From the NCBI GenBank assembly GCA_026195275.1, contig JAPHQU010000004.1, forward strand, positions 3,119 to 67,118: 64,000 bases of DNA. Reading direction: 5' to 3'. A program made the translations under genes and the position numbers. Under the pieces are notes generated by a model. The model had not been told where the DNA came from. It did not search any database and saw nothing but the letters and a program-made list of their open reading frames with translations. This stretch comes from Minisyncoccota bacterium. GTDB lineage: Bacteria > Patescibacteriota > Minisyncoccia > Phycocordibacterales > JABMNX01. Positions 1 through 64,000 of this stretch are shown one piece after another. How positions within the stretch are numbered: position 1 is the first letter of the stretch; every line of letters begins with the position of its first letter.

Positions 1-91
1 CCTTCCAGGTGATGGTCCACACCATAAGGACGAGAAACAGAAAAAAGAATAGTGAGCTTTCTGTGTGCATACCAAAGAATAATTGATTCAT
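1..91 (-). CDS. N-terminal fragment of a hydrophobic (membrane) protein; runs off the window
   Basis: Reverse strand ATG at 91..89 giving MNQLFFGMHTESSLFFFLFLVLMVWTITWK..., a hydrophobic N-terminus, truncated by the window edge. Confidence 0.3.
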   Translation of the reverse strand, partial: MNQLFFGMHTESSLFFFLFLVLMVWTITWK

Positions 92-166
92 ATCATTATT
101 GTAGCAACATAGGGATAAATCTCAAATAAAAAACAGATGGCACAAAGCCACCTGTTTTTATCACTG

Positions 167-250
167 CGGAGGAGGTGGGACTCGAACCCACAAGCGGTTT
201 CCCGCGCCTGTTTTCAAGACAGGTCCGTTACCAATTCCGGGCACTCCTCC
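167..250 (-). tRNA. tRNA-Ser (anticodon TGA), type II with long variable arm
   Basis: Reverse complement folds as GGAGGAG acceptor, anticodon stem CCTGT/ACAGG with loop CTTGAAA (anticodon TGA), long variable arm, T-arm GTGGG-TTCGAGT-CCCAC. No encoded CCA. Confidence 0.85.
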
Positions 251-295
251 AATATGTAGTGAAGCTATACTACCAGATTAGAAGAGAAAATGCCA

Positions 296-333
296 AAGCG
301 CCAATATAGTTCCGTTAACTAAACTATATTGGC
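296..333. terminator. 14-bp stem hairpin (GCGCCAATATAGTT...AACTATATTGGCGC); possible bidirectional terminator
   Basis: Perfect inverted repeat seen directly between the tRNA-Ser and ruvX. Confidence 0.4.
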
Positions 334-376
334 GCACTCCTTTCATCTTTCATCCTTCACCCTTATACTGAGTCGT

Positions 377-769
377 ATGAGAATACTCGGAATAGATTAC
401 GGTACAAAAAAAGTGGGCGTTGCACTCTCAGACGACACGCTCTCTCTTGCGTTCCCGAAGGCGGTGTTAAAGAATGCTCCTTCACTCATGGGAGAGATCA
501 GGGGTATGGTTGCTGCAAATGACGTAGGAGAAGTGGTGGTCGGGCAATCGCTCAAGCTCTCCGGTGAAGACAATTTGCTTATGGATGACATCCGGCGGTT
601 TGTTGAACGACTTGAAAAGGAGGTTAAGCTTCCGGTCAACCTTGAGCCGGAGTTTCTTACCTCTGCTGAAGCGCGGAGAGGGGGAGTGCCAGAAGCGCTT
701 GTGGATGCCTCGGCAGCAGCGCTCATTTTGCAACGCTATCTTGATAAGCGTAAGGAGAAAGAAGAGTAG
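377..769 (+). CDS. ruvX: Holliday junction resolvase-like protein RuvX/YqgF
   Basis: ORF translation MRILGIDYGTKKVGVALSD... shows the typical YqgF/RuvX N-terminal motif. The listed ORF starts earlier at 329, but the start is placed at the internal Met. Confidence 0.85.
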   Translation: MRILGIDYGTKKVGVALSDDTLSLAFPKAVLKNAPSLMGEIRGMVAANDVGEVVVGQSLKLSGEDNLLMDDIRRFVERLEKEVKLPVNLEPEFLTSAEARRGGVPEALVDASAAALILQRYLDKRKEKEE

Positions 770-785
770 TGTATAATACGAAACA

Positions 786-1106
786 ATGATCTCTTTTGAC
801 GATTTCAAAAAAGTGGAGATACGTCTTGGCAAAGTTATTTCAGCCGAGCGTGTGCCGGAGACTGATAAACTAATCCGGCTTGAGGTTGATCTTGGTGATG
901 AAAAGCGACAGATTGTCTCAGGTATCGCGGAGTATACTACTCCCGAGGATCTTGTTGGTCGCACATTCCCCTTTGTGACCAACCTCGAGCCGAGAATAAT
1001 CAAAGGACTTGAGAGTAACGGTATGATCCTTGCAGCCTCAAATGACGCAGGGTTCTCATTTCTTGAGCCGTCCTCTGCGATCGCTCCAGGAACACGTATT
1101 GGATAA
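786..1106 (+). CDS. Stand-alone tRNA-binding domain protein (CsaA/EMAP-II/MetRS C-terminal-like OB fold)
   Basis: KVEIRLGKVISAER...GIAEYTTPEDLVGRTFPFVTNLEP matches the tRNA-binding OB domain usually found at the C-terminus of MetRS. Confidence 0.75.
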   Translation: MISFDDFKKVEIRLGKVISAERVPETDKLIRLEVDLGDEKRQIVSGIAEYTTPEDLVGRTFPFVTNLEPRIIKGLESNGMILAASNDAGFSFLEPSSAIAPGTRIG

Positions 1107-1108
1107 TT

Positions 1109-1705
1109 ATGTATCAACGTCTCACACTCCTTCATACGCGTAGTATTGACTGGTTTAAACAGCGTGCGCATGGGGCATACGCCAAAGCTTGGCTCTTCTT
1201 TCTTTCATTCACTGAATCGTCGTTCCTCTTTATACCACCCGATATACTATTGATTGCCATCTTGCTCGCTGGGTCTCGACAGTGGATGTATTATGGATTG
1301 CTTACATCGGTCGCCTCAATACTTGGTGCGGTGTTTGGATATGTTGTTGCATTGTTCTTCTACGACACTCTCGGTATTCACATTGTTGATTTTTATCACC
1401 TTAAAGAAGAAGTCGTCTTAGCGCAGACGCTTTTTAACAACAATGCGTTTTGGGTCATATTCACCGCCGCCTTTACACCGATCCCATATAAGGTATTTGT
1501 TCTTGCCGCTGGATTTCTTAAGGTGAATTTTTTTGTGTTTCTTGTTGCATCGATTATTGGTCGCAGTCTTCGATATATCATCATTGCGTATGTGGTGCAT
1601 CTCCTTGGGGAGCGCGCAGTAAAGTTGTTGTCTCGTTACTCAATCGCGCTTACGATCGCAGTGGTTGTTATTGTTACTGTCTTTATCGTTAAGCAGATCA
1701 TCTGA
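1109..1705 (+). CDS. DedA/YqaA family membrane protein
   Basis: About 198 aa with multiple TM helices; the FIPPDILLIAILLAG motif is typical of the DedA/SNARE-associated family. Confidence 0.65.
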   Translation: MYQRLTLLHTRSIDWFKQRAHGAYAKAWLFFLSFTESSFLFIPPDILLIAILLAGSRQWMYYGLLTSVASILGAVFGYVVALFFYDTLGIHIVDFYHLKEEVVLAQTLFNNNAFWVIFTAAFTPIPYKVFVLAAGFLKVNFFVFLVASIIGRSLRYIIIAYVVHLLGERAVKLLSRYSIALTIAVVVIVTVFIVKQII

Positions 1706-1807
1706 TCATTTTTTGTTGGTAAGGGCAGTTCACTTGGTTGTGTATTTTGGTTTCGTTGAGCTAACAACTGGACACTCTTTGGGGGTTGACCGTATACTTA
1801 ATCATAT

Positions 1808-2911
1808 ATGCAAGTGTTACCAGAGCACGAACGACGTTCCTCAATACACGAAAAAATCCTAGACTCTTTTCCTCCGCCAAAGTTTCTCAATATTGCCGCA
1901 ACTGGCGTAGATATATCGGATACTTCGGTCAAGGTTATGCATCTTAAGCAGACGAAAGCTGGTCACATCCCCGACTTCTTTGAGGAGCGCAGGATGACAC
2001 CGGGGATCGTGCATGGTGGCGAGATAAAGGATACAGAATCACTGGTCAAGGTGCTTACTGCGCTTCGAAGGAAGCATAATATATCGTTCGTGCGCGCGTC
2101 GCTCCCAGAGGAGAAAGCATATCTCTTTCAAACAACCGTTCCACATATTGAAGATCGGAAACAGCTGAGAAACAATATTGAATTTCAACTCGAGGAACAT
2201 GTGCCTATTTCTCCGGAGCAGTCAATATTTGACTATGACATTATTGAGGTGCGACCGGAAGGTATTGAGGTGAGTGTGACAGTCTTTCCAAAACCGGTTA
2301 TCACTAACTATCAGCAGGCGTTTCGTGAGGCAGGCATGACACCGGTTGCTTTCGAGATTGAGGGGCAAGCCATGGCGAACGCAATCATTCCACGTGGAGA
2401 TGTTAAGACATACATGATCGTTGATTTTGGTCGTAAGCGTAGTGGGATCTCAATAGTGAAGAATGGCATCGTAACCTTTACTTCAACTGTCGATGTTGGT
2501 GGTGATGAATTAACCGAGCATATCATTGAGTATCTTGGGGTGAATGAGTCTAAGTCATTGAAGTTCAAAAACAAAGAAGGTCTTCTTGGTCTTGATGAAG
2601 GAAACAAAGAACTCCACGATGCACTTATTCAATCAGTAACCTCACTCAGGGACGAAGTTCATAGGCACTTCCTCTATTGGAATAATCGGGAACGTGACCA
2701 CGGAAAGGATTATCAAGTGGGGGAAATTATCCTCTGCGGAGGGAATGCGTCGCTTGCGGGGTTGCCCGAATTTCTTTCTTCTACGGTAAAAGTGCCGGTG
2801 ACGCGAGCTGATGTGTGGCAGAACGCGTTTTCATATGAGGAATACATACCGCAGATGAGTCGAGAGACCGCACTTTCGTATGCGACAGTGATTGGTTTGG
2901 CGCTTACGTAG
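1808..2911 (+). CDS. pilM: Type IV pilus assembly protein PilM (actin-like ATPase)
   Basis: 367 aa with actin-fold motifs (VDFGRKRSGISIVKNG, ILCGGNASLAGLPEF) and operon context with PilN/O-like genes. Confidence 0.8.
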   Translation: MQVLPEHERRSSIHEKILDSFPPPKFLNIAATGVDISDTSVKVMHLKQTKAGHIPDFFEERRMTPGIVHGGEIKDTESLVKVLTALRRKHNISFVRASLPEEKAYLFQTTVPHIEDRKQLRNNIEFQLEEHVPISPEQSIFDYDIIEVRPEGIEVSVTVFPKPVITNYQQAFREAGMTPVAFEIEGQAMANAIIPRGDVKTYMIVDFGRKRSGISIVKNGIVTFTSTVDVGGDELTEHIIEYLGVNESKSLKFKNKEGLLGLDEGNKELHDALIQSVTSLRDEVHRHFLYWNNRERDHGKDYQVGEIILCGGNASLAGLPEFLSSTVKVPVTRADVWQNAFSYEEYIPQMSRETALSYATVIGLALT

Positions 2912-2924
2912 TAGGAACAACAAC

Positions 2925-3464
2925 ATGGCAAACGTATTACCACAAAAAGAACGAAAGAGGTTTCAGCGAGAGTACGCGCTCCGTCTTGGGGTTGTTGTCC
3001 TCGTGTTGGTAATAATCTCTGCAGTGTTCTGCAGCATTCTTCTTGTCCCCTCATTTTTTATGTCGATCCTTAAAGAGGAATCCATTGCTCGACAATCTGA
3101 ACTTATTAATAAGGCAATCGCTATTCGTGAGAAGGATGCGTCGACAGCTTCGCTCCTCATATTTCGGCAGAAGCTTAATGCTCTCAAAGAGATACAAGAG
3201 CAGGTGCTCCAAACAGATGTTATTGAGACAATCGCGCGAAACACAAACGATTCGGTGGTTGTTGACGCGCTTTATTATACAAAGGGAAGTGATGCTACTT
3301 CCCAAGTTAAGGTCTCTGGGCGCGCGCGTTCACGGACCATGCTTATTACGTTCGCGGACAACCTTAATCAAGAGCATCTCTTCACCTCGGTCGATCTGCC
3401 CGTTTCTAATCTCGCAAAAGACTCGAACATTGTCTTCTCAATGACGCTCACTGGAGAATTTTAG
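2925..3464 (+). CDS. pilN: PilN-like pilus assembly protein (single N-terminal TM)
   Basis: Start at MANVLPQKERKRF, then a TM helix and a coiled region. Position is immediately after pilM. Confidence 0.6.
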   Translation: MANVLPQKERKRFQREYALRLGVVVLVLVIISAVFCSILLVPSFFMSILKEESIARQSELINKAIAIREKDASTASLLIFRQKLNALKEIQEQVLQTDVIETIARNTNDSVVVDALYYTKGSDATSQVKVSGRARSRTMLITFADNLNQEHLFTSVDLPVSNLAKDSNIVFSMTLTGEF

Positions 3465-3469
3465 ATTAT

Positions 3470-4000
3470 ATGAAACTAAAGATATCAAAAGTTCAAAGTA
3501 TGCTGATCGGAGCAATCCTCGGAGCGGTAATTGCTCTTGGAGTATACGGCTTCTTATTTTTTGAGATAAAAAATAAGAATAACCAGGCCTCAATCCTCCA
3601 GAATCAACTCGATATTGAGATCAGGAAGGATCAACGACTCAGGTCAATCAAACAGCTCTTGAGTGAACTCCATGTCGAGGTTGATACGGTCGATAGATAT
3701 TTTGTAGGTGCTGACGAGGTGGTCGATTTTCTTGAGGAACTCGAGTTGCTCGGAAATATTGCTGATGCTTCAGTGGAGGTAAATTCAGTAAGCGTGTCAG
3801 AAGGTGGAGAGGCTATTCCATACGAACACCTGCGTGTAGAATTTCACACGCAGGATCGGTGGGTAGACCTGATACACATTGTCTCTCTTTTGGAGACGAT
3901 GCCATACGGAGTACGCATTGAACGTTCCCAGATTGAGCGTGTACCAAATTCAACCCTTTGGCAGGCACACATCATTTTCACAGTGTTAAAGCTTAAGTAA
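3470..4000 (+). CDS. pilO: PilO-like pilus assembly protein
   Basis: 176 aa with an N-terminal TM helix, a coiled-coil and a C-terminal domain. Third gene of the pilMNO cluster. Confidence 0.55.
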   Translation: MKLKISKVQSMLIGAILGAVIALGVYGFLFFEIKNKNNQASILQNQLDIEIRKDQRLRSIKQLLSELHVEVDTVDRYFVGADEVVDFLEELELLGNIADASVEVNSVSVSEGGEAIPYEHLRVEFHTQDRWVDLIHIVSLLETMPYGVRIERSQIERVPNSTLWQAHIIFTVLKLK

Positions 4001-4004
4001 GTTT

Positions 4005-4337
4005 ATGAATATAGAAACGATACAAAAAGAGATAAAGAGATACGCATCATTCATGACACTCGCGAGTATAAGTTCACGACCACGCGTCTATCTTCATTGG
4101 GAGATTATCCTTATGGTATTTGTAGTATTCAATATCTTCATGCTCTTTTTTAGTGGATATTTATTCCTTCAAGTAAACAGCGGCACGATCTTTTTAGTCG
4201 AGCAATCGGGACAAGTCCGGGTAGAGAGTGTTGACCGCAGTGAAATGCAGGAGGTTCTCACTTCACTTGAGGGAAGAAGTGCACTCTTTGAACAAAGAAA
4301 GAGTGCGGGGGTGCGTATTGCTGATCCGTCTCAGTAA
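4005..4337 (+). CDS. Small membrane protein of the pilus cluster (PilP-like?)
   Basis: 110 aa with one TM helix, translationally coupled to pilO. No recognisable motif. Confidence 0.4.
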   Translation: MNIETIQKEIKRYASFMTLASISSRPRVYLHWEIILMVFVVFNIFMLFFSGYLFLQVNSGTIFLVEQSGQVRVESVDRSEMQEVLTSLEGRSALFEQRKSAGVRIADPSQ

Positions 4338-4455
4338 TATAGACAGTTTCAAAAAAGTCTGTTCCCGTGTATAGTGTGGGTGCACTCGTAGTCCCAATGT
4401 AAAGTCGGGGTTTCGACCAAAGCGTCGGGATTCAATGGTCTCCAGCACTACAATT

Positions 4456-4527
4456 GCTTCTGTAGCTCAAAGGATAGAGCAGCGCTCTTCTAAGGCGTTG
4501 ATCCTGGTTCGAGTCCAGGCAGAAGCA
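4456..4527 (+). tRNA. tRNA-Arg (anticodon TCT)
   Basis: GCTTCTG acceptor, TAGCTCAAAGGATAGAGC D-arm, anticodon stem GCGCT/GGCGT with loop CTTCTAA, T-arm CCTGG-TTCGAGTC. No CCA. Confidence 0.8.
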
Positions 4528-4575
4528 CAGTAAAAACAAAAGAATCCAGTCTGATAAGACTGGATCTTTTTCTGG

Positions 4576-4649
4576 TGGGCGCTGAGGGATTCGAACCCCC
4601 GACCTACCCGGTGTAAACGGGTTGCTCTAGCCAACTGAGCTAAGCGCCC
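4576..4649 (-). tRNA. tRNA-Val (anticodon TAC)
   Basis: Reverse complement GGGCGCTTAGCTCAGTTGGCTAGAGC...ACCCG-TTTACAC-CGGGT...GGGGGTTCGAATCCCTCAGCGCCCA. Confidence 0.85.
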
Positions 4650-4728
4650 TCTTTGTGGGTACGCATTATAGTACCCCATTTTTCTACTTTTTCAACTTCT
4701 TCTGGTATTTCACCTACTTTGCACTACA

Positions 4729-5016
4729 ATGCGTATAATGGAAAATCAAGAGATTACCTGTAAGATAACGGGGAAAGTCCAAATGGTTATGTTTCGTGAT
4801 TTTGTGCAGCGCCACGCGCGTTCGCTCGGGATTCGTGGTACGGTAGAAAATCTGGACGATGGCTCGGTTGAGGTGGTCGCACAGGGGAGCGAGGACAAGC
4901 TCAAAAAGCTTATAGAGCACCTCCATAAAGGGCCGTTTCTCGCACGAGTGCTTCGGGTGGACACACGATGGCGGGAACCAAGTGGAGAGTTTGATAGTTT
5001 TAGTATTTTATATTAG
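4729..5016 (+). CDS. acyP: Acylphosphatase
   Basis: 95 aa; ITGKVQMVMFRDFVQRHARSLGIRGTVENLDDGSVEVVAQG matches the acylphosphatase signature (VQGVxFR...GxVxNxxDGSV). Confidence 0.85.
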   Translation: MRIMENQEITCKITGKVQMVMFRDFVQRHARSLGIRGTVENLDDGSVEVVAQGSEDKLKKLIEHLHKGPFLARVLRVDTRWREPSGEFDSFSILY

Positions 5017-5028
5017 ATAGAAAAGGAT

Positions 5029-5730
5029 ATGGAGAACAAGAAGAATATTCCAAAATGTATTGGCATCATCATGGACGGCAACCGTCGGTGGGCAAAAGAG
5101 CAGGGGCTCACGTCGCTTGAGGGGCACCAACGTGGGTACGAGAAGCTTAAAGAAGTTCTTGGGTGGGCTAAGGATGTGGGTATTGAAAACATGATCACCT
5201 ACGCGTTCTCCACAGAGAACTGGAATCGTTCAGAGGAGGAGGTTTCTTACCTGTTGGATCTGTTCCGTAAGATGTTGACCGAAGAGCTTGAAGAACTGAT
5301 GAAGGAAGACGCACGCATTATCTTCGCCGGAGACATATCGCGTTTCCCGGAGGATATCCAAACAAGCATTGCTGAGGTTCACAAGAAGACTAAAGACAAG
5401 ACCCCGTTCACCCTTGTTGTTGCACTCTCGTACGGCGGGAGGGCTGAAATCTTGCGTGCGGTCAATGAGATCGTCATGAACGCTGACTCGGGAGACAAGC
5501 ACGTGGTCACTGAAGAAGAATTTGCGCGACATCTTTGGACGAAGGATGTCCCCGACCCGGACATGATTATACGTACCGGCGGTGAGTGGCGTCTTTCCGG
5601 TTTCTTGCCGTGGCAATCAGTCTACAGTGAACTCTTTTTCCCAGAAACTTATTGGCCGGCGTTCACCAAGGAAGAGTTCGACGGACTTATTGCAGAGTTT
5701 GCGCAGCGCGAGCGGCGAAGAGGAAAGTAA
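5029..5730 (+). CDS. uppS: Undecaprenyl diphosphate synthase (isoprenyl transferase)
   Basis: GIIMDGNRRWAKEQG and later conserved UPPS motifs; 233 aa. Confidence 0.9.
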   Translation: MENKKNIPKCIGIIMDGNRRWAKEQGLTSLEGHQRGYEKLKEVLGWAKDVGIENMITYAFSTENWNRSEEEVSYLLDLFRKMLTEELEELMKEDARIIFAGDISRFPEDIQTSIAEVHKKTKDKTPFTLVVALSYGGRAEILRAVNEIVMNADSGDKHVVTEEEFARHLWTKDVPDPDMIIRTGGEWRLSGFLPWQSVYSELFFPETYWPAFTKEEFDGLIAEFAQRERRRGK

Positions 5731-5764
5731 GTGAGTTTGAAGTTGGAAGTTATAAAGTCTGCAG

Positions 5765-6511
5765 ATGGAAATACCAATATTATACGAAGATAATGATCTT
5801 GTGGCGATAAATAAGCCCGCGGGTCTTATTGTGCATTTTGACGGTCGCAACGAAGAGCCCTCAATTGTTGATTGGCTGCTTGAGCGCTATCCGGAAGCAG
5901 CAGGAGTGGGGGAGGACGGTGTGAGCCCTCAGGGTGTGCATATTCCGCGGTCGGGTATCGTGCATCGACTTGATCGCACCACCTCAGGTGTGATGATTGT
6001 TGTAAAGACCCAAGAGGCACACACGTTCATCAAAAAGCAGTTTCAAGAGCGCACTATGGACAAGCGGTACGCGGCGCTGGTCTACGGACACCCAAAGGCC
6101 GACCGTGGTGTGATCGATATGGAGATTGGTCGCACAAAAAAGAAGCCACGAAAATGGAGTGCACAACCGGGAAAGAGTGGCACGCTTCGCTCGGCAATCA
6201 CTGAGTGGCGCGTGATCGATCGTCTCTTGGATTCTGAAACAGGAGAGCCCGTCACCTACCTCACCGCAAGCCCAAAGACCGGACGTACACATCAGATTCG
6301 TGTCCACCTCAAAGCAATCCACCACCCTATTGTCTGCGATCATATCTACGCACCTAAAAAGGTGTGTATTGGCGGGCTGGAGCGTCCAGCGCTCCACGCG
6401 CGCTCAATCAGCTTCAATCTCCTTAATGGTGAGCGCAAGACCATTGAGGCACCACTGCCGGAGGATTTTGAGCGAGTACTCAAAAACCTACGTAATATTG
6501 CAGAAGAATAA
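5765..6511 (+). CDS. RluA-family pseudouridine synthase
   Basis: Catalytic HRLDRTTSGVMIVVKT motif; 248 aa, no S4 domain. Confidence 0.85.
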   Translation: MEIPILYEDNDLVAINKPAGLIVHFDGRNEEPSIVDWLLERYPEAAGVGEDGVSPQGVHIPRSGIVHRLDRTTSGVMIVVKTQEAHTFIKKQFQERTMDKRYAALVYGHPKADRGVIDMEIGRTKKKPRKWSAQPGKSGTLRSAITEWRVIDRLLDSETGEPVTYLTASPKTGRTHQIRVHLKAIHHPIVCDHIYAPKKVCIGGLERPALHARSISFNLLNGERKTIEAPLPEDFERVLKNLRNIAEE

Positions 6512-6537
6512 CGGTTGTGCTAAAGTTCCTACCACTA

Positions 6538-7160
6538 TGAATCAAGCAGCAGGCCAAGAAGGAGTCAAGATCTCTCCAGTCAATATGGACAACCGCAAGG
6601 AAATCGGAATCCGTGTCGGTGATAGTGTTCGTGTGTGGCAGAAGATCGAAGAGAAAGGAAAGACGCGACTTCAGGCGTTTGAAGGTTTGGTGCTTGCCCG
6701 CAAGCATGGCGACGAGCCAGGAGCAACATTCACTGTACGCCGCGTTTCAAGCGGCGTCGGGGTTGAGAAGATCTTCCCGCTCTACTCTCCTATGATTGAT
6801 AAGATCGAGATTGTGAAGCGATCAAAGGTACGCCGTGCGAAGCTCTATCATATTCGTGAGAAGGTTGCGCGTGAGATCAAGCGTCAGATGCGTAAGATGC
6901 AGCTCGTTGATATCACTTCAAAGTCTGAGACTGAGGAAGCGGCAGCTGCTGAGGCTGCAGTGAAGGCAGCGGAAGAGGCTGAAGCAGCAAAGGTCGCGGA
7001 GGCAGAAGCGGCAGCAAAAGCTGCTGAAGAAGCAAAAGCAGCCGAAGTGGTTGCCGAGACAGAAGAAGCTCCGGCAGAAGAAGAGAAGAAAGAGGAAGCT
7101 CCGGCAGAAGAGCCCGCTCCGGCAGAAACACCTACAGAGGAAGATAAGAAATCAGAGTAA
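6538..7160 (+). CDS. rplS: Ribosomal protein L19 with Ala/Glu/Lys-rich C-terminal extension
   Basis: IRVGDSVRVWQKIEEKGKTRLQAFEGLVLARKHG...TFTVRRVSSGVGVEKIFPLYSP is the L19 core. The tail AAAEAAVKAAEEAEAAKVAEAEAAAKAAEE... is low complexity. Confidence 0.85.
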
Positions 7161-7183
7161 GACTCAATTTATTTTATACAGAG

Positions 7184-7216
7184 AAAGCCGAGGTTCGCGC
7201 CTCGGCCTTTCTTTTG
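7184..7216 (+). terminator. Rho-independent terminator after rplS
   Basis: AAAGCCGAGGttcgcgCCTCGGCTTT followed by a T-run. Confidence 0.7.
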
Positions 7217-7265
7217 GCGTTTACAAAACCCTCAAAGTTCTTTAGAATGGACGAGTTACATATAT

Positions 7266-7349
7266 GCCCAGGTGATGAAATTGGTAGACATGCACCCTTG
7301 AGGGGGGTGTGTCCGTATGGACGTGCTGGTTCGACTCCAGTCCTGGGCA
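7266..7349 (+). tRNA. tRNA-Leu (anticodon GAG), type II
   Basis: GCCCAGG acceptor, anticodon stem CACCC/GGGTG with loop TTGAGGG, long variable arm, T-arm TGGTTCGACTCCA. 3' acceptor is CCTGGGC+A. Confidence 0.8.
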
Positions 7350-7361
7350 CAATGGTAAACA

Positions 7362-7393
7362 AAAACGACAAGTTGCAACTTGTCGTTTTTGTT
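7362..7393 (+). terminator. Rho-independent terminator after tRNA-Leu
   Basis: AAACGACAAGTTGCAACTTGTCGTTTTTGTTT hairpin plus U-tract. Confidence 0.7.
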
Positions 7394-7463
7394 TAGAACG
7401 CAATTTGCATTGCGTTCGTGCCATTGTGCCAGGCGGAGGCATGTCCCGAGCTGTGAGAGGGAA

Positions 7464-7538
7464 GCCGAGCCCGGGGAGGAAGTGCTTAGCGAGATGGAGT
7501 GCGAAGCACGAACAGTGAGCTTAGCAACTTGACCCCAC
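7464..7538 (+). repeat. Copy 1 of a ~55-75 nt hairpin-forming repeat (GCCGAGCCCGGGGAGGAAGTGCTTAGCGAG...GCTTAGCAACTTGACCCCACA)
   Basis: Three related copies at 7464, 7580 and 8021 share GAGYCCGGGGAGGRAGTKCTTA...GCTTAGMAACTYGACCCC. Confidence 0.7.
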
Positions 7539-7579
7539 AAAGCTCTAGAAACCTGACGCCCAGGTAAAAAATGAAAACA

Positions 7580-7640
7580 GGCGAGCCCGGGGAGGGAGTT
7601 CTTAATGAGCGTAGCGAATTTAGAAACTCGACCCCACACA
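7580..7640 (+). repeat. Copy 2 of the same repeat family
   Basis: GCGAGCCCGGGGAGGGAGTTCTTAATGAGCGTAGCGAATTTAGAAACTCGACCCCACACA. Confidence 0.7.
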
Positions 7641-7835
7641 GTAAACAAAGCAGGTTGCTCGCGCGTCGTGTAGTGCATTGGGAAGTGGACGTTCGTGTAC
7701 CTCAATCGACTTTCGTCACTTCTCTACGCGATTGCTCGACTTTTGAACCATAAATCTGGTATAGTCGAGAGGTCTCCGAGTTATGAATAAACGCCTCATA
7801 CCCATGAGGCGTTTAAAGACTCAAGGGATATATAT

Positions 7836-7908
7836 GGTGCCTATGGTGTAACGGTTAACACGGGGGTTTGTGGAACCCCAAATTCGAGTTCGATTCTCGG
7901 TAGGCACC
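7836..7908 (+). tRNA. tRNA-His (anticodon GTG) with encoded G-1
   Basis: G-1 + GTGCCTA acceptor pairing with TAGGCAC + C73; anticodon stem GGGGT/ACCCC with loop TTGTGGA; T-arm TCGAGTTCGATTCTCGG. Confidence 0.85.
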
Positions 7909-7910
7909 CA

Positions 7911-7958
7911 ACATACAGTTAGGCCCTGACACGATAGTGTTGGGGTCTTACTGTATGT
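7911..7958 (+). terminator. Hairpin downstream of tRNA-His (ACATACAGT...ACTGTATGT)
   Basis: 9-bp inverted repeat immediately 3' of the tRNA. Confidence 0.4.
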
Positions 7959-8020
7959 CGGTACATACTAGAATCGAAAGACGGAGCCAGTACACAAGAC
8001 GAGCGGAGCGAGGGCTTGTC

Positions 8021-8075
8021 GGCGAGTCCGGGGAGGAAGTTCTTAGCGAGCCTGCGAGCTTAGAAACTTGACCCC
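8021..8075 (+). repeat. Copy 3 of the repeat family, directly abutting a duplicated tRNA-His 3' end
   Basis: GGCGAGTCCGGGGAGGAAGTTCTTAGCGAGCCTGCGAGCTTAGAAACTTGACCCC, followed immediately by GATTCTCGGTAGGCACCCAA. Confidence 0.7.
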
Positions 8076-8095
8076 GATTCTCGGTAGGCACCCAA
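8076..8095 (+). repeat. 20-nt direct repeat of the tRNA-His 3' end (GATTCTCGGTAGGCACCCAA): att-site-like duplication
   Basis: Identical to 7889..7908 inside the tRNA-His gene. Confidence 0.7.
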
Positions 8096-8098
8096 GAC

Positions 8099-8137
8099 AC
8101 ACCCATCTACATTGGAATGTAAATGGGTGTTTTTTGA
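8099..8137 (+). terminator. Rho-independent terminator
   Basis: ACCCATCTACATTggaAATGTAAATGGGT followed by TTTTTT. Confidence 0.65.
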
Positions 8138-8150
8138 TATACTAAGGAGT

Positions 8151-8747
8151 ATGAAATTCGGATTTGGTGAGTGGCTCCTCGTTCTGTTTAATACTCTGTA
8201 TATTGCAGCGTTCGGGCTCTACTATGTGAGTATCAAAAACTATGAGTTCCTCTGGTATGTGGCAGTGCTCGTCTTTTTCTTTACACTCATCCTTACCACA
8301 CTCTCAAAAAGCAACTTCAATCAATTTATTCTCTGGTGTCTCTCGATCTGGGGACTGCTCCACATGGCGGGTGGTGGCATCCCGGTGGGCGACAGTGTGC
8401 TCTATGCATACCAGGTACTCCCGCTCTTTAACGGCACTGGAGACTTTGTTCTTATTAAGTTTGATCAGCTCGTGCACGTCTTTGGTTTCTTTGTGACAAC
8501 ACTTGTGGCATTTCATTTGCTTCGCCCATATCTTAACAACAAGACTCGATGGTCTGTGGTGTACGCACTTCTTGTGCTTATTGGGATGGGTGCAGGGTCA
8601 CTTAATGAGATCGTTGAGTTTATCGCAGTGGTCATATTCTCTGAGACAGGGGTCGGTGGCTACGCGAACACGCTTCTCGACTTAGTGTCTAACACGATTG
8701 GAGCTATTTTAGCGATTGGTGTGATTCATTTCCGTAGAAGAGACTGA
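8151..8747 (+). CDS. Hypothetical polytopic membrane protein
   Basis: About 198 aa from MKFGFGEWLL..., with 5-6 predicted TM helices and no recognisable catalytic motif. Confidence 0.5.
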   Translation: MKFGFGEWLLVLFNTLYIAAFGLYYVSIKNYEFLWYVAVLVFFFTLILTTLSKSNFNQFILWCLSIWGLLHMAGGGIPVGDSVLYAYQVLPLFNGTGDFVLIKFDQLVHVFGFFVTTLVAFHLLRPYLNNKTRWSVVYALLVLIGMGAGSLNEIVEFIAVVIFSETGVGGYANTLLDLVSNTIGAILAIGVIHFRRRD

Positions 8748-8833
8748 TACATTTCTCCTTATTATAAAAAAATAAATCCTTGTACTTACCAGTCTGCAGG
8801 CAGGTTTCATCCGCGTGGCATACAAAAGCAGTA

Positions 8834-10012
8834 CTACTTGATGTGGTTTCTGTATGCTGCGCGCTGTATTCGTGTACTAAATATATTCATCAGCGCAGGG
8901 CTTATAACAACAGTCACCACACTCAGAGCAACCATGGCGGTGAGCAAACCCTCTCCAATGAGGTTAAGAGAGAACGCAGAGAATGCGACTGCGAGCGTTG
9001 TTGAGAGTTGTGGAATTGACGAGATACCAAAAAGAAGCGATTGATCGTTGCTGAACCCGACCAACCTACCACCAAGCCAGCCGCTAATCAGTTTTGATGA
9101 CATTGAAGCAAGGATGACGCCTATAGTGAGCAGTGCCGCACCACTGACGTTTGCGAAAACTCTGATGTCGGTTTGTACACCGATGAGTATAAAAAACACC
9201 GGTACAAAAAAACCGTAGCTAATAGTGTGAATATTTTCTCTTATTTTTGGGTTTACTATTGAGTCTGAAAGAACAAGACCAACAAAGAACCCTGCAATAA
9301 TATGGTGAAGCCCGAGCAGTTCGAAGACAATTACTGTCCCAACGAGTATCAGAAAAGTTGAACGGAACTCTTGCTGGAAGAGATCTTTTGTTCCACGCAC
9401 TCCCGCAGTAAAGAGCCAGCGGATTTTAGGGAGTAGTAGGCGGAACATCACCAGGATGACGATGAGGAGTGGATAGAATAAATAAAGCGGGATTTGGGTA
9501 ACTGGATCGATGCTCTGAAGGACGATGGAGAGAAGTATTAAACTTGCAATGTCCTGTATCACCGTCGTCATAATCACTGACTGTCCGAGGCGGGTGTGAA
9601 GGAGTCCAAGTCTCTCAAGAGAGGGTATAACCACAGCAATTGAGGAAGAAACAAAGATGATCCCAATGAGGATGGCAATCGTCAGACTGTGACCGAGCGT
9701 GAGTGCAAGTCCAAAACCAACAATAAACGGTATAGCACCGTTAATAAGAGAAAGGAAGAGTAATTGTCCTCGAAAGTTCTTAAAGCTCGAGAGATTTGTC
9801 TCGAGCCCTGCCATGAACATTAGGAATATGAGTCCGATTTGCGCAATAAAATCGAGTGTGGGGGTGACCTCAATAAGGTTAAACACATGCGGTCCCACGA
9901 GTATGCCACCAAGGATGAGTCCCACCACCCACGGCACGTGCACACGTCGGAATATCATTGAAAAGACAACTCCGGCAAAGAGTATTAAGAAAAGAGGGTA
10001 GAATTCTCCCAT
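8834..10012 (-). CDS. Cation:proton antiporter (CPA2 family; Kef/NapA-like)
   Basis: 392 aa polytopic; N-terminus MGEFYPLFLILFAGVVFSMIFRRVHVPWVVGLILGGILVGP is typical of Na+/H+ or K+/H+ exchangers. Confidence 0.8.
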   Translation of the reverse strand: MGEFYPLFLILFAGVVFSMIFRRVHVPWVVGLILGGILVGPHVFNLIEVTPTLDFIAQIGLIFLMFMAGLETNLSSFKNFRGQLLFLSLINGAIPFIVGFGLALTLGHSLTIAILIGIIFVSSSIAVVIPSLERLGLLHTRLGQSVIMTTVIQDIASLILLSIVLQSIDPVTQIPLYLFYPLLIVILVMFRLLLPKIRWLFTAGVRGTKDLFQQEFRSTFLILVGTVIVFELLGLHHIIAGFFVGLVLSDSIVNPKIRENIHTISYGFFVPVFFILIGVQTDIRVFANVSGAALLTIGVILASMSSKLISGWLGGRLVGFSNDQSLLFGISSIPQLSTTLAVAFSAFSLNLIGEGLLTAMVALSVVTVVISPALMNIFSTRIQRAAYRNHIK

Positions 10013-10069
10013 GCGTATATTGTAGCAGGATTATTGCTGAGTATCGCCCCTCTATACGGTGCGCTGTTG

Positions 10070-10831
10070 TTATTCAACAAGAGTGAGCGCGAACATAAGT
10101 CCGATACCAATCATAATGCCCATGAGCTGAAGGAGTGATTTACGCGCAGTGGTTGTTTTATGGAGTTCGGGTACTAAGTCTGAGCCGGCGATATAGAGGA
10201 AGGACCCGGCGGCAATTGCAATAAGCGCGGGTGTTGCGTGCTCGATAAACGAACCTAAGAAGAGTGCAGCAAGAGCACCAAGAACAGCACTGAGTCCAGA
10301 GAGGAAGTTCACGAGAAGCGCTCGCGCACGGCTGTAGCCGGCGTGGATGAGTACACCAAAATCACCAATCTCTTGCGGGATCTCGTGGAGGATGACCGCA
10401 AGTGTTGTCGCGATACCTACTTCAATACTTACCAGATACGCAGCGCCGATGATTGCGCCGTCGAGGAGGTTGTGAATACCGTCTGAGAAAAGGATGATGC
10501 GACCAACCGGATGGATCGCACACGCCCGATGCTCTTCATTGTTGCCGTGATGGTGGTGCCAGTGGAAGAATTTTTCAAGGACGAAGAAGGTAAAGATACC
10601 GACAATGATATAGAAAGCTGCGTGCGTGGTGTCCTCAAAGAGCTCGAATGCCTCTGGAATGAGGTGAATGATTGCGTCACCAAAAAGAGCTCCCACCGCG
10701 AGACTCACCAGAAAGAATATTGAGCGCCTAAGGACTTCTTTGTTGATTGAAATAGTAATAGCCCCAACAAGAGAGATGAGGCTAACAATAAAGACACTTA
10801 TGAGTGCGTAGAGCGTTATTGACATGTGCAT
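10070..10831 (-). CDS. ZIP family metal (zinc) transporter
   Basis: His-rich loop WHHHHGNNEEH and the HEIPQEIGDFGVL ZIP signature. Confidence 0.8.
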   Translation of the reverse strand: MHMSITLYALISVFIVSLISLVGAITISINKEVLRRSIFFLVSLAVGALFGDAIIHLIPEAFELFEDTTHAAFYIIVGIFTFFVLEKFFHWHHHHGNNEEHRACAIHPVGRIILFSDGIHNLLDGAIIGAAYLVSIEVGIATTLAVILHEIPQEIGDFGVLIHAGYSRARALLVNFLSGLSAVLGALAALFLGSFIEHATPALIAIAAGSFLYIAGSDLVPELHKTTTARKSLLQLMGIMIGIGLMFALTLVE

Positions 10832-10935
10832 ACTATACAGTCTTGGGGATACTCCAACAAGAAGGCGGAGCGATGATTTTTTAACTGTGGGTGGTATTAT
10901 AATAGGTACATTACAAATAAACGAGAACGAGTACT

Positions 10936-11763
10936 ATGGAAAATAATATGAATACTCATGAGCGAATACTCAATAAAGCGTACACATCAGGTGTTGTCCG
11001 TACGTTGAGTGCGCTCACACTCACGCTTCTTTCGCTTTTCTTGCTCACCCTCGTGGTCACCGAGGTCCGCGAGTGGCGCTTCATTGGCTCTGGAGTCATT
11101 CCAACCAATACAATCACGATTCAAGGTGAAGGTGAGGTCTTTGCGGTGCCCGACACTGCGCTCTTTAGCTTCTCAGTAATCAAAGAAGGGGAAAGTGCGG
11201 AGGCAGTCCAAGAAGAAGCAGCGCAGGTGACGAACGAAGCGATTGCCTACCTCAAAGAGAACGGGGTGGAAGACCGTGACATTAAGACCATCTCATACAA
11301 TGTCTACCCGCGATACGAGTGGCGCAAGATCCAGTGTATTACCTACCCATGCCCAGAAGGGAAGCGAGAACTTGTCGGCTTTGAGATCAATCAGAGCGTC
11401 CAGGTGAAAGTGCGCGATACCAAGAAGGCGGGCGAGCTCCTTTCTGGGGTTGGCAGCTTTGGCGTTGAGAATATCAGCGGACTCCAGTTCACTATAGACG
11501 ACGAAGATGCACTTTCGCGCGAAGCCCGACGGGAAGCGGTCGCTGACGCAAAGGAGAAAGCGGATGCACTCGCAGATGATCTTGGTGTGCGACTTGTGCG
11601 CATTGTAAGTTTCAATGAGTATGGTTCGCCGGTCGCGTATCCACGCTTTGAATCAGTGGCATATGGGGTTGGTGGAGACGTGAGCAGTAAGACTGTTCCT
11701 GATCTTCCGGTAGGCGAGAACCGCATCACCTCTCAGGTGAGCATCACCTACGAGATACAATAA
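10936..11763 (+). CDS. SIMPL/DUF541 domain periplasmic protein
   Basis: N-terminal TM, then a domain with GEGEVFAVPDTALFSFSV...QVKVRDTKKAGELL that resembles the SIMPL (26 kDa periplasmic immunogenic protein) family. Confidence 0.6.
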   Translation: MENNMNTHERILNKAYTSGVVRTLSALTLTLLSLFLLTLVVTEVREWRFIGSGVIPTNTITIQGEGEVFAVPDTALFSFSVIKEGESAEAVQEEAAQVTNEAIAYLKENGVEDRDIKTISYNVYPRYEWRKIQCITYPCPEGKRELVGFEINQSVQVKVRDTKKAGELLSGVGSFGVENISGLQFTIDDEDALSREARREAVADAKEKADALADDLGVRLVRIVSFNEYGSPVAYPRFESVAYGVGGDVSSKTVPDLPVGENRITSQVSITYEIQ

Positions 11764-11781
11764 CCATCAGTATCTCATGAA

Positions 11782-11810
11782 AAACACCCGTATCTAGCAG
11801 GGTGTTTTTT
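11782..11810 (+). terminator. Rho-independent terminator
   Basis: AAAACACCCgtatctagcaGGGTGTTTTTT. Confidence 0.7.
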
Positions 11811-11891
11811 AATGATATTGACTTAGGTATGATGCGTGGTATTCTCCTTCCAGACATTCTTCTTCTCTATCTGAAATCCGAGGGGGATATA

Positions 11892-12110
11892 ATGAGAGAA
11901 CGCACAACACGAGAAAAAAAGACCGGAGGTCTCACGTTGCTGGAGGTCGGCAACAATCAGTGTCTCTGGCCTGTCGCAGGCGGCGAGGAGAAGACGACTC
12001 CCTTTTCCTTCTGCGGAGCGCCCACAGAGAGGGATGAGTCGTATTGCGCCACTCATGCAGAGCGTGCATATACTCGACGCAGAAGGAGACCAAACACAAA
12101 AGGTGACTAA
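11892..12110 (+). CDS. Small GcrA-like (cell-cycle regulator C-terminal domain) protein
   Basis: CLWPVAGGEEKTTPFSFCGAPTERDESYCATHAERAY matches the GcrA C-terminal signature (C.WP.G....FCG.....YC..H...AY). Confidence 0.55.
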   Translation: MRERTTREKKTGGLTLLEVGNNQCLWPVAGGEEKTTPFSFCGAPTERDESYCATHAERAYTRRRRRPNTKGD

Positions 12111-12192
12111 CTATCGCCACACCGGCGTCCAGAGAAATATTGGGCGCCGGTTTATTTTTGACTTTCCGTTGTTGTCATGCTATTCTTCAAAA

Positions 12193-12214
12193 AACACCCC
12201 CAGCGGGGGTTTTT
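12193..12214 (+). terminator. Rho-independent terminator
   Basis: ACCCCCagcGGGGGT followed by TTTT. Confidence 0.6.
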
Positions 12215-12240
12215 AAATAGGGTGCTAATTTTATCATTTT

Positions 12241-12423
12241 ATGAAACGATTCATTCAATACATCCGGGATACTCGAGGTGAGCTCAAGCACGTCTCGTGG
12301 CCAACAACAAAACAGACGACCATCTTTACTATTCTTGTTGTTGTGATCTCGCTCGTGGTCGCAGTACTTCTTGGATTCTTCGACTTCGTGTTTACTAACG
12401 TACTTGATAGGCTCTTTCTCTAA
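12241..12423 (+). CDS. secE: Preprotein translocase subunit SecE
   Basis: 60 aa; FIQYIRDTRGELKHVSWPT followed by one TM helix. Sits upstream of nusG. Confidence 0.85.
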   Translation: MKRFIQYIRDTRGELKHVSWPTTKQTTIFTILVVVISLVVAVLLGFFDFVFTNVLDRLFL

Positions 12424-12428
12424 ACACT

Positions 12429-12974
12429 ATGGCAAAACAAGACAACAACATCGGGCGCCACTGGTATGCTATTCACACCTACGCGGGATATGAGAATGCG
12501 GTTTTGCGTAATCTTAAACAACGTATCGAGTCTCTTGGTATGGAAGATCGTATTTTTGATGTGGTGGTGCCGACCGAGAAGAAGGTGAAGATCAAAGGTG
12601 GCAAGCGTGTCGAGGAGGCGGAGAAAATCTACCCCGGCTACGTACTTGTTGACATGATCGTGACCGATGATTCTTGGTATGTAGTGCGCAACACACCGCG
12701 CGTGACCGGATTCGTTGGTTCAGGTACCAAACCGGTACCGCTCACTCAAGTTGAGATCGATGAGCTCTTCTCACGTATGCACTCAGATACGGTCAAGCAC
12801 AAAATTGACCTCAATGTTGACGATGTGGTGACTATCGTTGATGGTCCATTTAAGGAGCTTGAGGGTAAGGTTGGCGAGGTTGATGAAGATCGCGGCAAGG
12901 TGAAGGTACTTGTGCCAATGTTTGGTCGCGAGACGCCGGTAGAGCTCGACTTCTTGCAGGTTAAGAAGATATAG
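12429..12974 (+). CDS. nusG: Transcription termination/antitermination factor NusG
   Basis: HWYAIHTYAGYENAV (NGN domain) and a C-terminal KOW motif. Confidence 0.9.
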   Translation: MAKQDNNIGRHWYAIHTYAGYENAVLRNLKQRIESLGMEDRIFDVVVPTEKKVKIKGGKRVEEAEKIYPGYVLVDMIVTDDSWYVVRNTPRVTGFVGSGTKPVPLTQVEIDELFSRMHSDTVKHKIDLNVDDVVTIVDGPFKELEGKVGEVDEDRGKVKVLVPMFGRETPVELDFLQVKKI

Positions 12975-13008
12975 AAATTATTATAAGTGTAGCGAATTAG
13001 GATTTCTC

Positions 13009-13087
13009 AACCCCTCACTTGGCGCGTTGTATATCATAATCAAGTATGTTATATATGAGTGGCTTAAGATAACAAACCAAGTGAGGG
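13009..13087 (+). promoter_or_regulatory. Long-range stem (CCCCTCACTTGG ... CCAAGTGAGGGG) in the rplK leader
   Basis: 12-bp perfect inverted repeat enclosing ~55 nt, located 45 nt upstream of the rplK start. Confidence 0.35.
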
Positions 13088-13132
13088 GTGTAAGATTTCT
13101 AAACTCACTTCATTCGTTAAGAACATCTAATC

Positions 13133-13558
13133 ATGGCAAAGAAAATAACACGAAAGATAAAGCTCCAGATTCCCGCAGGGAAGGCTACTCCGGCGCCACC
13201 AGTCGGTACCGCACTCGGTCCTGTTGGTATCAACATTGGCGAATTCGTAAACCAGTTCAACGAGCAGACCCGCGAGCTTGGTGGCGATATCATCCCGGTG
13301 GAGCTTTCGGTATATGATGATCGAACATTTGATTTCATCCTTAAGACCTCACCTGCCTCACGACTCCTTTTGAAGAAACTTGGCAAGCCAAAGGGTTCAG
13401 GAAAGAACCTCGTCAGCAAGGCAGGAACTCTTACTAAAGCGCAGGTGCGCGAGGTAGCGGAAGAGAAAATGCCTGACCTCAACACCAACGATATTGAACA
13501 GGCAACAAAGATTATCGAGGGTACCGCGCGAAGTATGGGAATCGAGGTGAAAGAATAA
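13133..13558 (+). CDS. rplK: Ribosomal protein L11
   Basis: [38 protein letters not shown] is near-universal L11 sequence. Confidence 0.95.
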
Positions 13559-13582
13559 GGGTTAAATAAAGAGGAAACATAA

Positions 13583-13618
13583 AAACACAACTCGCGCTTT
13601 CACGCGAGTTGTGTTTTT
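13583..13618 (+). terminator. Rho-independent terminator after rplK
   Basis: AAAAACACAACTCGCGctttcaCGCGAGTTGTGTTTTT. Confidence 0.75.
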
Positions 13619-13682
13619 ACATTCCCGTATGGTACCGTTCCATCAGAAATAAATTGTTCCTAGACACAGAAAGGATAGACTC

Positions 13683-14282
13683 ATGGAACGCTCAGGTATT
13701 CTGTCCTCGGACTGCGCTCCTGAGGAGCGTTTTGTTGAGGATTACACCAAGTTGAAGGATATTGTTGAAGCAATCCGCAAGCTTGGCGGTAAGATCGTTT
13801 TGACAAGCGGTTCGTTTGACCTTGCCCACATCGGTCACGCTCGATATCTCCGCGAAGCCCGTCTGCGTGGTGACTTCCTTGTTGTCGGTGTCGAAAGCGA
13901 CGAGCGCATCCAAATACGTAAAGGACCAAATCGCCCGATCGTCCCTCAACATGAACGCATTGAAGCACTCACTCACCTCCGGTACGTCGACATGGTCACC
14001 CTGAAACATAAGGGTGATGAGTCGTGGATGTTGATCAAGACTGTTCGTCCTGATGTCCTCGTTATCTCAGAACGAACTGGGTATTCCGGCGAAAAGGTCG
14101 AGAGGCTCAGAGAGTTCTGCGGTGAGGTGGTGAATCTTCCCTCCCAAGCGGAGACAAGCACCAGTGCTCGTCTGCGTGAGATGCAGATAGGCGTCCTTGG
14201 TCCAGCAATTGAATCAATGGAAGGAGCTGTAGAAGTACTTGCTGCTGGGCTTACGCGGCTCAGGGGGATGAAAGGAGGGTAG
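13683..14282 (+). CDS. HIGH-motif nucleotidyltransferase (cytidylyltransferase-like; RfaE domain II / GCT family)
   Basis: LTSGSFDLAHIGHARYLREA carries the class I nucleotidyltransferase H.GH motif; 199 aa. Confidence 0.7.
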   Translation: MERSGILSSDCAPEERFVEDYTKLKDIVEAIRKLGGKIVLTSGSFDLAHIGHARYLREARLRGDFLVVGVESDERIQIRKGPNRPIVPQHERIEALTHLRYVDMVTLKHKGDESWMLIKTVRPDVLVISERTGYSGEKVERLREFCGEVVNLPSQAETSTSARLREMQIGVLGPAIESMEGAVEVLAAGLTRLRGMKGG

Positions 14283-14286
14283 GTGT

Positions 14287-15147
14287 ATGAAGAAAATTGC
14301 TATCGCCTACATTCCGGTGCTTCACAGCGGGTATCTGGAGTTTTTCAGAACAATCCCGAGTGACGTACCGCTCTTCATCATCTCCGAAGACCTCATCGCT
14401 TCTTTTGGTGGTGAATTTGACTACCTCAAAAGAAAAGACGCGCTTCGTGCGCTCTCATCCTCTGAGATGGTTAAAGCTGTGCAGGGGCTCAGTCTCTTGC
14501 GGCTCAAGGATGTCCACTCATTGAATGTGCCGGCTGTACACCTTTTGGAGAAAGAAGATCTCTTGATCGTATGTCCGAACGAGGACATCACCCGAGCGGT
14601 TGTAGAAAAATACTTCTCGGGCGCAGAGGTGGAATTCCACTCCATCTTCTTGAGATGGCATCGCGACAATGTTGATGAGCAGAATGCTGTCAGCGCACAT
14701 CGTTCAGTGAACGTTGAATCGCTTCATTATGAAATGATGGAGCGTGCGCAAAAAGAAGCTGACAAGAGCTTCGATTGGTGGCGGCAAGTTGGCGGGGTGT
14801 TGGTTAAAGACAATACTCCTATCTTGTACGCTCGCAACACGCATGTGCCAGATGAACAAGGTTCGAATGTGTTCGGTGATCCGCGCAGTATCTTCAAGCG
14901 AGGAATCCGACTCGACCTCACAACAGCAGAGCATGCCGAAGCGATCTTGATTGTGGAAGCTGCACGCCGTGGAATCTCCACTGAGGGTGCGTGGCTGTAT
15001 GTCACAGCGTTTCCGTGTCCGAGTTGTGCGATGCATATTGCACGGGCAGGAATATCCCGATGCTACTTTAGCGGCGGATACGCAAAGCTTGACGGCGAAT
15101 CGACATTGAAAGATGCCGGTGTCGAACTTGTTCTTTTGGAAACCTAA
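14287..15147 (+). CDS. Fusion of a divergent nucleotidyltransferase-like N-terminal domain with dCMP deaminase
   Basis: N-terminus IAIAYIPVLHSGYLEFF is paralogous to the upstream HIGH motif but degenerate. C-terminus HAEAILIVEAARRG...AFPCPSCAMHIA is the zinc-binding cytidine/dCMP deaminase motif (H.E ... PC..C). Confidence 0.7.
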   Translation: MKKIAIAYIPVLHSGYLEFFRTIPSDVPLFIISEDLIASFGGEFDYLKRKDALRALSSSEMVKAVQGLSLLRLKDVHSLNVPAVHLLEKEDLLIVCPNEDITRAVVEKYFSGAEVEFHSIFLRWHRDNVDEQNAVSAHRSVNVESLHYEMMERAQKEADKSFDWWRQVGGVLVKDNTPILYARNTHVPDEQGSNVFGDPRSIFKRGIRLDLTTAEHAEAILIVEAARRGISTEGAWLYVTAFPCPSCAMHIARAGISRCYFSGGYAKLDGESTLKDAGVELVLLET

Positions 15148-15180
15148 AACCCCCGAGGTCATTGCCTCGGGGGTGTTTTC

Positions 15181-15642
15181 TTATCTCTTCTTGTATCCAA
15201 GCTTGACGCGAAGCTTTTCAGCGTCCTCAGAATGAGGCCCGCCAACTAAGAATTGAGCGTGCAGATGCGCCACCGACGATCCAGTGTAATCCATGTCCCC
15301 AAAACGCATGAACACAGCCCCACCATTCGGCGCATGTTTTTCATTCAGCATGCTCACAAAACGGCCGAATTCAACCCAAGCCTCTTGGTCTACTTCCGTG
15401 ACGTTTGTCGCGTGCAGTTTGTAGACAAGGAGGTAGTGGGCAGAGGTGCCATCGTATGGATAGTCATTTTTGGTAACTACCCACCACTCACCCTCTTCTT
15501 CAATGGGGGAATTGTGGTATTTTTCAAAGTGTTCTCTGCAGAAGGGACAGACGCCGTCTTGTGCAATTTGTTCCATTTGCTTTTGTTGCGCGTCCCCACG
15601 TGTGTGTTTGAAATTCAAAAATGTAGTTTTTTTCTCACGCAT
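15181..15642 (-). CDS. HIT-superfamily protein, GalT-like branch (HxHxQ)
   Basis: CPFC zinc knuckle and VAHLHAQFL (H.H.Q) motif, typical of the GalT/Ap4A-phosphorylase branch of the HIT superfamily. Confidence 0.65.
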   Translation of the reverse strand: MREKKTTFLNFKHTRGDAQQKQMEQIAQDGVCPFCREHFEKYHNSPIEEEGEWWVVTKNDYPYDGTSAHYLLVYKLHATNVTEVDQEAWVEFGRFVSMLNEKHAPNGGAVFMRFGDMDYTGSSVAHLHAQFLVGGPHSEDAEKLRVKLGYKKR

Positions 15643-15713
15643 AGATTTGTGTGTATCTAAAATAGTATCACCATGGCTCTAAAAAGAAAAAGCCCGACAC
15701 ATTCTGTGCGAGC

Positions 15714-16217
15714 TTATCTCCTTCGTTTATATTCGAAGAAGTCGAAAGGAAATTTATCTTCTGGCTGCCGGGTACCTTCTTTGTGTACCACAAGCTTCCA
15801 TTCTCTCGAATCCAATTTTGGGAAGGTTGCATCTCCTTCGACACCATCATCGTGGACTACGGTCAGGTAGATATACTCCGTAGATGGGAGGGCGAGTCGG
15901 TATATTTCTCCGCCTCCGATGACAAAGACCGCTTTACTCTCTCGAGCGCCGACAGCCAGTGCATCCTCAAGTGTCGATACCACTTCGCACCCTTCAACCT
16001 CCAAACCACTTTGGCGCGTGAGGATAACATTCACGCGTTTTGGCAATGGCTTTCCAATGGACTCAAAAGTCTTTCGGCCCATAACAACCACGGAGCCGAT
16101 GGTGAGCTCTCGGAAGTGACGAAGATCACTCGGCAAGCGCCACAGCAACCTTCCATTACCACCGATAACTCGTTTTTCGTTTATCGCGACAATGAGAGAT
16201 GGTTTTTCTGTATGCAT
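15714..16217 (-). CDS. folA: Dihydrofolate reductase
   Basis: LIVAINEKRVIGGNGRLLWRLPSDLRHFRELTIGSVVVMGRKTFESIG is classic DHFR. The internal Met is chosen as the start. Confidence 0.9.
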   Translation of the reverse strand: MHTEKPSLIVAINEKRVIGGNGRLLWRLPSDLRHFRELTIGSVVVMGRKTFESIGKPLPKRVNVILTRQSGLEVEGCEVVSTLEDALAVGARESKAVFVIGGGEIYRLALPSTEYIYLTVVHDDGVEGDATFPKLDSREWKLVVHKEGTRQPEDKFPFDFFEYKRRR

Positions 16218-16227
16218 CACCACCTCC

Positions 16228-17124
16228 TTAAATCGCAACCGGTATTTCAAGCCCCGGGTGAGGATCGTACTCTTCAAGCTCGAAATGATGCGGCCGGAAG
16301 TCGAAGAGGTTTTTCACACCCGGATCGACTTTGAGAATCGGAAACGGACGCGGTACACGGCTCAAGACCGTCCGGACTTCTTCAACTTGGTCCGCGTAGA
16401 TGTGTGCGTCCGAGAACGAATGACTGTACTGCGCCGGCTCAAGTCCGGTCACCTGCGCAACCGCAAGCAGAAGCGCGAAGTACTGAACCATGTTGAACGG
16501 TACCCCGATCGGCATGTCAGCGCTCCTTTGAAACATGTGCAGATACAGTTTCCCGTTGAGAACCCGGAAGTGCATCCATCCATGGCACGGTGAGACGACT
16601 GCCTTCTGCAGTTCACTACCCCAGCCGTTGTAAAACGGAATCCAAGGATGCACAAAGATGGTGCGCCGCTTGTAGTTTTCCGGGTTTTGCAACTGCTCGA
16701 CAGCGTGAGCGAGCTGATTGAACCCTTGTCCGTCAGGCATGGGGAAATCGTGGAACGCTGCGCCATAGGAGCCGGGACCGAGGTCACCAACCGGGACACC
16801 AATCTTGGTGCACTTCCGTTCACTTGCCCACTTTCCCCACCAAGTCACCCCAAATTCTTTGAGGGTGTCGAGGTCGCGGGCGCCGTTGATGAACGCCAGG
16901 ATTTCGCCGACGCCGGCTTTCCAGGGGATTTTACGTTCGGTAATGACGGGTGCTCCGTTTTGAACGGGGAACACCATCGGTGCGAGTTCCCCAAAGCAGG
17001 TCAATGCCCCGACATCCTGAGGGGTTTCCTTCTCGAGACGTCCGTCATCGAGGATGTGCCACAAACGATCCTGATACTGTGTATCGGGCGTACGTTCTTC
17101 AAGGGTACGATAAAACATCGCCAT
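16228..17124 (-). CDS. thyA: Thymidylate synthase (ThyA)
   Basis: RRTIFVHPW, SPCHGWMHF (catalytic Cys-His), QRSADMPIGVPFNMVQY (Asn indicates dUMP specificity), and C-terminal YDPHPGLEIPVAI. Confidence 0.9.
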   Translation of the reverse strand: MAMFYRTLEERTPDTQYQDRLWHILDDGRLEKETPQDVGALTCFGELAPMVFPVQNGAPVITERKIPWKAGVGEILAFINGARDLDTLKEFGVTWWGKWASERKCTKIGVPVGDLGPGSYGAAFHDFPMPDGQGFNQLAHAVEQLQNPENYKRRTIFVHPWIPFYNGWGSELQKAVVSPCHGWMHFRVLNGKLYLHMFQRSADMPIGVPFNMVQYFALLLAVAQVTGLEPAQYSHSFSDAHIYADQVEEVRTVLSRVPRPFPILKVDPGVKNLFDFRPHHFELEEYDPHPGLEIPVAI

Positions 17125-17215
17125 CTCCTGTTTCTATGAATGTGTAAGGACTGAATCTGGTGTCAGAGTACGTTCTTACATCAGGCAAGTCAAGAAATGG
17201 TCGAATTGGCTTCGT

Positions 17216-18295
17216 TTGTATATACTCAATATATATATGTTCAAAAGGACAATCACTTTCATAAGAAAACATCGACAGCACCTGCCAACAGTGGCGATCT
17301 TCTCAGGTTTTATCTGGGACTCACTTACGCTCGGCCGGCCGGACCAGCTCTACAGCAACTTAGTCATGCTTGCGTATCTCTTTATCGCGGGTTCATGCAT
17401 CATCTTTATGGCGCAGCGCGAGGAGACTGGAGCTCCGCAGTCGCTTTGGGCGCAGACGCTCACACAGTTCTCGTTTGGCAACCTCGCGAGTGGTCTTCTG
17501 GTGCTCTACATGGGTAGTGCCACTTTAATTGGGAACTGGCCGTTCCTTCTTATTCTTCTTGCACTCCTTATCGGGAACGAGTTTGTGAAGAACCGGCATC
17601 AGCGCATTCGTTTTTCTGTCGCGGTGTACTACCTGCTCATTCTCGCGTATCTCATTGTGCTCATTCCCGTGCTCACGCGTACCGTGGCATCGTGGACGTT
17701 TTTGGTGAGTGCGTTTGCGAGTCTGGTGGTTGTAGTAGGCTACCTCGCCATCATTCGCAAGATCGCGCGAAGAGTCTACGATGAAGATCGACGACTGCTT
17801 GTACGGAGCGTTCTCGCGATTGTGGTTACTTTTAGTTTTCTCTATTATGCGAACCTCATTCCGCCCGTGCCACTCTCGGCGCGCGAGGTGGGGATCTATC
17901 ATTCGGTCACGCGTACCGAGCTTGGCTACGAGGTAATGTATGAAAAGCATTGGTATGAATTTTGGAAGAACTCTGACTCGACGATACATGCGAAAACACC
18001 AGTAGCGGTTGGATGTTTTAGCTCAGTTTTTGCACCGGCTGATATTACAATTCCTATACAGCATGTCTGGGATGAATATAATCCGCGAGCAAGGGAGTGG
18101 GAGGTGCGCGAAGTGTTTGACTTCCCGGTCGCCGGTGGGCGTGAGGAAGGATATCGTGGATACAGTATCAAACGAGTCGAGGTGGGGAAGTGGCGCTGTT
18201 CGGTCGAAACCAATCGCGGAGCCCTTCTCGGTCGAGCGGCGGTCAATGTTGAATATTCAGAAGATAAGTACCCGCTCGTTGTCGAGTCGCGCTAA
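17216..18295 (+). CDS. Hypothetical membrane protein (N-terminal polytopic region + C-terminal soluble domain)
   Basis: 359 aa; about 6 TM helices, then a ~150 aa hydrophilic domain. No motif recognised. Confidence 0.45.
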   Translation: MYILNIYMFKRTITFIRKHRQHLPTVAIFSGFIWDSLTLGRPDQLYSNLVMLAYLFIAGSCIIFMAQREETGAPQSLWAQTLTQFSFGNLASGLLVLYMGSATLIGNWPFLLILLALLIGNEFVKNRHQRIRFSVAVYYLLILAYLIVLIPVLTRTVASWTFLVSAFASLVVVVGYLAIIRKIARRVYDEDRRLLVRSVLAIVVTFSFLYYANLIPPVPLSAREVGIYHSVTRTELGYEVMYEKHWYEFWKNSDSTIHAKTPVAVGCFSSVFAPADITIPIQHVWDEYNPRAREWEVREVFDFPVAGGREEGYRGYSIKRVEVGKWRCSVETNRGALLGRAAVNVEYSEDKYPLVVESR

Positions 18296-18322
18296 AGAAA
18301 GATTTCAGATATAGTTGATGGC

Positions 18323-20026
18323 ATGATCGAGGAGAAACTCATTAACTTAGTGCGGAGCGCGCTCACTGAGCTCGGCATTGAAGCAGAAGACATTAAACTG
18401 GAACACCCAGCGGACCTCTTTCATGGGGATTTTTCTTGTAATGCGGCGATGGTGCTCGCGAAAGAAGCAAGGAAGAGCCCACGCGAGCTCGCGGAAGAGA
18501 TCGTACGATATATCGAAGAAAATAAGCCAAGTGAGGTTGAGAAGGTTGCGGTTGCAGGTCCTGGTTTCATAAACTTCGATCTCTCACGAGAATTTTTCAT
18601 ACAGAACGTTCGTGATGTGCTCGAGGCAGCTTCGGTGTGGGGGAGAAATGATGCACTCAAAGGCAAGAAAGTAATGGTCGAGTACACTGACCCGAATCCA
18701 TTCAAAGTTTTCCATATAGGGCACTTAATGAGTAACGCCATTGGTGAGTCGGTCTCGCGTCTCATTGAGTTTTCTGGCGCGGAAGTGAAGCGGGCGAACT
18801 ACCAAGGTGACGTCGGACTCCATGTTGCAAAGGCGATCTGGGGGCTGAAAGAAATAGATGCACCAATTGAGAGTGTTGAGATGCTTGGCAAAGCATACGC
18901 AGCAGGAGCTGTAGCATACGAAAGTAATCCTGTAGCAGAAAAAGAGATTAACGAGATCAATCGCGAAGTATACGAGCGAAGTAATGAGGAAGTGAATGTT
19001 CTTTATGACACTGGGCGCACACTCTCGCTCGAGCATTTTGAAGAGATATACAAAAAGCTTGGCACAAAATTTGATCACTATTTCTTCGAGAGCGAAACGG
19101 GTCCTCTTGGTAAAGAGATCGTTGAAGAGTATTTATCGAGTGACGCCAGCGCAAAAGATTCTGTTTTCAGAGAGAGTGATGGTGCTGTTATTTTTGATGC
19201 CGAAACCCACGACCCATCCCTCCACACACGTGTGTTCCTCAACTCAGAAGGATTACCAACCTACGAAGCTAAGGAGCTTGGTCTTCTCAAGAAAAAGAAT
19301 GAAACATATCCATTTGATATTTCAATCACCATTACCGCGGAAGAGCAACGAGAGTACTTTAGAGTAGTTAAAGAAGCGATGAAACAGATATTTGGTGAGC
19401 TTGCAGAGAAGGTGGCGCACCTCACCCACGGCACGCTGCGGCTTACGAGCGGCAAGATGTCGTCGCGTACCGGGGACGTGATCAGTGGTGAGTCGCTCGT
19501 CAATGACGTGGAAGTCGAAGTCGAGAAACGCATGGGCGCATTCAATGTTGAGGGGGTACGAGAGACTGCAGAATCAGTCGCGGTTGCGGCGATTAAATAC
19601 TCAATCCTCAAACAGTCGACTGGACGAGATATTATTTTTAACCCTGAGCAAGCACTCTCCTTTGAAGGAGACTCCGGACCATATCTGCAGTACACAAACG
19701 CACGCATCGGCTCGCTCCTGGAGAAGGCGAGAGAGAGCGGAGTTGAAGTTGGCATCTCGACACCACTTCCTCAGGCAACCGATGTTGAACGTTTACTGTA
19801 TCGTTTTCCTGAGGTGGTGCGCCGTGCCACTGAGAATTATGAGCCACACTATATTACCAACTATCTCACCGAGCTCGCCGGAGTATTCAACAGTTGGTAC
19901 GGGCAAGAAAAGATACTCGACGGTACACCCGAGGTGTCGTATCGTCTTGCTATCGCGCACGCGGTTTCGACAACTCTCCAAAACGGACTTTGGCTTCTTG
20001 GTATCAAAGCGCCGGAGCGAATGTGA
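18323..20026 (+). CDS. argS: Arginyl-tRNA synthetase
   Basis: 567 aa; HIGH region PNPFKVFHIGHLMSNAIG; overall ArgRS architecture. Confidence 0.9.
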   Translation: MIEEKLINLVRSALTELGIEAEDIKLEHPADLFHGDFSCNAAMVLAKEARKSPRELAEEIVRYIEENKPSEVEKVAVAGPGFINFDLSREFFIQNVRDVLEAASVWGRNDALKGKKVMVEYTDPNPFKVFHIGHLMSNAIGESVSRLIEFSGAEVKRANYQGDVGLHVAKAIWGLKEIDAPIESVEMLGKAYAAGAVAYESNPVAEKEINEINREVYERSNEEVNVLYDTGRTLSLEHFEEIYKKLGTKFDHYFFESETGPLGKEIVEEYLSSDASAKDSVFRESDGAVIFDAETHDPSLHTRVFLNSEGLPTYEAKELGLLKKKNETYPFDISITITAEEQREYFRVVKEAMKQIFGELAEKVAHLTHGTLRLTSGKMSSRTGDVISGESLVNDVEVEVEKRMGAFNVEGVRETAESVAVAAIKYSILKQSTGRDIIFNPEQALSFEGDSGPYLQYTNARIGSLLEKARESGVEVGISTPLPQATDVERLLYRFPEVVRRATENYEPHYITNYLTELAGVFNSWYGQEKILDGTPEVSYRLAIAHAVSTTLQNGLWLLGIKAPERM

Positions 20027-20074
20027 TTGTTTGCATGTTTTAAGGTGTCTGTGATAGGGTTCACGCAGATTGAT

Positions 20075-20356
20075 ATGGAGGTGGACATGAAAAGTGGAGA
20101 TATCTCTGCCGTGGAGGCGGCATTGGGACAGGGGTCTCTTCGTTTCCCACTATTGCTGGTACCTGCAGGTCTTGGAGATGACACGTGCTTGGAGTGGCTC
20201 GTGACGAATATGTGCGAGCTCAGGAATGTGTTTTCAGACGTGCTTCGTGAGTCATATGACGACACCGCGATCATGGTGTCGCGCGCCGGCTGGAGTGGGG
20301 ATCATTGGAATACATTTCGTGAACCTGATCTCGAGAATCAGGTAAGGCTGCAGTGA
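20075..20356 (+). CDS. Hypothetical small protein
   Basis: ORF followed by a clear terminator hairpin at 20345..20379. No homology recognised. Confidence 0.3.
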   Translation: MEVDMKSGDISAVEAALGQGSLRFPLLLVPAGLGDDTCLEWLVTNMCELRNVFSDVLRESYDDTAIMVSRAGWSGDHWNTFREPDLENQVRLQ

Positions 20357-20379
20357 ATATCGCTGCAGCCTTTTCTTTT
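20345..20379 (+). terminator. Rho-independent terminator
   Basis: AGGCTGCAGtgaatatcgCTGCAGCCT followed by TTTCTTTT. Confidence 0.65.
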
Positions 20380-20405
20380 GTGGGGGATACAAATTTGCTA
20401 CTATA

Positions 20406-23400
20406 ATGATTATGAAAAACGACCCTGGAAAGGCTCCCGAGGAGAAGAGTGGTGTTGCAAAGCGTGAGGAGGGGGTCCTCGCATTTTGGCATACAAATAA
20501 TGTCTTCAAGAAATCCGAAGAAAAACCGGCACCAAAAGGAGAATATGTCTTTTACGATGGGCCACCGTTTGCGACCGGGCTTCCGCACTACGGTCACTTG
20601 CTTGCGAGTACTATTAAAGACGCGATACCACGCTACCAGAGTATGCGTGGTCATCGGGTCGTGCGTAAGTGGGGGTGGGACTGCCACGGGCTTCCTCTTG
20701 AGAACGAGATAGAAAAGGAATTGGGTCTTACGACCAAGCGAGACATCGAGAGTCTGGGTATTGCGAAGTTCAATGAAGCGGCGCGCGATGCGGTGCTTCG
20801 CTATGCTGACGATTGGAAGAAGATCATACCGCGGATGGGGCGGTGGGTCGACATGGAGAGCGACTACAAGACCATGGATACCTCGTACACCGAATCGGTG
20901 TGGTGGGTATTCAAAACGCTCTACGACAAAAAAAGTATTTACCAAGGGTTCAAATCAATGCACCTTTGCCCACGTTGTGGCACCACACTCTCGAACTTTG
21001 AAGTGAATCAAGGATATAAAGATACAACCGACATCTCTGTATACGTCGGGCTTAAACTTAAAGATGAGCAGGATACGTCTCTTATTGTGTGGACTACAAC
21101 ACCATGGACGCTACCCGGCAACATGGCAGCGGCAGTGAACAAGGATGTCGAGTACGTCACAGTCGAGAAAAAGGATGAAGGTGGACTCACTCGCTTTATT
21201 GTCGCAAAAGATAAACTCAAAGATGTTTTCGGTGATGATGAATATACCATCGTCGATACATACAAAGGTGAGGAACTTATCGGCAAATCGTATATCCCGC
21301 CGTTTGATTACTACAAAGATAAGAACATCGAGCATAAAGAGAACGCGTGGAAGGTTTACCACGCAGACTATGTTTCAGTTGAGGATGGAACCGGTGTGGT
21401 GCACCTTGCTCCCGCTTTCGGTGAAGAGGACCTAGTGCTTGCTCAACAAGAGGACATCCCGGTCGTACACCACGTAACACCGGAGGGTGTATTTGCACAA
21501 GAAGTGTCTGACTTTGCTGGTATGTTTGCAAAGCCAAAAGATGACCCGCTTGCAACTGATATCGAGATCATTAAGGCGCTCTCCGCGCGCGGCGCGCTCT
21601 TTAAAAAACAGAAGGTAACACACAGCTATCCGTTTTGTTGGCGTTGTGATACGCCGCTTCTTAACTATGCGACATCGTCGTGGTTTGTACGCGTAACTGA
21701 TTTTAAAGACAAGCTTGTTTCAGAGAACAAAAAAGTTGGGTGGATTCCAAAAGATGTCGGCACACATCGATTCGGCAACTGGCTTGAGAATGCACGCGAT
21801 TGGGCGATCTCACGCTCGCGCTATTGGGGCGCACCACTACCGGTATGGCTAAACGAGAAAGAGGAAAAAGTGCGGGTCATGGGATCAGTCGAGGACCTGA
21901 AGAAATATATTGCATCTTCAGGTAATACCTACTTTATGATGCGTCACGGCGAGGCGGTACATAACACTAAGAACACACTGAACGCAAAGGACTCAGTGGA
22001 GAATCCGGTGACGGAAGAAGGAAGGAAACAAGTGTATGAAGCGGCCAAGCTCTTTAACGGAAAGAGCATTGACCTAATCATACACTCTCCATTACAGCGG
22101 ACGCGCGAGACAGCTGAGCTTCTTGCGTCTGAACTCAAGCTCCCTGGATCACAACTTCGCGAAGATGCCCGCCTCACGGAAGTAAATGTCGGGTTGTTTG
22201 AAGGGAAGACAATTGATGAGTACCACGCGTTCTTTGCTGACTCGCGAGAGCGTATGAGTAAGCGACCCGAAGGAGGAGAGAATTGGGGTGAGGTCAAACG
22301 ACGTGTGAGTGAGGTGCTCTACGAGCTCGAGCGAGAATATAAAGATAAAAAGATATTGATCATCTCGCACAACGGACCACTTGAGATGATTCAAGCGGGT
22401 GCGCTCGGGTATGATGTTGATCAATGCGGGGAAGCGATCAAAGATAATCGTTTTGACATGTCGGTCGGCGAGGTGCGTAAACTTCCGTTCATACCGCTTC
22501 CGCATAATACTCTGTTTGAGCTTGACCTACACCGTCCATACATTGATGAGATCACTCTTATTGATACAGACGGCAGCGAGTTGAAACGGATTCCTGATGT
22601 GTTTGACTGCTGGTTTGAATCTGGCTCCATGCCGTACGGGCAGCAGCACTATCCATTTGAGAATACTGATGTCTTCGAGCCAAAGAGCGGATGGTTCAAA
22701 CGAGCGAAAGGCTACCCGGCGGACTTTATCGCGGAAGGAATGGACCAAACGAGAGGCTGGTTCTACTCGCTCATTGTCCTTGGCGTCGGGCTCTTTGGTC
22801 ACTCCCCATACAAGAATGTGATTGTGAACGGTCTCGTGCTTGCGGAAGATGGTCGCAAGATGAGCAAGCGACTCAAGAACTATCCTGATCCGGCATATAT
22901 TTTAAACACCTATGGAGCTGATGCGCTTCGCTACTACCTTCTCTCATCACCGATTGTTCGCGGGGAAGACCTCAATTTCTCTGAAAAGGGTGTTGATGAA
23001 GTGATGAAGAAACTCTTGGTGCGTCTTGAAAACGTATATTCGTTTTATGCACTCTACGTCGAGGATGGAACAGTGCCACAAAGCGTGGCCAGCAAGAATA
23101 TTCTGGACCAGTGGATTCTCTCACGACTCAATGAACTCACTCTTGAGATAACCGGTGCGATGGAACGCTATGAGCTCGACCGCGCGACGCGTCCGATCGG
23201 ACTCTTTATTGATGATCTTTCGACGTGGTATATACGCCGCTCACGTGAGCGCTTTAAGAGCAATGATGTGGAGGATCGTGCGCATGCTCTTGAGACAACG
23301 CGCACTGTTCTCATGGGGCTCAGTAAGGTCATGGCGCCATTCATGCCATTTTATGCGGAAGCACTCTACCAGGAGCTCAAAAAAGAGGACGATCTGGAGA

Positions 23401-23930
23401 GTGTACACCTCTGCGAGTGGCCTGAGGCAGGGAAGAGTAACAAGGAGGCGCTTGAAGATATGGCAGTGGTGCGCCGGCTCGTATCGCTCGGCCTCGAAGC
23501 TCGCGCTAAAGCGGGCACGAAGGTGCGTCAGCCGCTTGCGGAGCTCAAAGTTAGAAGTGAAAAGTTAAAAGGAAAGATGAAACTTCTCGAACTAATCGAG
23601 GACGAAGTGAATGTGAAGAAGATCTCGTTTGATACCTCGCTATCAGAAGAGGTTGAGCTCGACACCGAGCTCACCGATGAGTTGAGACAAGAAGGACTCG
23701 TACGCGATCTTATCAGGCGTATCCAGCAGTTTAGAAAAGAGAACGACCTTACACCGCAAGAGAAGGTGGCAATTATCATCGATACTGATGAGCACCTTAA
23801 GGAAGCGTTTGTGGGCGCGAAGACTGAGATTATGAATGCGACGCTTCTCTCAGACCTCACTTTTGGTTTTGTAGAAGGAGAGAAGGAGACCGTTGACGGG
23901 CATCCGTTTGCGTTCTCACTTAGTAAGTAG
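20406..23930 (+). CDS. ileS: Isoleucyl-tRNA synthetase with an in-frame inserted histidine-phosphatase (PGM-like) domain
   Basis: PPFATGLPHYGHLL (HIGH), TTPWTLPGN (CP1 editing) and KMSKRLKN (KMSKS) are present. An extra ~170 aa lies between the CP region and DLHRPYIDEITL; it contains RHGEAVHN, SPLQRTRETAE and ISHNG motifs. Confidence 0.9.
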   Translation: MIMKNDPGKAPEEKSGVAKREEGVLAFWHTNNVFKKSEEKPAPKGEYVFYDGPPFATGLPHYGHLLASTIKDAIPRYQSMRGHRVVRKWGWDCHGLPLENEIEKELGLTTKRDIESLGIAKFNEAARDAVLRYADDWKKIIPRMGRWVDMESDYKTMDTSYTESVWWVFKTLYDKKSIYQGFKSMHLCPRCGTTLSNFEVNQGYKDTTDISVYVGLKLKDEQDTSLIVWTTTPWTLPGNMAAAVNKDVEYVTVEKKDEGGLTRFIVAKDKLKDVFGDDEYTIVDTYKGEELIGKSYIPPFDYYKDKNIEHKENAWKVYHADYVSVEDGTGVVHLAPAFGEEDLVLAQQEDIPVVHHVTPEGVFAQEVSDFAGMFAKPKDDPLATDIEIIKALSARGALFKKQKVTHSYPFCWRCDTPLLNYATSSWFVRVTDFKDKLVSENKKVGWIPKDVGTHRFGNWLENARDWAISRSRYWGAPLPVWLNEKEEKVRVMGSVEDLKKYIASSGNTYFMMRHGEAVHNTKNTLNAKDSVENPVTEEGRKQVYEAAKLFNGKSIDLIIHSPLQRTRETAELLASELKLPGSQLREDARLTEVNVGLFEGKTIDEYHAFFADSRERMSKRPEGGENWGEVKRRVSEVLYELEREYKDKKILIISHNGPLEMIQAGALGYDVDQCGEAIKDNRFDMSVGEVRKLPFIPLPHNTLFELDLHRPYIDEITLIDTDGSELKRIPDVFDCWFESGSMPYGQQHYPFENTDVFEPKSGWFKRAKGYPADFIAEGMDQTRGWFYSLIVLGVGLFGHSPYKNVIVNGLVLAEDGRKMSKRLKNYPDPAYILNTYGADALRYYLLSSPIVRGEDLNFSEKGVDEVMKKLLVRLENVYSFYALYVEDGTVPQSVASKNILDQWILSRLNELTLEITGAMERYELDRATRPIGLFIDDLSTWYIRRSRERFKSNDVEDRAHALETTRTVLMGLSKVMAPFMPFYAEALYQELKKEDDLESVHLCEWPEAGKSNKEALEDMAVVRRLVSLGLEARAKAGTKVRQPLAELKVRSEKLKGKMKLLELIEDEVNVKKISFDTSLSEEVELDTELTDELRQEGLVRDLIRRIQQFRKENDLTPQEKVAIIIDTDEHLKEAFVGAKTEIMNATLLSDLTFGFVEGEKETVDGHPFAFSLSK
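21920..22480 (+). other. Inserted histidine phosphatase superfamily domain (branch 1, phosphoglycerate-mutase-like) within ileS
   Basis: Catalytic RHG(E) ... SPLxRTxETA ... (I)SHNG motifs in the right order and spacing for a complete PGM-like fold. Confidence 0.75.
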
Positions 23931-23936
23931 ATTTGT

Positions 23937-24530
23937 ATGGCACACCATCGCTATCAAACAGACGGATTGGTGCTCGGACACTATCCTGTCGGGGAAGCCG
24001 ATAGTCTCATAGATATCTTTACCGAAGACCTTGGTCGTGTTCGTGCTGTTGCGCGCAGTATACGCGAGGAGCACTCGAAGCTTCGCTTCTCACTTCAGAA
24101 TCTTTCAGTCGCGCGCATATCACTTGTGCGCGGAAAGGAGACGTGGCGTATTGTAGGCGCGGAATCGAGAGAGAATCTCTACACAGCACTCGCGGATGAT
24201 GAGGGGAAGCGGGAACTCATACTGCGCATGGTACGGTTGTTGCGCAAACTACTTGCCGGTGAAGAGAGTAACCCGGCGCTCTTTCGTGTGGTTATGAGTG
24301 GTATTGAGAGTATTCGCACCACAGCAACTGACAGCAAAGAACTTACCGACCTTGAGTGTTTGATCGTCCTGCGTATACTCCATAACCTTGGGTATCTCGC
24401 GAAAGACGAACGCACGGCGCCATTCCTTGATGTTGCGACAATCGACAGCTCGATTGTCTCACTTGTCTCGCCGATGCGCAGAGAGATGATCAGACAAATC
24501 AACACATCACTCCAAGAGAGTCAGTTATAA
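23937..24530 (+). CDS. recO: DNA repair protein RecO
   Basis: N-terminal OB fold: TDGLVLGHYPVGEADSLIDIFTEDLGRVRAVARS... Confidence 0.8.
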   Translation: MAHHRYQTDGLVLGHYPVGEADSLIDIFTEDLGRVRAVARSIREEHSKLRFSLQNLSVARISLVRGKETWRIVGAESRENLYTALADDEGKRELILRMVRLLRKLLAGEESNPALFRVVMSGIESIRTTATDSKELTDLECLIVLRILHNLGYLAKDERTAPFLDVATIDSSIVSLVSPMRREMIRQINTSLQESQL

Positions 24531-24549
24531 AGTGCTATACTTTTAGAAT

Positions 24550-26454
24550 ATGAAGGATAAAGGAAGGATCGAGAGCCTTCGGAAACAGCTCTATTCACGA
24601 AAAAAATCCGAAGCAAAAGAAGTGGGGCGACGTTCGCTTCGTCCGGGAGAAGAGCGTACGCCACGAGCCTGGAAGGAGACACCGATTGAGAGAAAGATGA
24701 GACCATCAAAAAAGAGACAATCTCCTCTTAAAGTATTTTTCATATTCTCGATTATCTTCTTTCTGGGGTCGACACTCTTCGGTGCGATCTACTTCTTTGG
24801 CGGCAAAAATCTCATTTCGTCTGAGAATGTCGATATTGAGATACAAGGGCCGACTGCGATCGGTGGTGGTGAAGAGTTGAGTCTTCAGATTACGATTACG
24901 AACAAGAACCCGACGACGCTTGAAGCGGCAGATCTTCTGGTGGAGTACCCAGAGGGTGCGCGTGCGCCGGAGAATATGGAGCGGGAACTGTCTCGATACC
25001 GTGAGTCACTTGGTGATATCGCACCGGGGGATCGGGTGAAGAAGACAGTGCGTGCAGTGTTCTTTGGCGAGGAGAATACCCAGCAGCGTATTAAAGTAAC
25101 TGTTGAATATCGCACCGCTGGCTCAAATGCCATATTTTATAGTGAGAAAGAATACGAAGTAACACTTTCTTCAGCGCCGGTAAGTATTTCGGTTCGCTCA
25201 CTCGGTGAGGTAACTTCCGGGCAAGAGTTCAGCTTTTCGATTGCGGTTAATGCGAACGTGTCGGAGGGAGTTGAGGACATTGTTGTTGTGGCGGAATATC
25301 CGTTTGGCTTCACGCTTACCAGTGCACAGCCACGTCCGGCATTTTCAAATTCTGTCTGGGATATTGGTGACTTGCGACCAGGAGAAGAGCGAATCATTGA
25401 CATCTCAGGGACGATTGTTGGTCAAGAGAATGACAAGAGAACGTTTCGTTTCGACGTGGGAGTTGGTGATGAGCTTGACGTGAAGAAACTCGCCACTACA
25501 TTTGTGAGTGTCGCGCGTGAAGTAACAATACAGCGACCGTTTATTGGCACAATTATCACGCTTAACAACGAAGATGATACCGCGTATGTCTTTGAGGGTG
25601 GAGAGCGTGTAGTAGGATCGATTGCGTGGAAGAACAACCTCCCCGACACAGTGTCTAACGTGCAGATAGAAGCGCGACTTATCGGGGAAGCAGTTGACGA
25701 ATCAACTGTCTTCGGGGAGCGCGGCTTTTATAATTCGGTCACCGATACAATCAGGTGGGGTAGGGATACACTCGAGGATTTTGCATTAGTGAATCCTTCA
25801 GAAGCGGGAATTCTTCGCTTCGGTTTCTCAGGCAAGAACATAGCTGCCTATGCGATTGAGAATCCGGAGATATTACTTGAGGTGACTGTTCGCGGTACTC
25901 GAGTTAGCGAAACAGGAGATACAGAGACGATCACTTCGCGCGTCTCTCGTAATATACGGTTTTCTTCTGATCTTGCGCTTGCCGGGCAGGTCTTGCGCAC
26001 GACCGGCCCGTTTGTAAATACCGGTCCAATCCCCCCTGTTGCTGAACAAGAGTCGACGTACACGATTGTCTGGACAGTGACCAACACGGCGAATCATGTC
26101 TCAGGAGCGCAGGTGACCGCGACCTTGCCGTCGTATGTCAGGTGGTTGGGCAACATCTCTCCGCAGGGGAGCGGACTCACGTTCAATGAGAACGCACGGA
26201 CGCTGACGTGGAACATTGGTGAGGTTGCTCAAGGGGTTGGTGTTGGTATTTCGCCGAAGGAAGTTGCCTTTCAGGTTGGTCTGACGCCGAGTGTGAGTCA
26301 GGTTGGGCAGGCTCCGGTGCTTATAGAAGCCCAAGGTGTCTCGGGATTTGATCAATTCACTGACGCGCGCATCTTTAATGAGATACCATCGCTCTCGATA
26401 CGGATATTCTCTGAATCAAGTCTCCCGAGTGGACATGATCGCGTAATTCAGTAA
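24550..26454 (+). CDS. Membrane-anchored protein with repeated beta-sandwich (CARDB/DUF11-like) domains
   Basis: Basic cytoplasmic N-terminus, one TM helix, then about 5 repeats of ~100 aa beginning VxIxIxGP... (e.g. VDIEIQGPTAIGGGEELSLQITITN). Confidence 0.55.
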   Translation: MKDKGRIESLRKQLYSRKKSEAKEVGRRSLRPGEERTPRAWKETPIERKMRPSKKRQSPLKVFFIFSIIFFLGSTLFGAIYFFGGKNLISSENVDIEIQGPTAIGGGEELSLQITITNKNPTTLEAADLLVEYPEGARAPENMERELSRYRESLGDIAPGDRVKKTVRAVFFGEENTQQRIKVTVEYRTAGSNAIFYSEKEYEVTLSSAPVSISVRSLGEVTSGQEFSFSIAVNANVSEGVEDIVVVAEYPFGFTLTSAQPRPAFSNSVWDIGDLRPGEERIIDISGTIVGQENDKRTFRFDVGVGDELDVKKLATTFVSVAREVTIQRPFIGTIITLNNEDDTAYVFEGGERVVGSIAWKNNLPDTVSNVQIEARLIGEAVDESTVFGERGFYNSVTDTIRWGRDTLEDFALVNPSEAGILRFGFSGKNIAAYAIENPEILLEVTVRGTRVSETGDTETITSRVSRNIRFSSDLALAGQVLRTTGPFVNTGPIPPVAEQESTYTIVWTVTNTANHVSGAQVTATLPSYVRWLGNISPQGSGLTFNENARTLTWNIGEVAQGVGVGISPKEVAFQVGLTPSVSQVGQAPVLIEAQGVSGFDQFTDARIFNEIPSLSIRIFSESSLPSGHDRVIQ

Positions 26455-26469
26455 TACTACCCATATTCT

Positions 26470-27780
26470 ATGGCAGAACAGAACGAACAATTAATGGAGA
26501 AGATCGTCTCGCTCGCGAAGCGCCGCGGATTTGTGTTTCAGGGCTCTGAGATCTACGGTGGTCTCGCCGGCACCTGGGACTATGGGCCATACGGTGTGGC
26601 GCTCAAGAACAACATCAAACAGTTGTGGTGGCATATTTTTGTAGATAGCAGAGACGATGTGTATGGACTCGATGCGGCTATTTTGATGAACGAAAAAGTG
26701 TGGGAAGCTTCAGGGCACACTGGTGCTGGTTTCACTGACCCTCTTGCAGAATGTAGCAAGTGCAAAAAACGATTTCGCGCTGACCACTTGAAGGATGCCA
26801 ATACCTGCCCAGAGTGTGGAGGGGAAATGGGTGAAGTGCGTGAGTTCAATCTGATGTTTGAGACAAAAGTCGGAGCAGAAGGGTCGACGAAATCGTACTT
26901 GCGCCCGGAGACCGCGCAAGGCATCTTCGTTAATTTTAAGAACGTTGTTGATTCAATGAACCCAAAACTCTCCTTTGGTATCGGTCAGATCGGCAAAGCG
27001 TTTCGCAACGAGATCGCACCGCGTGATTTTATATTCCGTACGCGAGAATTTGAGCAAATGGAGGTTGAGTATTTCGTGAAAGAAGAAAACTGGGAGTCAG
27101 CGTTTGAGTTGTGGCACGGTATCATGCATGCGTATGCCGCCCTTGTGGGTATTCCCAAAGAGTATATACACGATGTAGAGGTATCCGATGAAGACCGTGC
27201 GCATTATTCAAAAAGAACAATCGACTTTGAGTTCGATTTTCCATTTGGACAAAAGGAGTTGTGGGGACTTGCATATCGTACCGACCACGACCTCTCGCAG
27301 CACATAGAGCACTCTGGTGAAAGACTCACGTATCTTGATGAGGAAAACAAAGAGAAGATAATACCGCATGTCATTGAGCCGTCACTTGGAGTTGATCGCA
27401 CTGTCCTCGCAGTTCTCACCTCGGCATACCGTGAAGATGAAGTCGGTGGAGAGGCGCGCACATACCTCGCATTCAAACCATCGGTAGCGCCGGTGAAAGC
27501 CGCCGTCTTTCCACTCCTCAAAAATAAGCCGGAGTTACAAGAGAAGGCGCGAGAGGTGTACGCCGCACTCAAGAAGGAGGTGCCACAGATCATGTTTGAT
27601 GACAACGGCAACGTCGGCAAGCGTTATCGCAGACAAGACGAGATCGGAACGCCGTATTGTATTACGATCGATTTTGATACCCTTGAGGACGACACGGTGA
27701 CGGTCCGTGACCGTGATACCGCCAAGCAGGAGCGTGTGAAGCTCAATGAGCTCGTTGGGCTCATAAAGCAGAGTCTATAG
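26470..27780 (+). CDS. glyQS: Glycyl-tRNA synthetase (alpha2 dimeric type)
   Basis: RGFVFQGSEIYGGLAGTWDYGPYG and class II motifs; 436 aa. Confidence 0.9.
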   Translation: MAEQNEQLMEKIVSLAKRRGFVFQGSEIYGGLAGTWDYGPYGVALKNNIKQLWWHIFVDSRDDVYGLDAAILMNEKVWEASGHTGAGFTDPLAECSKCKKRFRADHLKDANTCPECGGEMGEVREFNLMFETKVGAEGSTKSYLRPETAQGIFVNFKNVVDSMNPKLSFGIGQIGKAFRNEIAPRDFIFRTREFEQMEVEYFVKEENWESAFELWHGIMHAYAALVGIPKEYIHDVEVSDEDRAHYSKRTIDFEFDFPFGQKELWGLAYRTDHDLSQHIEHSGERLTYLDEENKEKIIPHVIEPSLGVDRTVLAVLTSAYREDEVGGEARTYLAFKPSVAPVKAAVFPLLKNKPELQEKAREVYAALKKEVPQIMFDDNGNVGKRYRRQDEIGTPYCITIDFDTLEDDTVTVRDRDTAKQERVKLNELVGLIKQSL

Positions 27781-27793
27781 TCAATGGTATATA

Positions 27794-27821
27794 AAATCCT
27801 TGAATTAATTCAAGGATTTTT
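27794..27821 (+). terminator. Rho-independent terminator
   Basis: AAATCCTTGAATTAATTCAAGGATTTTT. Confidence 0.7.
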
Positions 27822-27893
27822 ATAACAGCATCCTTCCGGTCGGTGGCTTGGGTCCACTTTTAACTTTCAACGTTTTACTTTACACTTAGATAT

Positions 27894-28976
27894 ATGTCAG
27901 AGAATACTCCGGAATCAAATATTGTTATCTCAACCGGCACCATGGTGCGTGCACTACTGCTCCTCATGCTTGTTGCGGGTCTCTTTTATCTCAAAGATCT
28001 CGTCCTTGTGGTGCTTACCGCAGTGGTCATTGCCTCAGCAATTGAGCCGGCAACACGGTGGTTTGTGAAATACAAATTTCCCCGTGTGGTGGCGGTGCTT
28101 ATTGTTTATCTCATATTTTTTGGGTTTCTCTTTGGTTTCTTTTACTTCTTCTTGCCGCCGGTTCTCTCTGAGCTTACCAACTTTCTGACGGTGCTTCCGG
28201 ATTACCTCCAAGAATTCAACGCCACGACGCCTGCGCTTCAGGTACAAGAAGGCGTCTCCCTTAACTCACAGAGCCCCCCCAGCACATATTCGATTGCTGA
28301 TTTCGTGCGTTATCTGCGCGAGCTTTTCTCAGATGTCTCTGAAAACTTCCTAGCCGCTGTCGCGCTCATCTTCGGTGGTGTCATGAGTTTTGTACTCATC
28401 GTGGTCTTCTCATTTTATTTTGCGATGCAGGAAACGGGAATCGATGATTTCCTCCGCGTGATCACGCCGGTAAAGTACCAGAAAAATGTCATCAGTCTCT
28501 GGCGTCGATCTCAAGTGAAGATAGGGCTCTGGATGCAGGGACAAGTGTTGCTTGCGGTTATTGTCGGTATGTTGGTCTACCTCGGACTCACGATCCTTGG
28601 TGTGAAGTACGCACTTCTTCTTGCTGTGGTTGCAGCGATCTTTGAGCTCATCCCGGTTTTTGGGCCGATTCTCTCGGCGATACCCGCAGTTGCGATTGGG
28701 TTCGTCGACGGAGGAGTGACTATTGGTCTCTTGGTTATCGGTCTTTACATCATTATTCAGCAGTTTGAGAACCACCTCATCTACCCACTTGTCGTGACCA
28801 AAGTGGTCGGTGTTCCGCCACTTCTCGTTATTATCGCGCTTCTTATTGGTGCGCAACTTGCCGGCTTTCTTGGTATCATTCTCTCGGTTCCTGTCGCGGC
28901 AGTCATCCAAGAGCTTGTTAGTGACCTTGAGAAGAGGCGCGCACGGCAATTTGAACACATGACCGGAAGCGTATAA
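27894..28976 (+). CDS. AI-2E family transporter (UPF0118/PerM-like)
   Basis: 360 aa polytopic membrane protein with an overall UPF0118 pattern. Confidence 0.7.
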   Translation: MSENTPESNIVISTGTMVRALLLLMLVAGLFYLKDLVLVVLTAVVIASAIEPATRWFVKYKFPRVVAVLIVYLIFFGFLFGFFYFFLPPVLSELTNFLTVLPDYLQEFNATTPALQVQEGVSLNSQSPPSTYSIADFVRYLRELFSDVSENFLAAVALIFGGVMSFVLIVVFSFYFAMQETGIDDFLRVITPVKYQKNVISLWRRSQVKIGLWMQGQVLLAVIVGMLVYLGLTILGVKYALLLAVVAAIFELIPVFGPILSAIPAVAIGFVDGGVTIGLLVIGLYIIIQQFENHLIYPLVVTKVVGVPPLLVIIALLIGAQLAGFLGIILSVPVAAVIQELVSDLEKRRARQFEHMTGSV

Positions 28977-28986
28977 ACCTCTGAAA

Positions 28987-30429
28987 ATGTCGACGAATCG
29001 CTACATCACCACCACGCTTCCGTATGTGAACGCAGACCCACACATTGGGTTTGCGCTTGAAATCGTACAAGCGGACACACTTGCGCGTTTCTGGCGCCAC
29101 ATGGACGATGAGGTCTTTTTCAATACCGGCACTGACGAGCATGGGCAGAAGATTGCGCAGAAGGCCGACGAAGTGGGGCAGGACCGACAAGCGTATGTCG
29201 ACCATTACGCCGGCGAGTTCAGTAAACTCAAAGAAGCGCTTGATCTTTCGTACGATAACTTTATCCGCACCACCGACGAGCACCACACTAAAGCGGCGCA
29301 GCATATCTGGAATCTGTGTGATGAAAGTGGCGATATCTATAAGAAAAAATACAAAGGACTTTACTGCGTTGGTTGTGAGTCGTTTAAGACCGAGTCTGAC
29401 CTTGTTGATGGCAAGTGTCCTGATCACCGGGTCGAGCCGCAAGAGATCGAAGAAGAGAATTATTTCTTTAAACTCTCAGCGTATCAGGAGTATCTCACTG
29501 AGTATCTCACGCGTGAGGATTCTGTAGTACCGGACTTCCGCCGCAAGGAGCTCTTGAAATTCATCGAAGATGGGCTTGAGGACCTCTCTATCTCGCGTGA
29601 GAAGTCGCGTATGGACTGGGGGATTCCCGTGCCCGGAGACGCTGAGCATGTCATGTATGTGTGGTTCGATGCACTCACCAACTACATCTCGACACTTGGT
29701 TGGCCGGAAGATGTTGGGGGGAATTTCAAAAAGTTCTGGGAGGATGGCAAGACCCTCCAAGTAGCCGGCAAAGACCAGCTTCGTTTCCAATCAATCATCT
29801 GGCAGGCGATGCTTAAGAGCGCCGGAATTAAAGCAACTGATACTGTCTTTTATCACGGCTTCATCAACAGTGGCGGGCAGAAGATGAGCAAGTCGCTCGG
29901 CAACGTTATCTCACCGTATGAGATGGTCGAGCGGTATGGCACGGATGCTGCGCGCTACATCCTCCTTCGGCATGTGCATCCGACTGATGACTCCGACCTC
30001 ACCGGGGAGAAGATGGATGAGCTCTATGAAGCGCATCTCGTTAATGGTCTGGGGAACGTGGTTGCACGGGTGATGAAGCTTGCTGAGACACATCTTGCTG
30101 AGGCTGTGCAGGTAGAGGATATTGCCGATAAACAAATTGTTAGAATGCGTCTTAATGAAGCACTATCTTCATATCAATTCAATCACGCAATTGATGAAAT
30201 CTGGAAAGACATTGCTGACCTCGACGATGACATTACTGTTCGAGAACCGTTCAAGGTGATAAAGAGTGACACGGAAATGGGTCAAAGGATCATCGAGGAA
30301 CAGGTAAAATCTTTACGCAACATCGGCCTTCTCATAAGCGCAATTATGCCGAAGACCTCAGAAAAGATTCTTGCAGCAATCAAGGAAAACAAAAAACCGG
30401 AAAATCTTTTTCCGCGCTTGGAGAAATAA
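28987..30429 (+). CDS. metG: Methionyl-tRNA synthetase, short form without the C-terminal tRNA-binding domain
   Basis: PYVNADPHIGFALE (HIGH) and QKMSKSLGN (KMSKS); 480 aa. Confidence 0.9.
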   Translation: MSTNRYITTTLPYVNADPHIGFALEIVQADTLARFWRHMDDEVFFNTGTDEHGQKIAQKADEVGQDRQAYVDHYAGEFSKLKEALDLSYDNFIRTTDEHHTKAAQHIWNLCDESGDIYKKKYKGLYCVGCESFKTESDLVDGKCPDHRVEPQEIEEENYFFKLSAYQEYLTEYLTREDSVVPDFRRKELLKFIEDGLEDLSISREKSRMDWGIPVPGDAEHVMYVWFDALTNYISTLGWPEDVGGNFKKFWEDGKTLQVAGKDQLRFQSIIWQAMLKSAGIKATDTVFYHGFINSGGQKMSKSLGNVISPYEMVERYGTDAARYILLRHVHPTDDSDLTGEKMDELYEAHLVNGLGNVVARVMKLAETHLAEAVQVEDIADKQIVRMRLNEALSSYQFNHAIDEIWKDIADLDDDITVREPFKVIKSDTEMGQRIIEEQVKSLRNIGLLISAIMPKTSEKILAAIKENKKPENLFPRLEK

Positions 30430-30470
30430 TTTCCCTAACATCTAATCACCTAAAACCTAACACCTAGGCA

Positions 30471-31250
30471 ATGCCAGAATATTTCGACTTTCATTCACAT
30501 ATTCATTTTCCAAAGTTCGCTCAAGATCTCGACGAGGTTTTTGCGCGTATGCAAGAGTTCGGGGTGTGGACGACGGTTGTTGGGACGGATCTTGAACAAT
30601 CAAAACGAGCGGTTGAGTTTGCGCGAGCGCACGACGGTGTGTTCGCAACTGTTGGGCTCCACCCGGCAGACAACACGAAAGAGTCTTTTGATCCCGCAGA
30701 CTACAATGAGTTGGTCGCTGACCCTAAGGTGGTGATGGTTGGGGAGTGCGGGCTCGATTATTTCCATGTAAAAGATCCGGACGAGCAGAAGCGTCAACGA
30801 GCGGAGTTTGAAAGGCAGATTGATTTTGCGGTTTTGCACAAGAAGCCACTGATGCTCCATATCCGCAATGCGCACGATGACGGGCTTGATATTCTCACCT
30901 CAAAGAAGCGCGAATATGGTGACCGGCTTCAAGGAAACGCACACTTCTTCACCGAAGGCGCCGAGGTCGCAAAACGTTACTACGAAATCGATTTCACAAC
31001 GTCGTTCCCCGGAGTTATCACTTTCACGCGTGATTATGACGATACGGTGCGCTATGCTCCGGCGGATATGATCCACGCAGAGACCGACTCACCATACGCA
31101 GCCCCCATCCCATATCGGGGGAAGCGCAATGAGCCGGCGTTCGTGGTTGAGGTGGTGAAAAAGATGGCAGAGCTTCGTGGAGAGGATGTCGAAGTGCTGA
31201 AAAAGCAGCTCATCGAGAACGCACGACGCTTCGTGCCGCTACACAGCTAG
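30471..31250 (+). CDS. TatD family metal-dependent hydrolase (DNase)
   Basis: FDFHSHIHFP N-terminal motif and TIM-barrel hydrolase length. Confidence 0.8.
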   Translation: MPEYFDFHSHIHFPKFAQDLDEVFARMQEFGVWTTVVGTDLEQSKRAVEFARAHDGVFATVGLHPADNTKESFDPADYNELVADPKVVMVGECGLDYFHVKDPDEQKRQRAEFERQIDFAVLHKKPLMLHIRNAHDDGLDILTSKKREYGDRLQGNAHFFTEGAEVAKRYYEIDFTTSFPGVITFTRDYDDTVRYAPADMIHAETDSPYAAPIPYRGKRNEPAFVVEVVKKMAELRGEDVEVLKKQLIENARRFVPLHS

Positions 31251-31295
31251 GTATTCTTGCGGCAAATAGCCGGGTATGGTAAGCTAGCGCAACAT

Positions 31296-31850
31296 ATGGA
31301 AGATACACAAAACGCTGTAGATACGGCGAAAACAATGGAAGAAACCACGTTCGACGACGATCTCGCACAAGATGCGGAGTCGCGTATCTACGAGCTTGGC
31401 TATCATCTCGTCCCTGCGCTTTCTGAAGACGAGGCACCAGTTGAGGCAGCCGCTCTCAAAGAACTTGTCACCAAAGCGGGCGGTACAGTCATCGAGGATG
31501 AGGCACCGCAACATATCTCGCTTGCGTACACAATGTTCCGCACCGAGAGTGGAAAGAAGACGAAATTTGATACAGCTCACTTCTGTAGTGTTAAGTTTGA
31601 GATCGACCCGGCACAAATCACCACGATCCAAGAGGGGCTTGATGAGAACAAGAACGTGCTTCGTTACATTATCTATAAGACGGTTCGCGAGAATACACGC
31701 TCAGAATACCGCTTCCCACAGAAGACTGACCGCAAGGCCGAGCAGAAGCCGGTAGCAGAAGAGAAAGCCTCAGAGAAGCCGCAAGAAGAGAATGAGCCGG
31801 TTTCAGAAGAGGCGCTCGATAAGAGCATCAACGAGCTTGTGGTAGAATAA
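31296..31850 (+). CDS. rpsF: Ribosomal protein S6 with N- and C-terminal extensions
   Basis: RIYELGYHLVPALSEDE...GTVIEDEAPQHISLAYTMF...NVLRYIIYKTV follows the S6 pattern. The C-terminal tail is acidic. Confidence 0.7.
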   Translation: MEDTQNAVDTAKTMEETTFDDDLAQDAESRIYELGYHLVPALSEDEAPVEAAALKELVTKAGGTVIEDEAPQHISLAYTMFRTESGKKTKFDTAHFCSVKFEIDPAQITTIQEGLDENKNVLRYIIYKTVRENTRSEYRFPQKTDRKAEQKPVAEEKASEKPQEENEPVSEEALDKSINELVVE

Positions 31851-31854
31851 ACGT

Positions 31855-32292
31855 ATGTATATCAACAAGGCATTCATCTACGGAAACCTTACACGCGACC
31901 CTGAGTTGCGCTCACTCCCATCAGGTATTCAGGTGGCAAACTTCAGTGTTGCGACCAATCGTGTCTGGAAAGATAAAGATGGTCAGAAGCAGGAGAGTTC
32001 TGAGTTCCATAACGTCGTTGTCTTCGGGCGCCAGGCAGAGACCTCAGCACAGTACCTTAAAAAAGGGAACGGCGTCTTCATCGAAGGACGACTTCAGACA
32101 CGTAGTTGGGAGCAGGACGGACAGAAGAAGTACCGCACCGAGATTATAGCTGATCGCGTACAGTTTGGTCCGCGAGGTGCAGGTGCAGGAAGCACGACTT
32201 CCAACGAGGACACCGGAGGGCAGCAAGCGCCATCGGGAGATGCGATCAACTACCCGGATGAAGACATTAACCCGGACGACATCCCATTTTAA
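31855..32292 (+). CDS. ssb: Single-stranded DNA-binding protein
   Basis: OB-fold NKAFIYGNLTRDPELR...; C-terminal acidic tip DDIPF. Confidence 0.9.
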   Translation: MYINKAFIYGNLTRDPELRSLPSGIQVANFSVATNRVWKDKDGQKQESSEFHNVVVFGRQAETSAQYLKKGNGVFIEGRLQTRSWEQDGQKKYRTEIIADRVQFGPRGAGAGSTTSNEDTGGQQAPSGDAINYPDEDINPDDIPF

Positions 32293-32305
32293 TTAGAGAA
32301 TTATC

Positions 32306-32518
32306 ATGCAAAACACTCATAACGTAGACTTCTACTCAGCGCACAACATCAAGTATGTTGATTATCGTGACACGGATATTCTTAAGCAGTTCCTCAACCC
32401 GCACGGGCGCATCCTCTCGCGAAAGAAGACCGGCTTAAATGCAAAACACCAGCGTCAGATGGAGGAGGCAGTAAAGCGCGCGCGCTTTATGGGACTTCTC
32501 CCATTCGTAGCGAAATAA
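32306..32518 (+). CDS. rpsR: Ribosomal protein S18
   Basis: DYRDTDILKQFLNPHGRILSRKKTGLNAKHQRQMEEAVKRARFMGLLPF. Confidence 0.9.
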   Translation: MQNTHNVDFYSAHNIKYVDYRDTDILKQFLNPHGRILSRKKTGLNAKHQRQMEEAVKRARFMGLLPFVAK

Positions 32519-32522
32519 TCAG

Positions 32523-32575
32523 TACAAGGGCGACCCTTGTACAAAAACGCCAACCTCAGGTTGGCGTTTATTTCT
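32523..32575 (+). terminator. Tandem hairpin terminator after rpsR
   Basis: GTACAAGGGCGACCCTTGTAC and AAACGCCAACCTCAGGTTGGCGTTT, followed by TTTCTT. Confidence 0.7.
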
Positions 32576-32611
32576 TATCCAAGAGTCTGAAATTTAATAA
32601 CTAAAGGCTAT

Positions 32612-33181
32612 TTATGCCTTCTCCACTCGCTCGGCATATTCGCCAGTTTCGGTATTGACACGGATGATATCACCCTCGTTGACGAAAAGAGGAGTAGTGA
32701 TCTGGGTACCTGTCTCAATGACGACGGTCTTGGTCGCGCCTTGAGCGGTGTTGCCACGCACCGCTGGTGCCGCTTCAGTCACCTTAAAATCCATCTTGAT
32801 CGGAGTTGTGATGCCGATGATCTCGTCTTCAAAAGAAAGACCCTCGACTTCTCCATTCTCTTTCATGAACTTTACTTTCTCTCCAATGAGCTCCTCGGGG
32901 AGCATAAAGCGATCTTTTGGATTCTCTGGGTCACAAAACCAAAACTCTCCTTTGTTGGTGTAGATATACCTAATCGTGCGTTTCTTAAGGTCGGCTTCTT
33001 CAACCTTGTCAGACTGGTGGAAGGCTTGGTCAACGACCCGACCTGAGATAAGGTTCTTGAGCTTGGTCTGATTGACCGGCTTCTGACGGTTCTTCTTGGC
33101 AGTATTTGAGGCGAGCACCTCGTAGGGTTCACCTTCAAACACAATGTATTTCTTCGGGGTAATCTCGTTATAGTGCAGCAT
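32612..33181 (-). CDS. efp: Elongation factor P
   Basis: 189 aa; KNLISGRVVD...GEKVKFMKENGEV...VETGTQITTPLFVNEGDIIRVNTETGEY matches the three EF-P domains. Confidence 0.9.
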   Translation of the reverse strand: MLHYNEITPKKYIVFEGEPYEVLASNTAKKNRQKPVNQTKLKNLISGRVVDQAFHQSDKVEEADLKKRTIRYIYTNKGEFWFCDPENPKDRFMLPEELIGEKVKFMKENGEVEGLSFEDEIIGITTPIKMDFKVTEAAPAVRGNTAQGATKTVVIETGTQITTPLFVNEGDIIRVNTETGEYAERVEKA

Positions 33182-33226
33182 AGTGTGGCTATTGTACGCG
33201 TAACTTATAAAGAGTTCAAGGAAAAG

Positions 33227-33254
33227 AAAAAGCCGTCCCTACGGGGACGGCTTA
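33227..33254. terminator. Bidirectional terminator between convergent efp and the downstream gene
   Basis: AAGCCGTCCCTACGGGGACGGCTT flanked by A/T runs. Confidence 0.6.
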
Positions 33255-33276
33255 TATTGCGAGATGATGTAGTGAG

Positions 33277-33924
33277 CTACTCAACCGCAAAGATGAATCT
33301 CGAGTCGAGTTCCAGATTCGCTTTCAAGCCGGGACCGGCGTGAAGCCAGTGGTACATCTCTCTGTTCTTTTCGTCTGCACCATTTGCGAAAGCTAGGAAG
33401 AAAGGCTCTTTGGTACCATTTTTGTCGGGCAGTGGATCCATGGCGATATGGTAACCTCCGTCTTCCAGTCCTCCTTGTATCCAGAGACGAGGCCCGACTT
33501 CCGGGTGGCAGAGGCGGCAGCCGCGCTCGATTCCTCGTTGACACACCTCGGGGTATGTCGGTTTTTCCTTAAAGCCGAGCTCGGCGATCGTGTGCCCCAC
33601 AAGTCTCACTGGCACACTCTCAGATAAACTGCCGATCTCTGGACACCCTTCGAACATGTCTCTTGCCCAAGCCTTGGTGCGCGCTTTCTTGAGCTTATGG
33701 AGCATTTCTTTCTTCGGCATGCCACCAATCTCGATGACAAGCGACCGCCAGCTTAATTGGCCGACTTCACTGAGAATATCCCGAATCCTTGGGGTGATCA
33801 TCTTCTTGTTCTCGATGATCCTCTGTGCACCTTCGCGAGTAAGGTCGGGGATCGCACCGGTGAGGGTCGCGATAATGTCGAGTAGTTGCCCTTGTGACGG
33901 ATGTTGGACTGTCTCACGTGTCAT
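33277..33924 (-). CDS. Hypothetical protein (Cys-containing, no recognisable family)
   Basis: 216 aa from MTRETVQHPSQ...; contains CQRGIERGCRLCHPE. No motif recognised. Confidence 0.4.
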   Translation of the reverse strand: MTRETVQHPSQGQLLDIIATLTGAIPDLTREGAQRIIENKKMITPRIRDILSEVGQLSWRSLVIEIGGMPKKEMLHKLKKARTKAWARDMFEGCPEIGSLSESVPVRLVGHTIAELGFKEKPTYPEVCQRGIERGCRLCHPEVGPRLWIQGGLEDGGYHIAMDPLPDKNGTKEPFFLAFANGADEKNREMYHWLHAGPGLKANLELDSRFIFAVE

Positions 33925-34135
33925 GAGCTGTTCCTTTCGTCTTCGGTTGGTTAGGTACAGGACGTCTAGCGACGCTTGTTTCCGAGTACTGTATAGCATA
34001 CTGCTTTAACATTGTCACACGAGAGTGTCGTAACTTCGCCTATATTCAAGGGGTTGCAATACATACGGAGGCCGATATAGTAAAGGAAATAGCGAGGGGC
34101 GGACTCATGTGCCGTTCCTGTGGCCTGCCATAAAT

Positions 34136-34732
34136 ATGGGATTACTCGATAAAGATAAAGCGCTGAATATCGCGGACATACACGAGAAGAGCGATGAAGA
34201 GGTTCTCGCGCTCTCAGTTCGCAGACCGGAGGCATTCAAGGTGCTCCTTGAGCGTTACCAAGCGCCATTCCTCAGAAAGGCGCTCTCGATTCTGCGTAAC
34301 AAGGAAGATGCCGAGGAGGTGGTGCAAGAAGCCTTCAGTAAGATCTACCTCTACGCTGATCGCTTTGAGGTCCAAGCAGGGGCGTCATTCTCTTCGTGGG
34401 GGTACCGTATCCTCATGAACACCGCATTCACTCGCTACCAGAAGCTCAAGAAAGAGTGGGCGCGCACGCAGAAGCTCGACCCGGAGGTGTACGAGCGCTT
34501 ACCGGACACTGCGGCACTCCAGTTTGAGAAGCTTGAGCTCTCAGACTATATTGTCTCAGTGCTCGAGCAGATGCCGGAGCACCTTGCGCGTATTCTCACG
34601 CGCCACTTCATCGACGGGCGACCACATAAAGAGATCGCTGAAGAAGAGGGGATCAGTGTCGGCGCGGTAAAAACACGGGTGCATCGCGCCAAGGAAGCCT
34701 TTCGCAAGCATGTGAACCTTTATCAATTTTAG
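34136..34732 (+). CDS. RNA polymerase sigma factor, sigma-70 family (ECF-like)
   Basis: Region 2 (EEVVQEAFSKIYLYADRF...FSSWGYRILMNTAF) and region 4 HTH (HKEIAEEEGISVGAVKTRVHRAKE). Confidence 0.8.
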   Translation: MGLLDKDKALNIADIHEKSDEEVLALSVRRPEAFKVLLERYQAPFLRKALSILRNKEDAEEVVQEAFSKIYLYADRFEVQAGASFSSWGYRILMNTAFTRYQKLKKEWARTQKLDPEVYERLPDTAALQFEKLELSDYIVSVLEQMPEHLARILTRHFIDGRPHKEIAEEEGISVGAVKTRVHRAKEAFRKHVNLYQF

Positions 34733-34747
34733 GGAGTTATACAAAAT

Positions 34748-35074
34748 ATGAAAACATTTGAACAAAAAATCATGGCCCGTGTCCGAAGAATCTACTACCT
34801 CAAGAAAGTAGTGAACCCACTCATGCTCAAGCTCTACGGAGTAGGGGTGCTCTCAATTGGTGTTGTGTCACTCGTCTCAGTAAGGAACGTGTTCATGAAT
34901 ATGCCGGCACTCACAGACGTTGGGAGCATGTATAACTTCACCACAACCGCACTGATGCACACTGAGGTCACCGTACAGTTTGTTTTTGGCACTCTCATTG
35001 TACTCGCAGTACTTATTGTCCGCGACGCGGCAAGGAATTTCTCACACGGAGCACGGCATCTTGCGGTAGAGTAG
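34748..35074 (+). CDS. Small membrane protein immediately downstream of the sigma factor (possible anti-sigma factor)
   Basis: 108 aa with two TM helices. Only a 15-nt gap from the sigma factor gene. Confidence 0.4.
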   Translation: MKTFEQKIMARVRRIYYLKKVVNPLMLKLYGVGVLSIGVVSLVSVRNVFMNMPALTDVGSMYNFTTTALMHTEVTVQFVFGTLIVLAVLIVRDAARNFSHGARHLAVE

Positions 35075-35137
35075 GTAAATCAAATCTTGTGATTCAATCG
35101 CCAAATTGGATCTAGACGCCACATCAGACAGGGTTCT

Positions 35138-35170
35138 AAAAAAGACTTGATTCGCTAGAATCAAGTCTTT
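35138..35170. terminator. Bidirectional terminator (also serves convergent recA)
   Basis: AAAAGACTTGATTCGCTAGAATCAAGTCTTTT. Confidence 0.65.
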
Positions 35171-35186
35171 TCTTAAGATCCAATCT

Positions 35187-36206
35187 CTACACAAGACGCT
35201 TCTTAATGTCTTTGAGAATCGCATTAGCCAACTTCTTTTCTTCTTTGAGTTTGGTGCGCACTGCGTCATATCCGCGGCCGAGCTTCTCCTCCTTCTCTTC
35301 ATCGCCGTCGGGGAGGTAGGAGTATGACGCGCCGGATTTCTTAATGATACCGAGTTTCTCGCCGAGGGCGAGTATCTCACCTTCTTTCGAGATACCCTCA
35401 TTGTACATGAGATCGAATTCGCTTGTTTTAAATGGTGCGGCGACTTTGTTCTTGACCACCTTCACACGGTGTCGGCCACCCATGACTTCGTCGTTCTTCT
35501 TGATCTGTGCGATGCGGCGGATGTCGAGGCGCACCGAGGTGTAGAACTTAAGCGCCTTGCCGCCCGGGGTGGTCTCGGGGTTGCCGAACATGACACCGAT
35601 CTGCATGCGAATCTGGTTGATGAAGATAACCACCGTCTTTGATTTTGCGGTGATCGCGGTGAGCTTGCGGAGCGCTTGGCTCATGAGGCGTGCTTGCTTA
35701 CCAACATGGTGCGCGCCCATGTCTCCCTCGATTTCGTCTTTGGGGGTGAGTGCGGCGACTGAATCGATAACAATAACGTCGATCTTGCCTGAGCGCACCA
35801 GACTCTCAGTAATCTCAAGCGCCTGCTCACCGGTGTCTGGTTGGGAAATAAGTAGGTCTTCAATCTTCACGCCGATCTTCTTTGCATACTCGGGGTCGAG
35901 CGCGTGCTCCGCGTCAATGAACGCACAGATACCACCTGCTTTCTGTGCCTCGGCAATCGCGTGGAGTGAGAGAGTGGTTTTTCCGGATGATTCCGGGCCA
36001 AATATCTCAATAATACGACCGCGGGGGAGTCCGCCGATGCCGAGCGCCCAGTCAACACCAATAGAGCCAGTCGGAATAGCATCAACGCCGACCTTGGGGC
36101 GGTCGCCGAGTTTCATGATTGCTTCGTCGCCGAACTTCGTCTTGATCTCGTTGATTGCGTCGTCTACCGAGTTAAGATCTTTCTTCACTGTTTTCTTGGT
36201 CGCCAT
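35187..36206 (-). CDS. recA: Recombinase RecA
   Basis: [13 protein letters not shown] (Walker A), the KALKFY region, and overall RecA identity over 339 aa. Confidence 0.95.
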
Positions 36207-36567
36207 TATGTATATCGCTAGGTGTATAAATGAGTTCGAGTGTTTTTTCGGTTGTTCGGCCGAATTTATCCTCTGCGTATAGAGTAATTATATTATAGCC
36301 GGGGGAGAGGAGCAATTTCTCGCTAAAAGTGTTTTCCTCGTCAATAGTAATCGGACGGTTATTGATACTGATCTTTGCGATGTTCTGTGCACTCCCTGAT
36401 ATGTTCGTGATTGCGTTTAGTAAGGTAGCGCCATTTTGTGGGGTATCTACAGTGACTACCGGCCCGGTGATCACGTTTTGCATCTGAAAGAGTGTATAGC
36501 TGACAACAACACACAACAGCACGATAAACGCCAAGGTTTTTATGTTTGCTCGACGGAAATATGACAT
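36172..36567 (-). CDS. Small secreted/membrane-anchored protein; 3' end overlaps recA start by 35 nt
   Basis: N-terminal TM/signal sequence, then a ~100 aa beta-rich domain. ORF-track stop at 36172. Confidence 0.35.
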
Positions 36568-36588
36568 GGTGCTGCTGTGGTGTTAGTG

Positions 36589-38844
36589 CTACCCTCGTCC
36601 TCTTTCGCCTGATTCATTCTCATCAACGTTCTCATAATCTTCTTCCTCTTCGGTGTCATAGTCTTCTTCTGGCGCTTCGTAGGACTCTTCAGTATCGTCT
36701 GTGCCGACAAGAATATCGCGCGGTTTTGAACCGTCTGCTGAGCCGATCACACCGCGCTCTTCAAGCATGTCCATAAGGCGCGCGGCACGCGCATAGCCAA
36801 CTCGAAGTTTTCGCTGGAGGTATGAGGTTGATGCTTTGCCCGCTTCAACAACGACATGGTACGCGTCTTCGTAGAGGTCGTCTTCGTCGTCGCTACCGTC
36901 AATCGTCGTCGCGAAGATCGAGTTGTCACCCTTTGCTTCGGTGAGATCGATTTCGCTTGGGAGTTCGTCTTCATAGTTTTTAGCGAGGAAATTTGCAACC
37001 TTCTTCACTTCATTCTCTGAGAGGAATGGTGACTGGATGCGGCGCGGCTTCGACATCTCGCCGGAGAGGTAGAGCATGTCACCGGCGCCGAGAAGCTTCT
37101 CGGCGCCGCCGGTATCAAGGATGGTGCGTGAGTCGATCTGGCTCGCGACCTGAAGCGCGATACGGGTCGGTACGTTTGCTTTGATAAGCCCGGTAATAAC
37201 CTGGACTGACGGACGTTGTGTCGAGAGGACAAGGTGGATGCCGACCGCACGGCTCATTTGAGCAAGGCGCACAATACCAGCCTCGAGCTCTCGTGGGTAG
37301 GTCTGCATAATGTCCGCGAGCTCATCAACAACAACGACGATATAGGGCATTGGCTCAGGCATCTCTTCTTCAGAAAGGTTTTTCTTCACTGCAGGTGCGA
37401 CCACGTTCTTGTGGTATGAGGCAATATCGCGCACCGACTCTGACTCAAGGATGTCGTAGCGTCGATCCATCTCGTTTGCGAGCCACTTGAGCGCAAGAAT
37501 AGTCTTCTTTGCATCAGTAATGACCGGAGTAAGGAGGTGTGGGATGTTTTTGTAGAGGGTAAGTTCAACACGCTTTGGATCGACCATTATGAGGCGGAGA
37601 TCCTGTGGTGACTTGCGGTACAGTAACGACATGATGAGGTTGTGGATCATCACCGACTTACCAGAGCCGGTGGTGCCGGCAATCAAGACGTGCGGCATCT
37701 TTCCTAGATCAGCAAAGTGCGATTCTCCGGTGATGTCGCGACCAAGTGCGACGAGGAGCGGTTTGTCGGTATCTTTGAAGTCACTTGCCGACAGAAGGGA
37801 AGCGAGCCCAACGGTTGATTTTGAATGATTTGGCACCTCGATACCCACGAGCGACTTGCCGGGGATTGGTGCCTCAATACGCACCGGGTGCGCAGCGAGG
37901 GCGAGTTCGAGATTATTTTGGAGTGTGAGGATCTTTGAGAGGCGTACACCTTCGGCGGGCTTAAGCGCGTAGCGGGTGACTGTCGGCCCGACAGATATTT
38001 CATCCATCTCTACGTTAATGCCAAAGTTCTGTAGCGTACGCTTGATGATGTTTGCGTTTGCTTTCACATCACCAACATCAGGCTTGCCTTTGTCTTTCTC
38101 GAGGAGTGAGAGTGGGGGAGTCTCGTAGTCGCCGTAGACCGGGTAGACTGATATCTCACCCTTTTTCTTACTGAAGCCAAACATACCTCGCTTCGGCTCG
38201 TCTTCAACCTCTTCATCTTCTTCTTCGTATTCTTCCTCATCTTCGTACTCCTCTTCAGGCTCATCTTCGTACTCCTCATCTTCGTCTGCGTAGGTCTCGA
38301 CATCGTACTCCTCATCTTCTTCTGTGGCTTCATCCTTACGTGAGAGGAGGCGTGAGAGGAGTGGAAGGGAAGACGGAGTTGGGAGGAAGTCGAACATAAT
38401 AACGAGCGAGAGAAGAGTGACCACTACGAGCACCAAGACGCTCGCATAGGTATCAAAGAGTGCGATAAGTGGCAGTCCAATAAAATGCCCCAAAATACCG
38501 CCGCGGCCGGGGAGTGCGATATCGATAAGCCCAAGTCCGGAAAAAAGAAACAAGACAGCGCTGATGATCTTAAGTGGTCCGTATGCATGCTCTAAGTCAC
38601 GAAAGAACGATGTCGCAAAGAAGAGGAGCACTGCTGGCAGCAGGAAGTAGCCAACACCGAGAAGGAATGAGAGTCCGCTGTAGGTCATCTCCCCTGCGAT
38701 CCCGGCAAGGTTGAATGCGGCAAGAATAAAGAAGAGCGTGACCGAGAGGAAGACGATGCCCCAGATGCCGCGGACAGTCTCTTCTTTTAGTTCAGCAAAA
38801 ATATTTGAATATTCGGATTCCTTTTTCTTTTTTTTTGGTGCCAT
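36589..38844 (-). CDS. ftsK: DNA translocase FtsK/SpoIIIE with a highly acidic linker
   Basis: N-terminal TM region, acidic linker EEDEEYDVETYADEDEEYEDEPEEEYEDEEEYEEEDEE, motor domain with GTTGSGKS Walker A, and a C-terminal gamma wHTH. Confidence 0.9.
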   Translation of the reverse strand: MAPKKKKKESEYSNIFAELKEETVRGIWGIVFLSVTLFFILAAFNLAGIAGEMTYSGLSFLLGVGYFLLPAVLLFFATSFFRDLEHAYGPLKIISAVLFLFSGLGLIDIALPGRGGILGHFIGLPLIALFDTYASVLVLVVVTLLSLVIMFDFLPTPSSLPLLSRLLSRKDEATEEDEEYDVETYADEDEEYEDEPEEEYEDEEEYEEEDEEVEDEPKRGMFGFSKKKGEISVYPVYGDYETPPLSLLEKDKGKPDVGDVKANANIIKRTLQNFGINVEMDEISVGPTVTRYALKPAEGVRLSKILTLQNNLELALAAHPVRIEAPIPGKSLVGIEVPNHSKSTVGLASLLSASDFKDTDKPLLVALGRDITGESHFADLGKMPHVLIAGTTGSGKSVMIHNLIMSLLYRKSPQDLRLIMVDPKRVELTLYKNIPHLLTPVITDAKKTILALKWLANEMDRRYDILESESVRDIASYHKNVVAPAVKKNLSEEEMPEPMPYIVVVVDELADIMQTYPRELEAGIVRLAQMSRAVGIHLVLSTQRPSVQVITGLIKANVPTRIALQVASQIDSRTILDTGGAEKLLGAGDMLYLSGEMSKPRRIQSPFLSENEVKKVANFLAKNYEDELPSEIDLTEAKGDNSIFATTIDGSDDEDDLYEDAYHVVVEAGKASTSYLQRKLRVGYARAARLMDMLEERGVIGSADGSKPRDILVGTDDTEESYEAPEEDYDTEEEEDYENVDENESGERGRG

Positions 38845-38880
38845 CTCTTAGATTTTATTATGAGTGAAGCGAATTAAAAA

Positions 38881-38951
38881 ATCTTAGACCCCGTGAAATG
38901 CGCCGGCTCGCCGGCGCACCTCCGCCCAAAGGCGGAGGATTTCACTGGGGG
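38881..38951 (-). ncRNA. Conserved structured leader module in the ftsK 5' UTR (three-way-junction-like; paralog of the rplJ leader module at 50916..50975)
   Basis: On the ftsK sense strand: CCCCAGUGAAAUCC-[hairpin]-[hairpin]-GCAUUUCACGGGGUCUAAGAU. The outer 11-bp stem and flanks are identical to the rplJ copy; inner hairpins differ but still pair (covariation). Confidence 0.55.
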
Positions 38952-38978
38952 TTGGTTCATGTTTTATACAGATTTTCA

Positions 38979-38990
38979 TCGATTATACCA
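38979..38990 (-). promoter_or_regulatory. Extended -10 promoter (TGGTATAAT) for ftsK, ~28 nt upstream of the leader module
   Basis: Minus-strand sequence ...TCGTGGTATAATCGATG... No good -35. Confidence 0.4.
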
Positions 38991-39256
38991 CGATGTACAC
39001 GCAGTTTTCAGGTGTACAACGGTGGAATGAATAAAGAGTAAGAAGTTGAGGGGTGTGTAAGGAAAGGGCGACGAGCCGCATGCCCAATGCTCTCTATTTT
39101 TTGGGTGCATCTTCCTAACTCTTCATTCGTATTTCGTAATGTCTCAGAGGGGTTGTGTTCAAGCTTGTCCTATATATAATGGACATATGTAGATGTCTTT
39201 ATATAAAGGACATATAAAAGACAGTATAAAGGACACAATAAAGGTCAAAAGAGTCT

Positions 39257-40027
39257 ATGAGCCCACAAAAGAAAAACCAAGCACTCTTGCAGAACACGCA
39301 CGGCATTGATATTGAAGCCGTAGGACCTTTTGGAAACAACACCGCTGGTGTCCATGTGTACAAAAGGACAGAAAAGATTGTCGCCGCTCTATATCTCGTG
39401 ACAAATTTTGTCCCTGAGAGCGAGCCGGCACGACGTGTGATAAGAGACAAGTCAATCCACATTCTCTCTGATGTCCTTGAGCTTCGCTCAGGTTTTGGCT
39501 CTGCCGGGTCAGAAGGGGTTGAGCGGATCGTCGCATCGATTTGCGAGATAGTCTCTCTTCTTGATGTGGTACGCATTGCGGGGTTCGTTTCAGAGATGAA
39601 CGCAGAGATCCTCAAGCGTGAGCTCAACAACCTTGTAATCTTTTTGCGCGGCGTGAGTAAGAGCGGCGATGCTGAAAAGGTCACTTTCGATGCGGGTGAT
39701 TTTGACACTGATTATAAAGGACATAAAAAGGACACCGTTATGTCCTTTTATTCTACAAAGGACAAACATATTTCTTCAGGATCAAAAAAACGTACAGTGC
39801 GGCAGACGCAGGGGGGAGCAAAAAAAGCACAGGAGCGTAGCGATAGGCGGGATCAGATACTTGGTGTCGTAAAGGACAAAAAACAGGTGACGATAAAGGA
39901 CATAATTGAAACCATTACCGACTGTAGCAGCAAGACGATTCAACGTGAACTCATTGCACTTGTTGAGAGTGGTGTCCTTAAGAAAGAAGGAGAGCGGAGG
40001 TGGAGCACATATTCGCTTAAGAGTTAA
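39257..40027 (+). CDS. Putative transcriptional regulator with a C-terminal winged-helix DNA-binding domain (N-terminal all-alpha domain, possibly HEPN-like)
   Basis: C-terminus QVTIKDIIETITDCSSKTIQRELIALVESGVLKKEGERRWSTYSL is a typical wHTH. The N-terminal domain has an R-x4-H motif (RDKSIH). Confidence 0.5.
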   Translation: MSPQKKNQALLQNTHGIDIEAVGPFGNNTAGVHVYKRTEKIVAALYLVTNFVPESEPARRVIRDKSIHILSDVLELRSGFGSAGSEGVERIVASICEIVSLLDVVRIAGFVSEMNAEILKRELNNLVIFLRGVSKSGDAEKVTFDAGDFDTDYKGHKKDTVMSFYSTKDKHISSGSKKRTVRQTQGGAKKAQERSDRRDQILGVVKDKKQVTIKDIIETITDCSSKTIQRELIALVESGVLKKEGERRWSTYSLKS

Positions 40028-40048
40028 GAATAATGAGGAATTAAGGTG

Positions 40049-40078
40049 AAAACCGCCGCAGGGTTTGCGGCGGTTTTG
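40049..40078 (+). terminator. Rho-independent terminator
   Basis: AAAACCGCCGCAGGGTTTGCGGCGGTTTT. Confidence 0.7.
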
Positions 40079-40829
40079 TTGTTGTTAAAATCCGATAAGC
40101 GTGCTGTAGGCGTGTTGTATGAAATATCTTTGTTTCTAGCCGTATATACCCAATACCCAATACATGACCTCTAATCCCTCACGACGCGTTGACTTTTTGA
40201 GTGAAAAGCGTAGTATGTACAGCAATGGATGTTAGCGAACACCCAACCCTGAAATAGGGGATAAGCGGGCCGAATACGGTCCTCTTTGTTGTTGTGTTTG
40301 TTTCCGTGGAGTGGATCTCCACAAAAGGACGTTGTCCTTTTATCCACACATACTGTTTTGTGAGTACATTCAAGACGGATATAATTTGCTTAAGCAGTCT
40401 CGCAGGTGCGAGATGTGAATTGGGCGAACCATCAGTTACGAATTGCACGCAACAGTATCGGGCAGATCGTTGACAATTTCATACAGTTCAGAAGCAGCAT
40501 GCTCTCGCCGAGCGACTTTGTCGTTTTGTGGGTGCATACGTTACAGATACACCAGTACCACCACGGAAGCTTTGAAGTCCGCATGACAGACTAAACACTC
40601 TTGCCTGCTAAACTCGTCCCTTGTCGATATTCAGAGGCGAGATTAGTGAAGGAAAAATATCGCATGTGAACAGCTTCACTGCTCGGTCGCAAAACAGAGC
40701 ACGGAGTTGAACACAGAAAAGGACGGACATATTTTTGGTCGAAAGAAAATAGGTCCGTACCTAAATGACGTTTGTGTGTCTGTCGACACACAGGCACACA
40801 AAGGCATTTATAGGAAATTAAAGGTCACT

Positions 40830-43800
40830 ATGATTAACACATTAGAAACACGAAAAGTTGTAACAGCGCTTATCGTTGTTGCAATGATCTTCGGTGCACT
40901 CTTCGCATTCACTACCGTGAAGGCGCAGGCGCTCACCGAGGCTCAGATTCAGTCGATCCTCTCGCTCCTCTCATCATTTGGAGCTGAGCAGGCAACTATC
41001 GACAATGTTGACGCTTCCCTCCGTGGACAGCCAACATCAGGAACCGGATCAACAGGAGGAACGACAGCATGTTCGTTCACACGATCACTTACGATCGGTG
41101 CAACAGGTGCTGACGTGACATGTCTTCAGACATACCTTGAAGGTACTGGACACTTCACGTGGACAGGTGCCAAGGGTTACTTCGGTACTATTACCCAGTC
41201 AGCTGTAGCCGCATGGCAGGCAGCAAACGGAGTCTCACCAGCAGTTGGATACTTCGGCCCAATTTCACAGGCGAAGTACACAGCAGTAGCAGGAACAACT
41301 GGTGGCACCACAGGTGGCACCACTACTCCCGCACCAACAGGAACAGGACTCTCAGTTGCAGCAGCAGCACAGCCAGCAGCATCACTCGCGCCAAATAGCG
41401 CGGCACGCGTACCATTCACAAAGTTCACGGTTACCGCCGGAACTGACGGAGCGGTTACGATGAACAGCGTTACTGTTGAGCGAACAGGTCTCGGAGCAGA
41501 CGCATCATTCTCAGGAGTAGTTCTTCTTGATCAGGATGGTACACAGCTCGGAACCGCGAAGACATTCAACTCAAACCACCAGGCAACAATTGGTGAGGAT
41601 GTAGTAGTCCCAGCAGGGTCAACCCGCACCTTCACCGTTGCAGGTAACATGGCTTCAGACAACTCTACCCGAGCGGGACAGGTTGTTGGAATCAATGTAG
41701 TTGCGGTTAACACCTCAGCTGCGGTTTCAGGTTCACTTCCAATCACTGGAGCAATGCACACCATCAACGCAACCCTTTCACTTGGGTCAGTAACGATGGC
41801 AGTGTCTTCATTCGACCCGAACTCAGCACAGACCAAGGAGATCGGATCAACCGGCGTACGATTCGCTGGAATCCAGATCACTGCAGGTTCAGCAGAGGAC
41901 GTTCGAATCAAGAACATCCGATGGAACCAGTCAGGTTCAGCAGGAAAGGATGATATCGCAAACGTAGTTACTGTTGCAAACGGAGTAGCGTACCCAACCA
42001 CAGTTTCATCTGATGGTAAGTACTACACAACTTCATTTGGAAACGGTATTGTTATCGGAAAGGGTAACAACATCGATATCTACGTAAAGGGTGACATCAT
42101 CGGTGGTTCAAACCGAACAGTCATCTTCGACATCTACAAGACGACTGATCTCTACATCACCGGAGAAACCTACGGATACGGAATCACACCTCCAGCAGGA
42201 AGTGGTACTGCAGCAACGACTTCATCAGTCTTCACTGCAGGGACTCCGTTCTTCGACAACGCAACAATGACGATCTCAGCTGGATCAGCTTCAACGATCC
42301 AGAAAGCGATCTCAGTTGCGTCACAGAACATTGCTGTCAACGTTCCAAATCAGCCACTTGGCGGATTTGAGACCGACATCAAGGGTGAAGCGATCAACAT
42401 TGCAGGTTTGACCGTTACGGTTGCAACCTCATCAGGATCAGGAACAGGAGTCTTGACCAACGTATCAATCGTTGATCAGAACGGCTCAGTTGTTGCAGGT
42501 CCAGTTGACGCGGACACCGCAGGAACTTCATTAGTCTTCACCGACTCAATGACCCTTCCAACAGGAAAGATGGTCTACACCATCAAGGGTAAGGTAGCTT
42601 CAGCTATCGGAAACGGTACTGTCTACACCCTTTCTGTTACCCCTTCTGGCTGGACAACTCCAGTTGGAAACGTAACGGGAGACTCAATCACGATTTCACA
42701 GGGAGTATTCACGCTTAACCCAATGACGGTTAAGGCGGCTGACCTCAACGTGAGCGTGGCACCAAACCCAGTTGCACAGAACATTGTGGCAGGAGCGCAG
42801 GGTTACACCTTCGCGAACTACCAGTTCGACGCAACGCAGTCAGGTGAGGATGTACGATTCTCATCAATGGTTGGATTGCTTAACGGCAGCACAAACGCTA
42901 CCGCAGGTGCGTACAGCAACTTGACGTCATGTCAGTTGTGGGATGGTTCAACTGCGTTGAACGGCGGTTCAAACGTAGTTAATCCGACAGCAGCTGCAAC
43001 ATCATCTGCAAGCACCAACACCTTTACCTTCGACAACACTCTTACTGTTGCAAAGGGAACGGTTAAAACATTGGCACTCAAGTGTAACCTCTCAAGCTCA
43101 GCTGATACGGCTTCGACCTATCAGTGGGGTATTGCAGCAGTTGACGCTAACATCTCAGTTACCGGTGTAACCTCATCGGTTGCAGTTACAGAGGACGTTA
43201 CCGCATCTAACGGTCAGCTTATGACCGCAGCAGCAGGAACCCTCGTAGCTTCAGAAGACGCATCAAGTCCTTCATACGCAATTGTGAAGGCAGGATCAAC
43301 TGGAGTAACAAATGGAATCATCAACTTCCACGCTGCAAACGAATCAGTAACGATCCAGCGCATTGGTCTTACCCTTACGAATGCAACCGCATCATCAACC
43401 TCAAGCGACCTCGTACGAGCAACCTTGTGGGATGGTTCAACCATGATTGGTGACGCATACTTCGTAGGTGCAAACACCAACGCAACGTCAACTCTTTCAA
43501 CACCGGTAACGGTCGCGAAGGACTCTGACAAGGACATTACCGTTAAGCTTGACCTTGCATCAGTTGGCGCAAGCCAGTCTGGTAACCAGGGAGCGCTTAT
43601 CGCAGTCGATGTTGACACCAACGGAACCAACACCCAAGGTGTTGGAACCTCAGGAACCACCATCAACGCATCAGGTTCAACTTCGTTCTCAGGAGTACGT
43701 ATGTTCTCATCGTACCCAACGATTACCAAGCAGGCTGTTCCATCAACCGCCTTGGTTAACGGAGTCATGGATCTTTACCGATTCAGCGTAACGGCGAGCG

Positions 43801-44321
43801 CCGGAGGAAATGGAGTTGGTATCCACCAGTTCACCATCAACCTCTCAACCTCATCAGCAAGCGCTGTATCAGGTACAACCACAGTTACATTGGTAGACGT
43901 ATACGCGTACACCGATGCGAGCTACTCAACGCCTGTATCAGGCTACACGAGCGGTAAAGTTATTACCCAACTCGCAAGCCTCGCAGGTTCTGGAGACAAT
44001 GACGCACAGTTGTCATCAATCCTCCAGATCCCAGCAGGAGCTACCTACTACTTCCGAGTAACAGGTACAGTTACATTGACGGCAGGAACAGGAACCTTCT
44101 CAGGATCGGTTACAACCCGACTTGGAGGTGACTCAACCTACCCATCACTGTCAACACTCATGGGAGCACAGGCGTCAGTTGACGGAACAAGTCCGGACAA
44201 CTTTGTGTGGTCGCCAAACGCGACAACAACGTCAGCAGCAGGTCATGTTGACTGGACAAACGGTTACTTCATCTCAGGACTTCCATCGGATGGTTCAGAG
44301 GTCGTAACATTGTCTAAATAG
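40830..44321 (+). CDS. Giant secreted cell-surface protein: signal peptide + peptidoglycan-binding domain + ~1000 aa of Ser/Thr/Gly/Ala-rich Ig-like repeats
   Basis: Signal peptide MINTLETRKVVTALIVVAMIFGALFAFTTVKAQA. PG_binding_1-like motif LTIGATGADVTCLQTYLEG...GYFGTITQSAVAAWQAANG. The remainder is low-complexity beta-rich repeats. Confidence 0.7.
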   Translation: MINTLETRKVVTALIVVAMIFGALFAFTTVKAQALTEAQIQSILSLLSSFGAEQATIDNVDASLRGQPTSGTGSTGGTTACSFTRSLTIGATGADVTCLQTYLEGTGHFTWTGAKGYFGTITQSAVAAWQAANGVSPAVGYFGPISQAKYTAVAGTTGGTTGGTTTPAPTGTGLSVAAAAQPAASLAPNSAARVPFTKFTVTAGTDGAVTMNSVTVERTGLGADASFSGVVLLDQDGTQLGTAKTFNSNHQATIGEDVVVPAGSTRTFTVAGNMASDNSTRAGQVVGINVVAVNTSAAVSGSLPITGAMHTINATLSLGSVTMAVSSFDPNSAQTKEIGSTGVRFAGIQITAGSAEDVRIKNIRWNQSGSAGKDDIANVVTVANGVAYPTTVSSDGKYYTTSFGNGIVIGKGNNIDIYVKGDIIGGSNRTVIFDIYKTTDLYITGETYGYGITPPAGSGTAATTSSVFTAGTPFFDNATMTISAGSASTIQKAISVASQNIAVNVPNQPLGGFETDIKGEAINIAGLTVTVATSSGSGTGVLTNVSIVDQNGSVVAGPVDADTAGTSLVFTDSMTLPTGKMVYTIKGKVASAIGNGTVYTLSVTPSGWTTPVGNVTGDSITISQGVFTLNPMTVKAADLNVSVAPNPVAQNIVAGAQGYTFANYQFDATQSGEDVRFSSMVGLLNGSTNATAGAYSNLTSCQLWDGSTALNGGSNVVNPTAAATSSASTNTFTFDNTLTVAKGTVKTLALKCNLSSSADTASTYQWGIAAVDANISVTGVTSSVAVTEDVTASNGQLMTAAAGTLVASEDASSPSYAIVKAGSTGVTNGIINFHAANESVTIQRIGLTLTNATASSTSSDLVRATLWDGSTMIGDAYFVGANTNATSTLSTPVTVAKDSDKDITVKLDLASVGASQSGNQGALIAVDVDTNGTNTQGVGTSGTTINASGSTSFSGVRMFSSYPTITKQAVPSTALVNGVMDLYRFSVTASAGGNGVGIHQFTINLSTSSASAVSGTTTVTLVDVYAYTDASYSTPVSGYTSGKVITQLASLAGSGDNDAQLSSILQIPAGATYYFRVTGTVTLTAGTGTFSGSVTTRLGGDSTYPSLSTLMGAQASVDGTSPDNFVWSPNATTTSAAGHVDWTNGYFISGLPSDGSEVVTLSK

Positions 44322-44397
44322 TCAGCAATGACTAACAACTAGGTGGTTCGCTAACACAATCCTCCTAGTCGGCTAGACCGAGCAATCGGCCAAGCTA

Positions 44398-44430
44398 GCA
44401 AAAACCCCCTACTTCGGTAGGGGGTTTTTG
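44398..44430 (+). terminator. Rho-independent terminator
   Basis: AAAACCCCCTACTTCGGTAGGGGGTTTTT. Confidence 0.75.
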
Positions 44431-44466
44431 CGTTGCCATTTCTCCCTTCTCACACACCTTCCACAA

Positions 44467-44495
44467 AAATCTTGACGTCGGACGTCAAGATTTTT
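44467..44495. repeat. REP-like palindrome copy 1: AAAATCTTGACGTCGGACGTCAAGATTTT
   Basis: Perfect 11-bp inverted repeat around a central G, with A/T flanks. Four copies lie within 2 kb around a RAYT gene. Confidence 0.8.
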
Positions 44496-44589
44496 GTACA
44501 TGAAGGGTGGTTAAGGGTGATTTTGTGTGCATTGCATGGCGCGTGCGTTTCCCATACAATGTCTTCATATGTTCAATCAGGAAAACACT

Positions 44590-45354
44590 ATGAAAAAGAA
44601 TCTATTTATTGGCGCAGGTGTAGTGGCGTTGCTTGTGCTCGCAGCTGCCGGCTACTGGTACATGAAAGCGGGGGATACCACTACTCCACCAGAAGACGGC
44701 ACTACCGTCATCGAAGGAGGGGAGAATCGCATTGAGTTTGATGACACGCTTATCGAAAAGGTCGCACATCCACCGCTCGATCGCACCGTTGCCTTTTCAT
44801 CAACTCTCCCCCAGGATGCGCGTACTGCTCTTGAGACCAATATTGCGAAGCTTGTGGGTCAGCTCGAGGATGACTCGGAGAACTATGGTGCATGGCTCGA
44901 CCTTGCACTTATGTACAAGACGTCAGGTGACTACGAAGGTGCCGTTGAGATCTGGGAGTACATCGCGCAAGTGGTCCCCGGAGAATCAGTCTCGTACCAC
45001 AACCTCGGCAACTACTACCACCACGAAGTGGAAGATTTCGTGACCGCAGAGTCATACTTCAAGCAGGCAATCGAGCGAAATCCCGGTCAATCGATTCACT
45101 ACCAGGCACTCTTTGAACTCTACCGATACTCGTACAAGACCGACACTAACCTTGCAGAAGAGACTCTTAAAGAGGGGATTAGTGCGGTAGGGAATAGCAT
45201 CGACCTTCTCATCTCACTTGGGCGTTTCTACAAAGAGACCGGACGAACTGAGGAGGCTAAGCAGACGTACCTCGAAGTGCGGAGTAAAGCAGAGGCCGCT
45301 GGCAATGAGAACTTGGTGCAATCGGTTGATGCTGAGCTAGAGGGTCTCTACTAG
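44590..45354 (+). CDS. TPR-repeat protein with N-terminal signal/TM anchor
   Basis: MKKNLFIGAGVVALLVLAAAGYWY, then TPR-like helices (GAWLDLALMYKTSGDYEGAVEIWEYIAQ...). Confidence 0.6.
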   Translation: MKKNLFIGAGVVALLVLAAAGYWYMKAGDTTTPPEDGTTVIEGGENRIEFDDTLIEKVAHPPLDRTVAFSSTLPQDARTALETNIAKLVGQLEDDSENYGAWLDLALMYKTSGDYEGAVEIWEYIAQVVPGESVSYHNLGNYYHHEVEDFVTAESYFKQAIERNPGQSIHYQALFELYRYSYKTDTNLAEETLKEGISAVGNSIDLLISLGRFYKETGRTEEAKQTYLEVRSKAEAAGNENLVQSVDAELEGLY

Positions 45355-45547
45355 GAAGATGAAACCGCTTACAAACACAACCTTCTTCAAATTCCTCTTC
45401 GGCTTTCTTGCGCTGCTTTTCTTGAGCTTCATCATAACCGGCGCTGTCGCCCACTTCGCAGGGGACAGTGTCGACCCGGCCACTCAATCTGCCTGCGACC
45501 AAGGCAGCGACTGTTGATCCGCTCTGCTTCATTACCTTATTTCACAC

Positions 45548-45576
45548 AAAATCTTGACGTCCGACGTCAAGATTTT
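45548..45576. repeat. REP-like palindrome copy 2 (central C, i.e. opposite orientation)
   Basis: AAAATCTTGACGTCCGACGTCAAGATTTT. Confidence 0.8.
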
Positions 45577-45635
45577 TTCTTCCCTTTCTATTATGAAGAT
45601 ATCAGCTAGGTATTAACTGTAGGATATGTCTAATC

Positions 45636-46328
45636 TTATTCCAGAGTAATTCCTTCCAACTCGCTCATTATGGACCTGGACTTGAGCAATGCGCGCATTT
45701 GTTTTTCATAGCCCTCCTCGCCCCCGAGGAGATCAAGAAAGAACTTTCGATCTGTGATAGAGGGAAAATTCTTTTTTCCTAAGTAGTCGGAATGACTCGA
45801 CCAACGATATGATTGTAGATACTCCTCTGCTTCTCTACAGTTTGAAAGACTTCCTTTACGCCACTTTGGCATATTTAGATCAAGTGGGTTGAAGTGTATG
45901 TAAAAAGGAAGATAGAGAAAGTGTGCATCAGTGGCAATTTCGACCTTTTTATATTTTCCTTGCCACAGTGCGCCGTTACGTTCGTATTTTTCATTAAATG
46001 CTTTGGTGTATCCGCCACCGAGTTTTTTCATGAATAGCGACAAATTTTCCATATCATCATCAATAGGGGAGACAAGAAGATGGTAGTGATTCGGCATTAA
46101 ACAGAAACAATGAATCTGCACCACTGGCTCGCGTCTTTTTTTCCAAGAATCTTGACGTCGGACGTCAAGATTCTCTGATGATGCAAGGTGGTGTTTGGTC
46201 AGTCCGTTCGAACTTTGCTTATTGTTGAATTCATATAAATCGTGCAAGAACCGCACGCGATCCTTGTCGTTAAGGAAAACCTTTCGTTTATCAACGCCGC
46301 GGTTATATACATGAAAGAAACGCGTCAT
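45636..46328 (-). CDS. REP-associated tyrosine transposase (RAYT; IS200/IS605 TnpA-like Y1 HuH)
   Basis: Motif I FHVYNRG, HuH motif MPNHYHLLV, and catalytic region GALWQGKYKKV...YIHFNP...SYRWSS. Confidence 0.8.
   Translation of the reverse strand: MTRFFHVYNRGVDKRKVFLNDKDRVRFLHDLYEFNNKQSSNGLTKHHLASSENLDVRRQDSWKKRREPVVQIHCFCLMPNHYHLLVSPIDDDMENLSLFMKKLGGGYTKAFNEKYERNGALWQGKYKKVEIATDAHFLYLPFYIHFNPLDLNMPKWRKGSLSNCREAEEYLQSYRWSSHSDYLGKKNFPSITDRKFFLDLLGGEEGYEKQMRALLKSRSIMSELEGITLE
46147..46173. repeat. REP-like palindrome copy 3, located in frame inside the RAYT coding sequence
   Basis: GAATCTTGACGTCGGACGTCAAGATTC, translated in the RAYT frame as ENLDVRRQDSW between motif I and the HuH motif. Confidence 0.75.
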
Positions 46329-46447
46329 ATAAATAACTCTAGCATGATATACACAGCATAATTGAGCTATCTATTAACACAGATGCTTGATGTGATGGGT
46401 ATAATGCCTAATACGAAATAAAACGAAATAAAATCTTGACGTCCGAC

Positions 46448-46476
46448 GTCAAGATTTTTTGTGAGTTATGAACATC
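46448..46476. repeat. REP-like palindrome copy 4 (central C), upstream of RAYT
   Basis: AAAATCTTGACGTCCGACGTCAAGATTTT. Confidence 0.8.
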
Positions 46477-46518
46477 TGGCGTGTGAATGATGAATAGAGA
46501 GAGGAAAATTTTGGTAGT

Positions 46519-47145
46519 ATGAAAAATATGAAAGAATTTCTCCTTCGGGCATGGGGAGTGGGGCGGTGGGCGTTGCTCATCATTTTTGTCCTCTACATCG
46601 CACTGGTCATCTATCGCGTTCCGTTTGTCGCAGAAGATGAGCAGACACAGGAAGCAATCGCGTTCATCAACGCGCAAAAACTCAACCTGGCAGACGTAAC
46701 GGGGGAGCGGCTCCCACCTTCGCCTGACGTAGCGCTCAACAACGCGACTGTTGAAGGGGTTGATGCGAATGAGAACGGTATCCGTGACGATGTTGAGCTT
46801 GCTATTTTTGAGCGATATCCTGGTGATCAGAATATCGAGATCCGCGCGGCGATGCTTCAGTACGCGCTTGGATTGCAGCTTGAATTAACCCAGGTTTTTA
46901 ATTCAGAGACGTGGGTTGCTGTTACACAAAGCGAAGAAAGAGCGTCAGGTTGTCTCCTGAGTGTCTATTCGGTTGATGTGAACGAATACACTGGTTTAGA
47001 GGATTATTTTTCAGCTCGGTCTGAGGTAAGGGGATTAATCTTTAACACCGAACAGCGAAATGAGGTTGAAAATTCTATAGAGAGGTATCAAACAACATTT
47101 GGTTTACTCCAGGGAGAGAACTGTGACCTTATTTTTGATAATTAA
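46519..47145 (+). CDS. Hypothetical membrane-anchored protein
   Basis: 208 aa with an N-terminal TM helix; no motif recognised. Confidence 0.45.
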   Translation: MKNMKEFLLRAWGVGRWALLIIFVLYIALVIYRVPFVAEDEQTQEAIAFINAQKLNLADVTGERLPPSPDVALNNATVEGVDANENGIRDDVELAIFERYPGDQNIEIRAAMLQYALGLQLELTQVFNSETWVAVTQSEERASGCLLSVYSVDVNEYTGLEDYFSARSEVRGLIFNTEQRNEVENSIERYQTTFGLLQGENCDLIFDN

Positions 47146-47154
47146 TGAAGGTAA

Positions 47155-50100
47155 ATGCGTAACCTTTGGATAGTTTTTATACTTCTTCTCTTACTCAATC
47201 CTGGCGTATCGCTTGCAAATTGTAGTGAGGACGGGTCCACGGTTGTTTATGTTAATGGGATTTTTACAGGATTGGGAAAAGCAAAAGATGACCTCGGTCT
47301 TTTTGGTAATCTGTATAGTATAAGAAATCCCAAAGATAAGGTTTCTTTCATAAACGGCTACAACCCATCTCATTTAGCCGGTCTTGGGGATGCGGTACAG
47401 GTTGTCTCGCAAGCGATGGGGTCGTCGGTTAATAGTTATGACCTCAAGACGATCTTGATGCAGATTCACTCTGAGGTGAAAACGCGAAAGATACTTCTGG
47501 TTGGGCACTCGCAAGGTGCCTTTTATACAAATGAACTTTACGGTTATCTCACTGAGCACGGCGTTCCAGAAGAATCAATAGCTGTTTATAACCTCGCCTC
47601 GCCAGCGGGGTTTGTTGCAGGGGAAGGGTCTTATCTCACTTCAGCAAATGATGGTTTAGTAAATAACGTGCGCGAGTGGACAGCTGCTGTGGGTATACAA
47701 AATCCACTTCCGGCAAATATCCTCATCCCACTTGCGCGTCCGGAGCTCGATGAGCTCTTACGCGGACATTCGTTCAGTGAGGAGTATCTGGCAGGCGCGG
47801 CGAAGACCATCATCGCCGACATTACTGAGTCACTCAACTCCCTTGGTTTAGAGGATGAAACTGTCGAAAGTGAAGGGTGTTTTGACGCGCCTGCAGAGGA
47901 TTTCTCATATCAGATGCAACACACAGTTTTTGCCATGGTAGACCCTGCCGCACAGATAACACAAGAGGTTGCGGCCGCGGCGGGAAGGGCACTTGCGGCA
48001 GTTGGTGTTGCTATCACTCAGATCATTGGTGGAACGGGCATTAGCGCGGGGGACGACGCTTCACAACAAGATAGCCTGGGCACAGACAATGATTCATCAA
48101 AAACAATTTTTGAGCTCGTTCTCCCGCCTGTGCCTAATGAGGTCTTAATAAAACTTGCTGCGGCAAGTACCGATGATACCGGCGAAGACACAACACAGCA
48201 AAATTCTGATGACGACGCTCTCTATGATTCTGATACTTTGTCTGTTTCTGAGGGTGAGTCAGGTAGCTCGGATACATCGAGGACACAGGGTGAAGAGAGT
48301 GTAGAAGCTCCGTCCGAACCACGAATTGACTACGGTGGTGGCACACCGAAGATAGACTACAGTAGCAACACAGGCGATGAGCAAAATGTTGTCGGAAGCG
48401 AAGACGAGGTCGGTGATGATGAGGGCGATGAAGACAGTGAGGGTGATGCGGCAGACGAAGGAGAAGATGATGGTTCGAATGATGATTCTTCAGAAGGAGA
48501 TGATGGTGGTGATTCTTCCGAGGGCGATGAGGAGGAAGAAGAGGGTTCTGACGAGGGTTCCGAGGATAACGATTCAGAATCTGACGATGAAAGTGACAAT
48601 GAAGACAACGGCAATAATGAAGATGAAGAAGAGGGTGATGACGAGAACACTGAAGAAGACGACAACGAAGAGAATCAAGAAGGATTTACTGTTGCGTATT
48701 CAGAGGACACGACACAATCTGCAACGAGTACGATTACGTTCTCAGGTACTGGCGCTCCGGGTGATACCATCGCACAAGATTTTTCTGATGAGGTAACGAC
48801 GGTGGATGAGAATGGATTGTGGGAACTCACCGTGACTGATCTTCCGGACGGGGAGACCACTATTATCTTTAGCGAATTAAATGACAATGAAGAGGTGGTT
48901 GATACGGTGAGTATATCAGTGAGTGTTGAGACACCGCTGAAGGGGCTCAGTGTTGCGGAATGTGCGCACTCGCTGCGCACAGACGCATGTCTTCTGGGAG
49001 GGGCGGGGAGCGTGTCGTTTTCGTGGGATTTTGATGAGGGAGAGTTGTACCGCGTGACGCTTAACGGAGCGAGTGTTGAGGAGACAAGCGCGACATCGTC
49101 TTCAGTTACACTTGGGGTTGGTGAACATACGGTTGAGGTTTCCGCGCTTGATGTGGAAGGAAGTATTGCAACCTCGAGCACGCAGGACATTGAGGTGTTT
49201 GAAATGCCAATTGTAATTAATGAGATAGCGTGGGCGGGAACTCAAGCGAGTGCCGCCGATGAGTGGATTGAGCTCTACAACCGCACCAACTACACACTCG
49301 ACCTCTCGCATGTGGTACTTTATGCAGAAGACCTAGTGCCGTACTTGGAACTTGCGGGACCAGTTGCATCAAAGAGCTACTATCTCATTGAGCGTGGCGA
49401 CTCGAATACAACGAGTGCCGCTGAGGATATTGTGCTGGCATTTAGTGGACAGGGAAGCGGTAGTGGGCTCTCAAACAGCGGCGAGGTGCTCTATCTCGCG
49501 CAGGCTTTTGGCAGTATTGCAACAACGACACTTGACCGGACGCCCGACCTTGCTTCGTGCGGCGGTGGGTGGTGTGGCGGCGATGCGAGCAGCAAGACGT
49601 CGATGGAGCGCAAGGATGTCGATGTTGCGGGAGACGATCCGTCGAACTGGAATTCAAATAATACGTATACGGTGAATGATACCGATGAAGCCGGTGGAGT
49701 GATGTACTGCACACCAAAGTCACAGAATAGTATCTCCATTCTCACAGTTGGTTACTATTGTCCGAATGAGACTGAGAGTTATGTTGCTGGGCAAGCGTAT
49801 ACGCCGGTGAGTGGCACGTGCACATATCTCTCGGAGAATCTTTCGGGGAACCGGTATGGCGATTTGTACCGCGGAGTGGTTGGGAGCGCGACAATCGTGA
49901 ACGGACACTCGCTTGGAACAAACCCTTCGAGTACCCAGAATAATGACAGTGTTGCTGACCCGGTCGACGGCGAGAATATGTTTGCGGCAATGTATGAGAT
50001 TCATGATAATAGCGACGTCGCGAACTTCAGGAGTTTCTTCCAGATGGGTTCTAATCCGCCGCCGCATCTCTGGTATGGAATTGTTCCGTGGGTATATTTG

Positions 50101-50271
50101 GTACCAGCAGAGGAATCGTCGGGTGGTGAATCAAATGATGACGACACGGACTCTGATGATGAATCTGATCCAGAATCATCAGGTGGAGATTCTTCTACGC
50201 CACCGGGAGGACCAGGAGGACCGCCGAGTGGCCCACCTGGCGGGCCGGGAGGACCTGGTGGCCCTTTCTAG
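47155..50271 (+). CDS. Giant secreted protein: N-terminal alpha/beta-hydrolase (lipase-like, GHSQG) + acidic low-complexity region + lamin-tail domain (LTD) + Pro/Gly-rich C-terminus
   Basis: Signal peptide; LLVGHSQGAF nucleophile elbow; D/E/S/G-rich linker; IVINEIAWAGTQASAADEWIELYNRTNYTLDLSHVVL is a canonical LTD signature; C-terminal PPGGPGGPPSGPPGGPGGPGGPF. Confidence 0.7.
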   Translation: MRNLWIVFILLLLLNPGVSLANCSEDGSTVVYVNGIFTGLGKAKDDLGLFGNLYSIRNPKDKVSFINGYNPSHLAGLGDAVQVVSQAMGSSVNSYDLKTILMQIHSEVKTRKILLVGHSQGAFYTNELYGYLTEHGVPEESIAVYNLASPAGFVAGEGSYLTSANDGLVNNVREWTAAVGIQNPLPANILIPLARPELDELLRGHSFSEEYLAGAAKTIIADITESLNSLGLEDETVESEGCFDAPAEDFSYQMQHTVFAMVDPAAQITQEVAAAAGRALAAVGVAITQIIGGTGISAGDDASQQDSLGTDNDSSKTIFELVLPPVPNEVLIKLAAASTDDTGEDTTQQNSDDDALYDSDTLSVSEGESGSSDTSRTQGEESVEAPSEPRIDYGGGTPKIDYSSNTGDEQNVVGSEDEVGDDEGDEDSEGDAADEGEDDGSNDDSSEGDDGGDSSEGDEEEEEGSDEGSEDNDSESDDESDNEDNGNNEDEEEGDDENTEEDDNEENQEGFTVAYSEDTTQSATSTITFSGTGAPGDTIAQDFSDEVTTVDENGLWELTVTDLPDGETTIIFSELNDNEEVVDTVSISVSVETPLKGLSVAECAHSLRTDACLLGGAGSVSFSWDFDEGELYRVTLNGASVEETSATSSSVTLGVGEHTVEVSALDVEGSIATSSTQDIEVFEMPIVINEIAWAGTQASAADEWIELYNRTNYTLDLSHVVLYAEDLVPYLELAGPVASKSYYLIERGDSNTTSAAEDIVLAFSGQGSGSGLSNSGEVLYLAQAFGSIATTTLDRTPDLASCGGGWCGGDASSKTSMERKDVDVAGDDPSNWNSNNTYTVNDTDEAGGVMYCTPKSQNSISILTVGYYCPNETESYVAGQAYTPVSGTCTYLSENLSGNRYGDLYRGVVGSATIVNGHSLGTNPSSTQNNDSVADPVDGENMFAAMYEIHDNSDVANFRSFFQMGSNPPPHLWYGIVPWVYLVPAEESSGGESNDDDTDSDDESDPESSGGDSSTPPGGPGGPPSGPPGGPGGPGGPF

Positions 50272-50605
50272 ATGTGCAAACTGTCGTACAAAGACCTCCC
50301 TTGTAAGTACAAGAGCGGTCTTTGTACTGGGTCTTGTATACGCGGAATTATATCCACGAGCTGGTGTTGTGTGACGAAGTGCTTTTGGTAGTATAGAGGG
50401 TGGAGATGCGTCCGCGAGGGAGGCATCACACTCCGAAAGGAAGAGGAGGTTTTCGCTATGAAGGCCATGCAGAATTTCTCGCCGCACGTGTCTGCGCGCG
50501 CCGCAGTCACTCACACCGAGAAGGGCGTCTAACATCTGACGCTGAAAGCATCCTCCAACCGCTCACGCACCCGGGAGGACTCCTGGGTGCGGGGCACCCC
50601 TTACA

Positions 50606-50629
50606 CCGAGCAATCATGCTCGGTTTTTT
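50606..50629 (+). terminator. Rho-independent terminator upstream of the rplJ promoter
   Basis: CCGAGCAATCATGCTCGG followed by TTTTTTC. Confidence 0.6.
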
Positions 50630-50654
50630 CTTTGCGCGCCCGCAGGCGCGCGGG

Positions 50655-50683
50655 TTGACTCTCAGAACCGGCTCGGGTACTAT
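50655..50683 (+). promoter_or_regulatory. Sigma-70-like promoter for rplJ-rplL (TTGACT-N17-TACTAT)
   Basis: Near-consensus -35 and -10 hexamers with 17-nt spacing, implying a ~330-nt 5' leader before rplJ. Confidence 0.55.
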
Positions 50684-50689
50684 GCTATG

Positions 50690-50835
50690 CACTGGACTGA
50701 AGACAGCAGGTGCCGGGAGAAAACGGCTCAATATCCTGCCGAGGCAAGGTGCCCCAACTTGGGGTGCTCCCTTCAGACCATTTTGGTCGATAGAGAACCT
50801 GTTCGCGAGCGATAGCGAGCGTTACTGGTTCTTAA
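50690..50835 (+). promoter_or_regulatory. Candidate L10(L12)4 autoregulatory leader region (structured; CTGAAG...CTTCAG enclosing stems)
   Basis: Position between the promoter and rplJ. Long nested helices: CUGAAGACAGCAGGUGCC...GGUGCUCCCUUCAG. Identification is by context only. Confidence 0.35.
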
Positions 50836-50837
50836 CC

Positions 50838-50895
50838 CTATGAAATGTGTCGCACAGCGACACGCTTCCGCACCAAGGCGGAAGATTTCATCAGG
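50838..50895 (+). ncRNA. Leader module copy (degenerate): UGAAAU-[GUGUCGCacaGCGACAC]-[CUUCCGCaccaaGGCGGAAG]-AUUUCA
   Basis: Same architecture as the module at 50916..50975, arranged in tandem. Confidence 0.45.
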
Positions 50896-50915
50896 GTAGT
50901 GAATTTAAATCCAAA

Positions 50916-50975
50916 CCCCAGTGAAATCCTGCGCCGTAGGGCGCGGGTGCGTCGCCAAGGCGTCGCATTTCACGG
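50916..50975 (+). ncRNA. Conserved structured leader module in the rplJ 5' UTR (paralog of the ftsK leader module)
   Basis: CCCCAGUGAAAUCC-[GCGCCguaGGGCGC]-[GGGUGCGUCGCCAAGGCGUCGCAUUU]CACGGGGUCUAAGAU. 22-nt and 15-nt flanks are identical to the ftsK copy. This is followed by a hairpin (ATTCGTTACactcGTAACGAAAT) and then AAUCUAAGA-AUG. Confidence 0.55.
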
Positions 50976-51020
50976 GGTCTAAGATTTCGTAATTCGTTAC
51001 ACTCGTAACGAAATCTAAGA

Positions 51021-51512
51021 ATGGCAAAAACAAAACAACAGAAAACAGAAACACTTGAGCAGCTCACTGACGCGGCAAAGAACGCCGGTTCAGTAGTATT
51101 CGTGAACTTTCACGGACTTGGTGTCTCAGAAACCAACGAGATGCGTAGCGCACTCAAAGACGAGGGTGTGACGTATCTTGTGGCAAAGAAGACACTCACG
51201 AAGCGTGCAATCGCGGATGCTGGGGTTGAGGGTGAGGTGCCGGAGCTTGAGGGCGAGCTCGCACTTGCGTGGGGTGACGATCAGATCGCACCGGCGCGTG
51301 GTGTGCAAGAATTTGCCAAGAAGCATAAGGACAGCCTCTCGATCCTCGGTGGTATCTTTGAACACCGACTTGTAGGGAAAGAGGAGATGATCACTATCGC
51401 TTCAATCCCGTCCCTTCAGACGCTTTACGGACAGTTTGCAAATGTCATCAATTCCCCAATCCAGGGATTTGTATTTGCGCTTAACGCGATCGCGGAGAAG
51501 AAGGAAGCATAA
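51021..51512 (+). CDS. rplJ: Ribosomal protein L10
   Basis: 163 aa; L10 pattern and position upstream of rplL. Confidence 0.85.
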   Translation: MAKTKQQKTETLEQLTDAAKNAGSVVFVNFHGLGVSETNEMRSALKDEGVTYLVAKKTLTKRAIADAGVEGEVPELEGELALAWGDDQIAPARGVQEFAKKHKDSLSILGGIFEHRLVGKEEMITIASIPSLQTLYGQFANVINSPIQGFVFALNAIAEKKEA

Positions 51513-51545
51513 CCCATTATTCATCATTCGTAATTCATAGAAATC

Positions 51546-52061
51546 ATGTCAGACGAAGAAAAGAAGGTAGACGAGCAGGAAGCGGAAGCACCTGCTGAGG
51601 AGCAGAAAGAAGAAGCTCCTGCTACGGAAGAAAAAAAGGAGGAGGTATCTGTTGAGGCTCCTGCAGAAGACGCAGGGGAGGAGGTAGAAGTTCCTGAGAA
51701 ATTCAAGAAGCTTATCGAAGAGGTTGAGAACATGACCGTTCTTGAGCTTCACGAGCTCGTAAAGACACTTGAAAAGAAGTTTGGTGTTTCAGCGGCAGCA
51801 GTCGCGGTAGCCGGACCGGCAGCAGGTGGCGAAGGAGCTGGTGAGGAGCAGAGCGAGTTTACTGTTGAGCTTTCGGCAATTGGAGACCAGAAGATTGCGG
51901 TCATTAAGGCAGTTAAAGAAATTCTCGGACTCGGACTCAAGGAGGCAAAAGATCTCGTTGAGAGCGCCCCAGCCGTACTTAAGGAGGGTGTAAAGAAGGA
52001 AGAGGCAGAGGAGATTAAAACAAAGGTGGAAGAAGCTGGTGGAAAGGTAGAATTGAAGTAA
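51546..52061 (+). CDS. rplL: Ribosomal protein L7/L12 with a ~50-aa acidic N-terminal extension
   Basis: C-terminal domain [68 protein letters not shown]. The N-terminus is E/K/A-rich. Confidence 0.9.
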
Positions 52062-52128
52062 GTTTCAATTTTCCACAACGTAGTCTGACTACGTTGAGCC
52101 TTTGATTGGTGGCTTATCTAAGCCAAAA

Positions 52129-52162
52129 TAAACGCCCCGCGTATGTGGGGCGTTTATTTTTG
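52129..52162 (+). terminator. Rho-independent terminator after rplL
   Basis: AAACGCCCCGCGTATGTGGGGCGTTTATTTTTGG. Confidence 0.75.
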
Positions 52163-52203
52163 GTGGTTGCGTTCCGCTTCGGGAAGCGTACAATGGTTCG
52201 CAT

Positions 52204-52848
52204 ATGGACGTACTTGATAAATTATTTGGCAGCACCGCGCGAGTTCGGATCCTGCGACTCTTTCTCTTTAATGAGGGGGATAGTTTTGAGAATGCTGATA
52301 TTACAAAACGTACTCGGGTAGCGGCGGCGACAGCGCGTAAGGAGGTGGCGATGATGGAGAAGATTGATTTGATCAAGCGCTGTACATTTTCGACTGAGGT
52401 TATACGGGGAAGTGGAAAGAACAAGAAGACCACCAAGAAGAAGGTTCATGGATGGACGCTTAACCCGAAGTTTGAATATCTCTCAGCGTTGCGTAATTTT
52501 CTTCTTATCGTTGCGCCGATAAAGGAGAACGAGTTGATACAAAAGCTCTCAACGGCCGGTAGGTGTAAGCTGGTTGTTGTTGCCGGGGCCTTTATCCAGA
52601 ATCCTGATGGAGAGATTGATCTATTAGTTGTTGGTGATCGTCTTGACGAGACAAAGCTTGAGCGCGCGGTTCGTGATATCGAGACCAAGATGAGTCGTGA
52701 GCTTAGGTACACAGCCTTTGCGACTGACGATTTTATGTATCGCACGAATATCTACGATAAGACCATTCGGGATATATTTGACTATCCGCACCAGACCGTC
52801 CTAAACAGGCTTGGAGGGCGGTACGAGGGTGACTGGTTCTCTTTCTGA
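52204..52848 (+). CDS. Hypothetical protein with a possible minimal nucleotidyltransferase core
   Basis: 214 aa; VVVAGAFIQNPDGEIDLLVVGD resembles the G[SA]...D.[DE] NTase signature. Weak. Confidence 0.4.
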   Translation: MDVLDKLFGSTARVRILRLFLFNEGDSFENADITKRTRVAAATARKEVAMMEKIDLIKRCTFSTEVIRGSGKNKKTTKKKVHGWTLNPKFEYLSALRNFLLIVAPIKENELIQKLSTAGRCKLVVVAGAFIQNPDGEIDLLVVGDRLDETKLERAVRDIETKMSRELRYTAFATDDFMYRTNIYDKTIRDIFDYPHQTVLNRLGGRYEGDWFSF

Positions 52849-53061
52849 TCTTAATTACATGGCTCTGTTGTGGGTGGGGACGTCTTTTCCACAGGAGGGT
52901 AGAAATACCCGCTAAAACAAATGATATTATATAGATGCACACACCCTGTGTGCATAACGGTCGATTGTCCCGAAATGGGATGATTCATTGATAGAATATC
53001 CGTACTTTTCTAAGGTTCGGATTAGCCTAGGCATCTGTGTCGAGATATTTAGAATATCGAC

Positions 53062-53760
53062 ATGGATATATACCATATGTTATTACAAACATGGACTGAG
53101 GTACTCCAGCAGTCATTCCAGGATCTCTGGCTTGGCGTTGTTGCTTTCGTACCGAGTCTTGTTGTCGCATTGATCATCTTTGTTATTGGATGGATCGTCG
53201 GCGCAGTACTTGGACGAGTTGTTGCACAGATCGTTGGATCCCTTAAAGTAGATAACGCGCTTCGCAGTGCAGGATTTGAAGAGGTCTTCAACCGCGCTGG
53301 CTTTACCATGAACTCTGGAGGTTTCCTCGGAGGATTGGTCAAGTGGTTCGTTATCATTGTCTTCTTGGTGGCAGCACTCGACGTGCTCGGACTTAGCCAG
53401 GTGAATGTGTTCTTGCAGGAGGTTGTTCTCCTCTACCTTCCACAAGTGATTGTGGCGGTACTCATTCTCTTGGTTGCTGCAGTTATTGCAGAACTCGCAC
53501 GTAATGTTGTTGCTGGAGCTGCGAAGGCCGCAAACATGATCTCAGCAAACCTTCTTGGAAGTGTTGCGAAGTGGTCTATTTGGGTCTTTGCTGTCCTTGC
53601 CGCGCTCAACCAGCTCGGCGTGGCAACTGCTTTCGTACAGACACTCTTTACTGGAGTGATTGTTGCACTCTCACTTGGATTCGGACTTGCGTTCGGTCTT
53701 GGTGGACAGCAGGCAGCTGCGTCATACCTCGAGCGACTTCGCGGAGAGGTTCGCGAGTAA
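53062..53760 (+). CDS. Membrane protein with repeated 'conserved TM helix' motifs (MscS-N-terminal-like)
   Basis: 232 aa with several amphipathic/TM helices carrying repeated AxxLxxLG patterns. Confidence 0.5.
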   Translation: MDIYHMLLQTWTEVLQQSFQDLWLGVVAFVPSLVVALIIFVIGWIVGAVLGRVVAQIVGSLKVDNALRSAGFEEVFNRAGFTMNSGGFLGGLVKWFVIIVFLVAALDVLGLSQVNVFLQEVVLLYLPQVIVAVLILLVAAVIAELARNVVAGAAKAANMISANLLGSVAKWSIWVFAVLAALNQLGVATAFVQTLFTGVIVALSLGFGLAFGLGGQQAAASYLERLRGEVRE

Positions 53761-53786
53761 TTCGCGCGCATCACGATGATTTTTTG

Positions 53787-53818
53787 AAACACCCCGTGCC
53801 TTCGGCACGGGGTGTTTT
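53787..53818 (+). terminator. Rho-independent terminator
   Basis: AAACACCCCGTGCCTTCGGCACGGGGTGTTTT. Confidence 0.8.
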
Positions 53819-54955
53819 GCATAGGGTCCATAAAGAGGGAACCGCACCCTGTTTGTAGGACGCGGCACCAGTTTGCTTCGCTTCAGGTGGCTTCTTGTGA
53901 TTCTCTAAGAATTTCTTTCGCTTGCTTTAGTGTTGTGAGTCCTCCTGAAAGAACCCCACCATCTCACAAGACGGAAGTGTCTTTCTTTAGAGAGTGTTAT
54001 GTAGACTGCGCCTCCCTTGAATGCCATGAAGCTGGTGCACGGTATATTCTAAGGGTCCGAATACTCAGGAATAGCACGGTGTCAGCTGGGTTGTTGACTC
54101 AAAAACCCGCCTCGTGTATACTGCTGTCTACGTGATTATGAGTATTGATTTGAAGAACACCAACAAGCGGGGGCGCTAGCCGGGGCATCGACTCATGACT
54201 AACGCAGCCGCGATCTCGCGGTTTTTTTCTTGCCTTCACTCATAACTGACATCACGAGAACTTTGACAACGTCATAGGATCCATCTGGTCGGAGAGACTA
54301 GGCGGATCCGCAGGTAAAAACAAACCAAGACTAAAACTAAATGTTTACGTGCCGCTGTAAGCAAGCGGCACACACGAGTGTGGCTATGGTTATACTCGTG
54401 TAGCGGTTTTTAGATTTCCTGATAGGAGATCTAAGAGCGTGTGGTGGATACCTAGACTGAAAAAGGCGATGAAGGACGTGGCATGTCTGCGATAAGCTTC
54501 GGTAAGGTGACTAGCAACCTTTGACCCGGAGATTTCCGAATGGGGGAACCCGGCCGACTCTGTCGGTCACCTTTCTACTTGATAGAAGGGAGCGCACCCG
54601 GGGAAGTGAAACATCTCAGTACCCGGAGGAGAAGAAACCAATAGGAATTCCCGTAGTAGCGGCGAGCGAACTGGGACGAGCCCAAACTCGATTTCACCTC
54701 TACCATCTGTGTTTACACAGGTGCTAGAGGTGGTATCGGGGGTTGTAAGGCAACAATGTCATTTTTTCGAAAATGAGAAAAGTTACAAATTGTAATGTTA
54801 ATGGAAGCTTCTGGGAAGAAGCACCCAAGAGGGTAACAGTCCCGTACATGAAAACATATACAACTTTTTTGTTGTTGTCCTTGAGTAGCTCAAGACACGA
54901 ATAGCTTGAGTGAATCTGCCAGAACTAACTGGTAAGGCTAAATACTTTTTCAGAT

Positions 54956-54994
<39 letters not shown>

Positions 54995-56235
54995 GTCCGG
55001 TGAGGACAGTGAAATAGACTTGAAACCACATGCTTACAAGGAGTCAGAGCGGTCGCAAGACCGTCATGGCGTGCCTATTGAAGAATGAGCCAACGAGTTC
55101 ATATATGTTGCAGGCTAAGCCCTTATCGGGTGGAGTCACAGGGAAACCGAGTGTGAATAGCGCGAACCATTATGTAGCATGTATGAGACCCGAAGCTCGG
55201 TGAGCTTGCCATGGGCAGGGTGAAGTTTGTGGAAACACAGATGGAGGCCCGAACCGGGAGGTCGTTCAACGCCTTCGGATGACCTGTGGTAAGAAGTGAA
55301 AAGCTAATCGAACCGAGTAATAGCTGGTTCTCTCCGAAATAGCTTTAGGGTTAGCGTCGTGTGTTCCTGTTGGGGGTAGAGCACTGGCAGGTGTGAATAG
55401 GGGGAAACCTCGTCATTCCTATCAAACTCCGAATACCAACAGTTAATAGCGCGGCAGTTAGAGTCAGGGGGCTAAGCTCCTGTGCTCAAAAGGGAAACAG
55501 CCCAGATCCCAAGTTAAGGTCCCAAAATTCACGTTAAGTGCACTTAAGGAGGTGAGATTTCTCAGACAATGAGGAGGTTGGCTTAGAGGCAGCCATCCTT
55601 TAAAGATAGCGTAACAGCTCACTCATTCAGAGATTTCGCGCCGCAAATGATCGGGGCTAAACGTGATACCGAAACTGGGGGCTTTCCATTCATTCGTGAA
55701 TGGGGAGCGGTAGGAGAGCGTTCTGTTCTGCGATGAAGCCGAAGGGATAACCCACGGTGGAGCGTTCAGAAGTGAGAATGTTGGCACGAGTAACCGCATG
55801 GCATGTGAGAATCATGCCCGCCGAAAGATCAAGGTTTCCTTCGCGATGTAGATCAGCGAAGGGTTAGTCGGGCCTAAGCCGATCCCGAAGGGGGGAGGCG
55901 ATGGACACATGGTTAATATTCCATGACTTTACGAATATGCGATGGGATGACGGAGGGTTGTACTCTGAGCGCATTATTGGATTTGCGTTGGTGCTGTGAG
56001 GGGGTCTCTTAGGGAAATCCGGGAGACACCACCCCAAGCAGAGCGAAAATGGTGCGGTTTCGGCCAATCCAAATTCAGAGGAGCACGCTTCCAAGAAAAG
56101 TCTCTAAGCTTCAGTATTCGTAAAACCGTACCCCAAACCAACACAGGTGATCAGGTCGAGAAGACCAAGGCGAACAAGTGAGTCTTCCTCAAGGAACTCG
56201 GCAAAACAGCGACCGTAACTTCGGAATAAGGTCTG

Positions 56236-56335
56236 CCTGTGCAGCCAATAGAGGAGTTCATGAAGAAAACAAAAGATGAGACATGTCATATATGTATGCA
56301 TATACATGACAACGGGTGCAAGTGTTCGATCGAGA
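56236..56335 (+). other. Expansion segment in a 23S variable helix, closed by a perfect 14-bp helix (CAGCCAATAGAGGA/TCCTCTATTGGCTG)
   Basis: About 85 extra nt relative to E. coli between ...CUUCGG.AGAAGG... and ...ACUGUUUA.CAAAAACACAG. Contains internal palindromes. Confidence 0.5.
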
Positions 56336-56517
56336 GATCGAATCCTCTATTGGCTGCGTAGGCCGCAGCTAAAGAGCCCTGGCGACTGTTTACCAAAAAC
56401 ACAGCTCCCTGCGAACTCGTAAGAGGATGTATAGGGGGTGACGCCTGACCAATGCCAGAAGGTTAAGCACGGATGGTGTGATGAGTTTACTTGTCATGCT
56501 GGGCTGTGTAAGCCCTG

Positions 56518-56564
<47 letters not shown>

Positions 56565-57215
56565 AGTCCAGTAATTTTGGACGTGCACGAATGGTGTAAC
56601 GACTGGGGCACTGTCTCGAGGAAGAGCTTGGTGAAAATGCAATGGCGGTGAAGATGCCGCCTACCTGCAGCTAGACGAAAAGACCCCAGGAGCTTTACTA
56701 CAGCTTGATATTGGGGGTGTGAGTTGACTGCGTAGCATAGATGGGAGACTTTGAAGCGGACCTTTCGGGGATCGTGGAGTCGCCAGTGAAATACCATCCT
56801 TTCAATTTGCATTCTCTAACCTGAACGGAAAAAACGTGTAGGGACAGTATCTGGTGGGTAGTTTGAGTGGGGCGCTCTCCTCCTAAAAAGTAACGGAGGA
56901 GTCTATTAAGGTCCTCTAGGCGCGAATGGAAACCGTGCCGATAGTGTAAAGGCAAAAGAGGGCTTGACTGCAAGGGGTACATCCCGAGCAGGCGCGAAAG
57001 CGGAGCTTAGTGAACCGAGAGTTTCCTTTAGACGGAGCTCGAGATTAACGGATAAAAGTTACCCTGGGGATAACAGGCTGGTATTGCCCAAGAGTCCATA
57101 TCGACGGCAATGTTCGGCACCTCGATGTCGGCTCACCTTATCCTGGGGCTGGAGAAGGTCCCAAGGGTTTGACTGTTCGTCAATTAAAAAGGTACGCGAG
57201 CTGGGTTCAGACCGT

Positions 57216-57526
57216 TGAGAAGTTGAATTTATTTGACTTCTCAACAGTCTGAGTCCACTCTAACGACACAAAATCGAAGTCTTTTCGTTTATTCAATGAG
57301 AATTAATCAATCTAATCACGGCGGCTGGGTGTTTTCGTAACACCTAGTAAAGCTGACTTATATCGGTAAAACCCGAACCCATTCAGGGAGGGCAATACCG
57401 AGGAAACCCCGCACTTGCATGCAAGTGAAGGGGGTCCGTAGAGACTGAACGTCAGTTATCTGCACACTGTAATGGTGTGTCAGTTAAAGCTACAGTCCAA
57501 TGCACGAAGTAATTCGTGAGAACATG
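57216..57526 (+). other. Probable ORF-less group I intron in 23S rRNA domain V (near E. coli positions ~2593-2597)
   Basis: Conserved 23S sequence GGGUUCAGACCGU | ... | CGUGAGACAGGUUGGUC is interrupted by ~311 nt. The insert follows a U, ends in G, starts with a 10-bp P1-like hairpin (GTTGAGAAGT/ACTTCTCAAC), has AGACUG...CAGUCC (P7-like) and a terminal hairpin CACGAAgtaaTTCGTG (P9-like). Confidence 0.55.
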
Positions 57527-57667
57527 CGTGAGACAGGTTGGTCTTAATCTGCTGTGGGCGTCGATCTTTGAGAGGAGTTGTTCCTAGTACGAGAGGACCG
57601 GAATGAACTGACCTCTGGTGTATCGGCTGTCGCGCCAGCGGCACTGCCGAGTAGCTATGTCGGGAAT

Positions 57668-57700
<33 letters not shown>

Positions 57701-57882
57701 AACCTCAAGATAAGAGATCATAGACCCCTAGGAGATGACTAGGTGATAGGCTCTCGGTGTACGCACAGTAATGTGTTTAGCCAAGGAGTACTAATTCGTC
57801 GTACTCCTGTTAGGAAATCTGAAAATCGCTGTAAACAAAAAGTTTGTTTTTACCAACTCAAGTATTCAATGATGGGTGTTTG

Positions 57883-58053
57883 GGGCCGTAGCTCAGAAAG
57901 GTCACACGCTGTTTCTCAGTTCTTTTGGATTGATTTACTCCATGAGCTGCCAACTTAAGGGGTGGGTCAGGAACACGCGTGTGTCGCGAGAGAGCATCTC
58001 GTCTTGGGAAGGTCGCAGGTTCAAATCCTGCCGGCTCCACCAACTTTCTATCA
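57883..58053 (+). tRNA. Disrupted or intron-containing tRNA-like gene: canonical 5' end and 3' T-arm/acceptor end separated by ~100 nt
   Basis: 5' end GGGGCCGUAGCUCAG. 3' end GCAGG-UUCAAAU-CCUGC-CGGCUCC-A-CCA, complementary to the 5' acceptor. No contiguous D/anticodon arms could be folded. Confidence 0.4.
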
Positions 58054-58073
58054 TGAATAGTAACGGGGTGTAG

Positions 58074-58141
58074 CTCAGCCTGGTGGAGCGCTGGCTTCGG
58101 TAGCCAGAGGTCGAGGGTTCGAATCCCTTCCACCCCGACCA
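58074..58141 (+). tRNA. tRNA-Pro (anticodon CGG) with encoded CCA
   Basis: CGGGGTG acceptor, GCTCAGCCTGGTGGAGC D-arm, anticodon stem CTGGC/GCCAG with loop TTCGGTA, T-arm GAGGGTTCGAATCCCTT, CACCCCG-A-CCA. One extra C at the T-stem/acceptor junction. Confidence 0.7.
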
Positions 58142-58236
58142 TTCGTGGTCACCATCATTGTTTTTTCTTTGTCCGACATGGAGTCGGACTTATCATTGAG
58201 TACTTGAGTGTGACGTGTTAGATATTCGCACCTTTT

Positions 58237-58347
58237 GTTCTGGTGATTAATCGCTGAGGAACCACCTGTTCTCATTCCGAACACAGAAGTTAAGCTCAGT
58301 AGAGGCGATGATACTCTTTGATGGGGAAAGTAGCTAGTCGCCAGAAC
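58237..58347 (+). rRNA. rrf: 5S ribosomal RNA
   Basis: CCGAACACAGAAGUUAAGCUC (loop C/helix III) and GGGGAAAGUAGCUAGUCGCCAG. Helix I is extended by a 20-bp precursor stem (58224..58243 pairs with 58341..58360). Confidence 0.85.
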
Positions 58348-58776
58348 AAAAGGTGCGAATTTTTGTTTGTTGACCCAGAGTGTTCTTTTTGAGATACTAC
58401 CGCTTGGTATATGTGGCGCGGAAGAGTGAGTCCTCGGTACCAACTTGAGGTAAGACCTCGTGGTCAAATCCACTAGTCACAACAGTTCGTAGGCAAAGCG
58501 GCTGTTGTGGATCTGTGGCATTTGAAGATGAGATAAGAAGTAATAAGAACAACTTCTGTCTTGATCTCTTGTGTCGACCGAGTGTTCGGTATATTCGCGA
58601 TATATCGCATCACTCCTGGTCTATAGTGACACGTTTCTCACAATTCTCGTGTCTTACTTATAGGGTCGTAAGTAGTACGCTGCCACGTCGGACGGACCGA
58701 GTGTTGCACTTGGTCCGTCCGATCTTTTCAACCGTCTATAGGGCGGTTTTTCCTTTTTTTGTTACAATAGAGATAT

Positions 58777-59538
58777 ATGTCATGGGCAGCAAAGCGTCGA
58801 GCAATATACCTCGGAGGTGTCACACTCTTCCTTTTCGTGGTTGTTGGGGTGCCTGTTTTTCTTCTCTGGTATGAACAACCAACATGTTTTGATGGAGTAC
58901 AGAACCAAGGGGAGCTCAGTATCGATCGAGGTGGGCCATGTGCGCTTCTTCATGAGTCACAAGTGCAGCCTGAGGTGGTATTGTGGGCGCGGTCATTTGA
59001 AGTGATACCGGGCGTATACAACGCAGTAGCGTATGTGAGCAATCCAAATTTCTCCGCAGGGGTAGTCGCGGCGCCATATTCATTCAAGCTCTTTGACGCG
59101 GAGAATATACTTGTTGCGGAGCGGAAGGGTGTCACATACGTAATCCCTAATGCTATCACGTCGGTGTTCGAGGGAGGTGTCGCAACCGGGAACCGTGTTC
59201 CCGCAAGGACATTCTTTGAGTTCCTTTCGCCACTTGAATGGGAGCGGGTTGATTCTCCAGTAAAAGGTCTTGCGGTAGGAGACCGAGAACTTACCGAGGA
59301 GACCTCAGCACCACGAATCACCGCGGAAATTAAGAACAACTCGTTCTCTGATATTCATAATATTGAAGTGGTTGCTACCGTGTTTGACGAACAGGATACC
59401 GCGATAGCCTCGTCGCGCACCGCTATAGAAAGCCTTCAGCAACAGTCATCACAGATTGTGGTCTTCACATGGCCTCGTCCATTCACTGGAGTCGTGAGTA
59501 GAATCGAGATCGTTCCGCAGGCACCATTTCGAGAGTAG
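58777..59538 (+). CDS. Hypothetical membrane-anchored extracytoplasmic protein
   Basis: 253 aa with an N-terminal TM helix (LGGVTLFLFVVVGVPVFLLW); no motif recognised. Confidence 0.45.
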   Translation: MSWAAKRRAIYLGGVTLFLFVVVGVPVFLLWYEQPTCFDGVQNQGELSIDRGGPCALLHESQVQPEVVLWARSFEVIPGVYNAVAYVSNPNFSAGVVAAPYSFKLFDAENILVAERKGVTYVIPNAITSVFEGGVATGNRVPARTFFEFLSPLEWERVDSPVKGLAVGDRELTEETSAPRITAEIKNNSFSDIHNIEVVATVFDEQDTAIASSRTAIESLQQQSSQIVVFTWPRPFTGVVSRIEIVPQAPFRE

Positions 59539-59543
59539 TCCTC

Positions 59544-60704
59544 ATGAACGGTTGGTTATCACAAAAAGAGAGAGTGGTCCGGAGCGCACGAACACTGTTT
59601 TCTCATATTGATTGGGTGCTTCTTGTGTCTTCTTTACTCCTTGTGGGGGCGGGGGTGCTCACCATGAACTCGTTTGTTGGTGAGAATTATTTCTTTGAGA
59701 ACCAATTGATCTGGGCGGCGGTCGGGGTCGCTCTCTTTTTTGTTTTGAGTTTTATTGATTTCCGATTTCTTCGTCGAACGAGTACTATTGTGGCACTTTT
59801 TCTCGCTTCGACGTTCCTCCTCCTCCTGATATTTGTTTTTGGAGACATTGCAAAAGGAGCGCAAAGTCGTTTTGACTTTGGCGTGTTCGCGCTCCAACCG
59901 TCTGACCCGATCAAATTGGTGGTGATCCTCTTGCTTGCGAAATACTTCTCGCGCCGACACATCGAGATTGCAAACATTCGACATATTCTCGTCTCAGGCT
60001 TTTATGCTTTCGTTATATTCTTGCTAGTTCTCTTGCAGCCGGATTTTGGCTCAGCGGTCATTATTGCGATGCTCTGGTTTGGCTTCGTGCTCGTCTCGGG
60101 CATATCAAAGAGACACCTCTTGCTCGTATTGCTTCTTGGCGCCGTTGGACTCTTTGGTATGTGGTCGTATGTCTTTGAGGACTATCAGAAGCAGCGCATT
60201 CTCACTTTCTTGCATCCACTAGCTGATATCCAAGGTACGGGGTATAACGCGTACCAGTCAACTATCGCTGTTGGTTCCGGGCAGATTCTAGGGAAAGGTG
60301 TGGGATACGGAACACAGTCGAAGTTGCAGTTTTTACCCGAGTACGAGACCGACTTTATATTTGCCGCATTTGCAGAAGAATGGGGTTTTGTTGGGGTGAT
60401 CATGCTCTTTGGCATATTCTTTATCGTCATCTGGCGTATTCTTGAGAACGCAATGGTGGGCGCGAGTAATTTTGAGATTCTCTTTGGTATTGGATTGGCA
60501 ATCTTATTTATCAGTCATTTATTAGTGAACGTTGGTATGAACATCGGGCTTCTGCCGGTCACCGGAACAACACTGCCGTTCATGAGCTATGGGGGTTCTC
60601 ATTTGGTAACTGAATATATCGGTCTCGGAATATTGATGGGGATGCGTCGTTATGCACGGGCGACACACAAAGAAGACACACACCGCGAATTCATCGGTAT
60701 GTAG
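59544..60704 (+). CDS. SEDS-family peptidoglycan glycosyltransferase (FtsW/RodA)
   Basis: 386 aa, ~10 TM helices; conserved LQPDFGSAVI and a C-terminal GGSHL-like region typical of FtsW/RodA. Confidence 0.85.
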   Translation: MNGWLSQKERVVRSARTLFSHIDWVLLVSSLLLVGAGVLTMNSFVGENYFFENQLIWAAVGVALFFVLSFIDFRFLRRTSTIVALFLASTFLLLLIFVFGDIAKGAQSRFDFGVFALQPSDPIKLVVILLLAKYFSRRHIEIANIRHILVSGFYAFVIFLLVLLQPDFGSAVIIAMLWFGFVLVSGISKRHLLLVLLLGAVGLFGMWSYVFEDYQKQRILTFLHPLADIQGTGYNAYQSTIAVGSGQILGKGVGYGTQSKLQFLPEYETDFIFAAFAEEWGFVGVIMLFGIFFIVIWRILENAMVGASNFEILFGIGLAILFISHLLVNVGMNIGLLPVTGTTLPFMSYGGSHLVTEYIGLGILMGMRRYARATHKEDTHREFIGM

Positions 60705-60707
60705 AGA

Positions 60708-61853
60708 TTATGATTCATAAATACGCACAGTCTTCCGTAGCATCTGTTCCAGAGAGAAGTCAGCAACAACTTTTTCTTTGAGTGCTTCGCCATATCTCTG
60801 TCGTAACCCCGGGTTATCTATGAGAGAAAGAACAGCCTCGGCAATTGATTGAGAGTCGCGGGCAGGGGTGAGGATCCCGTTGTCTCTTGAGGTGATGATC
60901 TCCGGTATGCCACCAACATCACTTGCCACAACCGTTCGTTCGGAGAGCCCCGCTTCAAGTATGGTATAAGAAAGCGCTTCTGATATAGAGGTGAGGGTGA
61001 AGATATCAAATGCTCTGAGATACTGTGCGGCAGTATCAATAAAACCAAGGAAAAATACACAATCAGATAACCCCGCGTCTTGTACTGATTTTTGTAAGTT
61101 TTTTCGTTCTTCACCTTCGCCAATAACAACAAAGATAACCTTAGGGTGCGTTTTTCGTATTTGTTGAAGCGCCCTGATCGCATAGAGGAGTCCTTTCGTT
61201 GTATGGAGCTCAGAGACAGTGCCGACCCAGAAAGCGTCTTTCGGCAGAGACTCTCGCATATTTGGATTGTTCTCAAGGATGATCTCTCGAGCTTCCTCTG
61301 AGGTGAACACCCCGGCTTGTTTTACACCATTGTGTATGACAACGGTTTTTCTCTTTGTGAGTGGTCCGCGTCCTATCTGGTCTTTGATTTGGTGTGATAC
61401 GGCAATTGTCTGATGCGAGAGTAAGACGGTGAGCCATGAGAAAAACCAAAGCAGCACCTTTTGCCAGATAGGGCGCTCTTCGTTAAACGCCCAACCGTGT
61501 GCAGTGAATATGATACGGGGGACCTTTGTGATGCGCCCCATGAGCGCGCCGATACCACTGATCTTTGAGCTGTTGAGGTGGATAATATTCGGACGTGTCT
61601 CCTTGAGGAGCGAGTACACATTCTTAAATACAGCAAAGTCTTTAAATAAAGAGATGTCTCGATCAAGACCATTTATCGAGACGGTTTGTATATCGACTTC
61701 TCTAAGCTTATCTTGAAGTACGCCCTGCCCACCAAACGCAACAGTTACCGCGTACTCTTCTTTTGGCAGTGAGGACGCAAGATCAAATACATAGCGTTGC
61801 GCTCCGCCGAAATTTGATTTGGTTATAAGGAAGAGGATATTCTTTTTCTTCAT
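60708..61853 (-). CDS. Glycosyltransferase family 4 (GT-B fold)
   Basis: 381 aa; N-terminus ILFLITKSNFGGAQRYVFDLA and a C-terminal E.G....EA motif region. Confidence 0.8.
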   Translation of the reverse strand: MKKKNILFLITKSNFGGAQRYVFDLASSLPKEEYAVTVAFGGQGVLQDKLREVDIQTVSINGLDRDISLFKDFAVFKNVYSLLKETRPNIIHLNSSKISGIGALMGRITKVPRIIFTAHGWAFNEERPIWQKVLLWFFSWLTVLLSHQTIAVSHQIKDQIGRGPLTKRKTVVIHNGVKQAGVFTSEEAREIILENNPNMRESLPKDAFWVGTVSELHTTKGLLYAIRALQQIRKTHPKVIFVVIGEGEERKNLQKSVQDAGLSDCVFFLGFIDTAAQYLRAFDIFTLTSISEALSYTILEAGLSERTVVASDVGGIPEIITSRDNGILTPARDSQSIAEAVLSLIDNPGLRQRYGEALKEKVVADFSLEQMLRKTVRIYES

Positions 61854-61948
61854 GTATATGCTAATAGTACACGATACTTCACAAGATCAGTAACACGTGA
61901 GTAACTTGTCATCTTATATTTTTGTTGTATTGTGAGAGTCATAGACAC

Positions 61949-63304
61949 ATGACTATCGCAAACAAAAAAGAGCCTTTTGCCTTGCTTTTTGGTGATATTG
62001 CCGCATTCTTGCTCGCACTATGGGTAACGCTGTTTGTGCGTTACGCAGAGGTGCCAAGCGACACCCTCTTTTATAACCATCTTGAACCGTTCTCGGTTCT
62101 CTTTCTGGTGTGGGTAGCAGTATTCTTTATCTCGGGTCTTTATGATAAACACACGACACTTCTCCGCAGTAAGCTTCCCAAGGTCGTTCTTAATGCCCAA
62201 ACGGTGAATATTATTCTTGCTGCACTTTTTTTCTTTCTTGCGCCATTTGTAAACATTGCTCCAAAGACGAACCTGGTACTCTACTCGGTGATATCATCTT
62301 TATTTATACTTGTGTGGCGGATGTTCATAGCAACCCGTATTGGTGTGCGTAAAAAACAGCGCGCGCTGATTATCGGGCATAGCGATGAGGTATCGGAGCT
62401 TGTTGGGGAGGTGAACACAAACCCGCGGTATCTCCTCGAATTTGTACATATCATTGATGTTGATAGCACAGATGATACCCAAGCAATGCACGACAAAATA
62501 CTTTGCGCGATCAAGGAAGGTGTCGCTGTCATCGTCATTGATATTAAGAGTCGCAAAACCGCCGGGCTTCTCCCGGGTATGTTTGCTGATACTGAGGATG
62601 TAACTCTCCTTGATATACATGCGGTCTACGAAGATGTATTTGATCGAGTCCCAATTGGCGCACTTAACGAGAGTTGGATATTTGAGAACATCTCAACAAG
62701 TCCCCGAGTTTTCTACAACATACTTAAACGTGCCATGGATATTAGTGGAGCAATCCTCATCGGAGGTGTATCGCTTTTGATATACCCATTCGTCATCATG
62801 GCTATCAAGATAGAAGATGGTGGAGACATTTTTATCACACAGAGACGTGTTGGAGAGAATAACGAAGTCTTTTCCGCGTACAAATTTAGGAGCATGGAAC
62901 GCAACGAAGATGGTGTATGGATAGGCGAGACGAGCAACGTGGTTACAAAGGTTGGTGCGCTTATCCGGAAAACACGTATCGACGAATTGCCCCAACTCTG
63001 GAATATTCTGCGTGGAGACATGTCGTTCATTGGTCCGCGGCCTGATGTGCAGGGGCTCAATGAGCGCCTTTCACGCGAGATCCCATTCTATAACACACGA
63101 AGCGTGATCAAGCCGGGTCTTTCGGGGTGGGCACAGATAAAGCAGGATTACGAAAAAGGTAACCAAATTAGCCCGCAGTCGGTTGTAGATACACAAGCAC
63201 GTTTAATGTATGATGTGTACTATGTTAAAAACCGTTCGCTCCTGCTTGACGTAGTGATCGCGTTAAAGACGATAAAAACTGTCCTATCCAAGTTTGGGTC
63301 ATAA
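61949..63304 (+). CDS. Polyprenyl-phosphate sugar phosphotransferase (WbaP/bacterial sugar transferase family)
   Basis: N-terminal TM helices; C-terminal KRAMDISGAILIGGVSLL...YKFRSM...DELPQLWNILRGDMSFIGPRP signature. Confidence 0.85.
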   Translation: MTIANKKEPFALLFGDIAAFLLALWVTLFVRYAEVPSDTLFYNHLEPFSVLFLVWVAVFFISGLYDKHTTLLRSKLPKVVLNAQTVNIILAALFFFLAPFVNIAPKTNLVLYSVISSLFILVWRMFIATRIGVRKKQRALIIGHSDEVSELVGEVNTNPRYLLEFVHIIDVDSTDDTQAMHDKILCAIKEGVAVIVIDIKSRKTAGLLPGMFADTEDVTLLDIHAVYEDVFDRVPIGALNESWIFENISTSPRVFYNILKRAMDISGAILIGGVSLLIYPFVIMAIKIEDGGDIFITQRRVGENNEVFSAYKFRSMERNEDGVWIGETSNVVTKVGALIRKTRIDELPQLWNILRGDMSFIGPRPDVQGLNERLSREIPFYNTRSVIKPGLSGWAQIKQDYEKGNQISPQSVVDTQARLMYDVYYVKNRSLLLDVVIALKTIKTVLSKFGS

Positions 63305-63313
63305 CAAACAGAC

Positions 63314-64000
63314 ATGAAACAACACACACTATTTATAACTGGGGCTGCTGGGTATGTCGGCGCGATGCTCTGCGATCAATTCTCAAAACGCGATGACGTC
63401 ACGCGGATTGTTGCGCTCGATAAAGAGCTTGAGCCGGATCTTCTCAGAGGAAATGACAAGGTGGTGTGGATCACTGCAAATACGTCAGATAGCACATGGC
63501 AGAGGGAAGTAGCAAAATACAATCCCGATGTTGTTGTACATACTGCGTGGCAGATTCGTGAGATGTATGGAGACCGACCACTTGAGTGGAAGTGGAACGT
63601 TGATGGTTCTGATAATATTTTTGATTTCGCTTTTGACACGCCGGCAGTTAAACGACTCATACATTTCTCAACAGTATCTTCTTATGGCGCATTTGCAGAC
63701 AATCTTACCAGTCATCAGTATAAAGAAGATGAACCATTCCGTAAGACTAATTATCTTTATTCCGAAGAGAAACGTGTGTGTGAAGAACATCTTAAGGAAA
63801 AATATGATGTAGCTAAAAAGCAAAGGGACATTTCAGTGTCAGTTCTCCGACCAGCTGCGATTACTGGACCTCGAGGACGTTTTGCTCGTATCCGATTTGG
63901 GCTTCAGGCATCCCTGTCCGGTTCTCTTAAAGGACAGGGGTCAATCCTTTATAATATTATTTCGTTATGGGTATCGTTTGTACCAGTAACACCAAAATGG
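63314..64000 (+). CDS. NAD-dependent epimerase/dehydratase (SDR family), 3'-truncated by window end
   Basis: LFITGAAGYVGAMLCDQF (Rossmann GxxGxxG) and YxxxK region ...NYLYSEEKRVCEE. The ORF continues beyond position 64000. Confidence 0.75.
   Translation, partial: MKQHTLFITGAAGYVGAMLCDQFSKRDDVTRIVALDKELEPDLLRGNDKVVWITANTSDSTWQREVAKYNPDVVVHTAWQIREMYGDRPLEWKWNVDGSDNIFDFAFDTPAVKRLIHFSTVSSYGAFADNLTSHQYKEDEPFRKTNYLYSEEKRVCEEHLKEKYDVAKKQRDISVSVLRPAAITGPRGRFARIRFGLQASLSGSLKGQGSILYNIISLWVSFVPVTPKW

Follow-up and report, generated by a model that had tools for sequence, protein, structure and literature searches.

A 64-kb stretch of bacterial DNA, referred to here at its full length as the window, carries folded modules in the leader of rplJ and a closely similar module in the leader of ftsK. 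This arrangement raises the question of whether the two genes share a regulatory RNA. The original prediction had answered that they do, viewing the modules as a selected cis-regulatory leader and not as a recently duplicated DNA repeat. In this analysis, the modules were examined by folding, by covariance-model searches, and by comparison with relatives, metagenomes, and viral contigs.

Modules and start-codon hairpins in the window

The gene rplJ, encoding ribosomal protein L10 (51021..51512, plus strand; Pfam PF00466), is followed on its 3' side by rplL (51546-52061, plus strand; PF00542 and PF16320). A predicted sigma-70-like promoter for rplJL, TTGACT-N17-TACTAT, was read from the sequence at 50655..50683 on the plus strand; it lies upstream of the complete leader and has the same form as the 23S promoter in the window (TTGACT-N17-TATACT). 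Directly before rplJ, module A (50916..50977, plus strand; covariance model 40.0 bits, E 5e-7) forms a three-way junction with two hairpins. Its arms are CCCCAGTGAAAT...ATTTCACGGGG, and its outer stem is CCCC-A-GUGAAAU/AUUUCAC-GGGG. The module had been placed correctly in the original prediction except for its end, which lies not at 50975 but at 50977, or at 50985 when the trailing UCUAAGAU is included. Module A is followed at once by a 12-bp hairpin, termed P2 (50978..51020, plus strand; fold prediction and per-sequence pair count), which reads UCU-A-AGAUUUCGU / ACGAAAUCU-A-AGA, with an A·A mismatch and the loop AAUUCGUUACACUCGUA, and has 0 nt between it and the rplJ AUG.

Farther upstream, a degenerate module C with an 11-bp outer stem (50836..50896, strand unassigned; read from sequence and fold) encloses the inner hairpins GUGUCGC/GCGACAC and CUUCCGC/GCGGAAG. 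A tandem copy in the same sense had been predicted here; the copy is present, but its sense is doubtful, given that the covariance model scored it at 14.8 bits (E 0.23) on the minus strand and at 8.9 bits on the plus strand. Because its bulge sits on the 3' arm, C is probably an inverted copy. The hairpin AGAACC...GGTTCT (50794..50833, plus strand, loop GAGCGATAGCGAG; sequence and fold) is an inverted P2-type hairpin and forms the left end of the insertion.

On the minus strand, ftsK (36589..38844; Pfam FtsK_SpoIIIE, FtsK_alpha, FtsK_gamma, and FtsK_4TM) is preceded by module B (38889..38950; covariance model 41.4 bits, E 2.5e-7) and by its own P2 hairpin (38845..38888; read from sequence, with pair count). 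This hairpin reads UCU-A-AGAUUUU / AAAAUCU-A-AGA, has the loop UUAAUUCGCUUCACUCAUAAU, and leaves 1 nt before the AUG. An extended -10 promoter, TGgTATAAT, was read from the sequence at 38982..38990 on the same strand. RNAfold analyses gave -145.3 kcal/mol for the rplJ leader (z = -8.1) and -51.3 kcal/mol for the ftsK leader (z = -4.8), with 0 shuffles as stable in either case, and recovered the three-way junctions of both module A and module B.

The similarity between A and B, real as predicted, proved to be longer than had been stated. A repeat finder reported 134 nt at 78% (38822-38955 versus 50911-51044), and in the alignment this similarity ran from the module through the hairpin next to the start codon and AAATCTAAGA as far as the ATG. 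The outer stems of the two modules are identical. Their inner hairpins differ yet still pair, through compensatory changes from G:C to C:G in hairpin 1 and from C:G to G:C in hairpin 2, with further changes from U·G to U:A and from U·U to C:G. The string TGAAAT-N34-56-ATTTCA occurs 3 times in the 64-kb window, versus 0.21 expected; a covariance model run over the 64 kb found no copies beyond A, B, and the marginal C. An exact-string search also located CTTCACTCATAA in the 23S rRNA leader (54234..54245, plus strand); it is the loop sequence of P2 hairpin B, of which the window has two exact copies.

Much of the structural description was thus borne out. Modules forming three-way junctions precede both genes (by sequence, by RNAfold, and by a covariance model blind to the window), A and B have the same orientation with respect to their genes, and after each intact module a hairpin ends at the start codon. 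The same sense, the same distance before both starts, the compensatory changes between A and B, and the recurrence of the 12-mer from the ftsK-copy loop in the 23S leader would all favor a specific cis-regulatory RNA common to rplJL and ftsK, bound by L10/L12 or another factor and coupling stalk synthesis to division.

The native leaders and the same sites in relatives

The match to the L10 leader family (Rfam RF00557) was found upstream of the modules, at 50679..50794 on the plus strand (GGACUGAAGACAGCAGG...CCUGCCGAGG...CUUCAGACCAUUUUGGUCGAU), with 34.3 bits and E 0.00068, a permissive-threshold match below the family's gathering score of 44 bits. The modules themselves (50836-51020) gave no match to RF00557 even at E <= 10. 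Comparison was then made with the closest relatives, whose L10 proteins are 82%, 75%, and 75% identical. The L10-leader block GGACTGAAGACAGCAGG...CCTGCCGAGG...CTTCAGACCATTTTGGTCGAT is kept upstream of rplJ in all three (L001, L002, and L003), the stretch GGACTGAAGACAGCAGG...GGTCGAT being conserved; the modules are absent from all three. In these relatives the conserved block is followed by a U-tract and then by ~35 nt to the ATG, and they read ggtcgattttttgtttag where the insertion begins in the window. The genuine L10 leader is therefore the element at 50679-50794, which shares a 5'UTR with the modules upstream of rplJ yet is separate from the repeat element; the modules, originally taken for the regulatory leader of rplJ, lie downstream of it. 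Because the insertion starts at the position of the relatives' U-tract, the attenuator-like hairpin of the L10 leader is deprived of its U-run.

A similar picture was obtained for ftsK. The element was absent from the three orthologs compared (84%, 84% with 64% of the query aligned, and 77% identical). The closest of these keeps TGgTATAAT and the first ~20 transcribed nt, and its UTR runs ~30 nt to the ATG; since this relative keeps the promoter yet is without the element, the predicted ftsK promoter is native. A third comparison was provided by a metagenomic locus described below (L131), whose tuf element is absent from tuf orthologs 96, 93, and 91% identical, all of which keep a similar promoter. 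When the module covariance model was run on the orthologous rplJ, ftsK, and tuf loci, nothing was returned at E <= 1.

In all three filled/empty comparisons (rplJ, ftsK, and tuf), the native UTR has been replaced exactly up to the ATG. At the rplJ and ftsK pairs, there was no terminal inverted repeat with target duplication and no flanking direct repeat. These alignments show the element as an insertion into pre-existing, predicted 5'UTRs, downstream of native promoters; at rplJ they show it downstream of the real L10 leader, with the terminal U-tract replaced, and at both rplJ and ftsK with the native UTR replaced exactly to the ATG. The source names of the L10 and FtsK homologs place the host in the Paceibacteria/Kaiserbacteria part of the CPR.

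A dispersed repeat family and its composite units

Metagenomes were searched with a relaxed pattern, CCAGTGAAAT-N30-56-ATTTCACGGG, in which the outer arms were fixed and the interior was unconstrained. At least 120 loci matched, while a strict pattern gave no match in the metagenomes. Among the matches listed, 66 of 110 distinct sequences folded their interior with z < -2, and about 26 of the 110 resembled chance matches. A further count among the matches listed gave 39 distinct sequences (<= 60 nt) that were two-hairpin three-way junctions with unrelated hairpin sequences, so that pairing is conserved and sequence is not, as had been predicted. At the junction, these two-hairpin modules have 0-1 unpaired nt, none of them conserved. 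By ORF calls, 88 of the 113 non-redundant matches listed were intergenic. Other matches were nested or tandem arrays of related arms, for example CCCCAGTTGAAT...ATTCAACGGGG-TAAAC. Among GTDB representative genomes, the pattern CAGTGAAATCC-N28-52-GCATTTCACGG gave 3 matches in unrelated phyla, about the number expected by chance, and these were rejected as modules for poor folds or low scores. A loose scan of viral contigs yielded one true module, in two contigs (L017/L027), with the same outer stem and different inner hairpins, followed by GGGAGG and ATG. This copy lies directly after the major head gene of a Mu-like head module (PHROG matches).

A covariance model was built from 35 metagenomic and viral modules only, with the window copies excluded. 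This model recovered A (E 5e-7) and B (E 2.5e-7), both in the sense originally described, and turned up roughly 15 further copies across 548 kb of loci, each of which had been chosen for carrying one. Comparison with Rfam gave no family for the element, RF00557 included, at E <= 10 in the window or at E <= 1 in 10 loci. Mu-gpT-DE, suspected from the position of the phage copy after a Mu-like major head gene, had no Rfam match. Three other candidates were rejected because their signatures are absent from the element: the K-turn (tandem G·A pairs), the hammerhead (CUGAUGA/GAAA), and the integron attC site (GTTRRRY). Literature searches by topic and by sequence string returned nothing relevant to the element. 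Given the empty literature searches and the lack of an Rfam match, the repeat family is apparently undescribed.

In a subset of loci, the module is directly abutted by a P2 hairpin, as in the window, to form a composite unit. P2 is AU-rich and is built of 3 bp, a single unpaired A or else an A·A mismatch, and 8-9 bp, with the loop consensus UCGCUUCGCUCAUUAA. The 3' strand of P2 stops at the A of the start codon or takes it in, and the distance from P2 to the AUG was -1 to +1 nt in 11 of 12 composite copies. The arms of P2 covary; about 10 arm variants were seen and every one pairs. These pairs were counted per sequence, and RNAalifold on a MAFFT alignment predicted no pairs because two length classes are out of register. 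Even within one genome (L131), the arm sequences vary between copies.

Composite units were found before rpsL (L089), fusA (L124), tuf and rpmC (both L131), ribE (L166), a ClpB-like gene (L125), and a probable rplJ (L144). The contigs that bear them are Kaiserbacteria, and the EF-Tu of L131 matches that of a named Candidatus Kaiserbacteria genome at 100% identity. In another locus (L116), 77 nt separate a nested-type copy from a following ORF whose N-terminus is RpoC-like. In the ribE locus, an FMN riboswitch (99 bits) and its terminator precede the element, which in turn precedes ribE; in the probable rplJ locus, the element follows an L10-leader match that is weak (E 0.054; at 35 bits, short of the gathering score). 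Canonical promoters were read upstream of composite units at variable distances, one example being TTGACA-N17-TACTAT upstream of the element in L131. Inasmuch as the element lies downstream of promoters, precedes unrelated genes, and is missing in tuf orthologs, we infer that it is transcribed UTR material, forming the last ~110 nt of the leader, and that it is gene-generic with a quick turnover. Two proposals for the P2 loop were also tried and set aside. A pseudoknot or switch between the upstream GAGCGAAGCGAG box and the loop was rejected because cognate pairs were no better than non-cognate ones (p = 0.67); the box is instead an inverted P2 copy. A reading of the loop as Nus boxA (CGCUCUUA) was rejected as well, as only about 8 nt match and the boxA-like sequence of the window's rRNA differs.

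Strand symmetry and orientation of the family were also measured. Across 42 modules, G·U pairs numbered 7 of 983 on the sense strand versus 12 on the antisense strand, so that the test for sense-strand G·U enrichment as a sign of RNA-level selection was negative; neither strand was systematically more stable. To the left of the module stands a degenerate P2 in inverted orientation, which in one locus (L130) ends in CAT and adjoins a divergent ORF about 42 nt from the module. Because of this left flank, the full element can be read as a single large palindrome able to face either way; nested and tandem copies of it also occur. Orientation relative to flanking ORFs was 24 sense to 26 antisense among the matches listed, and 18:19 for the structured matches among those listed. 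A modest sense bias was confined to the short two-hairpin subclass, at 21:8 overall among the matches listed. For its intergenic cases within 250 nt, the ratio was 12:6, or 14:4 with two short ORFs corrected.

Taken together, these data indicate that the element is, with high probability, a dispersed repeat that was inserted in this lineage. Contrary to the original prediction, A and B are recent insertions of a widespread palindromic repeat, which is missing at homologous loci and has many metagenome copies with no overall orientation bias.

Competing explanations and a possible role at the start codon

The strongest rival holds that the element is nothing but a selfish DNA repeat that forms hairpins, akin to REP/REPIN or MITE sequences; it would be tolerated between genes, with no role in the expression of its neighbors, and its fold would serve only its own mobilization, for example as folded single-stranded DNA recognized by a tyrosine (HUH) transposase. 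Its patchy presence among close relatives, its neutral family-wide orientation, its almost exclusively Watson-Crick, strand-symmetric stems, and its palindromic layout with nested and tandem copies all agree with such an origin. A Y1 transposase of the REP-associated (RAYT-like) type lies in the window (45636-46328). The presence of such a gene with its own flanking palindromes might be taken in favor of the selfish reading; however, the palindrome that flanks it is a different one (AAAATCTTGACGTCSGACGTCAAGATTTT), and the module is not that palindrome. Moreover, phmmer found no homolog of this transposase in 1.4 Mb of element-bearing loci, where the contigs are short and the evidence is accordingly weak. 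Nor did the analysis find a mechanism of transposition for the element, a duplicated target, or a transposase cognate to it.

The comparison with known repeats is likewise two-sided. The element resembles REP/BIME sequences and the RAYT-mobilized REPINs in being a short intergenic hairpin repeat that is dispersed and patchy between relatives, arranged in tandem, inverted, and nested arrays, co-transcribed with genes, and built of stems with near-all Watson-Crick pairs; a RAYT-like gene in the window adds to the likeness. It differs from them in having no conserved GTAG-type 5' tetranucleotide, in its low density (2-3 per 64 kb), and in its core, which is a three-way junction where REP is a simple hairpin. 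The palindromes flanking the window's RAYT belong to a different family, and the element has no cognate RAYT beside it. The composite element also abuts start codons, whereas the classical position of REP is at the 3' end of genes. Correia (Neisseria), BOX (Streptococcus pneumoniae), and ERIC elements share with it a modular, MITE-like build, long-range palindromy, gene-adjacent insertion, and copies that become part of 5'UTRs. Once in a 5'UTR, elements of these three families can affect promoters, processing by RNase III, and the stability of the mRNA. They have no sequence similarity to the element, which differs further in lacking a terminal inverted repeat with target duplication at two filled/empty pairs and in ending within 1 nt of the AUG; its CPR host clade and its phage copy are also new.

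The geometry at the start codon speaks against selfishness alone. P2 lies <=1 nt from the start codon in 11 of 12 independent composites, before essential, highly expressed genes; the UTR has been replaced exactly to the ATG in three of three filled/empty comparisons; and the element is kept although the genomes are very small and streamlined. Random insertion alone would hardly place it so exactly against the ATG, which argues for selection or for a targeting mechanism. The data point to DNA-propagating repeats, a subset of which has been retained, or favored by selection, in a single orientation directly ahead of start codons, and we regard the purely selfish explanation as rather unlikely.

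The second rival is a site acting at the DNA level, namely a palindrome that forms a cruciform or is bound by a protein and thereby influences promoters. It could be, for instance, a bidirectional operator, or the source of a -10-like TAAAAT box 5-7 nt before the ATG for leaderless transcription. Watson-Crick, strand-symmetric palindromes are what such a site would present, and, as L130 shows, a divergent gene can lie on each side of the element. TAnnnT-like hexamers also occur in the 3' arm of P2, 5-7 nt before the ATG, in a genome rich in start-proximal TAnnnT hexamers. However, there is no TTGACT-type -35 at the right spacing, and an internal promoter would bypass the riboswitch and leader attenuators that stand upstream of the element. 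The P2 arms, moreover, differ within L131, against a single sequence-specific binding protein. This explanation therefore appears improbable.

A specific regulator shared by rplJL and ftsK is hardly tenable, since the L10-leader homolog is a separate upstream element, the orthologous rplJ and ftsK leaders are without the module, the composite unit also precedes rpsL, fusA, tuf, rpmC, ribE, and a ClpB-like gene, the core module also precedes a phage gene, and the junction has no conserved unpaired nucleotide while the inner hairpins are sequence-free. We infer that the element is neither an L10/L12-binding nor an FtsK-specific regulator. Although stem covariation is abundant, the element departs from RNAs of the riboswitch or leader type in its absence from orthologs, its lack of G·U asymmetry, its neutral orientation, and its 0-1 unpaired junction nt.

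What remains is the reading that we consider probable, in which the window contains two intact copies, A and B, and one decayed copy, C, of a dispersed, modular, near-palindromic repeat of Parcubacteria/Kaiserbacteria-type CPR bacteria that perhaps serves as an AUG-proximal cassette. The repeated unit consists of (i) a three-way junction of ~55-60 nt with a conserved outer stem and sequence-free inner hairpins, and (ii) a P2 hairpin abutting it, with full elements adding an inverted P2 on the other side. Such a unit would have spread at the DNA level by a REP/MITE-type mechanism, and the copies retained would represent a generic UTR cassette next to the start codon, with the stacked helices of module and P2 presenting the AUG at a helix end. 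That the element has an expression function at the AUG is a suggestion that we put forward tentatively.

The background of translation start in this genome bears on what that function might be. A Shine-Dalgarno-like site was found for only 6 of 41 window genes, and in 14 of the 41, where such hexamers peak, TAnnnT lies 6-9 nt upstream of the start codon. The scarcity of Shine-Dalgarno sites, together with these start-proximal hexamers, suggests that many mRNAs of this genome may be leaderless or near-leaderless. To our knowledge, translation start in CPR/Patescibacteria is essentially unstudied. Genes that carry leaders cannot be leaderless, and it is at such genes that the composite unit is found, which leads to the hypothesis of a portable AUG-proximal cassette. 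Module and P2 together would form a translation-start cassette that needs no Shine-Dalgarno sequence and is moved about by CPR bacteria, being placed before genes that are unable to be leaderless because they have regulatory leaders or are internal to operons; in this full form we consider the proposal unlikely.

As to mechanism, the AUG could be insulated from upstream attenuators or riboswitches, or the stacked helices might attract the ribosome to the AUG at the end of the helix or align it there. Alternatively, the element could contain a processing site that yields a near-leaderless mRNA, with cleavage at the base of P2 freeing a leaderless message as a bacterial counterpart of tRNA punctuation. 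We find it more doubtful still that the element is processed in this way to leave a leaderless mRNA. The likeness to mitochondrial tRNA punctuation is a mechanistic analogy only: a compact multi-helix structure stands immediately 5' of an AUG in a system devoid of Shine-Dalgarno sites, and the stacked helices of the element total about 24 bp. The element has no tRNA-like sequence features, the Rfam tRNA model is unmatched, and cleavage is hypothetical.

A mobile structured unit at the AUG of rpsL, fusA, tuf, rplJ, and ribE would offer a testable handle on how leadered genes are expressed in these bacteria. Even if the element is selfish, this is a repeat family that breaks operon leaders, in the present case by removal of the U-tract of the L10 attenuator, and one that will mislead motif finders toward calls of gene-specific regulators.

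A RAYT-like transposase and lone hairpins

A Y1/HUH transposase of 230 aa is encoded on the minus strand (window 45636-46328). It exceeded the cutoff of 23 for Pfam Y1_Tnp, at 26.6 bits, and scored 46.8 bits against the NCBIfam model for REP-associated tyrosine transposases, under that model's cutoff of 80. A perfect palindrome of 31-35 nt, CACAAAATCTTGACGTCSGACGTCAAGATTTTTTGTGA, is found around and in this ORF (44465-44496, 45542-45578, 46146-46176 and 46430-46464), with inverted copies on both sides of the gene and one copy within the ORF, where the reading frame stays intact. Gene and palindromes together show the REP-RAYT-REP arrangement, here in the genome of a CPR bacterium. The arms of the palindrome, GTCAAGATTT/AAATCTTGAC, are similar to the arms GTCTAAGATTT/AAATCTAAGA of P2, the hairpin that directly follows the three-way-junction module at rplJ and ftsK.

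Three P2-like hairpins with no adjoining module were also found, in minus-strand sense, at 7463-7536, 7579-7635 and 8020-8075 (e.g., GGGGUCGAGUUUCUAAAUUCGCUACGCUCAUUAAGAACUC), near a tRNA gene (7837-7908). The 19-nt 3' end of this tRNA, GATTCTCGGTAGGCACCCA, is duplicated (7891-7909 and 8076-8094), and the hairpin at 8020-8075 adjoins the second copy. The arrangement resembles what an integration event at this tRNA gene would leave behind.

Small repeats in related loci

Another repeat, AT-rich and of different sequence (AAAGTTATAAAGTT...), was found at both orthologous loci of the nearest relative, which comes from sample SRR29408775. At rplJ (L001, 121-215) it is inserted within a stem of the L10 leader; at ftsK (L008, 1-30) it lies inverted upstream of the promoter, at a contig end. 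Therefore, further small repeats target these intergenic regions. Moreover, in L131, the metagenome contig with composite module-P2 units before tuf and rpmC, a module in minus-strand sense (1815-2091) has arms CCCTGTTAAAT / ATTTAACAGGG flanking an insert of ~250 nt with strong self-complementarity; this module is in tandem with the composite unit at rpmC, 5' of it. The S10 operon of this contig is rearranged, L4 being followed directly by L29-S17-L14.

The 23S rRNA region and a composite synthetase

The 23S leader (54093-54270) contains, in order, a promoter (TTGACT-N17-TATACT), a hairpin that resembles a terminator and has a run of U7, the 12-mer CTTCACTCATAA, which matches the loop of the ftsK P2 exactly, and a boxA-like GAACTTTGACAAC. 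The 23S gene (54421-57813) exceeds the model length by ~470 nt. Downstream of it come two tRNA matches, of which one spans 158 nt and may contain an intron, and then the 5S; no 16S was found within the 64-kb window. Elsewhere, the catalytic region of a class I tRNA synthetase (ORF 20406-23930; tRNA-synt_1 and Anticodon_1 domains) is interrupted by a histidine-phosphatase domain (His_Phos_1, residues 510-674).

Attenuation and translation starts

The true L10 leader, with a sub-threshold Rfam match (RF00557, 34.3 bits), occupies 50679-50794 and is kept in relatives. Because the inserted element has replaced the terminal U-tract found in the relatives' leaders, attenuation relying on this tract may be disabled in the source genome. 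When all 41 gene starts in the window were considered, a Shine-Dalgarno-like site was present at only 6, and TAnnnT hexamers peaked 6-9 nt upstream of the start codon (14 of 41 genes). These combined data suggest that leaderless or near-leaderless mRNAs are widespread in this CPR genome.

Follow-up and report, generated by a model that had tools for sequence, protein, structure and literature searches.

Position 2593 of 23S rRNA is a named insertion hotspot of CPR bacteria, '23IS12', for which both LAGLIDADG-bearing and ORF-less forms are recorded in the survey of Tsurumaki et al. (2024, PMC11270868). Group I introns at the same site, L2593, that contain LAGLIDADG genes and P7.1/P7.2 are known from chloroplasts and cyanobacteria (Haugen et al. 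2007, PMC1995217). These I-CreI-type introns (Cr.LSU and those of Synechococcus C9, S. lividus C1 and Thermosynechococcus) correspond to family A, one of two intron families distinguished below.

The window analyzed here, a stretch of 64,000 nucleotides of DNA, contains a 311-nt insert at this site. We identify it with high confidence as an ORF-less group I intron at L2593 of a probable Patescibacteria/CPR host; the intron most likely removes itself. It shares the gene, the position and the host group with 23IS12, and both are group-I-like by Rfam E-value; the accessible part of the survey contains no secondary structures, two-family split, distal guide or 5' exon clamp (PMC11270868). The first-pass annotation of this DNA, made from the sequence alone, had raised the interest of a new insertion site or intron class. 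Neither is new, since group I introns at L2593 have been published (PMC1995217; PMC11270868). The site and the intron class are already known, and the intron is ordinary for a CPR genome; as a further ORF-less copy at a known hotspot, it leaves current views unchanged. Only the conserved helix that the intron forms with its 5' exon is of wider interest. The 5' module involved and its function are undescribed in PMC1995217, PMC3984707, PMC13011429 and the accessible part of PMC11270868.

Insertion site and host 23S rRNA gene

The Rfam alignment of the 23S rRNA gene leaves ~313 nt unaligned at LSU model positions ~2622–2624, between GGGUUCAGACCGU and CGUGAGACAG, and when the gene is aligned to E. 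coli rrlH with MAFFT, an insertion of 311 nt falls exactly after E. coli position 2593. The 5' exon ends in ...GACCGU (57215), the insert reads UGAG...CAUG (57526), and the 3' exon begins with CGUGAGACAG. The intron boundaries are unambiguous and do not slide, because on the left U differs from G and on the right U differs from C. L2593 belongs to helix 93 (peptidyl-transferase region) and lies one base pair below the helix loop. The features of the locus are collected in Table 1.

Several statements of the first-pass annotation concern this site. That an insert of about 311 nt splits the 23S gene is confirmed by both alignments, and the insert is indeed preceded by a U and has G as its last base. 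The site had been given as E. coli ~2593–2597, a hotspot for such insertions; the hotspot stands, and the range is replaced by exactly L2593 in the alignment with rrlH. The insert had been considered too short for an endonuclease gene, in agreement with the reading frames: no ORF longer than 35 aa overlaps 57216–57526, the longest one touching the insert being 35 aa. As was also pointed out, the 23S gene model must be spliced, that is, positions 54421–57215 have to be joined with 57527–57813 before phylogeny or structure mapping.

The 23S domains IV–V are 80–88.6% identical to Patescibacteria loci, with the best match in UBA2100 (L048), and 72–75% identical to Acidimicrobiia, Chloroflexota and E. 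coli. Judging by this rRNA comparison, the host is likely a Patescibacteria/CPR bacterium. A tRNA-like gene (57882–58042) and a 5S gene (58239–58346) are present in the same 64-kb window, and a 16S gene is absent from it. An FtsW/RodA gene is found in the neighborhood of the intron-bearing 23S gene.

Table 1. Coordinates of the 23S rRNA gene, the predicted L2593 group I intron and its structural elements in the window.
Feature	Position	Strand	Basis or remark
23S rRNA gene	54421..57813	+	Rfam LSU_rRNA_bacteria, 2403 bits, full model 1-2925; E. coli rrlH alignment
23S exons	54421-57215 and 57527-57813	+	alignment to E. coli rrlH
Predicted group I intron, 311 nt, ORF-less, site L2593	57216..57526	+	after E. 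coli U2593
5' exon end, 13 nt (G2581-U2593)	57203..57215	+	fold and pairing in relatives
Hairpin 1, stem from intron nt 1 (U57216-A57243)	57216..57243	+	MFE fold; covariation in relatives
Linker ACAG	57244..57247	+	ACAG in 24/53 relatives
Exon clamp UCUGAGUCC	57248..57256	+	pairs with 5' exon 57203-57211 (G2581-A2589)
Rest of enlarged P1 loop (L1): hairpin CGAA...UUCG (57275-57287), A-rich stretch, AAUCAAUCUAA lead-in	57257..57315	+	
Internal guide UCACG/GCGG	57316..57324	+	conserved, complementary to ligated exons
P1	57212-57215 (CCGU) with 57321-57324 (GCGG)	+	G57321·U57215 wobble at splice site
P10	57316-57320 (UCACG) with 57527-57531 (CGUGA)	+	
P2 hairpin, 9 bp, loop UUCGU	57325..57347	+	per-sequence folding of relatives
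P3, enclosing P4, P5, P6 and P7 5' strand	57351-57357 / 57451-57457	+	covariation
P4	57363-57367 / 57397-57401	+	96% paired, conserved
P5	57372-57374 / 57390-57392	+	double changes in 3/3 pairs
P5a	57378-57380 / 57386-57388	+	
P6, extensions up to palindromic tip 57412-57427	57402-57404 / 57435-57437	+	double changes in 2/3 pairs
P7 pseudoknot helix, G57441-C57498 through G57447-C57493	57441..57498	+	
J7/3 (AAC)	57448-57450	+	
P8	57458-57485	+	double changes in 5/5 pairs
J8/7	57486-57492	+	
P9.0	A57500-U57525, U57501-A57524	+	2/2 pairs; A-U in 24, U-A in 8 sequences
P9, GUAA tetraloop 57509-57512	57503-57508 / 57513-57518	+	double changes in 5/6 pairs
Terminal guanosine	G57526 (end of 57500..57526)	+	
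3' exon start, 5 nt (C2594-A2598, CGUGA)	57527..57531	+	guide partner in P10

Group I core and related introns at L2593

Relatives were collected by scanning one genome per species for 23S genes with a base other than C after U2593. The scan yielded 120 loci, of which 87 have 150–1200 nt inserted exactly at L2593, and these inserts fall into two groups. Family A comprises 25 loci from Acidimicrobiia, Omnitrophota, some Patescibacteria and one Deltaproteobacteria MAG; its guide lies 8–11 nt from the splice site, and P7.1/P7.2 hairpins are present between P7 and the 3' strand of P3. Family B includes about 58 loci, and its named hosts are all Patescibacteria except L076, which is labeled Gammaproteobacteria. 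It is distinguished by a module of 50–280 nt inside the P1 loop and by the missing P7.1/P7.2. The window intron belongs to family B by its match to the family model described below and by the 5' module at 57216–57256. No close copy of it was found among the 120 genome loci, where identity above 90% is limited to patches of 35–41 nt.

The Rfam group I model (RF00028) matches 57266–57519 over its full length (1–253) with E = 3e-9 on a local stretch of 551 nt and E = 3.5e-7 on the whole window. The score is 41.5 bits and the Rfam gathering score is 50, because of which a default Rfam scan does not report the intron. When eight family B loci were scored with the same model, four passed the gathering score (50.3–56.3 bits) and four failed, and therefore family B sits on the Rfam threshold. 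Standard gathering thresholds overlook the window intron and about half of its relatives. The CPR rRNA insertion survey applied E-value cut-offs (PMC11270868).

We also constructed a covariance model, R1, from 22 related L2593 family B cores, leaving the window intron out. R1 has a sole match in the window, at 57312–57534, with 152 bits and E = 2e-37; in a joint search of the window and 99 loci, the window intron ranks 20th among the matches. ORF-less copies of family A score 69–78 bits. The fold z-score of the insert is -6.6. By all three measures, the RF00028 E-value, the independent R1 E-value and the fold z-score, the signal of the insert is far beyond chance.

The structure derived from the window was mapped onto a 37-sequence alignment of relatives. 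Paired cells constitute 85.5% in these relatives vs. 72.6% after shuffling, with none of 500 shuffles as high, and 33–44% in a control with slid partners. Double changes are observed in 35 pairs, including pairs of P3 (6/7 pairs), P5, P6, P7, P8, P9 and P9.0. The group I core, consisting of P3-P4-P5-P6, P7-P8 and the P3/P7 pseudoknot, is upheld by these compensatory changes. P7 is 100% paired in the 37 sequences, and its last pair is A-U in 25 and G-C in 12 of them. The columns of G57441-C57498, the bulged A57442 and G57443-C57497 are invariant in 37/37 relatives, and by analogy G57443-C57497 would be the guanosine-binding pair. J7/3 is merely AAC, and therefore P7.1/P7.2 are absent. P2 was folded in each sequence separately, since a register shift on the MAFFT alignment leaves it only 27% paired there. 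In the 45 relatives folded, a hairpin stands directly 3' of the guide in all but L107, which is not informative because extraction of its P2 segment failed. This hairpin is capped by a GNRA loop in 31/45 relatives; the window intron has UUCGU in its place.

The main proposal of the first-pass annotation, an ORF-less group I intron in the peptidyl-transferase region, is thus borne out by the RF00028 and R1 scores and by covariation. It had suggested a search with RF00028, which returns the full-length match though its score is below 50, and it had named the lack of a covariance-model hit and of a P3/P4/P6/P7 core as evidence against the proposal; a hit below the gathering score was obtained, and the core covaries. 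Its P7-like pairing AGACUG...CAGUCC corresponds to 57442–57447 and 57493–57498 within the fully paired P7, and its P9-like hairpin CACGAA-GUAA-UUCGUG is the covarying P9 of Table 1.

Sequence comparison indicates that the core of family B is homologous to the I-CreI-type (IA3-like) introns at L2593. In addition to the site, family B, family A and I-CreI-type introns have in common the P3-P9 core, the CCCGUAGAGACU and UAUAGUCC motifs, and the guide position directly before a GNRA-capped P2. The window intron differs from them in having neither P7.1/P7.2, where family A and L027 have two hairpins, nor a single-motif LAGLIDADG gene in L6. It is not strictly IA3-like, because P7.1/P7.2 were sought and are absent. 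Another difference from family A is the P1 loop of ~100 nt with hairpin 1, linker and clamp, all of which are missing there. An IC3-like subgroup assignment based on the GUAGAGACUA motif was dropped, as family A, with P7.1/P7.2, has the same core.

In two family B introns, L6 contains ORFs, of 173 aa in L047 and 150 aa in L085. Their C-terminus, ...PVETK, is encoded by the P6'/P7 sequence CCC GUA GAG ACU AAA, so that it overlaps P7 as in I-CreI-type introns. The products are single-motif LAGLIDADG_1 proteins (Pfam PF00961) homologous to I-CreI, I-MsoI and I-CvuI (E ~1e-20). I-CreI itself is encoded by the Chlamydomonas chloroplast 23S intron at the same site L2593. In the window copy, the tip of P6 is a short palindromic hairpin, and tblastn found no endonuclease remnant or LAGLIDADG gene in the 64-kb window. 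The window intron can best be regarded as an ORF-less representative of a lineage spread by homing endonucleases, in keeping with the pattern reported for CPR (PMC11270868).

A metagenome search with the pattern ATCACGGCGGCTGGGTG returned 120 loci (L122–L241), all of which are chance matches in GC-rich coding DNA, none with an intron core.

Guide sequence and exon-intron helix

The guide UCACGGCGG is the exact complement of the ligated junction CCGU/CGUGA, with a G·U pair at the splice site. It is situated ~100 nt downstream of the 5' splice site and is followed by P2, J2/3 and P3 as in canonical introns. The sequence CACGGCGG is near-invariant in 58 relatives, although its spacing to the 5' splice site ranges over 12–278 nt. 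P10 is 94.5% paired in 37 sequences and was independently recovered by RNAalifold. The related intron L027 lacks the 5' module, and its GGCGG, identical to that of the window intron, stands 12 nt from the splice site within a short P1 hairpin of textbook form. The guide base facing exon position 2590 covaries with it: in 24/24 family A loci the exon AACGU occurs with the guide GCGU, that is, exon A2590 with guide U; L072, the only family A intron whose host has ACCGU, carries the guide GCGGU; and family B hosts, all with the exon ACCGU (C2590), have GCGG. We assigned 57316–57324 as the guide based on the near-invariance, P10, L027 and the covariation at exon 2590. P1 has only four exon base pairs.

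The first intron bases are involved in a second, upstream structure. In 53 of the 58 family B introns, the first 4–8 bases pair with those immediately preceding a 4-nt linker, and this linker is followed by a clamp of the type UCUGARYCC, complementary to exon G2581–A2589. In the MFE fold of the window intron, the opening helix with its exon bases has the strands 57214–57227 and 57232–57245. The linker bases A57244 and C57245 are opposite U57215 and G57214, respectively, A57246 is mismatched with C57213, and G57247 pairs with C57212. Together, hairpin 1, ACAG, the clamp and exon positions G2581–U2593 form a continuous helix of ~24 bp (57203–57256). The tip of hairpin 1 is variable in relatives and may hold large inserts. 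The rest of L1 contains the motifs UUUCGUYU and CAAUCA-AUCAC, semi-conserved in relatives, and is 75% identical to L051 over 84 nt.

The 5' helix was counted in the 46 relatives with a 4-nt linker, where it is 89% paired vs. 17–48% when slid. Intron nucleotides 1 and 2 covary with their partners, and the clamp pairs are ~100% paired. The base opposite G2592 is C in 44/46 and U in 2/46 sequences, and C2591 is usually mismatched. The exon substitution C2586U is accompanied by a change from G to A in the clamp in 4/4 hosts (L006, L021, L054 and L069), which constitutes exon-intron covariation. The exon-intron pairings rest on few independent changes, because the exons barely vary: one position in the clamp (four loci), and one position in P1 (one family A locus and the contrast between the families). 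A pairing of the clamp with the P7 5' strand, or with an internal mimic of the exon (GGUUAAGAC, present in L006, L074, L102 and L070), was also considered; it is not conserved in the window copy.

The exon bases CCGU (57212–57215) pair either with the linker in the closed helix or with the guide GCGG in P1, and these pairings are alternatives. The clamp (2581–2589) and P1 (2590–2593) are adjacent and do not overlap, and therefore both could coexist as a junction or pseudoknot. The closed 5' helix is strongly favored, with -55.9 kcal/mol vs. -38.3 kcal/mol with P1 forced, in a nested-only model that cannot represent the clamp and P1 together; this says little about the real equilibrium, because the combination of clamp and P1 is a pseudoknot.

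These pairings suggest that the 5' module may serve as an extra exon clamp and a splice-site switch. We tentatively put forward a more detailed model, which we hold to be possible but on the whole unlikely to be right in full. The module would be an accessory of the group I intron providing a second exon-binding site (9–10 bp with 23S G2581–A2589/C2590) and a surrogate of the helix 93 3' strand (A-C opposite U2593-G2592). The splice site would remain sequestered until the guide, ~100 nt downstream, enters the internal loop; the resulting three-helix junction or pseudoknot around P1 would serve as a folding or timing switch for splicing in the peptidyl-transferase center. The module would also mark a lineage restricted to Patescibacteria that arose from I-CreI-type introns when P7.1/P7.2 were lost. 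If functional, it would be a natural case of a group I intron that recognizes its exon in two parts and switches its splice site, and the exon-intron helix might help to explain how splice sites are found in highly structured rRNA in organisms with few assembly factors.

Alternative explanations and possible splicing mechanism

Three other explanations were considered, and none of them is favored. The opening hairpin, described in the first-pass annotation as P1-like, is real and conserved, and it could be proposed that this hairpin with ACAG-UCUGAG is the functional P1, that cleavage takes place at a U-A pair, and that UCACGGCGG is used later or never. Such a proposal would explain why the opening helix is very stable and predicted in every relative, with the splice-site-adjacent pairs U2593-A and G2592-C kept in 46/46 sequences. 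However, the splice-site U (U57215 in the window, facing A57244) is opposite A in 41/46 sequences and opposite G in 5/46, so that the P1-defining G·U wobble is not what is usually found, and the hairpin strand offers no P10 with the 3' exon. It is UCACGGCGG that complements the ligated junction exactly, with a G·U pair; it hardly varies among relatives, and P2 comes immediately after it, as in canonical introns. In family A and L027 the guide occupies the same position in an ordinary short P1, and a hairpin of this kind is missing; the guide base opposite exon 2590 covaries. We consider this reading very improbable; the guide-containing P1 is not the opening hairpin but the pairing with 57316–57324. 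Even less probable, and close to negligible in our opinion, is an intervening sequence cut out by RNase III-type cleavage with no ligation, so that the 23S rRNA would be left in fragments, or else an expansion segment that stays in the ribosome. The nearly perfect ~24-bp helix at 57203–57256 is a plausible RNase III substrate, and short non-intron insertions cleaved by RNase III do occur in bacterial and CPR 23S genes (PMC11270868). Yet sequences excised in this way have an end-to-end stem and are located in helices 9, 25 or 45, and the window insert agrees in neither respect: its site is helix 93 at the peptidyl-transferase center, and its ends do not pair mutually, the 5' end pairing within the first 41 nt and with the exon, and the 3' end being engaged in P9.0 and the terminal G. 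The covarying core, the guide for both exons, P9.0 and the terminal G are relevant only to splicing and ligation, and ribosomes would not be able to function with 311 nt kept beside A2602, judging from the known ribosome structure.

The remaining explanation assumes a decaying or helper-dependent intron, in which the endonuclease/maturase gene and the L2 GNRA loop have been lost and splicing depends on a protein, or in which the rRNA copy is non-functional. The intron has no ORF, the 64-kb window contains no LAGLIDADG gene, the L2 loop is UUCGU where most relatives have GNRA, and several relatives reach higher Rfam scores; help from a LAGLIDADG maturase is known for a Thermotoga 23S intron (cited in PMC3984707). 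The lack of the L2 GNRA loop, together with a G·U pair in P3 and a U·U in P8 of the window copy, makes a weaker or protein-assisted ribozyme possible. On the other hand, the family-invariant positions are all intact in the window copy, its R1 score is in the middle of the family B range (124–188 bits), and the 23S gene around it is intact, matching the LSU model over its full length. ORF-less forms make up about half of the CPR 23S group I introns, 222 vs. 211 ORF-bearing ones (PMC11270868). We regard decay or dependence on a helper as improbable, though less so than the two explanations above.

The preferred reading remains an ORF-less group I intron that would splice itself, and the structure allows the probable course of the reaction to be outlined. 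Its removal from the pre-rRNA would most likely follow the standard two-step pathway of group I introns, initiated by guanosine. The guide bases GCGG (57321–57324) would bind the last four exon bases CCGU with the G·U wobble at the splice site, and an exogenous G docked in P7 at G57443-C57497 would cleave after U57215. The guide bases UCACG (57316–57320) would hold the 3' exon CGUGA in P10; the terminal G57526, placed by P9.0, would then be swapped into the G site, and ligation of the exons would restore helix 93. During these steps the 9-bp clamp might act as the second exon-binding site that retains the 5' exon, and the four splice-site bases might alternate between pairing with the linker (closed state, U-A) and with the guide (open state, U·G). 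CPR rRNA insertions are reportedly missing from transcripts (cited in PMC11270868).

The proposed switch has parallels of resemblance only. In the P(-1)/P1 system of Tetrahymena, a helix likewise competes with P1 for the 5' splice-site bases. The Tetrahymena P(-1) is built from exon sequence alone. Trans-splicing ribozymes with engineered extended guides are similar in that additional pairing strengthens the hold on the substrate (PMC3895272, PMC6155759). The engineered extensions pair 3' of the splice site, whereas the competitor and clamp of the window intron are intron-encoded and bind the 5' exon upstream of P1.

Group I introns in the 23S genes of relatives

Several relatives carry group I introns at 23S sites other than L2593, the site after E. 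coli U2593 that the window intron occupies (three are listed in the table). One of them, in locus L007, scores 106.7 bits with the covariance model of the L2593 family, which suggests that a second 23S site has been colonised by the same intron lineage. Compared with E. coli, the window 23S gene itself contains another two insertions besides the intron; they match no Rfam family at the thresholds used and are probably expansion or intervening segments.

Our genome scan (loci L002-L121) found L2593 introns in about 20 MAGs labelled 'Candidatus Saccharibacteria', for example those of L004, L006, L007, L010, L013 and L021, and several MAGs with this label have more than one 23S intron each. In contrast, the 2024 CPR survey describes insertions as lacking from Saccharibacteria rRNA genes (PMC11270868). 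The discrepancy may reflect either loose taxonomic labels on the MAGs or a real difference between the data sets.

Location of the additional features in the window and in related loci
Feature	Locus	Positions	Length or strand	Context
23S insertion	window	54696-54787	92 nt	after E. coli position 281
23S insertion	window	56243-56311	69 nt	after E. coli position 1714
Palindrome CACTTGCATGCAAGTG	window	57412-57427	16 nt	tip of P6, window intron
tRNA-Ala-like gene	window	57882-58042	161 nt, +	between 23S and tRNA-Pro/5S
23S group I intron	L007	853-1046
23S group I intron	L074	3621-3900
23S group I intron	L081	5915-6122
'tRNA-???' (tt)	L048	5332-5407		between 23S and 5S; Rfam tRNA 60.8 bits
'tRNA-???' (tt)	L022	4892-4968		adjoins rRNA genes

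Sequence motifs within the introns

In some short introns of family B, the L2593 family of the window intron, the clamp that pairs with the 5' exon is followed by GGUU(N)AAGAC (5' regions of L006, L074, L102 and L070), an intron-internal mimic of the exon sequence GGGUUCAGAC. The mimic could pair with the clamp instead of the exon, so that the 5' module might adopt a third state; the window intron shows no evident mimic of this kind. The P6 palindrome of the window intron is identical to the P2 tip of the L050 intron, an unrelated copy; the match may be coincidental, or the palindrome may be a small hairpin that is mobile.

tRNA-like genes beside the rRNA genes

The tRNA-Ala-like gene of the window has G3:U70 in the acceptor stem, with A73 and a gene-encoded CCA after the stem; its D stem and T arm are normal. 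A 3-nt loop (UCUCG-UCU-UGGGA) takes the place of the 7-nt anticodon loop, and the D loop holds a structured insert of approximately 80-94 nt with a long stem, CACACGC...GCGUGUG. When aligned with the normal tRNA-Ala(UGC) of locus L022, the gene differs only in its D-loop insert and at the anticodon loop. It scores 36.9 bits with the Rfam tRNA model and 30.2 bits (E 2e-8) with the tmRNA model, below the gathering score of 47 for the latter, and is not called by ARAGORN in a default run. The product could be a tRNA-like RNA that accepts alanine, either resembling tmRNA or of another type, or else a disabled tRNA.

In two Patescibacteria loci, L048 and L022, ARAGORN reports a 'tRNA-???' beside the rRNA genes and assigns it an anticodon of only two bases (tt); both genes have unusual anticodon loops.

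Follow-up and report, generated by a model that had tools for sequence, protein, structure and literature searches.

tRNA-shaped structures that do not decode are known from RNA precursors, where they lie near rRNA ends and are presumed targets of the enzymes that process tRNA ends. The t-elements of plant mitochondria are of this kind, and in Haloferax volcanii tRNase Z reportedly acts on a structure resembling a tRNA that lies just upstream of 5S rRNA. The same enzyme matures the 5′ end of 5S rRNA in H. volcanii (Holzle 2008, PMC2327364, as cited in PMC7714728). The element described here lies in the 23S–5S spacer of a 64,000-nucleotide stretch of contig JAPHQU010000004.1, which is called the window. 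The host is a tiny-genome CPR/Paceibacteria bacterium. The element resembles the H. volcanii and plant mitochondrial structures in having a non-decoding, tRNA-shaped fold in a presumed precursor close to mature RNA ends, and it shares with the H. volcanii one a place between 23S and 5S. Unlike them it is bacterial (CPR) and Ala-derived, with an alanine identity set, a CCA end and a large insert; a tRNA-Pro accompanies it within a bracketing helix, it is dispensable in close relatives, and its cleavage is putative. A literature search for tRNA-like elements in the 23S–5S spacer found nothing bacterial, and spacer tRNA-likes go unmentioned in PMC9297842, a paper about CPR rRNAs.

AlaRS ignores the anticodon, and the origin of tmRNA (SsrA) is believed to rest on this indifference too. 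Replacement of the anticodon arm in an alanine tRNA is therefore tolerable, as it is in tmRNA. Like the tRNA-like domain of tmRNA, the element has a G3:U70 acceptor, a T arm and CCA, has no anticodon and carries a large non-tRNA domain between its halves. Unlike tmRNA, it is 161 rather than ~350 nt long, has a true D stem, and bears its extra domain on the D-loop and not as a P2 helix replacing the anticodon stem. Pseudoknots, a tag ORF, a resume codon and a stop are all absent from the element, which is located within an rRNA operon, and the Rfam tmRNA model (RF00023) aligns to its ends only, with 30.2 bits against a gathering score of 47. Another close relation is canonical tRNA-Ala(UGC), including a gene at the same 23S–5S site of a relative (L113), with which the element shares the acceptor stem, G3:U70, G4:C69, A73, CCA, the U8A9-GCUC-AG segment, the AGGUC variable loop and the UUCRANU T loop. 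In contrast to that tRNA, it has neither a D-loop of 7–11 nt nor a 5-bp/7-nt anticodon arm with U33 and an anticodon, its D-loop holds a 91-nt structured insert, and ARAGORN in default mode calls no tRNA at its position.

Extra RNA interrupts tRNA genes elsewhere. In Patescibacteria, group I introns lie within tRNA genes, in the anticodon loop (33/34, 35/36 and similar positions), match group I models, self-splice and restore a normal tRNA (PMC13011429). The element comes from the same phylum, is likewise interrupted by extra RNA and is likewise missed by standard annotation, whereas its insert is 91 nt long and placed in the D-loop, matches no group I model and leaves the anticodon unrestored. 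Archaeal intron-containing, split and permuted tRNAs also have inserts at noncanonical positions, the D-loop among them, or halves that lie apart in the gene. In contrast to these, the element is bacterial, its halves are collinear and removal of its insert yields no decoding tRNA; no 3-4-3 bulge-helix-bulge was evident by eye around 57897/57987 in the cloverleaf fold. YrlA, a bacterial Y RNA, combines a tRNA-mimicking domain with a long helix and, by way of the T arm, has weak Rfam similarity to the element; the scores of 24.6 and 21.8 bits are far below its gathering score of 69. YrlA ends at the long stem with its "acceptor" capped, whereas the element ends in a normal acceptor with CCA.

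Fold and setting of the tRNA-Ala-like element

The element spans positions 57882–58042 of the window (+ strand, 161 nt), with 68 nt separating it from the 3′ end of 23S and 196 nt separating it from 5S on the same strand (Table 1). The original prediction had placed a tRNA-like gene at 57883–58053; the element is present there, with a 5′ boundary that was set 1 nt late and a 3′ boundary that was 11 nt too long. The textbook 5′ and 3′ tRNA ends with complementary acceptor strands on which that prediction was built can all be read in the sequence, pairing over 7 bp that include G3:U70, and the tRNA-Pro(CGG) that it had reported immediately downstream was found. The gap between the acceptor/T-arm ends of the element is ~120 nt. 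The Rfam tRNA model (RF00005) covers the element end to end and scores 36.9 bits, where the gathering score is 29 (E = 4e-4, counting the whole window and all families), and nine further versions occupy the same site in related genomes; the likeness to tRNA is thus more than chance. At this covariance score, annotation of CPR genomes could list such an anticodon-less element among the tRNA-Ala genes or as an "intron tRNA".

Table 1. Features of the 23S–5S region, 5′ to 3′ in window coordinates.
Feature	Position	Strand	Details
23S rRNA gene	54421..57813	+	Rfam LSU_rRNA_bacteria, 2403 bits, full model
Bracketing helix, 5′ strand	57856..57877	+	RNAduplex; inverted repeat 57856–57873/58192–58209, 94% complementary
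Acceptor stem 5′ strand, GGGGCCG	57882..57888	+	pairs with 58032–58038; G3 at 57884
U8 A9, D-stem 5′ strand GCUC (57891–57894) and D-loop start AG	57889..57896	+	tRNA-Ala consensus (UAGCUCAG), identical across all relatives
91-nt D-loop insert	57897..57987	+	starts AAAGGU; possible G18 G19 at 57900–57901
D-loop end GAGA, D-stem 3′ strand GAGC (57992–57995) and A26	57988..57996	+	long-range D stem GCUC/GAGC
Stub anticodon arm, UCUC-GUCUU-GGGA	57997..58009	+	4 bp, 5-nt loop, no anticodon
Variable loop AGGUC and T arm GCAGG-UUCAAAU-CCUGC	58010..58031	+	T arm at 58015–58031
Acceptor 3′ strand CGGCUCC (58032–58038), A73 (58039) and encoded CCA (58040–58042)	58032..58042	+	U70 at 58036
tRNA-Pro(CGG)	58064..58141	+	second cassette member; ARAGORN; Rfam tRNA, 49 bits; U37, 8-nt T loop
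Bracketing helix, 3′ strand	58188..58209	+	preceded by hairpin 58171–58189
5S rRNA gene	58239..58346	+	Rfam 5S_rRNA, 77.4 bits

The acceptor (7 bp), the discriminator and the T arm (5 bp with a 7-nt loop) are those of a canonical tRNA. Between them, no D arm or anticodon arm had been folded from contiguous sequence. A cloverleaf nevertheless exists by way of the long-range D stem, which closes only across a 97-nt loop (57895–57991) containing the insert. The predicted energy of this cloverleaf is −63.6 kcal/mol versus −63.9 kcal/mol for the minimum free energy (MFE) fold, a difference within 0.3 kcal/mol. What had been described as ~100 nt of intervening non-tRNA sequence becomes in this fold the 91-nt D-loop insert and a 13-nt stub anticodon arm. 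The putative AlaRS identity set consists of G3:U70, A73, G2:C71 and G4:C69, each of which the window element has. The unconstrained MFE fold contains a hairpin, CGAGA-GAGCA-UCUCG, in the place of the D stem and stub; it was dropped because the L107 relative has no equivalent and keeps the GAGC-R-stub unit with compensatory pairs.

The insert is predicted to be Y-shaped, with a basal helix (57903–57916/57969–57983), one hairpin at 57918–57931 and a second at 57932–57968 that carries a 7-nt apical loop (CUGCCAA). Its folding energy of −34.8 kcal/mol corresponds to z = −3.58 relative to shuffled sequences, and no Rfam family matched it. The possibility that it is a repeated mobile element was rejected: when the window, L107 and L115 inserts were compared by BLAST with the window and every locus, each matched only itself, apart from a 21-nt conserved insert tip common to L115 and L011, and the window insert occurs just once across these sequences.

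The best promoter-like site (TTGACT-17-TATACT, 54094–54122) lies upstream of 23S, and a terminator-like hairpin (58730–58748) follows 5S; no strong promoter was found directly upstream of the element. The cassette formed by the Ala-like gene and tRNA-Pro is enclosed by a covarying ~20-bp helix, which RNAduplex also detected in relatives. Across 7 lineages, pairing over the 20 bp of this helix amounts to 97.9%, with compensatory changes at 7 pairs, a result that none of 500 shuffles reached.

Orthologous spacers in related Paceibacteria

Orthologous 23S–5S spacers of related Paceibacteria, whose loci are labeled by L-numbers, were compared with the window. The L113 spacer holds a canonical 75-nt tRNA-Ala(UGC), encoded CCA included, with an acceptor (GGGGCCG/CGGCUCC-A-CCA) identical to that of the window element, and the D arm and variable loop of the relatives' elements match the tRNA-Ala consensus. 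By sequence comparison, the element evidently descends from a gene for tRNA-Ala(UGC) that formerly lay in the 23S–5S spacer. Relatives with a normal D arm retain G20. The anticodon region takes several forms: an arm with a 5-nt loop and without any insert in L053 (UUGCU-CAAAA-GGCAA), a stub together with a D-loop insert in L107 (CCCG-UUCG-CGGG, two compensatory pairs relative to the window stub), and extensions of 50–100 nt that replace the anticodon loop in L003, L010, L011, L111, L115 and L095. The window and L107 are the only two versions known with a D-loop insert, and their inserts cannot be aligned. The GAGC-R-stem unit lies 3′ of the insert in L107 and 5′ of the anticodon-arm insert in L115. 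The anticodon-arm inserts of the relatives end in a conserved, covarying tip hairpin whose loop is GUUAU and which contains a run of GGGG, and they have a CUCC/GGGG stem alone in common with the window insert. CCA is encoded in 6 of the 10 versions and is missing from L053 and L095; L111/L112 have two acceptor mismatches and a CCG 3′ end. The whole cassette is absent in three lineages of close relatives (L002, L116 and L006-9).

This comparison had been proposed with the original prediction, which named spacers that retain the 3′ half only as a mark of a pseudo-tRNA; that pattern was not seen, and both tRNA halves are kept. The orthologues form a natural series of the fate of a tRNA once decoding is not required, in which the alanine identity pair is retained along with the top half while the D and anticodon loops shrink or gain large structured domains. 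Such loss is possible for alanine because its synthetase ignores the anticodon. Outside rRNA operons, G3:U70 tRNA-likes with long anticodon-arm extensions occur in metagenomes (L098, L100, L102 and L106); a scan of viral contigs with two sequence patterns gave no matches. In relatives, tRNAs are also found inside a 23S intervening sequence.

The top half covaries. Pairing in the acceptor and T stems reaches 97.5% over the 10 versions, and compensatory changes occur in 8 of the 12 pairs (5/7 in the acceptor stem and 3/5 in the T stem), a level reached by 0/500 shuffles. G3:U70 and G4:C69 are invariant in all 10 orthologues over 7 different acceptor stems, and A73 is mostly kept. At ~1 change per acceptor pair, the absence of any change at 3:70 is suggestive and not statistically decisive.

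The second cassette member varies as well. In L113, L115, L055 and L112 the anticodon loop of the Pro-like module is short or not that of a tRNA-Pro, and the anticodon loops of L113, L115, L055 and L053 are degenerate. ProRS identity depends on G35/G36. Modules with such loops are therefore not ProRS substrates, which points to a charging-independent role common to both modules.

Proposed processing of the cassette and rival explanations

We favor, with modest confidence, the reading that the element is a non-decoding, dispensable processing module derived from tRNA-Ala and cut from pre-rRNA by tRNA-processing enzymes. The element is structured, covaries, has no anticodon and is dispensable. 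Keeping the top half of the tRNA but lacking an anticodon, it cannot decode and is most likely a tRNA-shaped processing module. We infer that it is co-transcribed with 23S and 5S and that its role in processing involves RNase III and RNase P steps. The bracketing helix is presumably of the kind cut by double-strand nucleases (RNase III-type), and the helix and the two tRNA shapes would be cis processing modules. RNase P would cleave at 57882, aided by the encoded RCCA, and 3′-end enzymes would trim back to the CCA, separating the 23S and 5S precursors. Selection would act on the top half of the tRNA only and leave the loops free to shrink or expand. RNase P contacts the RCCA of its precursor, and the encoded CCA typical of rRNA-embedded tRNA(-like) genes fits this contact: nearly all such genes of the clade encode CCA, which is missing from 4 of the window's 5 stand-alone tRNA genes. 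Of the three candidates offered originally, a decayed tRNA serving as an rRNA-processing signal fits best, with spacers that range from canonical tRNA-Ala(UGC) through anticodon-less forms to no cassette at all. "Decayed" is too strong a word in view of the compensatory changes and the invariant G3:U70. Several points count against a processing module. An AlaRS identity set with invariant G3:U70 and G4:C69 is not required by a role in processing only, the bracketing helix by itself could separate 23S from 5S, and the conserved tip hairpin of the relatives' inserts hints at a specific partner. The "function" of the element may be no more than its own clean removal, and the absence of the cassette in close relatives means that it is not needed for rRNA maturation.

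The identity set and the tip hairpin also bear on the alternative that the excised 161-nt RNA is charged by AlaRS through G3:U70 and acts in trans outside normal decoding, which we consider unlikely. Possible roles for the charged RNA are minimal tmRNA-like rescue or Ala-tailing, donation of alanine for cell-wall or lipid aminoacylation, and binding to a protein that recognizes the hairpin domain. Charging is suggested by G3:U70, G4:C69 and, for the most part, A73, which hold in 10 versions although compensatory substitutions alter 5 of the 7 acceptor pairs, by the CCA encoded in most versions, by a D-loop GG and T loop that make an L-shape plausible, by the alignment of the tmRNA model to the acceptor and T-arm part, and by the G3:U70 tRNA-likes outside rRNA operons. 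Against it, close relatives live without the cassette, the mismatched acceptors and CCG end of L111/L112 and the missing CCA of L053 and L095 do not suit an aminoacylated RNA, and the co-resident Pro-like module degenerates likewise though it is unchargeable. Besides the missing tag frame and pseudoknots and the subthreshold tmRNA score, ARAGORN called no tmRNA, and a Pfam scan of 36 ORFs of the window found no partner gene (SmpB, Fem-type transferase, AlaRS or Ro-like). Less likely still is the broader proposal that the spacer elements are a family of alanine-chargeable, anticodon-less tRNA-Ala derivatives, made at rRNA levels in CPR bacteria and acting in trans as a tag-less tmRNA counterpart (rescue/Ala-tailing), a non-translational alanine donor or the RNA partner of a hairpin-tip-binding protein. 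If true, these elements would show, in living organisms, the transition by which tRNA-Ala approaches a tmRNA-like molecule. We find it similarly unlikely that the element is a plain pseudogene, a redundant spacer tRNA-Ala that decays neutrally and whose top half seems conserved through recent divergence only. Loss of the anticodon does differ by lineage (short loops, inserts at different sites, loss of the whole cassette), the window and L107 inserts share no alignable sequence, and acceptor pairs are mismatched in L111. Neutral decay would, however, break pairs, whereas 8 pairs carry double compensatory substitutions, the signature of purifying selection on structure; the G:U pair never turned into G:C or A:U, which is unexpected under neutrality, and the T-loop and D-loop signatures are retained.

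Two further candidates of the original prediction fare worse. Splicing of the ~90-nt insert as an intron, whether group I-like, archaeal BHB-type or by a new mechanism, to give a decoding tRNA is very improbable. The Rfam tRNA model does span the element, and ARAGORN with the -i option gives an "intron" model. The insert is indeed noncanonically placed, but its removal from the D-loop leaves only the 4-bp stub with its 5-nt loop, and L053 has the stub without any insert. Intron_gpI (RF00028) gave no match with either the gathering score or E<=1 as the threshold, although this model does detect 23S introns in L010 and L036, and an insert of 91 nt is much too short for a group I intron, which usually has 200 nt or more; at E<=1, Rfam searches of the window spacer and L115 returned only tRNA, tmRNA ends, YrlA and Plastid-ycf2 noise, and no ribozyme or intron family. 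The intron-mode search that had been suggested as a check formed poor stems in the window element and its orthologues and assigned them the anticodons His(GUG), Arg(GCG), Gln(CUG) and Arg(GCG). The window model, a His tRNA whose D stem has 3 bp and whose variable arm has 25 nt, conflicts with G3:U70, and these calls were rejected as spurious since their anticodons are inconsistent although all copies carry the alanine G3:U70. A split or circularly permuted tRNA, or the gene of a two-piece or minimal tmRNA, is scarcely credible. The distance between the tRNA halves and the weak tmRNA match invite the idea, but the halves are in normal 5′-to-3′ order on the + strand of one operon, presumably a single transcription unit. 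The permuted tmRNA model reached 22.5 bits versus 47 in a match that overlaps tRNA-Pro, with nothing above noise, and the features of a tmRNA gene listed above are lacking.

The processing module that we prefer has a wider setting. Reduced CPR genomes have few ribosome-biogenesis factors. With tRNAs in the 23S intervening sequence too, tRNA shapes appear as a recurrent punctuation device in the rRNA operons of this clade, and the helix-bracketed cassette together with the tRNAs within 23S suggests that reduced genomes lean on tRNA-processing enzymes for cutting rRNA precursors.

The tRNA-like element and its fold

By sequence reading, the 5' end GGGGCCG-UA-GCUC-AG and the 3' end AGGUC-GCAGG-UUCAAAU-CCUGC-CGGCUCC-A-CCA of the Ala-like element are separated by about 120 nt. 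They pair as a 7-bp acceptor stem with a G3:U70 wobble, and the discriminator A73 and an encoded CCA are present. The Rfam tRNA model aligns over the whole of 57882-58039 with 36.9 bits (gathering score 29); ARAGORN calls neither a tRNA nor a tmRNA over the element. Acceptor pairing, A73/CCA and the Rfam match bear out the original prediction of a tRNA-like gene with separated ends, at slightly shifted coordinates. The only good promoter-like site precedes 23S, and 5S is followed by a terminator-like hairpin. 16S is not located 5' of 23S; relatives have it 8-9 kb downstream.

For folding, the acceptor stem and the T arm were held fixed. The D stem pairs GCUC (57891-94) with GAGC (57992-95) and is followed by A26, the stub UCUC-GUCUU-GGGA (57997-58009) as anticodon arm and the variable loop AGGUC. 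The energy of this cloverleaf is -63.6 kcal/mol versus -63.9 for the unconstrained optimum, and both a 7-nt anticodon loop and an anticodon are absent from the fold. The original prediction found no contiguous D or anticodon arm; a normal anticodon arm is indeed missing, but a cloverleaf with a D stem is possible. Within the D-loop lies an insert of 91 nt (57897-57987). It starts with AAAGGU, containing a possible G18 and G19, and folds alone into a Y-shaped domain (z = -3.6 against shuffles). The closest structural relative, L107 (L numbers denote loci of related genomes or metagenome contigs), is arranged alike: its acceptor stem is followed by GCUU-AGUGG and a large insert, then by GAGC-GA, a CCCG-UUCG-CGGG stub and A-AGGUC. 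This layout, with two compensatory pairs between the stubs, favors the cloverleaf over a competing local hairpin.

Spacer versions in relatives

The window RodA matches, at 100% identity, a protein labelled "MAG: Candidatus Pacebacteria bacterium". Proteins related to RodA come from Kaiserbacteria, Paceibacterota and Parcubacteria, all CPR/Patescibacteria. The gene order L10-L12-x-MscS-[23S-5S]-ORF253-RodA is kept in relatives (called genes and Pfam labels in L002, L003 and L006), so RodA can be used to collect orthologous spacers; these were gathered via RodA and one metagenome pattern scan. Ten distinct versions of an Ala-type gene, sampled as ten sequences from metagenome assemblies, occupy the same spacer position. 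L113 carries a canonical 75-nt tRNA-Ala(UGC) with CCA and exactly the acceptor stem of the window. The L053 gene, 75 nt counting 3 nt after A73, has no CCA and an anticodon loop of only 5 nt. The window and L107 combine a D-loop insert with a stub anticodon arm. L003/L012, L010, L011, L111/L112, L115 and L095 have a normal, tRNA-Ala-like D arm (AGYUGGGA-GAGC) and a 50-100-nt extended helix in place of the anticodon loop. The cassette is absent from L002, L116 and L006-9; L116 still has the bracketing helix's 5' strand, which suggests loss of the cassette there. Judged from the sequences, this series points to an ancestral tRNA-Ala(UGC) gene in the spacer, to loss of decoding by several different routes and to dispensability of the Ala-type gene. 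In structure and ancestry, the window element is very probably a non-decoding tRNA-Ala derivative.

Helices were cut by hand using fixed tRNA geometry from the 3' end, not by pairing. Acceptor and T stems of the ten versions are 97.5% paired with two-sided changes in 8 of 12 pairs, which none of 500 shuffles matches. G3:U70 and G4:C69 are unchanged across seven different acceptor stems (GGGGCCG, GGGGCUG, AGGGCCG, GGGGGAA, GGGGGAG, GGGGCAG and GUGGGGG), and L111/L112 have two acceptor mismatches. Four relatives with an anticodon-arm insert retain a tip hairpin, YCUCY-[6 bp]-GWUAU-[6 bp]-AY-GGGGR, that is 95.5% paired and compensatory in 5 of 11 pairs. This conservation argues that at least the anticodon-arm insert with the conserved tip is not junk. 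The D-loop insert of the window cannot be aligned with that of L107, and all that the two have in common with the anticodon-arm type is a CUCC/GGGG stem.

The cassette and its possible role

The bracketing helix encloses the Ala-like gene, tRNA-Pro and a small hairpin. Its 20 bp are 97.9% paired with 7 compensatory pairs across seven lineages, and many more distant Paceibacteria have comparable long helices around tRNA-containing spacers. The second module is a good, canonical tRNA-Pro(CGG) in L111 and near-good in the window. The window copy, originally described as intact and adjoining the Ala-like gene, has an 8-nt T loop, and U37 where G37 is almost universal in tRNA-Pro. The corresponding loops in L113, L115, L055 and L112 are of the AAUUUAA, AUUAUAU or UUUUAA type, non-Pro or short. 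Modules with such loops would not be chargeable under known ProRS rules. CCA is encoded in nearly all tRNA and tRNA-like genes embedded in rRNA operons of the clade; it is not encoded in 4 of 5 stand-alone window tRNAs or in tRNA-Ile genes after 16S. Relatives also have tRNA genes within a 360-440-nt intervening sequence in 23S, at a site (window 55684/55706) where the window has only ~21 nt. These tRNAs encode CCA where checked (L002 and L003), and the arrangement suggests that tRNA punctuation marks are sites of 23S fragmentation or processing.

Four features point the same way: the like behavior of the two modules, the helix around them, the encoded CCA and the presence of tRNAs elsewhere in the rRNA operon. 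They make it somewhat more likely than not that the elements are tRNA-shaped modules selected for recognition by tRNA end-processing enzymes in pre-rRNA. A double-strand nuclease would cleave the bracketing helix; RNase P, whose RNA in bacteria is known to contact RCCA, would cleave at 57882 with help from this contact; and the 3' end would be trimmed back to CCA. In Haloferax volcanii, a tRNA-like element immediately 5' of 5S is the reported site of tRNase Z action. The enzyme's additional role in maturing the 5S rRNA 5' end (Holzle 2008, PMC2327364, via PMC7714728) is a precedent for a processing role of the spacer element. Because the cassette is dispensable, its "function" may be no more than ensuring its own clean removal.

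Processing requires neither the invariant set of alanine identity elements nor the conserved tip of the hairpin, and both keep alive a trans-acting alanine-accepting RNA, tmRNA-like in logic. Such an RNA is unlikely given that the cassette is dispensable, some versions end in CCG or lack CCA, the Pro-like module decays in parallel, and a tag frame and pseudoknot are both absent. A neutral pseudogene is at odds with the compensatory changes and is somewhat less likely still.

The intron-containing tRNA of the original prediction is highly improbable as a decoding gene. The insert lies in the D-loop, its removal leaves no anticodon, and the stub is present in L053 without any insert. ARAGORN intron models disagree with each other and give no consistent tRNA. 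The tRNA introns known from Patescibacteria (PMC13011429) are group I ribozymes located in anticodon loops, whereas the D-loop insert has no group I match in Rfam with the same model that detects 23S introns in relatives. The permuted or split tRNA also proposed is contradicted by gene order, as is a tmRNA gene, and ARAGORN calls no tmRNA.

Processing signals resembling tRNAs are already known, and so are tmRNA-type alanine mimics and rRNA operons with degenerate tRNAs. The new aspect is a bacterial, lineage-wide cassette whose tRNA-Ala derivative retains its identity set and gains large structured inserts at two different sites; a literature search found no published description of these spacer elements.

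Related genes and other operon features

Coordinates of features in the window and in compared loci
Feature	Locus	Coordinates	Remark
23S	window	54421-57813	ends 68 nt upstream of Ala-like element
Bracketing helix	window	57856-57877 with 58188-58209	
Ala-like element	window	57882-58042	+ strand; Rfam tRNA match
tRNA-Pro(CGG)	window	58064-58141	next after Ala-like element
5S extended helix	window	58226-58365	
5S	window	58239-58346	downstream of tRNA-Pro(CGG)
RodA	window	59544-60704	
Isoleucyl-tRNA-synthetase-type protein	window	20406-23930	
High-GC G3:U70 tRNA	L090	4234-4361	
	L091	3394-3519	
	L092	3037-3159	
	L093	5193-5315	
	L096	309-431 (reverse complement)	- strand
	L103	574-696	
Low-GC tRNA-Ala-like gene	L098	568-730	
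	L100	1862-1973	- strand
	L102	3052-3164	- strand
	L106	8744-8878	- strand
Aberrant spacer tRNA-like gene	L017	500-603	
	L036	1023-1120	= L050 8857-8954
	L033	1557-1728	
	L014	1263-1336	
23S intervening sequence	L002	6264-6628	tRNA "Phe(aaa)" and tRNA-Thr(CGU)
	L003	4274-4711	tRNA-Trp
	L006-L008	5590-5999	tRNA-Trp
Group I intron/LAGLIDADG ORF	L010	290-497, 1293-1477	
	L036	392-594	
	L006/L007	6996-7469	
	L113	510-980	
5S-like segments	L107	390-640	
	L020	8100-8245	
	L095	2915-3050	
	L006	8840-8920	

High-GC (64-74%) metagenome contigs contain G3:U70 tRNAs that are 123-128 nt long and have a conserved ~50-nt anticodon-loop insert (CCCUC..GYCCG...CGGGCCG.AGG..GAGGGUUAYC); they may represent a family of small tRNA introns or of tRNA-like genes not yet described. 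The tRNAs of L092, L096 and L103 lie within tRNA clusters or arrays, and tRNA-Pro(CGG) is just upstream in L092 and L093. Low-GC (35-39%) contigs, which lack rRNA genes, contain G3:U70 tRNA-Ala-like genes whose anticodon stem is prolonged into a hairpin of up to ~100 nt; that of L098 is directly 3' of tRNA-Pro(CGG). More distant Paceibacteria have further aberrant tRNA-like genes in 23S-5S spacers: L017 has a 30-nt D-loop hairpin before G18G19, genes of 98 and 172 nt have inserts in the anticodon region, and in some G33 replaces U33.

A further extended helix (CGCACCUUUUGUUCUGG / CCAGAACAAAAGGUGCG) encloses the window 5S alone, suggesting that pre-5S has a processing stem to itself. In some loci the true 5S is closely preceded by a 5S-like 5' segment, inserted hairpin repeats and a 5S-like "CAUUCCGACCUGCCCCGUAG" segment; this is a pseudo-copy of 5S or else a 5S gene carrying a large insertion. 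The window 23S (3393 nt versus a 2925-position model) has no intron match in Rfam; 23S genes of relatives have LAGLIDADG ORFs as well as group I introns that exceed the Rfam gathering score. Elsewhere in the window, an isoleucyl-tRNA-synthetase-type protein of 1174 aa has a His_Phos_1 (histidine-phosphatase) domain inserted at residues 510-674.
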